46,046 bases of DNA from Squatina squatina (taxonomy: Eukaryota), in assembly GCA_031763465.1 (NCBI GenBank), contig JARFOE010000013.1:3533121-3579166 (forward strand), read 5' to 3'. The notes under the pieces are model-generated. The model had not been told where the DNA came from. It did no database searches and saw nothing but the letters and a program-made list of their open reading frames with translations. Position numbers and translations under genes: made by a program. Positions 1 through 46,046 of the stretch are shown one piece after another; positions within the stretch are counted from its first letter, which is position 1, and each line of letters begins with the position of its first letter.

Positions 1-309
1 GCTTGCCTGCTAGCCAGCCTGCCTCTCAAACCGGCCAGCGGCAAGACAGGAAGCTGAGAAAAAAATTCAAATGAGGTAACGACAGGACCTCCACATTCCC
101 CCTATTGCCCAGATTCCCGGCTGCTAATAGTTGCCCCCGCCTCCCGGTAAATACTGGGGTCATCAGATTTCGTTTGTTACAGATTACACCAAAATGCTCC
201 TTTGTGAATAAACATCTATGCTTCCTCTCGTACACCAAAATAAGCACTTAGTTATAAATTACCACATCCAGTTCCTGAGTGAGTTTTACTCTATGTGTCA
301 AGAACTATA

Positions 310-491
310 GGGGTGAAATTGGTCAAAGCCAGCAGCTCAAGACTGGCTGGTAGTGAATTGGCAGCACATTTTACACCACAGACAACTTTCTTTTTCATTG
401 AAGTCATTTCAGGGAAGAAAACCGGTATAAGATCTGCCGCTGATTTGCTGTCAGCTCATTGCACGCTACTGGCGGTTACCAATTTCACCAC
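310..491. mobile_element. 182-bp MITE (PIF/Harbinger-like non-autonomous element)
   Basis: Terminal inverted repeats GGGGTGAAATTGGT (310-323) and ACCAATTTCACCAC (478-491), 13/14 match, with partial extension inward; flanks ATA / TTA, close to the 3-bp TWA target site of Harbinger elements; no ORF. Confidence 0.7.
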
Positions 492-1022
492 TTATGTCTT
501 TTTCTAGTTTGCAATGCATCTGTTGTCCCTTGAGAATGACAAAATAAAAATTTGCTTGAACCTTTAGAAGTAAGGACTTCCTTGACAACAAAGATAAATG
601 AAGGCTATTGGCACTGTCTTAATTTGTTTCTCTTATCCAATATAATCCATTTAGTGGGGCTAGTATTGACCAAACAAAACGAATTGTTTGGATTACAACC
701 CTGCATCTCATGAAATAGTATGATATTATTGAAGCTTGATACCTGTGTTGGGATGTTTATGACAAAAGGGTTGATTTGAACTCCCAGCGGAAAGTTGGTG
801 AGAGTAGATGGCAATCCTGCGTGAGTTTGTGAGTTGGAATCCAGCAGGTTTTAACTGGCAGGCCTTATTTGAATCTTATTGCTCACCTGCTTGGCTGTTC
901 TGGCAGAAAGCAGCAACTGGCTAGCAGGAAAGGCCGAAAATGCATAAGAAGAAGTCAGCCAGCAGCAAGGTAAGGCTGTTGGGGAGTGGGGATGGAGTTC
1001 TGAGGATCTTGTGGCTGGTGAG

Positions 1023-1042
1023 TAGGGTGACCAGACGTCCCG
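1023..1042 (+). mobile_element. Terminus of a hAT (Blackjack-like) DNA transposon, cut by an assembly gap
   Basis: TAGGGTGACCAGACGTCCCG resembles the TAGGGTGACCA..GTCCCG ends of hAT-Blackjack elements; only 20 bp are visible before the N run. Confidence 0.5.
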
Positions 1043-3350
1043 NNNNNNNNNNNNNNNNNNNNNNNNNNNNNNNNNNNNNNNNNNNNNNNNNNNNNNNNNN
1101 NNNNNNNNNNNNNNNNNNNNNNNNNNNNNNNNNNNNNNNNNNAACTGCAGTAATTACAAAAGGAAAAGGAACTTAAAAATCTGTGTGAGAGAACCAAGTT
1201 AAATATAATGCTATAATTTAGAAGCTCAGGGTGCTTGCCTTTCCATTGTTTTCACTAAGTGTGAAGAGGAAGGTCCTGACAGTTATGAATGGTGGAATGG
1301 ATTGAGAGCCAAGGGCCTCAAAAAGAACTTTTGCTGTCAGACCAATTCATAAGTATCTCAACATGATATAGTCTCAGGCCAGATGATGTTGGCAAGATCA
1401 GAATTAAAATAAGCATCATCACATTTTTTAAACTTGAGAATTTTCTTACTTTAGGAGGTTTTCTAATTGCCATAATAAATTAGAAACATTTAATTAACAA
1501 ATCCAGGAGTCACAGAGGGCCAGCTGATGAGACTTGTTAGTACAACATAGATCAATTTGGTGTCTAGATCCACGAGATATTCTAGTGGGAGATTCTACAC
1601 ATTGATTGTACTGGAATTGATTTAAGACAATTGTGAACTCTGTGGGATTCACCAAACTAGTTCAGATTAAAATCACCCAAATGAATCTATTTACTATTCA
1701 GAGAAGGAGAAAGGTTCATATGAGCGTAATGTGCAATATTTAGCAATGGTGGCCTTTTTCACATTTCTGTTTACTATTAGCTGCCAGTTTTCTTTCAACA
1801 ATAAATACACTGCAAGGTTAATTATGGAAAACTGTGTTGTACAACATATATAGTTTAATTAAATTCCATAGTTAAAAATACATTTCCTAAAATNNNNNNN
1901 NNNNNNNNNNNNNNNNNNNNNNNNNNNNNNNNNNNNNNNNNNNNNNNNNNNNNNNNNNNNNNNNNNNNNNNNNNNNNNNNNNNNNNNNNNNNNATGAAAA
2001 TCTGTCCCTGTGAGCGGCAAAGTGAAAGAAAAGGTTAACAAAAATCTTGCATTGTTAAGCAAAATCTGCTCTTGTGGTGATGCAGGTTTAAAAAAAATGT
2101 TTTAATTACATTTTATCCACCAGTCCCTCCAGCACAATCAAGGTAGATAAGTAGGAGGGGAGACCATTGCATGGAGTGCTTGTTGCTCATGCAACCTGTT
2201 TAAAAGATTTTTTTTTAAGTTCTGGTATCGAGTACAGTTGTCCATTTTCTTCCCGTATCTCCAAGATGTGAATGGCTTAAAACTATAAGTGCATGGTTAG
2301 GAAACCAGAAAGTACTCTACCCTTGAAAGCCAATTCAGTATACTGTGTTAGTCTGTGTCTTTTTGATGACAGCTCCTTATAAAATAGTTAAACGCTGATT
2401 GTGCCACGACCCTTTTCTCAGACATGGGACAAGTGGTAGCTGATCAATAGTAACTGCATATAAAATTGCCTGCTAAACAGCCTGTCTGATATTGCTGCTG
2501 ATTCTAGAATGTTGTGTATGAATAACATTAATTACTGGCTGATCAATGCAAGTGGAATGAATTATTTAAATGAATGTGCCACAAAATATTTTCCCTTTCA
2601 AATTCTGTGAGAAAACTACCAGCGTTTGCATTCATGTGTGTCATTCATGTGGCTATTCAGTTTTTTTGCAAATTAACTCACGATAATCTTCCTGCAGGCA
2701 ATAAAGTGAGCCCTTGTCCCTTATATTATACTATCCAAAACCATTTTCACGCTTGCCCCTAATCGGACCGAAAGGGTTAGGTATTGCTATTGGGGATTGG
2801 AGTTATNNNNNNNNNNCTTCAACTGCTATGGAAATCCTCCTTTAAAGTCGATTTGGGATTAATTGGTTTTTTTCCCCCTCCTTTTTAGTGTCTCCAGGAG
2901 ACAGTCAACCGCTGGTCAAGCAATCTGCTCTTAGGTCAGGGCAATGGCATGCTATGATTATACACGCTAAAGTGGAAAAGTAGTAAAAACTAATCAACAA
3001 CTTCAAAATAACTGATATAGCCACCTCAAGAAAGGTCCTGATTCTAAACCTTTGAAACCTATGAAAACAAGTAATTACATGGGTTTTGAAGCTGTAGGTC
3101 CAGACAATGTCCCTTCATTATAGAAGAGGAAAAGTAAACCTAAGTACATGGAAGCCCAAAGGGGGACTCCAAGGGTGCCCAATTGGCATTTTTATAGCTA
3201 GTGGCTATATGGGGCCAATAGGTGTAATCTTAGCACCCTAATAGAGCTGTNNNNNNNNNNNNNNNNNNNNNNNNNNNNNNNNNNNNNNNNNNNNNNNNNN
3301 NNNNNNNNNNNNNNNNNNNNNNNNNNNNNNNNNNNNNNNNNNNNNNNNNN

Positions 3351-3593
3351 CCCACTGTGCTACAGCCTGCTAGGGCCCGGTGCAGACCTGTGCCCTGACC
3401 TCTATGGACCGCATGGTGCCACTATCTGAGCTGGTGTGTGCGGGGGACGTATGCAATGACACGGTGCCTTGCTCTTCCAGCTCTTCTGTCTCCTCCTCCT
3501 CTTCGTGCAGCTCCTCCTCCTCCTCAAGTGGAGTGCCATCGTCGGAGTCGGCAGTACTTGCAGGGACAGCCAGGTCAGGTGATGAAAGGTTGT
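3351..3593 (-). pseudogene. Harbinger Myb/SANT gene A, exon 3 (acidic region, partial)
   Basis: NLSSPDLAVPASTADSDDGTPLEEEEELHEEEEETEELEEQGTVSLHTSPAHTSSDSGTMRSIEVRAQVCTGP; parallels exon 3 of gene B (TSTSRSVEVR...GPSR); presumed acceptor reads GG instead of AG. Confidence 0.6.
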
Positions 3594-3639
3594 CCAAAAG
3601 CATGAATGGAACAACACATTATTACAAGAGTTTGTGGTC

Positions 3640-4360
3640 CCCCCCAGGTGGATATGATGTTTGCACACACCCGTAGAGACCCCGCAAGTTCCGAGTCTAG
3701 GGCTGCACTGCGCATGCCCATAAATCCGGAACTTGCGATCTGGCAAGATTTGTCTCGACAGATCATCCACTTGGACTTCAAAAGAGCTTTCCTGGGTGGA
3801 AAGTTGCACTATTTGCCCAACTCTTGTACATAGAAAGCTCTTTACTTTCTTATGCATGGTAAAAACAAGCATACATGCTTACTTTTATCAGCGCAAGAGT
3901 TTTTAAAAATATAAAAATAAATCAAATTACTAGAACATTGTTTAAAAACCATATCCATTAAGGTAAGTATATTTTTATACATTTTAAAGGATTAAAAAAA
4001 AATCAACATTTTTTTCTATTATTTATCTGATTATATATAATTTGATTAAATTTTAATGTTTAAGTGGTTTATGAAATGTATTTTTATGTAATTGTGCAGC
4101 TTATAGTATCGCCCATTCATACTTCTACAAATCTCCGTAATGGTGGGAGATCTGCAGAAGTATGAATGGGAGATACTCCTACCTGATTGGTTGGGGCTTC
4201 CCACGTGATCTCACTGGTGTATGTGAACTGCATACGCTGGAGAGATCCCTGGGCCACTCCTTCTTTGCTCCTGTGGAGGCCCAGGAACCTCCCGGGCCAC
4301 CAAGTAAATTTGTGAGCATCTTTCCGGTCGGAGGCCTGCGTCTGCGGGAATTTCAGCCGC
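3640..4360. mobile_element. Non-autonomous element nested in intron 2 of Myb gene A
   Basis: GC-rich flanks around a very AT-rich core (~3900-4090); internal inverted repeat GCAAGTTCCG...CGGAACTTGC; right end GGGAATTTCAGCC resembles the GGGNNGAAATT TIR family seen elsewhere in the window; left TIR not found. Confidence 0.45.
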
Positions 4361-4493
4361 CTTGATTAAGGTGGGGGGTACCGGGGGGAGGGCGCAGCAG
4401 CAGTGCAATGAATACAGCCATAAGGAGCATATAGTACAATACAAGGAGTAAGCTTCAGCATGGAACGTTTAAGCCAGTAGGGCATGCAAATAC

Positions 4494-4647
4494 TATTGTT
4501 TCCCCCTGTGGGCTGCATGCCACCAGCAGTGACTGGCTACACCACCTGAGGCCCGATGAGGCACAACAATCTGTCTTCCAGTGGGGTTAGATCAGGCTCG
4601 CCTCCTCCATTCTACTACTGCTCCATCGGGTTCTGGGCAACCTTGCG
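4494..4647 (-). pseudogene. Harbinger Myb/SANT gene A, exon 2
   Basis: Acceptor cttttgtcttcttctgcag; RKVAQNPMEQ**NGGGEPDLTPLEDRLLCLIGPQVV*PVTAGGMQPTGGNN; contains the (T/N)GGG...L(T/S)P.E motif that follows this domain; three stops. Confidence 0.75.
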
Positions 4648-4844
4648 CTGCAGAAGAAGACAAAAGAAGCACGCCTGACATAGGATGCCACAATGTATGG
4701 CCTGGCCTTCAGAGTGCTGAATGTGGCAAAGGTGCACTAAAAGCAGGCCAAGCATTTACAGTGCAACCTGAAGCCATTGTGGCCTCACTGGCGCATTGCA
4801 TAGGGAGCAGTGTATAGGAAGGCTCAGCACCAAGGCTTGCTTAC

Positions 4845-5087
4845 TTTAACAGCTCGAATTAAGCCATTTAATTTCTTACGGCATTGAGAGGATGTCCAGT
4901 TGAGACCATCGATGGTCGAAACCTCCCGGGCAACCTCGGCCCACAGTACCCTCATTATATGGGGTACCATCCTTCACCCCATCGGCATGAAGCACTGTGC
5001 CCACAGAGCCTCAACCGATGCCACCAGCGTCTCCAATCCTCGCTCTGTGAAATGCCTGGCCCTCTGTGCTAGAGCTGTAGCAGCCAT
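4845..5087 (-). pseudogene. Harbinger Myb/SANT (trihelix, MSANTD/NAIF1-like) gene A, exon 1
   Basis: MAATALAQRARHFTERGLETLVASVEALWAQCFMPMG*RMVPHIMRVLWAEVAREVSTIDGLNWTSSQCRKKLNGLIRAVK then donor GTAAGC; F..E.L / W..VA / QCRKK.N.L pattern of the Myb/SANT-like DNA-binding domain; one in-frame TGA. Confidence 0.85.
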
Positions 5088-8000
5088 CACACAGCTTCCA
5101 GACAACACACACAGCAGAAAATGAGGCTGTACATTTTCTTTAAGGGCTGGAGTGGTCTGGAAAATGATTAGCGCCAAATACAAGGCTTGTGGAATTGGTC
5201 AAGACTACCTCTCCCTGTTAGAGCCACAGCTGAGCTGATTAACACCCCTATTAAGCCCCATTAGCACCACTGCTGAATTTTATTTCTAAGAGACCAATGC
5301 CTCATTATTTTGTAGGACCCTGAAACTGATGCCTACAAATCCTTTTTTCACCAGCTAACGCTGCTAGTGTGATGCTAACCAATGGGGGCCCTTGAATTTT
5401 TTAAAAGCTGGGAATCATTAGTGCTAATGATTCCCAGCTTTCAAAAGTTAGCGGTATTGGGGCGCTCCTGAATTTCTCCCCTAAGTCTTTCCAGCTTCCT
5501 TCCCCCACCGCCATTTTCACAACACGTGCATTTTCACATTCTCTCCATAGCTGGTATCCTAAGTGTGATGCTTGTCAGCAATAAACCTATGCTCAATGCT
5601 TTGCCTAATCTGTGTTCACTGATCGGACAGAGACAAGTATGTAGCACAAGATTGCTATTTACAAACCCAAGGTTTATGTTGCTAGGGCACAACTAAGTTA
5701 TTAGTGCTCCAGTATGGCCTGATCAGCCTTAGTCATTGTTTGACTCCTTCACGCAATTTTGCAGAAGTACCATAAAAGAATTTAAAATCTGCAATATTTT
5801 TGAGGATTTACACTGAAACAAGTATAGTTAAATTTAACCAAATTATTTGTAAGGTTTGAAAATGATCTTGTTTAAAAACTATCATTGCAAATAAAGCATT
5901 AAAATCTAAAATGACTTTGAGAAGTCATTGGGAATGTACAAGCTGTGCAGTTATAATGGCTTTATAATCATTGCCGTGGAAGTAATTACATTTTCAAAAA
6001 TGTCATAATAAATTTTCCAGCAATATCTGAGTCATGAGTATTTCATAATCACGTTAGTGAGCTGACCAGCTGTTCTATATATTTCATTGTCAAATGAATA
6101 ATAAATACAACTTTCTATAATACCGATCCACTTTCACCTTTTGACTGCACTTGGCTCATATGGGTGATTTATTTTATCAGGCATTCCAACTGAAGTCAAG
6201 ACTGTTTAAAATCCATGGCTAAGTTGCATACATTTTCATCGATTATTTTTAATATTTAATTTTCCAAGTATGATGCTAAGCAGACCAGGAAAATATGTCT
6301 TAATCTTTCTCTCAGCCATCTCACCAGAAAAATAGCTATTGAAAAGAAAGGTTTTATTTCTGGTGTGTGTGTTTGCGTATCAGGGAAAAAATGATAATGT
6401 AGTGTAACTAACCATTCTCTACTTTGCAGTACCAACGTATGGGAAAGCATGTCAAAGGGCTGTGAGCAATATATGGGTACTTCTAATAAAGCCACGCATC
6501 AAACTGTGCATTCTAAGGATATGGGTAACACCTCAAGGAACTTCAAGATGCTATTGGGTCAATTCAAATCACTATANNNNNNNNNNNNNNNNNNNNNNNN
6601 NNNNNNNNNNNNNNNNNNNNNNNNNNNNNNNNNNNNNNNNNNNNNNNNNNNNNNNNNNNNNNNNNNNNNNNNNNNNTAGAAAAAACGAACACAAAAGTAA
6701 CCATTCTATGATTCTATTCTATTCTAGTTCATTTTCCTGCAGCAAAGTGAACAGAGGGAATGTAACCCCTGTAACGGAGAATGGATCAAACTCTGAAATG
6801 TGTGGTGTTCCTGTTATGAAAGTGTTCTGTTAAAGCTAGTAAATGACAGACCTATCCCACCCCCATTATAAACCATCTGTGTTTGTTCCAGACATATTCA
6901 GGCCACCAGTTTAAATGCTTCTGGTGCATGGCTCACTCTGCATTTTGTATATATTATTGTTGAAACCTGATTTTTTTTTTTACCTGCTCCCATTTAGCAG
7001 TTGATATTTTGATTGTTGCCAGTGGGTGAACAATTAATATGAGATGGACACAAATGGCTCAGTCACATCACTTAACCCTAATTGATGTATTACTTCTCAG
7101 CAAAGCCCCAGGTGTCTCAGAACAAGCCTTGTGTTCGGCTGCAAACATTAGGACAAAAATTGATCTCGAGTTAGAGATCTCAGTGAAATGCAGATGTTTG
7201 AGAATAGGATTCATTGTCACGAGGGACTGAGTGGTGCACTGGGTTAGTACACTCTCCTTTCATTTCTGTGATCTGGGTTTGAATTTAATTAAAAACTGAT
7301 GGGATGAGAGTCCCCTCTCTCTGTAAGATGAGATGTTTTTAGATAGCCTCAGCTGAGTTCTGAATAAGCATAGGTCTACAGTTTGGCAATCTTTCTCAGN
7401 NNNNNNNNNNNNNNNNNNNNNNNNNNNNNNNNNNNNNNNNNNNNNNNNNNNNNNNNNNNNNNNNNNNNNNNNNNNNNNNNNNNNNNNNNNNNNNNNNNNC
7501 CTGAGACATTGCATAAAGTCAAAACCCACTCCCAGTACATAACAATCCTCAATGACTTTAAAGTGTCAAAGGTCACTTATGGTTACATAATAAAAACAAC
7601 ATGGCTCCCGAATACACAGAGGCTTGACTTTGAGCCAGTTTGGTTGGGATTCAGAAGGAAAGTTATAGATTCTTGCCTCTGCTCTTAATCCTCGTCCATT
7701 AGTTCATTGTTTCAATTTTTGCTTTTAAATAAATTGTATAAAAACAATACTTCAAATTCTTTGAAGTCAATTGCACATTTTCCCAGTCTTGATGAAGTTC
7801 ACAGTCTTCTTGGAGGTACTTAGTGAGAGCTGAGCTACGTGGAAGTTTTACTCATAAAGTTGTTTCATTTCGAGAGGGGGAAACAACATGTATGTTCCAG
7901 TGAACAGGAGGAACAAGGGACGGTGAGATTTGTTTACGAAAAGAGAGCCTGCTGGAAGTTGAAGGGTGAAGGATGAGAAGGCAAATAATTTGGAAGCTGC

Positions 8001-11000
8001 TGAGTTAACTAGAGAAGCAACAAAAACGGTAAACAGGAAATAAATTTATTTTACAGTCACAGGACAATTTGGCTTGCATATTTATAATAGCTTACTGATT
8101 TTTGTATTGATTTGTATCACATAAATGCCTGGTATATTTACTTGCTCTTTGCCAGTAAGTACAGTTGGGTCATTTTTTTCCCAAGAATTTATCCTTTATT
8201 ACTTTTACAATATAAATAGCTAAATTCAGCAAGATCAATGCAATTTCCTACATTAAGCATCTGCTGTACTCAAATTTGGATCATTTCTTCATAACGTACC
8301 CTTGAGCTCAGTTAAGTGCTCTTTTTCTCTCTTCTCATACTTTTCTGCTTTTCCTAGCCTGGTTGCTTGTGTATGAGAACGTGCTAAGATCCAACTGGTC
8401 ATGATCAATTTANNNNNNNNNNNNNNNNNNNNNNNNNNNNNNNNNNNNNNNNNNNNNNNNNNNNNNNNNNNNNNNNNNNNNNNNNNNNNNNNNNNNNNNN
8501 NNNNNNNNNNNNCTAATTTCGTGTCTGAGTAATAAGTACTGAAAACGGGCATTAGACCCCGAATGCCCATGTTGCACCATTTAGTGCTAGCGCTGAATGA
8601 CCAATTGGGTGCCCAAAATGCTTAGAAATCATATTTTTAAAAGTAGGTCCCTAAGGTGTAGATCCATGATCTGACCTTCTTCATTGTAGGTTCTTACCAT
8701 GACCACCAGCCCCTGCTCATTCCTGCTCTGTGTATCTGCGTGAATAAGAGATGTTTAGTGCAAACACTGAACGGAGGCTAGTCTGTCTGCTTCCCCTTCC
8801 CCCATTCCCCCGTTAGCCTTTGTGCAAGGGATCTATTGGGCCATCTTAACAAAGAGAGTAAGGGGACAAAAGTTGTTGGGCCTTCTCCCAAGTGGGTTCT
8901 TTCTCACTTGCTATGTGCGGTCCTGCAAACAGAAGGGGTGCGAAACTGAAATTGCAAAGAGGACGTGTTAATTTGCAGCCCACCATGAGTGTGATTACAA
9001 CACTATGTGCCATAAGCTACAGGAAAGCACACATACAAGAGAAGTTAAATCCTACAGGCCAGACTGACCTCCGTGCCTACATTCTCAGTCTATGCTGCCA
9101 ACTTGGTGTAGGGAATGTGAATTCATAAATTCCGCCTTGATATGAATATCTGATTATGGAGAGAATTGAAATACTATAGGGACAATATAAAAATTATTGA
9201 TTTAATGCTTTGCAGAACACTGGTTGCAGTTTACTTGGGACCATGGAAATGTCACCAGATTAATGTGAAGTGTAGATTATAATAGACTGACATTCTTAGT
9301 GTTGTCATCTGGGAGAAACTACATGGAGGTTTACCTTCTTGGAATTTTATATGTTCGTATATTCACCTCAATCAGGAAAATCCATAATGATATTAGTTGT
9401 ATATGGCTCAAGTAGTGGGCTTGGGTGGGTTAAACAGCCTTTCTCGTTTTTATGTTCTTAAAAATGCTAACGTGTGGGTGAGCACATTTTTGCACTTGCC
9501 TGAGTAACAAAAATTCACTTGCAAAAAAAGCACATGCAAAAGGGCAAAACAGTTCAGTTCCATCTGTTTAAATAATTGCACTTCATATGCAGCTTTGATT
9601 AGTAAAGGAATGTAATCATTTTTCACCTGAAGCCTTGTCATTTTTTGTGCTCGGAATGTGTGACTTGATAAAAACAGTGCAGTTTTCTATGTTCAGCAAC
9701 ATCTGCCAAGACATATTGCGGCACAGCCTGCTGAACGCAGTCAGCCCTGGAATGTGGGAGCAGTCAAGTGTGGAATAGAATCTTTTCATTTTCAAGGATT
9801 TTGTTTTTTTCTCCTTGCGAAATGCCAAATGTGTCAAAGCAATCCATCTCTTTGCTGAACTGCAGGCTTGCACTGCTCAGGTCAAGTCTGCTTTTAAAGG
9901 TTAACCTCAAAACTTAAAGGTAACTCAACGAGAAAGTTTAATTCAATTTTGACAAAACAGGCGGTAATTATGGGCCCTATGTTTGGACTATTAGGTTTAA
10001 AGCTTTGTGGGTAATAGCAGTTTTCAATTACTGTCGAACCAGTCCACTGCAATTTGAGTGCCATTGACTCGGCTTGTAGGTTGAGACATCAGAAGTACCA
10101 TTCAGATATATCAGATTAATGAGCAGAAAGATACCAGTTGAATAATGCAAATAAAATTACCGAATATACCAATGATGGTAAAGGGCTAAAAGTGGAAATG
10201 CTGAAGAATATGTTTATGAGTTGGAACTCAGTGCATTGGTTACATGATAGAAAAAGAATAACTCATGCTTGGCCACTGAAACAATCGGCTAGAAATTGAT
10301 TGGCGCCCCGTTGTGGGTGCGCTCGGGGCGGGAGCCGGCATTTCTCTCACTGCCGCCTGCCCCACCCTGGCCTGCCCCTCGCGGAATTCAGCATTNNNNN
10401 NNNNNNNNNNNNNNNNNNNNNNNNNNNNNNNNNNNNNNNNNNNNNNNNNNNNNNNNNNNNNNNNNNNNNNNNNNNNNNNNNNNNNNNNNNNNNNNCACAT
10501 GCAGTATATGGCTGACTGTCATTAACTCACTGCTGTCTGGAGAAGGCAGCCAATCTCCTCTCTGTTCCTTTGAACATGTATTTTTACAGCCTGATAACCT
10601 GAATAAACCTACAGAGGGCAGAAACAGTAGCCGAAAGACATTACCGTTAGTAATTTCAGTCACCAAGGACCTCCTGCTGTCCAGTACTGGTGGTGTGTTG
10701 ATTTGTCTCTGGATCGTCAGGCCATATTTTTGGCCATCTTTTCTTTCAGCACCATCACTGTGCAAGGTGATGGGAAAGTGAAATCCTGGATTTGTATTTG
10801 CATCTCCAAAAAGCTCTGAGCAGTCAGATCAAAGAAAACCATGCCATTAATTCAGTTTCTCTCCAGTACTATAAATGGGCTAGTACACCCTGCTGCTGTT
10901 CAGTGTGTGTGCCTCTGGAGACACAGACCACCCTTTGGTGAGATGGACTGGTTCGCTGCCTCAGGCAAGGTATTGCTGGTGACAATCGTGAATGGCCACC

Positions 11001-11317
11001 AGTGGCTGGATGTGTGGCGGCTTGGGTGTTCGTATTCTGTTCATGGTAATTCTAACAGGCAGTTCCTGATTGGATTTGACATTGCTAGCTGGTACGGATT
11101 TTCCCTCTACTTCAGAAAAAATCTGCGGCCAGAATTGTAAAGTCAAAATGGAGTTTTCGGGTTTTTCACGTACGTTGTGGTATTACCACCATGCCTCAAA
11201 TCCAGACCACTGTGCAAGCCAGATAATTTCAGAACACAGCCAGCTCTACCATTCTGGAGCAACTACTTCTAATGGAAGTGACCCCACAAAGTCAATTAGT
11301 CTCACAAACCTGTAGCT

Positions 11318-11472
11318 AACGTCCCAAAGCGTTTTACAGCCAATGAAGTACGCTCCCTCAATATTACACTGAATTATCAGCTTAGGTTACACGCTCAAGT
11401 CTCTGGAGTCGAACTTGAACCCACAGCCTTCCGACCCAGAGGCGAGTGTACTACCCACTGAGCCAAGGCTGA
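11318..11472 (-). mobile_element. tRNA-derived SINE (Deu/SacSINE-like), internally deleted
   Basis: Minus strand reads TCAGCCTTGGCTCAGTGGGTAG (A box) ... GGGTTCAAGTTC (B box) joined directly to the L2-type tail GTACTTCATTGGCTGTAAAACGCTTTGGGACGTT. Confidence 0.75.
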
Positions 11473-12485
11473 ACAAAATGATCGTCTACACCCAGGATGG
11501 TTAGAAGCTCTTTAAATGCTGACCACCATTAACGCACCCACCATTTGGAATAATATCTTAAATTGTAACGTGATACTGTACAGTTCTTGTCTAAAACTTG
11601 AAACTAGAACATCATAAATGAGGCCCCAGTTATTCTCTGCTTCCCAAAGGCATTCTTTTGTTGAGGCAATGTATTTCCTCCAATGAACCTTTAAAGAAAT
11701 CGTCCCAACAGCAAAACAACAGATACCAGAATGAATCGTAATATTTCCCAATTGGATGTATTATTTAAGCATAAATATAATCACACAGGCTAATCACAAA
11801 GTCTTATTAATTAATGTATAACAGAAAATGAGGTAAGTCATAGGTTCAAGCACAAAATAGACATTTCATGTGTAATAAACTTCTAAATAATTACTTATTG
11901 CATAGTCGGCTGATCATTCTGCTGAGCTATTTAATAAAACCTGAAATTCCACAAGGTTTTTCTCCTGAATAAAATAGCTTCCACTTTACCAGTACTAAGT
12001 CAGTTTCTCTGCACCAACAATAAAACAGATTATTATAGCCCTCAACTCAAGTTATTATAACCCTGAATAAGCTCATTTCCCTTTCTAACTCTTAATAAAA
12101 ATCCACAAATTGGATTTCTGCAATAATATCCTAAGGCTGATAGCTAATTGAACTAGGGGATGTCAACCGTCACATAAATTTAATTGCAGTATCCTTTTTT
12201 TTCCTATTGTCTGCTATAAACTTGTATTAAAAGTCTCAAAATAAATAAGCACAGTGTATCTTGTTTACCTTTCAGGAGTTACTTCAATCTAATAATTTCA
12301 TTTTGAGATTTATTTAGGATTAATGAGGTAGCCCAGTCACTGATATATTGTCCTCTAAATCACTCCAATTGTGTAAAGGTCACTGNNNNNNNNNNNNNNN
12401 NNNNNNNNNNNNNNNNNNNNNNNNNNNNNNNNNNNNNNNNNNNNNNNNNNNNNNNNNNNNNNNNNNNNNNNNNNNNNNNNNNNNN

Positions 12486-13062
12486 CCTGGGTGTAACTGG
12501 GGTGCCACACCAGCAATGTCAGTTGCGCCGCCTCAGGAGCACTGCCAGGCCTCCGTTAAAGGGGAGAGCCGCCAACCATCCTGACGGATCCCCGTGACCC
12601 GCCACTGGGCCACCAGGGATGCCAGCGACCACTCGGTGTGCCAGACAAGGGCATGGTGGCCCAATCTGGCCATGGTCCGCTATCATTCGGTCGACAACAA
12701 AGTCGGGCGATAAATCAAGATGGTGGCCACAGGCACACAGGCCTTCCTCTTTAAGAGGGCCGATGCAGCAACAGGGACCGCCTGGCACTGAGGCCGTGTT
12801 CGGCGGGTGAATTCCGCCCGTGGGACGCAAACGGGCCGCAAAGAGGGTTGCTGCTGCGCAGTGCGGGTCGGCATGCATCTTTATGACGTCACGTGCCGAC
12901 CTGCTGCGAAATCCAGCTGGCCAGACGCAAAGGCCTTTGCGCCCCAGTCGAATTCCCCGGGAGGCGCGATGGCTGCCTCCTGGCACCTTTTTGTCCTGTT
13001 TCGTCCTGTTAGCGCCCCTTGGAGGTGCTAACAGAGTGCAACAGGAGATGAATTTCTAGCCC
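12486..13062. mobile_element. CpG-rich non-autonomous DNA element (one end visible)
   Basis: Abrupt GC/CpG-rich block ending in AATTTCTAGCCC (13051-13062); a matching start CGGCTAGAAATT with GC-rich sequence lies at 10286-10395 on another contig. Confidence 0.5.
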
Positions 13063-13690
13063 TAGTAACCACCGCAAGCAGTGACTGTCCAATATAAATA
13101 ACATGCTGCCCACCGATTCACCTCTGATTGGAGAGGAGCTGATAATGCTGCCGGAAATTGAAAGCTCGCCCACTTGTAGGGCTAGAATCCTTTTTTTAAA
13201 AGAAGAAGTGGTACCCACTTTCTGGGTGTTGGGTATGAAGCTGGGACCTTCCCAGTCTGTATTGCTCAACTCCACAGTGGACAATGGATTTACCAACTGA
13301 AAGCGTATGGGAAATTTCCCCCCGCATTCACAAAGTTCACAAATGACCTCCACTCGACAAGAGGTCAAGTTCCTTCTGGGTACTATACACTTTCTCAAAG
13401 CTTTAAGAAGATAAGTTACCCTTGTGTAAGTCTTTCTTTAAATTTTGAATCGCGTTTTCTGTTTTTTTGTTCTCCAAATGGCACAACACCCACATTTAAT
13501 AATGATAAGCAGAAACTGTGCAGCCCAATTCGCATGACAGAGTGTGCACTGTGTATCGGGAAAACATAATCTCCACCGATGTGGATTTCGCTGTATCTTA
13601 GTAATATGTTTTCACTCGGTTGGCCAAATAAAGCTACTATGTGGTAGATTAAACAAGAATATTGTAGTGATTTTAATCCTTTTTCCATAG

Positions 13691-13808
13691 GCTGAGGAGA
13701 CAGCAGACAGGTTCACTGTTTGGAATAAAGCGAAGCTCAGTGTATAACCCTGATGATTCCGGAGAAGCAATCAGTGAAGAAGACGACCTGGAACTCGAAG
13801 TGAAATAA
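13691..13808 (+). CDS. CCDC102B: Coiled-coil domain-containing 102 family, last coding exon (CCDC102B by synteny)
   Basis: Acceptor ttttccatag, phase 2; (R)LRRQQTGSLFGIKRSSVYNPDDSGEAISEEDDLELEVK*; resembles the CCDC102A-type C-terminus (RLRRQQ..LFG..R...acidic..L.I.V); lies upstream of DOK6 in the same orientation. Confidence 0.8.
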
Positions 13809-14129
13809 GATGCCAGATCAAGTGTAACAACTGTGAAAACAGGAAAGCTGGTAAAAGAGTGGAATCCTCAACAAAATGGCTTCAACAAGTTCCAGATTTC
13901 ACAAATCCTGCAATCTGACCAGCAGCAAGATACCGTGGTCCTGCTTGGCAAGCAATAGAAGAATCAGTCTATAATCAGTGGATTCAGTACATCCCAAAGC
14001 CACGCAGTGGACTTGTTAAATTATACTGAAGGGGACATTTCTACATCTTCATACTCAAACGGATATATCATTATACCAGGCTTACAGCAGGAACACATGT
14101 CAGTAATCACCAAGGTCAAATTAGAAAAT

Positions 14130-14167
14130 AAGAACATAAGAAATAGGAGCAGGAGTAGGCCATTCGA
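14130..14167 (-). mobile_element. CR1 LINE / related SINE 3' tail fragment
   Basis: AAGAACATAAGAAATAGGAGCAGGAGTAGGCCATTCG is the reverse complement of the CR1 tail seen at 29500-29558; a similar copy lies at ~34270-34346. Confidence 0.65.
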
Positions 14168-14430
14168 NNNNNNNNNNNNNNNNNNNNNNNNNNNNNNNNN
14201 NNNNNNNNNNNNNNNNNNNNNNNNNNNNNNNNNNNNNNNNNNNNNNNNNNNNNNNNNNNNNNNNNNNACACACAAGATTTCTTTAACTGACACAAGCCTG
14301 TTTTCGTTTTGGGGATTAAAAATGCTCTGATCTGTGTGCCGTGTGATTTGGCCATAGATGAATTAGGGATTAATCTTACCATTACAGGAACATAACGCAG
14401 GTTGTATGTATGATAATGTTTTCCTGTATG

Positions 14431-14436
14431 AATAAA
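14431..14436 (+). terminator. Candidate polyadenylation signal for CCDC102B
   Basis: AATAAA in AT-rich, TGTA-containing sequence downstream of the stop; a gap lies between the two. Confidence 0.35.
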
Positions 14437-17199
14437 ACTGAAAACAATTAATGTATGAAATGTTCCCCTTGCTGACCCTTGAACTTATTCACACTTGTAT
14501 GGGTAGAGAAAACGTCAGAATGAAAGACAAAGGAAAAGAGTGATTCATGATCATGATGTAGGTGCAGTGTTTAGTCTGCAGGTCAGAGCAACTGAAAGAC
14601 TAGGAGAAGGGATTCATGCAATGAAAATTATGATTATTGGTTAGAGTTTAGATTTGTTGACGTAATGACGTATATTAAGGAGAACAGAAAGCATTACAAC
14701 AAAAAATGTTATAATCAAAATGTTTCAGAATTGTGCTGTGATAACTGCACTTACACCATTAAGCAATGAATATAAGTGGGCTCCACTGGACTATTAGTTT
14801 ATTAACTACAAGAGTCATAGGCTTCAAATGGAATTGACCAAGTGGAAGATTAACTGCAACTTACCATTTGGCCAGAAGCTAAGGTGGAGAGAGGAAACAA
14901 AAGTTGATTAGCTTGCTGTTAAGATTAGCTGTTTGAATTGCTAAAGGGTGCAGAGGGCAATAATGTGATTAAATTCAAAGAGAGAAATATCAGTTGCTAA
15001 ACTGCCCTAGAGGTGACAGGTATGCTTTTTTTTTGCGATACTGAAAGCATATGGGCCAACAGTGTTGAAACCAGCAGGTCTGAATGATAGCCTGCAGAAA
15101 TATTAGTGCAGTCTCTGTGCAACAGAGATAAAGAAGAAATGTCTACCAGCAACAACACAGAAGATACCACCTACAACAGTAAGACAATATCACGCTCCAG
15201 TGATCTCTCCACAGAACATAACAGACAGAGAAGGGATTTTAATGCAGTTAGATAGCAGATCCCCCACAGCTCAATTTACCCTGCTCGATGCCAGCTGACC
15301 TTTGCTGGGAGACTCCTCACTCTCTGCAACTGGGAGAACTTAAAGGTGAAAGAATTCTCTGCCAGATCCATTGTCAGAGATTGATATCAACTCATACCTT
15401 GATTTGAGATTTTTCAAAGTTTATTCTAACTAACCTGAGTGAGGTAAAGTGTCAGGAAACGTTAAAGGCATTGTCTTGTTCCTTTTCATCTATTTAAACC
15501 AAAGGACTTTGTCACAGTGAAATGACAGAATTGATATTAGCTGTTTAAATGTGGATGTATGATTGTATGTACAATATGTTATATCGACATCGATTTTACC
15601 CTTTCCGGAAGTACATTATAAGATCATTGTTTTAGTTGACGTTTTTGGCTTAATCTAGATGAGACACACTGGCCTTGATATTAACCCCAGTCCCCCAATT
15701 CCCCCACGATGGGCAGAAAAGGGGCAGGGAGGGTGGTGGTAATAGAGTGAAATATGTGGATTGCAATCCCAACCCACCGTGCAGGCATCTGCCGCCTTTT
15801 TTACGGAGGCAGATATCGGGGAGTCTGAGTATCCTGCCAAGGAGAGGCAGGATATTTAATTAACATATTTAGATATTTAGGGGGTGAAATTCGGCAGGGT
15901 GTGAAATTGGGTTAATGCCTACTTAAGGCGTCAACGGGACACTAAACATTCTTTGGGTGCTCAATCNNNNNNNNNNNNNNNNNNNNNNNNNNNNNNNNNN
16001 NNNNNNNNNNNNNNNNNNNNNNNNNNNNNNNNNNNNNNNNNNNNNNNNNNNNNNNNNNNNNNNNNNCAGGGTAATCGCGCTACCCAATTTAGCCCCCAAG
16101 GACACTAAAGGCAAAGTGTGGAGGACTTTGCATCTTGCAGAGTCACCCGTGATCTGCCAATTGTAGAATATTAAGGCTCTCTTTAATTATGTTAAGCTGT
16201 ACTCGCATATTTCTGTTAGTATGTCTTCTTGGATTCGAATAGCACCTTGTGAATATTTATTTGCCAGTTAAAGAAACCACAAATCAGTTCAAAATAATGC
16301 TGACTCCAGCAGAATCCTATTTCAGTTTGTCAGTGGGAAGAAGGGAAAAAAAGCACAATGAACACGTGGGCCGATAACAAGGGCTTCGCTCAAAATGTAA
16401 TTTTCCAGAAAGTAACATTCAAGATGAAATCTGGTAATAAGATTGCCGCAGAATGTCAAGTGGCTGCTACTACTCCTTAGTGTGAGATTTCCATGACCTA
16501 CGTTGAAGGAACTCTGGATATTTGTATCAGACTGCAGTGACAAGAAAATGGTAACAAAGTGTTTATATACACATGAACATTGCATGTAGAGAGATGCAAT
16601 AGAGGGGAATTGACAACGAAAAGTGACATTATCAGATAAATCATGATGGTACTATGGATTCTCCTTGTGAAGGGTCTTGTTTGACAGAGTGATATGTTCA
16701 AGTGAGTTCATGCAGTAAGTTAGAGCTGATGCAAGACTGAAAACTTATTTTTTTTATAGAACATGACAGACTACCATTCCCCTGTCGTACTGGATTAGGC
16801 CACTTATGCTGACTGCCTTACTAATGCATGGGAACTTTACTTTTGATTTCTGACTCTGAACAATGGAATCCTAGAAGGATGGAACACACCCCAATCATCT
16901 CTCTAGCCTATTGTCTCCTGTCTTTTGGTTTGGGCCATTAACTTCTGCTCCAGAAAATCCAAAGCCAACACCGACTCTGACTTACCAATGAATAAAGGGA
17001 GATTTCTTTTGCTCTTGTTTTGAAACATTTGTTCGAAATCTTTTATATGTGGGTTAGGGGGAAAAATAAGCAATTGATTTTGAATATGTAAATTTAGTGC
17101 AATAAGCTAAATTTAATAAGCATTATCTACTCAAGCTTATAGGATTTATGATTATTAGGGAAATATGAAAAATACATTGATGGTCATTAAGGGCAATTA

Positions 17200-17272
17200 A
17201 CAGACAATTAGAGATGAGCAATAAATGTTGGCCTTGCCTGCAATGCCCACATCCTGGAACGAATAAAAAAAA
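17200..17272 (+). mobile_element. CR1-type LINE 3' end
   Basis: CAATTAGAGATGAGCAATAAATGTTGGCCTTGCCTGCAATGCCCACATCCTGGAACGAATAAAAAAAA, a typical chondrichthyan CR1 3' terminus with an A-rich tail. Confidence 0.6.
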
Positions 17273-17275
17273 TAT

Positions 17276-17928
17276 TCTTTTGATAATTTCCAAGGAACCT
17301 GTTTTCTTAACAACTCATTCAGTGGATGTAACAATGTAGCCAAGCTTGGGAGGAACTTCTAGCAATAATTCAAAAGACCCAAAAATGATCAGTGACATTC
17401 TTGGGAGTGGGTGCATTTCTGAGTGCATCCAGCTTCCCCTTAGTTGGATGTAAACCACCTTTGTCTACTCTATGCCCAAAGTACTCCACTGAGTTTTGAA
17501 ACATCTCACACTTGTAAGCAGTCACTTGTAGTCAGTGCTTCTCTAGCCACTTGAGCACTTAATTCAACACCTCATCATGGATTTGTCTGTTCGGTGCTGA
17601 AATGACTATGTCATCCAAATAACACATTACCCCTTCAATCCCTTGCAAATTTTGGCCCATCACCCCCTGGAATATGTTGGGAGCGGAAAACACTCCAAAT
17701 GGTAGCCTATTGAATGGATATAGGCCTAGGTGAGTATTTATAGTCAAGCATGACTTGGACTCTTCATCTAACTCAAGTTGTAGGTAGGCATTTGTTAGAT
17801 CTAACTTTGAAAACATCTGGCCACCTGTCAGCATTGTGAATAAATCTTCCATATTTGGTAATGTATTGGGTAGATTAAACTCTCGAACCTGGTTTACGGT
17901 TACCTTATAATCACCACAAAACCTTACA
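17276..17928 (-). mobile_element. Ty3/Gypsy LTR retrotransposon pol (RT) remnant
   Basis: VRFCGDYKVTVNQ...MEDLF..LTGGQMFSKLDLTNAYLQL...TINTHLGLY.FNRLPFG..SAP.IFQ...CYLDDIVI...FLGLLNY..KFLPSLATLLHPLNELLRK; YLDD motif present; stops and frameshifts. Confidence 0.92.
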
Positions 17929-18215
17929 CAGCGGGACCAGCAGCGAGCACAGGCCTGGTTGGAAACAGAGTGTAGAGCAGAAGGATTTAATGTGCAGAGG
18001 GGAGAGAGGGGCTAGATGCAATGGAACCAGCAGTGAGCGCAGGCCTGGTTGGAAATAGAGTGGAGAGCAGAAGCATTTAAAGTGCATAGGGGAGAGGGGG
18101 CTTGGCACAGCGAGACCAGCAGCGGCTGCAGGCCTGATTGGAAACAGAGCAGACAGCAGAAGGACTTAAAGTGCGGAGGGGAGAAGGAGGCTAGACACAG
18201 CGAGAAGAGCAGAAG
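17926..18215 (+). repeat. ~90-bp tandem repeat (about 3 copies) in a CR1 5' UTR
   Basis: CAGGCCTG(G/A)TTGGAAA recurs at 17950, 18040 and 18129 (periods 90 and 89). Confidence 0.85.
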
Positions 18216-18471
18216 CAGTGGTGTGGCTCCAACTAAATAAAAATCAAAGGGTGACATCACAGGAGAGCAAGTAGGTGATTGATTGGTGAGTCTTACAGCC
18301 TTTTTTGCTCTCCAGGTTAGGGAAGGGGATAAATTAAGAGCTCAGAAACTGTAACTTGCTCATACTTATTAAATTAATAACTTAAAACAGATAAAATAAT
18401 TAAAATAAAACTAAAATTTTGATTGAATAAAAGTGTTAACTGATTAATTATTAAATAAAGCAAGGTTAGAG

Positions 18472-18780
18472 ATGGCAGGGCAAGTGATGTGTTATAACTG
18501 CAGCATGTGGGAGTTGGCAGAGAGCATCACGATCCCGAGCAACCACATCTGCAGCAAGTGTCTGCAGCTCAAGGAACTTTGGCTCAGAGTTGTTGTGCTG
18601 GAGTACGAACTGCAGAGATTGCAATGCATCAGGGAGGGGGAGAGTTACCTGGACACTTTGCTCCAGGAGGTAGTCACATCCTTAAGGTTAAATAGTACTT
18701 TAGAGTTCATCAATGCTCAAGGTCAGGAGGGTGTGACTGTAAGTCAGGAAGGTATGGGGACCCAGGATGTAGTAATGGAG
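18472..18780 (+). mobile_element. CR1 LINE ORF1 N-terminus (zinc finger plus leucine zipper), cut by a gap
   Basis: MAGQVMCYNCSMWE...HICSKCLQLKELWLRVVVLEYELQRLQCIREGESYLD: CxxC...CxxC followed by heptad leucines and the IRE.E.YLD motif of CR1 ORF1. Confidence 0.85.
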
Positions 18781-19069
18781 NNNNNNNNNNNNNNNNNNNN
18801 NNNNNNNNNNNNNNNNNNNNNNNNNNNNNNNNNNNNNNNNNNNNNNNNNNNNNNNNNNNNNNNNNNNNNNNNNNNNNNNNGTGAATTGGGCTTTTGCAAA
18901 AGCCCAATTCACTGTGGACACTAAGGCCTAGTTGTATCAGAGTTTAACCTCACCACGAGGAGCTAAGAGAACATTTTGATCCCTACATAATGGAAATTCC
19001 TTGCAATGTGCATTGCAGGACTGGACTTGTCAAAAAATGACATGAAGAAGAAGGAGGAGGGTCACAATT

Positions 19070-19540
19070 CAGTGTTATCTCCAGCAAAGGGTCTACAGAT
19101 GCTGAATCAATTACCTGCAAGTGTCAGAACTGCAGAGATTATGACAACTTGGGCTTGCTGAGGAAATAATGGCTTAGCTGCAGAATTGATTGCACCTAGT
19201 ATTGAGGGGACTTCAGTGGCTTCGACTGCTCTTCCTGTGGCTGTGAAATTGACAGCAACAATCACAAATATCTGTTGCAAGCACTGAAAGCACCATTAGT
19301 CACAATGCCACCTCCACACCCATTCAACATATGACTGATGCACTGTTCTTGAAAGCTGGCAAAGTCATCTATTTCTTTCAGGAATCCCAAGGGAAACAAT
19401 TGGCAACAAGTCAAATGTTTTTGGCTGTTACAAGGTCTCTCAGAATCTTAGTCTGGATGGAACATAACCAAATAGAGATATAGGCGCTATCAGTCCAGCC
19501 AAATGAATCATAAGGACTTCTGCACCCTCAGTCTACTGAA
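19070..19540 (+). pseudogene. Highly decayed PIF/Harbinger transposase (HARBI1-like), N-terminal half
   Basis: Manual translation: QRVYRC*INYLQVSELQRL*QLGL...TALPVAVKLTAT...QHMTDALFLKAGKVIYF...NHKDFCTLSL, matching the RVYR / ALPVAVKV / VTDALF / NRKGFHSLNVQ landmarks of Harbinger transposases; many stops, so absent from the ORF track. Confidence 0.7.
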
Positions 19541-19869
19541 TAAAATACCCTCTGGCTGAATACCAGATTCTTGAGATCAACACGTGGCTTATGCATCATG
19601 AGGCACTCATTTGATGAGTAGGATGACTAATTGCAAAGCTGGCCTGTGCAAACCAGAATTACGCTGGTGTCCAACAAAACCTCATGGTCATTTCCATGGT
19701 ATGGCCACCATCTATGCCCCATTAAGTCTAAGGGACACAGACTTGTGCATTTGGTTCACAACTAGTTTAGCCATCCATCATAAGATCTGACTGGACCATA
19801 TCACGCGCTATTGAGCCTCACTTTCTTCTGTTCCATGATCATCCTGGATTGCAACTATATGTCCCAGGT

Positions 19870-20453
19870 TCTTTTCTAAAATACCAACCATCTTTCTAAA
19901 CCCATCTTCCCTGACTGCTTCACTCCCACCTCCTATAACAAATGCGGGGAGCTCATGGACTTCTTTATCACTGAGACCATCCATTCAAATGCATCTGCTG
20001 CTTAATCCCTACTCATTGCCCACCAAGCCAAACCTCCTCCAAAACTGTCCTCCCCTAGCCCTGAACCTCTGTCCCCATCTAGTTTCTCTTCTATCTCAAC
20101 CTATACCCTCTCCAAGCTTGTTTCATCCATGAGACCCACCTCCTGCTTTTCTGACCCCATTCCCACTAAACTGCTGACTAGCCAACTTCCCTTCCTGGCC
20201 CTCATACTAGCTGACATGGTAAATGGTTCCCTCTCCTCAGCTACTGTCCCCTTCCATTTCAAAACAGCCTCAAAAAACCTACTCTCGAACCCTCTGTCCA
20301 TGCAAACTACCATCTCATCTCCAATCTCCCATTCCTCTCCAAAGTCTTTAAATGTGTTGTCGTCTCCCAAATCCACACCCACATTTGTCGCAGTTCTCTG
20401 GTTGAATCTCTACAATCAGGTATCTGCCCCTACCATAGCATTGAAACCGACCT
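19870..20453 (+). mobile_element. L2 LINE ORF2 fragment
   Basis: SSMRPTSCFSDPIPTKLLTSQLPFLALILADMVNGSLSSATVPFHFKTA (TC.LDPIPT.LL...N.SL.SG.VP..FK.A pattern of L2 RT N-terminus); C-rich sense strand. Confidence 0.85.
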
Positions 20454-20959
20454 NNNNNNNNNNNNNNNNNNNNNNNNNNNNNNNNNNNNNNNNNNNNNNN
20501 NNNNNNNNNNNNNNNNNNNNNNNNNNNNNNNNNNNNNNNNNNNNNNNNNNNNNCAGTGGGAAGTTAAACCCTCACTCTTGTCCACACTCCCTCATTAATG
20601 GCGATAGTGAGCCTCAAAGACTTGTTCATTTCCTTTTGACTAGTCTGCAGAATTCAACCATTACACATATCAGATTATCTCACCTTTATTTTACTATAAC
20701 AGAAGTCAGCACAATAATTGGGATTCTGTGCCTTGCTATTGGTTTCATTCCTCAATGGTGAATAAAGTTTTAGTGTCATTGTGGCAATGCTTTCAACTGC
20801 AGTGTTTGGCCGGTCCTTTAATGTGGAGGCAGGTAGGGAGCAGGAGGCTAGAAAGAGGTTGGGAAACCCCAAAAAATGGTGACACTGTCACCACTGTTAT
20901 ACACTATTGGCCTGTGACACCATTACTACTGCCCCACACTGCTGGTTGGAGGTCAATAA

Positions 20960-21131
20960 TCTCAGCCCCAGGAGTTCCTCAGGGCAGTGTCCTGGGCCCA
21001 ATCATCTTCAGGTTCTTCATCAATCACCTTCCCTTCAAGTGGGGATGTTCGCTGATGACTGCAGTGTGTTCAGTTCCATTCACAACTCCGCAGATAATGA
21101 AGCAGTCCATGCCTGCATGCAGCAAGACCTG
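20960..21131 (+). mobile_element. CR1 LINE RT fragment
   Basis: GVPQGSVLGPIIF.FFIN.LP / VGMFADDCSVFSSIHNSADNEAVHACMQQDL with a frameshift. Confidence 0.88.
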
Positions 21132-21289
21132 NNNNNNNNNNNNNNNNNNNNNNNNNNNNNNNNNNNNNNNNNNNNNNNNNNNNNNNNNNNNNNNNNNNNN
21201 NNNNNNNNNNNNNNNNNNNNNNNNNNNNNNNCAATCATCAGAAAAGAAATGGAAGGAATCATTAATAGTGTTATCAAGTGGCACTTAAC

Positions 21290-21869
21290 CTGCTCACTGA
21301 TACTTAGTTTGTGTTCTGCCAGGACCACTTGGATCCAGGCCTCATTACAGCCTTGGTCCAAACATAGACACAAGATCTGAATTCTAGAAATGAGGTGAGA
21401 ATGATTTCCCTTGACAGGAAGGCAGCATTTAACTGAGTGTGAATAAAACTGAAGTTAATAGGGATTGGGAGGAAACTTTCCGGTGGCTGTAGTCATACCT
21501 AGCACAAAGTAAGATGGTTGTGGCTGTTAGAGGCCAATCATGTCAGCCCAGAGCCATCACTGCAGGAGTTCCTCAGGGCAGTGTCCTAGGCCAAACTTTC
21601 TTCATCAATGATCTTCCCCCCATCACAAATTCTGAAGTAAGGCTGTTCACTGATGATCACACAATGTTCAACTCAATTTGCAGCTCCTCAGATAATGAAG
21701 CAGTCCATGCCTGCATGCAGCAAGAATTGGACAACATGCAAAATTGGGCCGATAAGTAGGAAGTAACATTCACACCACGTAAGTGTCAGGCAATGATGAT
21801 TTACAACAATAAAGCATTACCATTTCCTCTTGACATTCAAAGGCATTGCCATTGCCAAATCCATTGCCA
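21290..21869 (+). mobile_element. CR1 LINE RT fragment (second copy of the same family)
   Basis: MVVAVRGQSCQPRAITAGVPQGSVLG..FFINDLP...VRLFTDD.TMF...DNEAVHACMQQELDNMQNWADK*. Confidence 0.88.
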
Positions 21870-22119
21870 NNNNNNNNNNNNNNNNNNNNNNNNNNNNNNN
21901 NNNNNNNNNNNNNNNNNNNNNNNNNNNNNNNNNNNNNNNNNNNNNNNNNNNNNNNNNNNNNNNNNNNNNCCTATATTACCTAATGAGTACCTTCGCCACA
22001 AGGACCGCAGTGCTTCCACACCTTGCCAAGCGATGCCCACATTCCCAGCAACGAATTGCTAGGTGCTGAGCCCAATATGGAAATCAGTTTACAGAAAGTA
22101 ATAGCGAGATAGTAATAGT

Positions 22120-22225
22120 TTTCCACATTATAACAGTGACTACACTCAAAGTACTTCATTGACTGTAAAGCGCTTTGAGACATCTGGTGGTCGTGAAAGG
22201 TGCTATATAAATGCAAGTCTGTCTT
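22120..22225 (+). mobile_element. Deu-SINE 3' part / L2-type tail
   Basis: ACAGTGACTACACTCAAAGTACTTCATTGACTGTAAAGCGCTTTGAGACATC...GTGAAAGGTGCTATATAAATGCAAGT; same tail at 26520-26615 and 42690-42750. Confidence 0.75.
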
Positions 22226-25200
22226 TCTCTTTATAGCAACCATGTCAGGCCATTGTTGAAGCTTTTTAAATTGTTTTATTCGTGTTGTCTTTTGAAGAGC
22301 CTTTGCGGCTGTTCCTACTCCTGCTCTACAGCAACACAAAGGATTTCCTAATATTTCTGTTTTTTTCGGAGGAAGAAGAGGGATGCCAAGTTGGTCAGGC
22401 CTGCACCTGAGGTACTCAGCATCCACCTGCTGGTACTCTAGAATATACATCCCTCTGCTTGTCTGGTAAACAGTGCCTGTGGAGGCTACGATTCACAAGA
22501 GAAGCCNNNNNNNNNNNNNNNNNNNNNNNNNNNNNNNNNNNNNNNNNNNNNNNNNNNNNNNNNNNNNNNNNNNNNNNNNNNNNNNNNNNNNNNNNNNNNN
22601 NNNNNNGTAGGTGCTGGCCCAGTTAGGAAGCTGTTTTTTTCATTCGTAGAGATACAGTCACAAAGCAAGGGGTGATTCAACAGCAGTTGTCCACATTAAT
22701 TCAGCCCTTATAGACTGTCCAATGTAGCGCATCAATGACAACATCACTAGTCTTGAACAAAGAGATGCAAGAAAACAATTGAAATGGGAGGGAGATGCTA
22801 ATCATATTCTGAGTGCCTCTTTGATTTTAAAAGGGTTCCGAATAATGTGAATCTCTCTTTTTTAAAAAAATGGAATAAAATAATCAATGGGGGAGTGGGA
22901 AAGGTGGAATAAACATACTGCTGCTGTTTGTCAAGTTAGCAAGTCACATTGTTTTTCAGCTGCAGCTACAATGGAGAGAAGCTTGCCTCTAGCTAGTCGA
23001 CGAGTTGTATCTTTCAGCTCGAGAATGGGGTGTCAGGGAATAAGAGAACTGAACATCTGAAGTGAATTGGCAGCCACATTTAGTGAGGCTAAGCGCCAGA
23101 GATGTGGTTATACTTTGCTGACTATGCTTGCAACGTCAGGTAATCAAAACAGAACTTAATTGAATATTGATTCGCATGTATAAATGTTATACTAACGTGG
23201 AGACTAATATTAAAGCCTCGACCAGCCCATGCCTGAATTGTGCCATACTGGTCAGAAAATAGCTGCAATTCTTAACCTTCTTTCAAATGAGATGTCAATT
23301 ATATTTGGGGATGATTTATATACTCTGTACAAATCTGGCACTGAAGCTGCACGCCATCTGCACCCTGACTGACTTTATGAAAGGATATCAGTTCGATCTT
23401 CTCACCACCTCCTGTATTACAAAAGTTTATTCATTTAGATATTGGATACTTGTGGCAAAAGCTCCCTTGTTTTTCCAGACTTATTTATACAAATTAGGAA
23501 ATGCCATCACAGAGGCTGTAAACAGCAGATTTGTTTCCTTTTCTTGTGTAAGTAATGCCCAGGCCTAATGCAAGTACAAACAATGTTATTACAGTCCAGG
23601 AGAAGAGCACTTACCACTTTGATGCACATCAGTTTTGGTGCATTAGACCTAAAGTGTGTGGGACATTAGAAAGGAAAAGCTTCCTCTGTCTGACCCGTAT
23701 TTTTCTCTCACCATTTCTTTATATTGGTCTCTCTTTTTCTCTCGTACATATACATCTGGGGGCATATTTGCACTGTGTGTAAAATTACAGAAAAAAAACT
23801 GGATAGGCTCATAATGACAGTTTAGGAAAAAAAATCGTAACCTTGCACAAAGGGCAAAATATATAGGCATCTTGATTATTTTCTTCCTCTTTTTTGCTGC
23901 TTTTCCCAGGTGGCTTTGTAGTCTGCAGCTTCAAATAGGCCCTTAAGAAGTGCATGAGGGTAGCTTTGTTTCCCATATCCCTCCTCCCCACCCCCCGCTC
24001 TGCTCGGCATTTTCCCATAAAAACACAAGGCAAACCCACATCCCAATACTTTATGGCACCACCAATGCTTACATACCTCTAGTGGCACAATACACCTTGG
24101 TGCATCTACAGCAAAGTGTACAACAGCAACATGAAATTCAGTTTCAAAATTAGGGCAAAAAATTACTAAAACGTATTTAAAAGATAGTGATTGGAGTCAA
24201 AAATTATCACTGAAAAGCCAATAAAAAACAGTATCTAAACTGACCCGATTTCTTGTTCTTGATATTTCCTTGAAAATTGCTGAGAAAATAAAGACAATGG
24301 TTTGAAACAGTTTATCTTGCTGTTGGGCAACAGTATTTATTTTTTACAATTTAATTCAAAAGGAAATTTGAAACTGAAATTAAACCTGGCTCTTACCTCT
24401 TCTGTTTCGATGCATTTGAATCAGACAAATTATTACAAAATAAAGATCCAAATGTTTTTGTGNNNNNNNNNNNNNNNNNNNNNNNNNNNNNNNNNNNNNN
24501 NNNNNNNNNNNNNNNNNNNNNNNNNNNNNNNNNNNNNNNNNNNNNNNNNNNNNNNNNNNNNNTGTTTGTATTCTAGATTCCAGCATCCACAGTATTTCGC
24601 TTCTGAAGTCATGACAAGGTGTGGCTTCATGGCATTAGCTACCCTCCTGGAAAGGAATTTAAATAAAATTCAATTCAAAATGCCTTCTACACAAATGTTC
24701 TCTATTTTGAAATTAGCTCACAATTTATATGGTGAATTGATGGATTAATTCAGCAGATTGCACCTTGAACTGTTATTTTCTCAGCACATCACCCTTGCTT
24801 CACACTTTAAATCGTTGATAGGCAGTTGGCATCAGTGCTTAACAATAGCTGCCAACACCTGCAATATGACTGTCACAGCCTCTGATCAGATTTATTTGCC
24901 GTGCCTTAAAGCTCACAAGAAAGCTGCCACATCCAAGAGCGAATGTAAATCAATCAGCTTCAGTATGAGGGCGACTACCTGCCTTTCAAACCGTCTTCCA
25001 TTTATTCTTGAAGGAGGATCTTGCCTTCCTATAAATGGTGCTATTTCATTTATATTCTCGTTGCCGTAGTCATAGTACTGCAAACAGTTCTGAATTGCTC
25101 CAGAGAACACGTTTGCTACTGAAAATCTTGCCAACAGCAAACTCCTAATATGGCATGTAATATTATAGAGTGCCTACAAAGCTAACTTAATGTGCCTCAC

Positions 25201-25942
25201 AAAACAAGACAGAATGCGAAAGCCACCAGAAATGTCTCATCAGATAGTCGTTTTAATTCAAACTGACAAAACATTACCTAAAGCACTTTGTGTACAATGC
25301 TGTACATGTGCAATAATGAACATTTAGAGAGCCCAACCAGACACTTTGAGAAATGAAGGTAAACAGTCACCCGCTCCCAAATAAGGCATTGTTTCAAAAT
25401 GATATAAAACGGATGTTAAGGACTTCTCTGATGGCTCGTGGGTCTCACTAATGAGCGGGTGAGCCAAACAGGCCAGGGAGATCCAGGATAGATCTCTGGT
25501 CAGTGGTCTGTTTNNNNNNNNNNNNNNNNNNNNNNNNNNNNNNNNNNNNNNNNNNNNNNNNNNNNNNNNNNNNNNNNNNNNNNNNNNNNNNNNNNNNNNN
25601 NNNNNNNNNNNNNGCTGCTGTCTTGGTTAAGATGTAATTAAAAGTAACGAACCATGGTGCTCAGTGGAGTAGTGTAGAATTAACCCTTCAGCAACGCATT
25701 ACCACTGAGCTTTTTACTGCTCACCCATGATGGGTAAGTTTCTTGTAGGTTGCCTGATCAACATTTTTTTATTTGCATCAATTAAAGTCATTAAAATGTT
25801 TACTTAAAAGTTTTAAAGTCTTTTTTTTAAAATGATGAGTATAATGAACTCTCATTTTCATAAAGTAGTGTTTAAAGAAAGCCACAAATTGAAATTAAAT
25901 AGTACTTGTTCAGCTTGTCTGCCGTACCAAGCCTACTTTAAA

Positions 25943-26172
25943 CAAATAAGAACAGAAAATGCTGGAAATAGAGGTCAGGCAGCATCGGCGGAGAGAGAAA
26001 AAGAGTTAACGTTTCAGGTCGATGACCTTTCGTCATAACTCNNNNNNNNNNAAGGTCGTTGACCTGAAACGTTAACCCTGTTTCTCACTCCACAGATGCT
26101 GCCTGATCTGCTGAGTATTTCCAGCATTGTGTGTTTTTATTTCAGATTTCAGCATCCACAGTATTTTGCTTT
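25943..26172. mobile_element. Palindromic Penelope-like terminal repeat pair
   Basis: Left arm ~25945-26030 is the inverted complement of right arm ~26052-26140 across a 10-N gap; both arms carry hammerhead-type motifs; a tail fragment of the same repeat is at 24563-24603. Confidence 0.7.
26003..26041 (-). ncRNA. Minimal type-I hammerhead ribozyme motif (core variant, probably inactive)
   Basis: Minus strand: GAGTT-ATGACGA-A-AGGTC-ATC-GACCT-GAAAC-GTT-AACTC. Stem I GAGTT/AACTC, stem II AGGTC/GACCT, GAAA box, loop-less palindromic stem III (ACGT); the first core base is A instead of the C of CUGANGA. Confidence 0.6.
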
Positions 26173-26319
26173 TCTATTTTAAACAAAATTTATATGCTTT
26201 TATTTTAAATTATTAGAAAAATAGTTAATTCCTGAAACGTGGTCTTTTGCAGCTCATTGCTCAATACTGAAGCGTTGTTAATTTAATATTGAAAATAATG
26301 CTGGATGTGGAAAAAGAAG

Positions 26320-26615
26320 CATCGCTATTTCAGGCGAGACGCTAAACCGATGTTCTGTTTGCTCCCTCAGCACTATCCGAAGCAGTGTAGGGCAGTTCTT
26401 AATGTCCGGGCCGAAATTTATCCCTTAACCACCATCATAAAAAAAAATAGATGATCAAGTGATTTATTTCATTTGCTTGTGGGATCTTGCTGTGCACAAA
26501 TTGGCCGGCACGTTTTCCTACATTACAAGTGACTACCATTAAAAAGACTCCATTGGGTGTGAAGCGCTTTGGGACATCCTGAGGTCGTCAAAGGTGCTAC
26601 ATAAATGGAAGTATT
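26320..26615 (+). mobile_element. Deu-domain SINE (AmnSINE1/SacSINE1-like), 5' truncated
   Basis: TTGTGGGATCTTGCTGTGCACAAATTGGC...TTTCCTACATTACAAGTGACTAC (Deu domain) followed by the L2 tail GTGAAGCGCTTTGGGACATCCTGAGGTCGTCAAAGGTGCTACATAAAT. Confidence 0.78.
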
Positions 26616-27316
26616 TCTTGGAGAATTTTACTGTTTAATTGTTTGTGCTTTATAGTTTTATACTTGATTTTTTTTAAAAAACCTTTGAAATCATTTATTA
26701 AGGTATCCTGGTATACAGAAAATGAAATATTATAAAATGCTGCTTTTAAATAGCGGATGGTACATTATGAGTCACTGCTGCTATAGTTCATTTTGGATTA
26801 AATTTTACTAAAAGCACATTGGCTTTTATGGTGAGCTTGGAACCAGTAATAAATAATGCAGAATATATCAGATCTGTAGTGCTGTCTAAATCCTATATTG
26901 AGGAATACAACACATATTTTCTGTAACAATTTTAACAGATTGTGCAGTGTAAAATCATATACTGCTTCTTGCAAAAGTTGAGGTGCAGGTGTTCATTTTG
27001 TCTATTTTTTATTCGTCAGTCTGAACAGTCCAGGATTTAAACCAGTTTGGTACATTTAGGTTGAGCACAGAGGGTTCTTAAGCAAACCCCCTTTGACAGC
27101 TGGGGATGGTGTGATCCAGGAAGCAGAGTCCTGCTGAATAAATCAGGTGACATGCTCCATCTCCCCGTTTAGATGGAATGAGCCCGGGCGCTGGCTGAGC
27201 AGGCAGAGGAGAAGCTTCAACACACAATCCAGGGCTGAAACATCGGGAAAANNNNNNNNNNAAAGGGGCTCCCAGCTGAAAGGGACTTGCTTGGCAGTGG
27301 AAAGCCGACGCCAGCC

Positions 27317-27382
27317 ATGGCTTCAAATTTTAACGATATAGTGAAGCAGGGATATGTGAAAATCCGCAGCAGAAAGCTGGGG
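27317..27382 (+). CDS. DOK6: Docking protein 6, exon 1 (PH domain start)
   Basis: Kozak ccagccATGG; [22 protein letters not shown] then donor GTGAGT; matches the DOK6 N-terminus. Confidence 0.96.
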
Positions 27383-29384
27383 GTGAGTAGAAATCCAATG
27401 ACAGCGTGAAATGTGCTTGTTAACAGCTGGATAAAACAAAATCTTAATTGGTATCAGGGATAGAGCCCTGCTGGGCGTGCATCTAGACGGGATGGGCTTC
27501 TCGACCAGAACAGTGATGGAAACTGTCACTAAAACTGTATATTAATAAAAATGAACTGTAAGCTTGTGTTCAACACAAAAAACAACTGGTCAAATAGAAC
27601 TTTGCTCTCATCAGTGCGATTTCTCATGTTAGACATAGTGCTAGTGCCTTTCCCACTGATAGTGCGGAGTTTCTGATTCACAGAATTGTGACATGGATGG
27701 TCCTGTCGACTTCTTGTGGTCTAAGATGTTCTTAGGCTCGAGGTGCTGTATTGAAAAACAAAGTTTAAGGGGATGACACTAATTGTACAGGCTTGTTTTT
27801 AACCCATGGAAATTTCACACCAGTTATGCTTTGGTTTGTACCAGCTTGCAGCCAATGTGATAGCTATTTCCACAGAAGGGCAGCTGTGATTCAAACTCCT
27901 TATTTATATATTGCATTAAAAAAAAAAGAACTGGACTATTGACTAATTTTGATCACATTTTGTCACACAACTTTCCTGCTAATGGGTAATGCTTGCATTG
28001 TGCAATCATGTTATATCTGGAATAAACTGGAACTGACAATAAAGTTGCTTCTAACTAAAGGTGCAGGAATTATTTTACTAATTGTGCTGCGCCTAGGATT
28101 TACACTTATGGGTTTTTTTTTTCCAGCATTTTGCCTACATTGGAGGTTGTTCAGTAGAACTAGTTATGTGCTGCCCCACAAAATGTGTCGCATTGAGCTG
28201 CTGTGTGTTATTGGTGCAAAAACCATAAGCAATGTGTTGCAACAGAGTGGCACAGCAGAAGGACTGTTGTATGTGACTGAGAGTGCAGTAGTAGGACAGC
28301 TGGAAGCACTTGTGTGTTGTATTGGAGCATGACAGTAGAGGGGCTATGCTGCATAGATTTTGAGTACAGAGGGACAGTGGCGACAAGAACTTGTAGCACT
28401 AACAGGCACCAAAAGGACTAACCGGCATCAAAAGGTGTTTTATGGGTTGATCAGGGGTTGCAGTTTGAAGAAGCCCTAACCTTTTATTTTTAGAGTCTTT
28501 CCTAGCTCCATCCATATGAAAAGCCAAGTTTGGTCGAGTAGAACGCTGCCTGCACTTTCATACCAGTTACCCCTGCCTTTCACCTCTACAATTGGTGGCA
28601 GGACTGCGGGTTGGTGGTATAACTCCTAACTGGACAGTTCAAAGTTTGACCAGCATAGACCGAGCTCAAATAGCATCATATTCTGAATATTCTTCCTGAT
28701 GGATAATACTGGGAAGTGTGTGTTATCCCAAAAAGGTTCTTTAGCTTGTCCCTATTGTTCTGATAACTGTGGAGCTGCACCTTGATGAATATGTTTCCAA
28801 TCTGTTGGAAAGATTTGTGTGAACTGTGCAATGTTGCTCGACGGAACCTTGTACAGGTTAGTTTGTCTAGCTTATAGCCACTTTGGCTGTGGTTTGCCAT
28901 GCAGGGCAATGACTTGTGACATGTGCAAGACTTCAATTTGCAGGCAATCGCTGAGTGCAAGGGGAAAGTGTTGTTAAAACCAGCTTGCAGTGGTTTGAAG
29001 CATTGTGCTGAAAGGAGAAGATGCAGATCTGGGCACAGGCAGCTGAAATGAGAAGGATGGTGGTGACACATTACTGGCATTTCCTAAGAGTCACATGAGA
29101 AAAAGCTTGCTGTGGAAGCTGGCTTACAAACAGATATTTTTAACTCTTTCTCTCCGACCTTAACCACACACCATCCTGACTGGATACTACTGATTATTAT
29201 TGGTTCAGCAGATACTTTGTGTTGATTGGTTATGTAAATGTCATTCAGGCCTACATACAAGAACGTTTTGTTTAAACCTATTTAGAGGTTTGTGCTTCTG
29301 AAAGTGTTAACACTTTCAGAATACCTGCTACAGACAAACTCTGACCTTCAGCCAGTGTGTTATCAAATACAACTTTTAATTTGT

Positions 29385-29558
29385 TGAGTATATTCAAGGC
29401 TGAGATAGATAGATTTTTGGACTCTAGGGGAATCAAAGGATTATGGGGATTGGGCGGGAAAGTGGAGTTGGTCAAAGATCAGCCATGATCTTATTGAATG
29501 GTGGAGCAGGCTCGAGGGGCTGTGTGGCTTCCTGATCCTAATTCTTATTTTCTTATGT
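29385..29558 (+). mobile_element. CR1 LINE 3' end in DOK6 intron 1
   Basis: TTCAAGGCTGAGATAGATAGATTTTTG...GATCAGCCATGATCTTATTGAATGGTGGAGCAGGCTCGAGGGGC...TTCTTATGT: end of ORF2 (FKAEIDRFL) plus the 3' UTR. Confidence 0.8.
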
Positions 29559-31706
29559 AACTAGAGTTAATAATGTGCATACTAGTTTTAGTTAACACCT
29601 TTCTTTGATTTCCACATTTATAAACAGAATTTCATACAGAGTATTGCNNNNNNNNNNNNNNNNNNNNNNNNNNNNNNNNNNNNNNNNNNNNNNNNNNNNN
29701 NNNNNNNNNNNNNNNNNNNNNNNNNNNNNNNNNNNNNNNNNNNNNNNGTCCTCGATGAATTGTTCACCCTTTTTGGTGTGAAAATGCCAAGATCTGGGAG
29801 GGGGAGAATCGGCTACGGTTGCAGCTTCTGATTGCTGCATGCTGACTGCTGTCTGAAGTACATACATGTCGTTGAGTGAGCGTAGGCTTGGCTGCGGTGC
29901 CCCCACGCGGTCCAGCAGCTTGCCACCACTCAATGAATAGTTGCTTGGACAGGGCACTGCATGGTGCTGGCTCCCATACCCCAGCAAATACCTTTTGGGA
30001 GGGGAAGGAAGGAAATTGGCAGAAAAAGGAGGAACAATAAAGAAATGCAATCTTGTTATTGTAACAACGGCCTGACAATCTTTGCTTTATTGCTTTGACT
30101 TAATTGCAAAATTGCTTACAACTTTAAATTTAACAAATTAAATGTCACACATGGCTTATTGCAATGGTCCCTGCCCATCTGTCTGTCTGTTCTTCTGTAT
30201 GTAGCTGAGACTGCCCGAATAGCTAAATTCTAGTAAACTGTTGGGTTAAATTTTTTTAATTATACATGCACGTTTTATATATAATTTCCAGTTTGCAATA
30301 GTCATAATTGAATGTGCTGACATTACTTTTTATTCTGCGTAAGTCAAGACAAATTCAAGGACAAAACCCTAGCACATTGTTAGCTTAGCAGCTGGGAATT
30401 TATGACATTTGCTTAGCAACACAGACTGTCCTGATACGGCAATATCCTCTTAGCAACTCCTTACCACATCACTGACTTCAGAACGTACTGACCTCTCTGT
30501 AAGCTGGAGCTCTGCCAGCTTGTCGGTGTGGTACTAAGATACCACAACAGCCTGAAAGAGTTAAAGGTGGGCAGTTGCTAATAGGGTTGTATTGGGAAGT
30601 GCTCCTGTTAATCACAGATCTCCAATTTCTGAGGATCATCATCCAACCCAGGTGGATCACAGAACTTATAACTTGCACCACTTGTAGAAGTAATGACTAA
30701 GGCAATGTATGAGCAATATGGCAGTGTCTCNNNNNNNNNNNNNNNNNNNNNNNNNNNNNNNNNNNNNNNNNNNNNNNNNNNNNNNNNNNNNNNNNNNNNN
30801 NNNNNNNNNNNNNNNNNNNNNNNNNNNNNNGTATGAAATTGAAAAAAACTGCGTATGTTGCTTGCAACAGGCACAACATGGTCCTCTTTGGAACTTGGAG
30901 AGAAAAAAATGGCCAGCTGCAGAGAGGTGGTACAACGGGTGTCCAACAAGGCTCCCAGTAGCATCTCTGTATCTCTCCTCCATGCATCCATTCGAGGGAA
31001 ACAAATTGTTCTTTTATAATGGGTACAATTAAGAATTTGTCAGTGGAAATACTTTTCCTTTAGAGGAGTTGTTTCAGCAGCTCATTAAACTCCAGTAGCC
31101 TGCTTGGCACGATGGACTATTTCTCAATCGCTGACACTAATTGCTCCAAAGGCTTTCTTTGAAGAACAGTGACGTGCAGAAAGCTGGAAGTGGTGGCAGG
31201 TCCCTGTAGACGTGGGGCTCGCAATGTATCCGTGATTCCACCTGAGAAGTAACAGGAGCTGGAGGCGAGCAGTCTGCACGTAGCTATGAAAAGTGACCTT
31301 GGAACCTCAGTGCAAACTGTCTACCTGCAATTCCACACTTTTCGAGTGTGACCTGCGTACCATAAAATGTTTCCAAACGCTTGTCCCTCATGTACATTTA
31401 ACAGGGTGTACTTATCCAAAACGTCCGAGATAGATAGATTTCTAATCAGNNNNNNNNNNNNNNNNNNNNNNNNNNNNNNNNNNNNNNNNNNNNNNNNNNN
31501 NNNNNNNNNNNNNNNNNNNNNNNNNNNNNNNNNNNNNNNNNNNNNNNNNGATGAAGCTCAGTCACTTACCAGCCCACCTCAGCCGTTAAAGGCAATGTTT
31601 GAAATCAGTGAACCCACTGCTCAGTTCAATCTTGTCTGCAGCAGCTCATAGGGGAGGTATTCTGGTAAACTTGTGGAAAACTTGGAGATCCGTTTGGGGT
31701 GCAGCC

Positions 31707-33370
31707 ATGGCAGTGGGTGGACAAGGGGCCAGAGCCTCAAGATTCTCCGATGCGGAGGTGGAGACTCTAGTTTCATCTATTGAGAGGAGGGCCACACAAC
31801 TTTTTGCTAAGAGGGGCCAAAGGGGAAGTACACAAATACTGAGGACCTTATGGAGGCAAATAATTGGGGAGGTCTTTGCCTCAGACACGGTTGAGTGCAC
31901 AGGACATCAGTGTCGCAAAAAGTTCAATGACCTAAGTCGTGCAATAAAGTAAGTGTGCTTTGTTGTTGAATGTACAAATGTGCAAGTGTGATTGGGGAGT
32001 CTATCTCAGCATCATGTAACTTTTATCTCTTCGAAATACATGCATCATTAATTGTAGCATTTCCACAAATGGCACAGCTTCTTGGGCATGACATGTAGTG
32101 GCTATGTCAATGGAAAGAATGTAGCTTACTACAGTTCTCTTATTTTATGCAGTTGAAGCTAGCGAGGAACAGACGTGAGCAGCAACATACAGGTGGAGGG
32201 GAGGTTGCCGAGATACCAATATCTGCCATCGAGCAGGACATCGCCAGGATACTGGCTGGAGACGTCAGGCATCCTGTGGTAAGTGGTGGTGTACTACTTC
32301 CTGCTGCAGTTGATGGTAAGTGAATGTGTGCTTGTGTTGCATTGCTGCTGGATACCCTTTCGCCTTGCAATGCAGTTCATTGTAATGGTGGAAGCAAGCC
32401 ATGCCCCATGGCTGGTCCCATCCACCCTCACCCTCATGTATGTGGTCTTCCCTTCATCTTCTCAGATGATCCGTCATCCCCAAAGGTGGAAGTGCCTGCA
32501 GTGGAAGGGACGCAGTCACAGGAAGCATCAGGGAATGATGAGGAGGATCGAGAAACAATGGACCTGGAGCAAGATGTGGAACCTGATGGGGGGGTGGGGG
32601 GGTAGGGTGGTGGAAAAGGAGGGAGAGGAGAGGGAACCTATAGCCGGGGCTGGGCCGAGCACTGCGTCACACATTCCACCACCATCAGTTACTTCCACGT
32701 CACGTAGTGTAGAGGTTAGGTCCTGCCATGGAACAGCACTAGGTGAAGCACAGGGTCCCAGCAGGGTGCGATGCCAAGAAAAGCTGGTGGGTCAGCAGTC
32801 CGGAGGGTCAGTTGGCCAATTAGCCCTGCTTCCGATGGCTCAAATAAGGAACTGGGCAGGGTGTCCGTCAATGAAAGGATCTTCCAGGTGTATGAGCAGA
32901 TGACAGCTTCAATGGCAAGGGTGCCTGAGAGTCTTGTAGAAGTGGTAAGGAGCATGGAGGAGTCTGCATCCCGCATTATGCAGAGCTCCACGCAGACCTT
33001 GCAGTCTCTCATTGACAGCATGCATTCAATGTTAGACTCAGAGAGCAATCATGAGGATCCAGCCATCATGAGGCATCTTATGGGTGATGTGGTATCCTTC
33101 ATTGCGGCACAAGCCAAGGCAATGCAACGGCTTGTTGCTGCAGTGGAAGCACTGGTAGCTGGCACACATGCTGAGGCTGCTCTCAGACAGGTTCAGCATG
33201 AGGTGCTGCAAGGGGTTGCTAATGCTATGCAGGAAGTGTTAGCTGGCATACACGATGAGGCTGCTCTCAAGCAGTTTCAGCTGGAGGCCACACAAGCACT
33301 GACTGCTGCCATCGCCACTGGGTCCACCATGGGACACCGGGGGCCCAACAATGGCACACCACCAGTCTGA
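31707..33370 (+). pseudogene. Harbinger-derived Myb/SANT gene B (three exons: 31707-31948, 32153-32315, 32466-~33370) in DOK6 intron 1
   Basis: Kozak gcagccATGG; exon 1 MAVGGQGARASRFSDAEVETLV...LW..I..EV...TGHQCRKKFNDLSRAI; exon 2 LKLARNRREQQHTGGGEVAEIPISAIEQDIARIL; exon 3 acidic linker then a coiled coil; canonical GT-AG sites. Exon 1 ends one base short of phase 0 and exon 3 has two frameshifts. Confidence 0.85.
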
Positions 33371-35008
33371 GGTCCCTCTGACTGGCGGGGATACTGATGA
33401 GCTGCCCCGGGGGAGTGTCATTAACTCATGTGACCAGGAGCCTGCTGCGCTGTCTTAGTATGGCAGCACTCCTGATCGTGGCAGTGGCACTCCATCATTG
33501 ACACTGCTCATGCCTGGGACCAATGAACACTAGAATGCCGAACCAAACCCTGAGGTTCCACAATCTGAAGCCTGCCCTTCCAGGGTCAGAGCTCACTGAG
33601 GGCGTCCCAAACGGCCATCTGTAGCTACCAGTCCATATTCATAGCAACCTGGCCCTAGCCATGCTGCATCCACACAAACCCACTGAGGAGAAGTGATAGG
33701 ATAGCAGGAAAGAAAAGAGGATGTAAGGTTTTTCACAAGGGAGGTGATTGATTTATCCATTAGTTTGACTGACATGTTGTTATTAAATGTATTTTTCATT
33801 CTCCTTCATTTCGTTCATTGCATAATTAATTTCATTCAGAACCCTTTTTATATTTACATATTTTTACTGGGAGGAAAACTGCTAATCAAACATTATACTG
33901 GCAAATTAATAAAGCAAAATTACTGCTGAACGTGCTGGTAGCAACAGTTAATTTAGAAGGCTGAAGAGTGTGTTAGATTTGTGTTTTCATTTAATAACAC
34001 TGAATCCCAAGGGTTGGCATCGCTAGCTTGTCTGCAAGGCTGTGGTCCCATAAGCCTGCTGAGTGCCAAAATGTATTCCGGTTACCCCATGACTGTAATA
34101 CAGAAATATCTAGGAAGGTGTTGGAGATAAAAAGGTGTGCTTGCTGCCAAACTCTGGGTGAAAGGAAAATGTTACTTTTGAAAGGGTAAAATGTAAATTA
34201 TAGCAATAGGAATAGATGAAAGGTTTAGATTTGGTGCCCTAGATATTGGATCGTGCCTAAATCAGGGCATGATAAGAAACATAAGAGCATAAGAACTAGG
34301 AGCAAGAGAAGGCCATTCGGCCCCTTAAACCTGCTTGCCATTCAACNNNNNNNNNNNNNNNNNNNNNNNNNNNNNNNNNNNNNNNNNNNNNNNNNNNNNN
34401 NNNNNNNNNNNNNNNNNNNNNNNNNNNNNNNNNNNNNNNNNNNNNNTAAAATCTGAACCATGCAGCCTCCTTAGCATAGTTAAATCGCTGACCCGCCTCT
34501 CAAGAGCAGGTTACTCGCCTGCACCTCCAAGACCGCCCTGGTTAGAACGGAAGTAGGCAGGTTGCGGTTGGGATTCAGATTTTTAAGAATTTAACCCCTG
34601 CCCCTCCCTTGCCCATCCAGTAGGGTTAAAATAACGCCCTCCCTGTCCAGTCTGACACACGTGGAATGATTAATTGGACAAGGTGCTGTAAGGCCGCAGA
34701 TGGCACCTGTTGAACAATATTCCAGCACAGGTTATCACCTTCAGGAGCGAAGGGGAGAAAATTATGCAGGGCATGGGGGATATCAAATGTTGTGGTTATT
34801 GCAATGTGAAGTTTAAAAAGTGCTTTGGTCTAAGCCAGACTCGTGATGTTAGATTTAACAATAATAAATGTACAGTTGCCTGTGGGTTTTATTGTTATTT
34901 TACATCCCACACTGGGCAATATTACCTTCATTAACATTATGTTCTGATTCTAATGTCATAACAATACACTAATCAGGCTTGTTTGCATTCTTTTGACTTT
35001 TCTAACAG

Positions 35009-35116
35009 ATGTATAGACGGTGTTGGTTGGTATTTAAGAAGGCCTCCAGCAAAGGCCCGCGAAGGTTAGAGAAATTTCCTGATGAAAAGGCGGCCTATTT
35101 CCGGAACTTTCACAAG
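35009..35116 (+). CDS. DOK6: Docking protein 6, exon 2
   Basis: Acceptor tttctaacag; [36 protein letters not shown]; donor GTAGGT; phase 0-0. Confidence 0.96.
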
Positions 35117-36098
35117 GTAGGTATTCTTGGCTTTCTACTGAATCTTATAAGATGGAAAGTATTAACAGTAAATGCAATCCAGCTACTTGGCACAACATAT
35201 CCTCAGCTATCATTTCTGTGGAGTTGGGTGGGGGGGGAAGGGGGAGCGGGGAAGGGGTCTTGTTGGGATTAAGGTCACTTCGGCTATGAGGCTGGAATGA
35301 TTGATTTTTGCTTTGGGTGCTCGTGCTTCTAACACCACAATAAATTGATTTTTCCTTACATAATTTAAACTGATACATGNNNNNNNNNNNNNNNNNNNNN
35401 NNNNNNNNNNNNNNNNNNNNNNNNNNNNNNNNNNNNNNNNNNNNNNNNNNNNNNNNNNNNNNNNNNNNNNNNNNNNNNNCGACTTACTATTAGCAACAAA
35501 TGGAAAATCCTCTCGTATGTTTGAAGATTGTGTGACTCATGTGTCCAAATAATATACTCATCGTTGTCTCAGTGAGCTGATTTATTGCCAGTTTTTACTG
35601 AGGCCTAAATGTAGGCTAAGCTGATGTTGTTGCTTGCCAAAGAATGTAAGAGCCATAGCTGATCACTGTGCCTCTAATGTATTGATGGTTGTGTGATCCC
35701 AGTATTGAATGTGATTTGATTGTTATACTAAACACATCGTGATAGAGCGAAAATCAACCTGAATTATATGAAAAATTGCCAACTTTAATTTTGACCTTTT
35801 CTGTAATTAAAATGGTCTTCAAACTTGAACAGGTTAATTTGTTAATATGAGTCAGACGTCTGTTTTGTTGACAAATTCTGGTTGATATCGATCTCGGGTA
35901 AAAAGATACACAGACATTATCTAAAGTAATCCAAACAGGCTTCAGGACTCGCCAATCAAATGGTGTGTGAACTAAAATCTAAATACCTCAAGCTGCAGAT
36001 GTCTTTCATTGCTAATCCTTCCAGTTAACATGGACATTGGTGCTCTGAACAGCGGCAGGGTGTGATGATCTTATGTGTTGCCCTGTGTTTGTTCACAG

Positions 36099-36191
36099 AG
36101 CTGGAGGCAGAGGAATGGTGTAAGCTTCTTTCCGTCGAATGCTTAGGATCCAGACTCAATGACATCAGCTTTGGGGAACCAGACCTACTAG
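36099..36191 (+). CDS. DOK6: Docking protein 6, exon 4 (3' end lost in a gap)
   Basis: Acceptor gttcacag, phase 1; (E)[30 protein letters not shown]. Confidence 0.93.
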
Positions 36192-36499
36192 NNNNNNNNN
36201 NNNNNNNNNNNNNNNNNNNNNNNNNNNNNNNNNNNNNNNNNNNNNNNNNNNNNNNNNNNNNNNNNNNNNNNNNNNNNNNNNNNNNNNNNNNTGTAGCCTT
36301 TCACCACCAGTGCTGAAGTGCAAAAACAGGGCATCAAGAGGTGACAGGCATCAAATTGCTACAGATCTGCAACATTCAAAATTAAGTATTAATTCAGTAG
36401 ACTATACTTCCCTTTACTTGACTTCAGTTCAGTGGCACCTGAGTTTTCTGAAAGTGCAAATATACAAACTATGACAACTGTTGCATTTGTCATTTACAG

Positions 36500-36638
36500 A
36501 ATGTGTGATACAGGAGAGGGACTCTTTACATTTCAGACACGGGAAGGAGAGAGCATCTACCAGAAGGTGCATTCAGCAACTTTGGCCATAGCTGAACAGC
36601 ACGAGCAGCTAATGCTGGAGATGGAGAAAAAAACACGG
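36500..36638 (+). CDS. DOK6: Docking protein 6, exon 6 (end of the PTB domain)
   Basis: Acceptor catttacag, phase 2; (R)[46 protein letters not shown]; donor GTATGT. Confidence 0.96.
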
Positions 36639-37569
36639 GTATGTACCATCTCGACTTTTGCACCATTTAGGTAAAAAAGATTCAATGTGTCTAGGATGCT
36701 TTCTGTTGTAGGGTCCAGTACAGCAATTTGGCAGGAGCTTTTCCAAATTCCTTTGGCGGGAAAAGGACAGGACAATGCCTCAAGCAGCTCCAGCTCTCCA
36801 AAACAATGGGGGAGGGAGGCGGTGAAATCAACTCTTGACAGATTGATGCCTAGAAGTTGGCCTCCCCAGAAAACTCCTCGTTGAACATGGAAGTCCAAGC
36901 CTACCAATATCATTGTGGAAACTACCTTTCATTGACCCTTGGGAAAGGTCAACGGAGATCCAAATTAACTTGATGCTGACAGCTGGGAAGTAGGACTACA
37001 TAGCCTCTGATTATGTCAACACTCTCCCCACTCTGCCACAATAGGGAGCTTCCAGGAGTGCTTACAAATAAAAGATTTTGAACCATGCATGAGAAAGCAT
37101 CCTTCATATTAAACTATCTGCTAACATTACAAACCATTCAAGGACTGACTGACACATTGTTACAGTATACAGTATGACCTGTTCTGCTACCTCAGATTAG
37201 GCATTATCCCCAGAACCCGATAATACCCTGCAAGTTCTGTAAAAACATTAGCCAAAGTTCCCACTTTGGATTGCCATACAGGATTGGTCCTACTTGTTTG
37301 ATAGCCTTCCTGTCAAAGTGCACATATGAAAAATGACCACTTGGACAAGTACTCGAGGGCTACTAATGTCAATGGAACCTTACCAGAGAAGAGTTCCATA
37401 ATNNNNNNNNNNNNNNNNNNNNNNNNNNNNNNNNNNNNNNNNNNNNNNNNNNNNNNNNNNNNNNNNNNNNNNNNNNNNNNNNNNNNNNNNNNNNNNNNNN
37501 NNAAAAGAGGAATGAAATCCTCATGAAAGCAGTATCAATTCTTGTAACATATTTTTTCCCCCCTGACAG

Positions 37570-37709
37570 GAGATGATTTAAACTTGACAAAGGTTCCTCG
37601 GGCACAGACCTTCCCAAGCTACATCTCAGAACAGAGTCACGAGCACCAGCACTTATTATCGCCGTCTAGTGGCTACGGATCAAGCTACAGCTCTGGGCTG
37701 GCCCAGTGA
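37570..37709 (+). CDS. DOK6: Docking protein 6, last coding exon
   Basis: Acceptor ttttttccccctgacag, phase 1; (G)DDLNLTKVPRAQTFPSYISEQSHEHQHLLSPSSGYGSSYSSGLAQ*; RAQTFPSY..EQS and SYSS.L.Q* are DOK6-type. Confidence 0.92.
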
Positions 37710-38029
37710 TGTGCATCGAACAATGGGGAGAGTCACTGTGAGCCGGGCCACACTTGTACTGAGAGAATCCTGATGATCTAACAGTGAGGGGGTGAGGACT
37801 AAATACAGGTGAAACAAAACAAGACTCGAGTGGCTTTTACTGTACTTGAAGCATTCAGGTGATAAACTGAATATTCATAGGCTTAAAAAGAATTTTTTTT
37901 AACATTAAATCCTGAGCAAAGGACGTGACAAAAGTGCGCAGGAAAATCATAAGGAGCACAGCCATCAACAGACTAGTACATGCTTATAAAAATAGTAAAC
38001 TACACAAGGTAAAACCAGAGGAAGACATT

Positions 38030-38700
38030 TAGACAATTGGTCAGCACCCAAACGGGGGTCTGCGGGGGCACCGCGCCGGCAGCAAAGGTTGCTGACCCGG
38101 AATTGGGCACTTTGTCACAATTCCGGGTCAGCGCAACGTGGCAACGCTAAAAAAGCCCGGCAAATGCAGCGGCCTTAGTGGGGTGGGTCACAGGCTGATT
38201 CAATGATTCAATGGAGGCCAATCCAGCAATGCTGGACCACCAGGGAGCCAGGTCCGGGCGGTGAAAAATGCTAGCACGCTAGAGAGCATGTTGGTAAATG
38301 CGGCCAGCGGCGATGGTGGCCAATCAGCCGCCATTCATCAGCCGACGATGAAGTCGGCCAATGTAAAAAAAAATGGCGGCCAGTGGTGCTGTCACAGCAC
38401 CTTTAACCCACCTTGTACAATGCCTGGGACTCGCTGGTGAGCCGCCCTTCAATTCTGGAGGTGGCTCGCCAGCAATGCAGAGGGGTTTGCAGGCTGGCAT
38501 AGAGGGATTGGCACGTGATTTGATGATGTCGCAAGCCTTACCCCAGCGCCAACGGCATCCCCGGCAACGGGGCCTTAGCGCCACGAGGGCGCCAGGCCTA
38601 ATTACTCAAATTGAAAATTTTTAAATTTGTGCTGCTTTAGCGCCCGGGTGGTGCCACTGTTCGGCGCAACCATGGGTCTAAAACAGACCAATTGGGACCC
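38030..38700. mobile_element. GC-rich non-autonomous DNA element just 3' of the DOK6 stop
   Basis: GC/CpG-rich block bounded by CAATTGGTC (~38034) and GACCAATTGGGACCC (ends 38700); related ends at ~3173-3188 and ~8599-8614. Confidence 0.5.
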
Positions 38701-41465
38701 CTTTGTCTTCTTAGACAGATTTGTGTGCACCTTTTGAAGTGGCTTAGTGAGTTGTAGTGAATGGCCAGACATAAGAGTACCCCACACAGTGGTGATGAGT
38801 GTGAAAGGAATGGCTTGGTCATTGTAGGGATGCTTTATGGTGCTGGTGTGGGGTGGTGCCAACCTGACACATAATGTGTCAGCCAGGGCGTACAGCATCA
38901 AGCAAAGTAAATCTGGCAATGAAGAGGTCATCACTGGCNNNNNNNNNNNNNNNNNNNNNNNNNNNNNNNNNNNNNNNNNNNNNNNNNNNNNNNNNNNNNN
39001 NNNNNNNNNNNNNNNNNNNNNNNNNNNNNNNNNNNNNNACACAGATAATACTTGAAAATATCTCAGTGGGGATTACTGATCAAGAGATTCAACAAAAATG
39101 GATTATAGGCCCTCGGTTACAGAATTATTTTGTAGGGTAAAACAATGGTCAAACTCACCGTTGACCATGTGTTGCAGAAGTGACACCGACTGCAGAGTAA
39201 ACTGTTAAACAGTAAAAGTCGGGCTGCTGAAACAGCAATTATGCCAATGATTACAAATTAATAAAATAATTTTGCAGGTGACCTGAAATACAGTCGGCCA
39301 GACATTACTCACCATAAGTCCAAAGGTAGACTAGCTCTGGATTCCTGCAGTCTACATGGTTGTCACCTTTAGGTTTGATTCACAAGAAAAGTAAGTTGGA
39401 TTTACTCTCAATCACAGCAGAGATGAAGCAACCCAGTGCTCTTATAGAAGTGACTTCTACCTGAAATCCCATTCACGAGATCTCAAGAGTTCTTTATCTG
39501 ACAATATAAGCTCGCATCTTCCTCCAGAATTGAGGTAAAGATGAAATACACTGGGTGCTGGGTGGTGTTTGTCGGCGCTTGTGTGGCTTTGTACTTACAA
39601 AGGGTCTTGTTTCATTGTCTGCAGTGCACAAATGAGTAGTAATAAACAGGTGGCAGGCTCAGGCAGAAACCAACAGTTAGATGGTCACGTCTCTTTTGTG
39701 AGGCATTTCTTCCAGAGATATGCAAAGTGATCTTTCCCACTCTGTCTTAGAAGGTTAATAAAGTCCCACGCGTTTAACATGCAATTATAACAAATGCTTG
39801 TTTCACTGTGATGTACATAATTAATTAAAGAGAGGAGACGGAGATTGGTACTACCTATAGCTACGTTTTTTTTCCATAGTGTGCTGTTTTTGACATAAAT
39901 TTGTATTATGTTTATAATTGTATTTGTGGAACTTTTCTAACTATATTGCTAACTTGCTTTTCCACCTCCCCCTTTTATCATGGTTTCCACCTCCTAGTTG
40001 TTCAGTCAAGTTATTTCCCTCCATATTTCCTGCACCGTGACTCTCGTTTACTGTGCGTACATTTCCTTTTTCTAATGGTTATTTGCTCTCCCTATACTCA
40101 AAACCTTGTATACTGTAAATCTCAATAGGTCTTGAGAAACTCTAGGGTGCTGATGGAATCAGTTGCCTATTTAGGCTTTAGGCTCCTGTTTAATAACACC
40201 GCAGGTATTTCAAATGTTGTAAGTCATGCACTTTGTGCACTGGGCTGGCAACTAATTTCAATCATAGTTCACTCACTTCCATTCTGTTAACACCAGCTTC
40301 AGCCTGTATGCGCTGTTTCTATCAATCTTCAAAAAATGCGAATGCATGGCGTCAGGAATTCACTGACTTCAGTGAAATCCCAAAGTCTATAGTCTCCTAG
40401 ATTTGTTGATGAGGTCCACTGTTTAAACTACAAGCATATAGCACAGAGATTGTTTAATCACTTGCATTGTCTCAGTTTATTTGAATGTTGACAATTTCAC
40501 TGTTGTGGGAAATTATATTTACATGCTATTCATAATTGTTACGTTGTTGAATTTTGGAAAATCATGTGCATTGCATTTTGGAAAAATGAGTCATTTGCTT
40601 GTGAATTCTGTATTGGGCCCATGTTTACACTTAAACGCCTACTGAGGTTAGTACAATCAATAAAGTAACAACCGCATTCCTGATTGCATCTAGTGCTACA
40701 AAAACTATGGTAAAAATGTGAAAACCACCTTGCAAAATGTGTAGATCGAGTATTGTTGTAACTCAACCAGCAGCCAATGGGTTTTTGTGGTAGCAAAGCT
40801 TCACGAGTAGGTTATTCCAGGAATTGAGTACTGTCTAGAAAATCCCTAAGATGTTACCAATGTTATGATGGATGTGAAAATATCAGTTCGCACTCTGAAA
40901 CTGCTTAGGTGAGTATCATAACTAGCGGTTAGTATTCTATGAAAACAGCAGAGTTAAATAACACTCATCTCCAGATCCATTTTTAGTTTTTTTTTTGTTG
41001 TTTGTCTCATGCACTTAATGAAAGAAACAATCTGATGAAAATGAGATACTGATTTCTAACCAAATTCATCAGACTGGCCTATGTATCTGTATCCAAAGGA
41101 AATCTGTACCTTAGTCATCATTGTCTACTGTCCTCTATTTGTCTCATGCTTCACAATGTGTTTCAGAGTATGGTTTTCAGTCGATGTTATTTTTATCTTG
41201 TAATTTATGGTTCTGTGCGACTGCTCATAGAAATAAATTANNNNNNNNNNTATCAAACTGTGGGCTTTGATGTGTGTTTTTTTTTAATTCACACACAATG
41301 ATATTTATTGCATTTTATATAATTAATTACATAAAAGCAGGTTGATTACTGTATGTGCAGATGGTTCACAATGTTCTTTTAACACATCAATTAGATTGCT
41401 TATAGAGCATCTCTGCTGTGCTCCAAGGTCCCTTCTTTAACACCCTCCTCGGTCATTTACATAAT

Positions 41466-41683
41466 GGGCCTGAAATTGCGATCTCCCTGGGTGGGAACGA
41501 TGTTCCCACGCACCTGGAGAAACATCGCAAAAGCGGGTTCNNNNNNNNNNCTCCGAATCTCCAGCTTGGGGGGGCTGAAGATCGCAAACTCCCGTGGATC
41601 CAGGACCCTTAGGTAAGTACGTAGTTTTTTTTGTGATTGGAAGCATCCGCACGCGGGAAGCTTCCAATCGCAATTTCAGGCCC
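41466..41683. mobile_element. Harbinger-type MITE
   Basis: Perfect 17-bp TIRs GGGCCTGAAATTGCGAT / ATCGCAATTTCAGGCCC with a 3-bp direct repeat AAT on both sides; a 10-N gap inside. Confidence 0.85.
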
Positions 41684-41739
41684 AATACTTCATAATCATG
41701 CATGAACGTATGTGTTTCTGTTTTTTTTCTCTCTTCCAG

Positions 41740-41909
41740 CTTATTATCTCCCAAAGGATAATAATGACTTCTACCAATTCTGCTATGTCACTCATAAGGG
41801 GGAGATTCGTGGAGCCAGCACACCTTTTGGGTTCAGACTGGCTAATTCCAGCATGTCTGACCACATGGACAGCGATTCCAGTCAGGAGATGCTCATTATC
41901 ACCACACAA
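41740..41909 (+). CDS. Internal exon of a SKICH-domain protein (TAX1BP1/CALCOCO family)
   Basis: Strong acceptor ttttttttctctcttccag, donor GTGAGT, phase 1 to 0, 170 nt, no stops; (A)YYLPKDNNDFYQFCYVTHKGEIRGASTPFGFRLANSSMSDHMDSDSSQEMLIITTQ; FYQFCYVTHKGEIRGASTPF matches TAX1BP1 as recalled. Confidence 0.9.
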
Positions 41910-42084
41910 GTGAGTCTCTTTTATTATAGCGCACACACATATATTTTCTCAGTAATCTAGTTTTCAAAGCTCAGCACACTTGAACAAGGTCAATCTGAGG
42001 GAATCTCCACTTGATACAAAGGATTTAATTCCTTAAGGGGTAAAATCACCACATTATTGGTTACATTTAGGTAGATATTATTGG

Positions 42085-42380
42085 TCCAACCATACAACCC
42101 TCCCAGGTCTCTGCGCTCCTCCAATTCTGGCCTTTTGCGCATCCCTGATTTTTATCACTCCACCATTGGCGGCCGTGCCTTCAGCTGCCTGGGCCCCGAG
42201 CTCCGGAATTCTCTACCTCCCTTTCCTCCTTAAAACCAAGCTCTTTGACCAAGCATTTGGTCACTAGCCCTAATATCTCCTTCTCTAGCACTGTATCAAT
42301 TTTTGTTTGATTTATGTTCCTGAGAAGTGCTGAGGGATGTTTTACTACATTAAAACGCTATATAAATGCAGGTTATTGTT
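42085..42380 (+). mobile_element. L2 LINE 3' end
   Basis: PYNPPRSLRSSNSGLL...STIGGRAFSCLGPELRNSLP (L2 ORF2 C-terminus) followed by the tail ...CGCTATATAAATGCAGGTTATTGTT. Confidence 0.82.
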
Positions 42381-43527
42381 ATACTGTCGAGCCTGCTGCT
42401 GCGTTTTCAGATTTCTGCTTATGTGCCGGGAATTGATCACTCTGCTGATTTAGCTCTGACCTGCTGGTACCTATCCTGCTCTGGATTTCATTCCATTGCT
42501 GCCGAATGCACTTTGCTTGCTGTCTTTCTGCCAGTCCTTAGGGATTTATTGTGTTCCTTTCAGTTCATTTTCCCCTTCATGCTTTATCTTGGAGCTCCCT
42601 CTTCTGGTAGTCCACGCTAAAGTCCTCCTGCACTGTTTCTGGCACTGTCTATTTAATGCCTGACTACTCAGTTGGTAATGTAATAATTAGTTGGCTGTAA
42701 AGCGTTTTGGGATGTCCGGAGATCGTGAATGGCGCTACACAAATGCAAGCTCTTGCTTTCCCTGTACGCACAGGGGAAAAAAGGATGCTTGCACACGCTC
42801 CCAATTGTGGTCATTAACATCGTTAAATCCCATTCACCCATCACCCCAGGTGACCAAACACTTGCTCAAAGAGGTAGGTTTTAAGCCAAGTCCTAAAGGA
42901 GAAGGAGAGGCCAAGAGTTTTGGGTGGGAATTTCTGAAATCAATATTGAACTCTAACACGTCAGTCTGGGACTCAAGGTTGGGAAGAACTGGGCTATTAA
43001 GGACCTGAGGATTCTGTAGAGCCCCCTTGGTGAAAGCAAGTCAGAGAAAGTAAACGGATTGGTGTTAGGGGTCTTTAAAAATAACAGACTCCAGACAGGT
43101 CACTTGAAAGCAAAGGTAAGCTTTATTTCCTGATATCAGNNNNNNNNNNNNNNNNNNNNNNNNNNNNNNNNNNNNNNNNNNNNNNNNNNNNNNNNNNNNN
43201 NNNNNNNNNNNNNNNNNNNNNNNNNNNNNNNNNNNNNNNAACTGTATGCACCCTCTCATCTCAGGGATCAATTTAGTCCCAGGAGCTAGCAGAAGAATGG
43301 TTTGCAAGAAACCAGAGAACCAAAGGAGATCAGGATTGATCGAGGTGCTCAGCAGCGATGAGGAGAATGATCCAGAACACACTGGTGGAGGAGGTGAAGA
43401 ATGTGAATGCCTCGTCATATCAAGTTAATTTAAAATAAGTTTGAAAGCAATTTGGTTATCCACCATACATTCATGAACCAGTAAAATAGGATAACCAGGT
43501 CAAAGGGTAAAATTTAAAATTGCTAAC

Positions 43528-43795
43528 CGTTAGCTAGAACCTTTGGCTTGTTCGCAGGATTGAAGCAAATATTGTGAAGAACAAGAAGGGCAGTGGGCTG
43601 GTTGCTTCTATGCTTGTGGTGGGACATTGCTGTCAATAGCTCCAAACTTCCATTCATCTTCACAATCATCTGCTGTCCCTCATCTCCAAAAGACATATTC
43701 AGCAATAGCTTCAGCCAAAGCATGGCCAAAATGCTTAGGGGTTTTCCTGCTGCCTTTGGTAATGGCAGCGCAAGGAAGTGCTGCAAGAAATTGCT
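43528..43795 (-). CDS. RTTN: Rotatin, late exon (armadillo-like region)
   Basis: Acceptor tttactgtag, donor GTTAG; [89 protein letters not shown]; [15 protein letters not shown] and HN.CF.PANKPK.LAN are rotatin motifs. Confidence 0.93.
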
Positions 43796-44951
43796 CTACA
43801 GTAAAGATCAGAAGCATGCAATGAGTTAATGTCCTCATACTGATGAAAGTGCAGTGTCATTGATATCAACGTTCAATATGTTGCCTGCTTAGTAGACTTT
43901 GGGGAGTTGGGTTTTACAGATGTGCCTGCTAAGTGACCACCNNNNNNNNNAGGCTGGGAAAGTGGCACGTGTCTGCTTTTAATTCTGTTAAACACTGTTT
44001 AATTACCTGTTAAATACTTAAACTAACTGGTCCACCGCTTTGTGTCAGGTTTGCGATCCACCGACAAACCCGACAGCTGGGGAACTTATAAGGGGGCGGG
44101 CTCGGAACGGGACCCTGACCTGCTGTTAATCAGTGCGATTTTGACAGCAGGCCTGCCCCCAAACCTGCACTCGCAGGGCTGGGAAGATTCCGGCCATGAT
44201 GTGCCTTCAACAAATCCATGCTGGCTGTCTTTTATTATTCCATGCATCTACAAATGCTCGCTAATTTTATCTTGAACTACGGATCCTAAGAGCTTAACCA
44301 CAATTGATCATAGTTACCCAGTTTATTCTTCTCCCACAGCACTATTTACTTATTCAAGGATGATTGAAAAATTGCGGTCAAAACCTCTGCTTGAATTCCT
44401 AGGGTGTATGCCTTCAGAGCCTGTTGACTTATCAACCTCCACTTTTGCTTACTTTTTCAGAACCAATTCCTTTCCAAAATTATCACCAACTTGTGTCCTC
44501 CTCTGGCACATTTACCTTCTCACTTCCATTTGTAAAAACTGACAAAACATTTAATACCTTTGCTGTACATTCATCATCCACAACTAGATTCCTCCTTAAT
44601 ACCAGAGTGGTATCTCTAGCTTTTTTTAAATGTTTAATATGCTTATAAAAGCCTTTTAATTTTTATATTATCTGCTAACCTTTTCTCATGTTCCCCTTTA
44701 GTCCTTTAATCTCCATTTTCACCTCCGCAACTATACGTTCAATGTTCCTCATAATTTTATTTGGCATTGTTAGCCCTGGTTTTACCATATATCTATAAGA
44801 TATTGCAATTATAAATTATAAGGGCATTGCAGAAAAGTTGATTCTACTAAATTTAAATAATTAATTTTAAAAATAATTGGAGATGTTTTAAGACTTGCAC
44901 AAAGAAGCTGCTAGGTAACACCAGAAACTTTATTCGCTGAGTGTTACTAAC

Positions 44952-44996
44952 CTTCTGCAACACACCTTTACACTCATGAGACATGACCAAATTGGA
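44952..44996 (-). CDS. RTTN: Rotatin, 3' end of the preceding exon (rest in a gap)
   Basis: SNLVMSHECKGVLQK then donor GTTAGT; phase 0 joins in frame to SNFLQ of the next exon. Confidence 0.88.
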
Positions 44997-45578
44997 NNNN
45001 NNNNNNNNNNNNNNNNNNNNNNNNNNNNNNNNNNNNNNNNNNNNNNNNNNNNNNNNNNNNNNNNNNNNNNNNNNNNNNNNNNNNNNNNNNNNNNNNCTGA
45101 CATCACCCCGAAATCTTCCACCCCTCACCTTGAATCTATGCCCCCTTGTCATGCTAAGATATTTCTTTTCTCTACCTCCCCCTCCCCCAATATATACCCA
45201 ATTTCTAAACAATAGTAAGTGACCATGGATTAGGAATAATGCATGTGGATGACCAACACCTGAACCAGAAAGATCAGCTCTCACAGTCTGAATACATTTT
45301 CATGCTCCTTGCATCCAAGCTGTTATGGCCTTATTACTGGCACATACAAACAACAAACTCATGGCCACTGGAGAACAGATTGAGAATGTTACAATTCATT
45401 TCACTTGTGACCTTTAATAGTCATTGGAGAGGATGGTTAGAGATCAGATATCCTTAAGATAGATTCGCACACAGCCTACTTTTTGGTTCATATTACTCTG
45501 CGATCACATTGAGATAATCCAACTGAAAGTCAGCCAAGACTAATTTTATAAGTGGGCTGTAATATTTGTATGACTTAC

Positions 45579-45684
45579 CCTGCAAGGCATGCTTCTGTGC
45601 ATAAACGCTTATAGGAAGCAATGCTGTGAGAGCACCCACTGCAACTTTCCTCTGAGTATCTTCAAATGATTTACCTTCATAGCT
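45579..45684 (-). CDS. RTTN: Rotatin, earlier exon
   Basis: Acceptor tttttttttctgtag, donor GTAAGT; SYEGKSFEDTQRKVAVGALTALLPISVYAQKHALQ resembles rotatin YEGKS..D..K.VA..AL..LL.VS..AQKHAL. Confidence 0.88.
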
Positions 45685-46046
45685 CTACAGAAAAAAAAAC
45701 AGTAAAGCCACATCTAAATCAACCACAGCTAACTGAAAAATATATTTTATTTATCGTAATACTGAAATAGAAATGTTAATCTTCCTTTTCTCTTATTCAA
45801 TTTTGGTTTAATCTAGTTCTATATCCTTCGTCATTCTCAAAACACAGATCCCGCTCAAGTCTCCTTTTGTTACTCAAGAATTTGAGTAGTTGTCAAATAA
45901 TATGAATCCGATAAACGCAATTTAAAATAAATCCGTATTGCAAGGGCAATGAGAATTAATGATGAATAATTAGCCCAGAGCAGTTTTTTTTTAAAATTGC
46001 TTTTCTCGGTATTAATATTTGCAAAGCAATTAGTTTAACCATTATA

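Follow-up and report, generated by a model that had tools for sequence, protein, structure and literature searches.

A coding exon of a selective-autophagy receptor stands between DOK6 and RTTN in a 46,046-nucleotide stretch of the Squatina squatina genome (the window). It has to be asked to which gene this exon belongs and whether the gene really resides there. The original prediction, made from this stretch, described an exon of an NDP52/TAX1BP1-type receptor and took it for an additional or relocated member of the family. The analysis indicates a real exon of a gene that is already known, likely in the wrong place.

Exon 41740-41909 and its domains

The exon and its elements are as follows; the splice signals were assigned by sequence.

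41715..41739, plus strand: polypyrimidine tract and AG acceptor (CAG) of the SKICH exon
41740..41909, plus strand: coding exon of CALCOCO2/NDP52, 170 nt, corresponding to approximately residues 94-150 of the 622-aa Pristiophorus orthologue (SKICH end, linker and CLIR)
41742..41834, plus strand: C-terminal part of SKICH, profile positions 72-103 of 103 (Pfam PF17751)
41886..41900, plus strand: EMLII motif, predicted to bind ATG8; it aligns with the DMLVV CLIR of TAX1BP1
41910..41915, plus strand: GTGAGT donor of the SKICH exon

The SKICH exon is real and intact, and its match is far beyond chance. Its entry phase is 1 and its exit phase 0; it is bounded by AG and GT and keeps 56 open codons from YYLPKD to EMLIITTQ, which confirms the stop-free 170-nt exon with strong splice sites that had been predicted. 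The exon peptide scored 31.5 bits with the Pfam SKICH profile PF17751 over a cut-off of 23.4, in agreement with its description as the second half of a SKICH domain ending in EMLIITTQ. The best PDB sequence match is the SKICH domain of TAX1BP1 (E 1.4e-17), and solved NDP52 SKICH chains align too. The LVV-type CLIR of CALCOCO2/NDP52 is seen at the level of the motif, LII being aligned to LVV. The SKICH profile and the CLIR alignment together bear out the assignment to a receptor of the NDP52/TAX1BP1 type. The role of the CLIR in ATG8 binding is described in PMC10945755.

A motif census found EMLII, EMLVI or ELLII in 56 proteins of the cartilaginous-fish group described below. The exon is present in one copy in the genome, both by protein search and by DNA search. 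Of the 21 exon differences listed, 13 fall on third codon positions; outside the linker the figure is 8 of 10.

Gene identity and synteny in cartilaginous fishes

The protein search with the exon peptide returned 1,301 matches, and the figures given here rest on the best 120 of them. The best 34 are all cartilaginous-fish proteins (two of them Logan rows) with 70-96% identity, and the best match among those listed is the 622-aa protein of the sawshark Pristiophorus, 96% identical over the exon. Proteins of this group are mostly 600-740 aa long, typically ~630 aa, and their database names are inconsistent: CALCOCO2, CALCOCO2-like, TAX1BP1-like or uncharacterised. In these species TAX1BP1 is a distinct protein of ~840 aa with 59-62% identity, and the first TAX1BP1 rows among the matches listed are at 62%. 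The cartilaginous-fish rows among these 120 matches fall into only two groups of SKICH receptors.

In a tree of the exon only (26 rows), the window row joins 13 group proteins, nearest to Pristiophorus and with an end branch of 0, and the 12 TAX1BP1 rows are separated from them by a 100/100 branch. A SKICH phylogeny had been proposed as a check on the original prediction; this tree, which includes no tetrapod or teleost NDP52, CALCOCO1 or outgroup, sets the group apart from TAX1BP1 but does not name it. As bony-vertebrate NDP52 is not among its rows, orthology to CALCOCO2/NDP52 rests on synteny.

TAX1BP1 itself was tried as the identity of the exon and rejected on the 57-62% identity over the exon, the 100/100 branch and the separate TAX1BP1 exons elsewhere in the genome. 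These are four exon matches on contig C192, 115 kb from a Hox13 gene taken to be HoxA13; the view that TAX1BP1 is a separate gene beside a Hox cluster is thus upheld in this genome. Three Hox13 loci were found (on C100, C235 and C192), and HoxC13 was not among them in that search. Other SKICH matches in the genome, on C120 and C88972, are distant (31-39% to the receptors) and presumably represent the SKICH domains of inositol phosphatases.

Synteny was compared through recorded contig sizes, sizes identical to the base being taken as the same chromosome. The group gene and HoxB13 are on one contig in 13 of the 15 species for which both genes are listed, including sharks, rays and a chimaera. 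The two misses are Hypanus and Cetorhinus, where the group gene is on scaffolds shorter than 1.5 Mb. With DOK6, a contig is shared in none of the seven species with an unambiguous contig; in Heterodontus the group gene is on a 60.4-Mb contig, whereas DOK6 is on a 209.0-Mb contig. The rows pooling Stegostoma and Rhincodon, two Chiloscyllium, and Hypanus were excluded from the DOK6 count, as was Mobula birostris, whose SKICH gene is not listed and which was excluded from the HoxB13 count as well.

Accession numbers of the group adjoin those of HoxB13 in Callorhinchus (XP_007902549 versus 550/551) and in Chiloscyllium punctatum (XP_072417375/6 versus 373/4), and in Scyliorhinus torazame the group accession is within ten of that of HoxB13; such order is a hint of neighbourhood and no proof. 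A table in PMC9448734 places sheep CALCOCO2 ~90 kb from HOXB13, with TTLL6 in between. From its HoxB13 linkage, the group is the CALCOCO2/NDP52 orthologue by synteny.

These data leave little of the idea of an additional or undescribed family member: the exon belongs to a HoxB13-linked orthologue that is already annotated in RefSeq and UniRef in ~20 cartilaginous fishes, often as CALCOCO2-like. The original prediction had set its reading against one in which the exon maps beside a Hox cluster, and in other species the orthologue does share a contig with HoxB13; flanking by DOK6 was not seen in any of the seven species compared. In a literature search judged from titles and abstract openings, no paper on shark CALCOCO2 was found. 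The accession table of PMC4599966 contains zero cartilaginous fish, and its other supplements or those of PMC10945755 may show fish alignments.

Several annotations of the group deserve a record. Several species have annotated CALCOCO2 isoforms that are shorter, differ at the C-terminus and lack zinc fingers. A doubled NPY motif directly before the zinc fingers is common to shark CALCOCO2 and TAX1BP1 (alignment columns ~540-570). Extra partial CALCOCO2 copies are annotated away from HoxB in two rays: one of 332 aa in Narcine, on a 494-Mb chromosome that also bears the Narcine TAX1BP1, and one of 229 aa in Hypanus, on a 238-kb scaffold; stray copies of the gene therefore do arise.

Position of the exon in the assembly

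The genome assembly consists of 1,152,659 contigs. The window holds 33 N gaps. Across the 166 kb around it, gap-free pieces have a median length of 1.1 kb, and the gaps mostly measure exactly 100 N. It is probably a short-read assembly ordered against the genome of a relative. The features that bear on the position of the exon are listed below.

37572..37709, plus strand: last DOK6 coding exon, 93% to Heterodontus DOK6
41466..41683: high-copy MITE with terminal inverted repeats, AAT on both flanks and ~130 bp of its interior missing
41541..41550: gap of 10 N within the MITE, where a putative wrong join would most likely lie
41551..43139: gap-free contig bearing the exon, ~1.6 kb, repeat-rich from ~42080 and followed by a 100-N gap
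43528..43795, minus strand: armadillo-like exon with approximate ends, taken for one of the 3' exons of RTTN
~45579-45684, minus strand: second armadillo-like exon, likewise taken for 3' RTTN; open frame

As assembled, the order is DOK6 (plus strand), the SKICH exon (plus strand) and the two armadillo-like exons (minus strand), which are presumably RTTN. The predicted placement between DOK6 and RTTN therefore holds for the scaffold as it stands, but it is likely a misplacement; the order of the three rests on N-gap joins.

DOK6 (27317-37709, plus strand) is represented by five exons matching shark DOK6, and parts of the protein are without an exon in the scaffold. One DOK6 exon near 36100-36190 is interrupted by a gap. 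A GC-richer segment (~50%) with long open-looking runs at ~32150-33700 (plus strand), in DOK6 intron 1, is probably decayed and transposon-derived. Upstream, at 13692-13808 (plus strand), a terminal coding exon with an acidic tail and a stop is likely, by assumption, that of CCDC102B. The segment 39039-41465 is AT-rich with patches conserved in relatives and has five AATAAA on the plus strand, of which the one furthest downstream, at 41232, precedes a GT-rich run; the segment is possibly the DOK6 3' UTR, and motif counts there are uninformative.

The RTTN label is supported by an RTTN_N match 22.6 kb beyond the window end, on the same strand as the armadillo-like exons. RTTN_N lies only ~25 kb past these exons, which marks the scaffold as a compressed selection of contigs. 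In the assembly, an early exon of RTTN is left unplaced. Frames of at least 35 residues between DOK6 and the SKICH exon contained no recognizable end exon of RTTN. The human gene order is taken to be DOK6-CD226-RTTN; a CD226-like exon was not noticed in the translated frames of 37710-43527, where the gaps make this no evidence of loss.

Further exons of CALCOCO2 exist in this genome; the original prediction had named the want of other exons or transcripts, as in an orphan duplicated fragment, as its risk. Five were found on five unplaced contigs of 0.8-2.2 kb, with 52-84% identity to the 622-aa Pristiophorus protein. The next two exons have phase 0 and AG/GT ends; the final one encodes the terminal zinc finger and contains the stop. 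The orthologues carry PF18112, and exons matching their coiled coil and zinc fingers are among these unplaced contigs; orthology and phase suggest their linkage to the SKICH exon. The earlier SKICH exons were not found genome-wide with the N-terminal 94 residues of the Pristiophorus orthologue or with a degenerate motif, which is no evidence in an assembly that is incomplete and partly N. In this assembly of 1.15 million contigs the SKICH exon is on C13, HoxB13 on C235, and the other exons are unplaced. No other CALCOCO2 exon was found in the 166 kb around the window (27% N), and none in 200 kb beside HoxB13 on C235 (54% N). Exons of another HoxB neighbour, recognized by a Pfam match and taken to be SNF8, are likewise unplaced, and the absence of CALCOCO2 beside HoxB13 therefore means little.

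The best explanation, with a probability of roughly 0.86, is that the contig of an intact CALCOCO2/NDP52 exon was set between DOK6 and RTTN by an assembly join. A short-read scaffolder would have joined this contig to DOK6-RTTN DNA across the high-copy MITE or a neighbouring gap, and the chimeric unit would then have been ordered against the relative's genome. Joins through high-copy repeats are a common site of scaffolding error. The linkage to HoxB13 in 13 of 15 species, the sharing of a contig with DOK6 in 0 of 7 and the gap inside a MITE with thousands of candidate copies speak for misplacement, as does the partial chain of the scaffold, with DOK6 lacking several exons and an RTTN exon unplaced.

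A DNA search of the genome with the MITE gave 4,778 candidates, of which 40 were scored. One complete copy is ~340 bp, so the 10-N gap hides ~130 bp. Against a misjoin at the MITE stands the AAT on both sides, as expected for one true insertion; it is a weak point, AAT also following 14 of 29 other copies in a sample skewed towards the query. A distance of 340 bp is in principle within the reach of read pairs, so that this join may be right and the error may sit at another gap or nowhere. No read or contig spanning or contradicting the MITE join was found in the 6 of 17 sequencing runs of relatives that were examined; orthologous contigs cover the exon in five of the six, and none is readable beyond the MITE. 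In the sequencing-run search, no RNA run was listed and no run shared more than 0.12 of words. In the intron after the exon, at 42229-42885, two copies of a high-copy repeat lie in opposite orientation, with 36-nt arms that are 86% complementary.

It is improbable that the whole CALCOCO2 gene truly moved in this lineage from the side of HoxB13 to the DOK6-RTTN block, its other exons being unplaced because the ordering reference does not have them there. The scaffold order itself, the matching AAT of the MITE, the linking of 39039-43139 by 10-N gaps only and the finding of no CALCOCO2 exon beside HoxB13 in this genome agree with such a move. The HoxB13 linkage of sharks, rays and a chimaera makes a lineage-specific relocation, as originally considered, unlikely; besides, the SNF8-read neighbour exons are unplaced too, and the join passes through a high-copy repeat. 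Under a true move, the gene would now encode its ancestral-type NDP52, with two zinc fingers and a CLIR that is TAX1BP1-like and of GABARAP type, from between DOK6 and RTTN and away from HoxB13; such a location is correspondingly doubtful.

A recent segmental duplication, by which a lone copy of the exon and its flanks came to lie near DOK6, with the true gene still at HoxB and the assembly collapsing the two copies or losing one, would fit the partial copies of Narcine (332 aa) and Hypanus (229 aa) and the want of a neighbouring exon within 166 kb. It has a small chance of being right, given the single copy by protein and DNA search, the undamaged exon and its end branch of 0; moreover, a dead copy here would imply that the functional one is absent even though later exons are present. 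A fourth CALCOCO paralogue, kept by cartilaginous fishes in the DOK6-RTTN block as a TAX1BP1/NDP52 mosaic, to which the intermediate residues and the inconsistent database names might point, is already largely refuted and hardly credible, since all close relatives are in the HoxB13-linked group, DOK6 shares its contig in 0 of 7 species and the cartilaginous-fish proteins among the best 120 of 1,301 matches make up only two SKICH-receptor groups.

Predicted function and meaning of the shark receptor

With the exon assigned to CALCOCO2 and its position likely an assembly error, the gene can be compared with known systems. The annotated cartilaginous-fish CALCOCO2 group resembles it in 70-96% identity, the same exon ends and EML[IV]ITTQ, and differs only in scaffold position (the HoxB chromosome versus DOK6-RTTN). 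Human NDP52/CALCOCO2 has, like the shark protein, SKICH, an LVV-type CLIR, a coiled coil, a zinc finger and YYLPKD, and it shares the HoxB13 neighbourhood as far as the sheep table of PMC9448734 shows. Unlike the human protein, that of sharks carries Met ahead of the LII core, and its SKICH core is closer to that of TAX1BP1. Shark CALCOCO2 has two zinc fingers; human NDP52 has one and chicken two, according to PMC4599966.

TAX1BP1 shares with shark CALCOCO2 the SKICH core FYQFCYVTHKGEIRGASTP, an acidic residue and Met before the CLIR core, and tandem zinc fingers, and is distinguished by its length of ~840 aa with PF07888, against ~630 aa without PF07888. Over SKICH, the shark protein scores 163 bits with human TAX1BP1 and 123 bits with human NDP52, a difference that counts against the NDP52 assignment. 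The mosaic of residues noted at the outset is as described, but it is common to the whole cartilaginous-fish group, chimaera included. It is likely that the TAX1BP1-like core is ancestral sequence kept in slowly evolving sharks and not the result of recombination between paralogues. According to PMC4599966, the three CALCOCO paralogues arose early in vertebrates and TAX1BP1 is nearest to the ancestral layout.

By analogy, the product of shark CALCOCO2 is predicted to be an ordinary selective-autophagy receptor. From knowledge of the family, SKICH would recruit RB1CC1/FIP200 and NAP1-TBK1, EMLII would bind ATG8 proteins, the coiled coil would dimerise and the C-terminal zinc fingers would bind ubiquitin and myosin VI. 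Binding of ubiquitin and myosin VI by the zinc fingers is reported in PMC4599966. As stated in PMC10945755, Met140 of TAX1BP1 occupies the first hydrophobic pocket of GABARAP, and this mode differs from that of human NDP52 with LC3C. Human NDP52 is LC3C-selective, whereas the ATG8 preference of shark CALCOCO2 is a prediction only: retention of the ancestral state would suggest TAX1BP1-like ATG8 binding.

As a caution, gene order in this assembly is not trustworthy across N gaps. If the move were true, CALCOCO2 would have left a neighbourhood kept from chimaeras to sheep, a rare break of Hox-flank synteny mainly of interest to comparative genomicists. For the family, shark NDP52 has Met at the position of TAX1BP1 Met140, an acidic linker and two zinc fingers, and judged by these features it may keep the ancestral binding mode. 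The LC3C selectivity of human NDP52 may then be a later gain.
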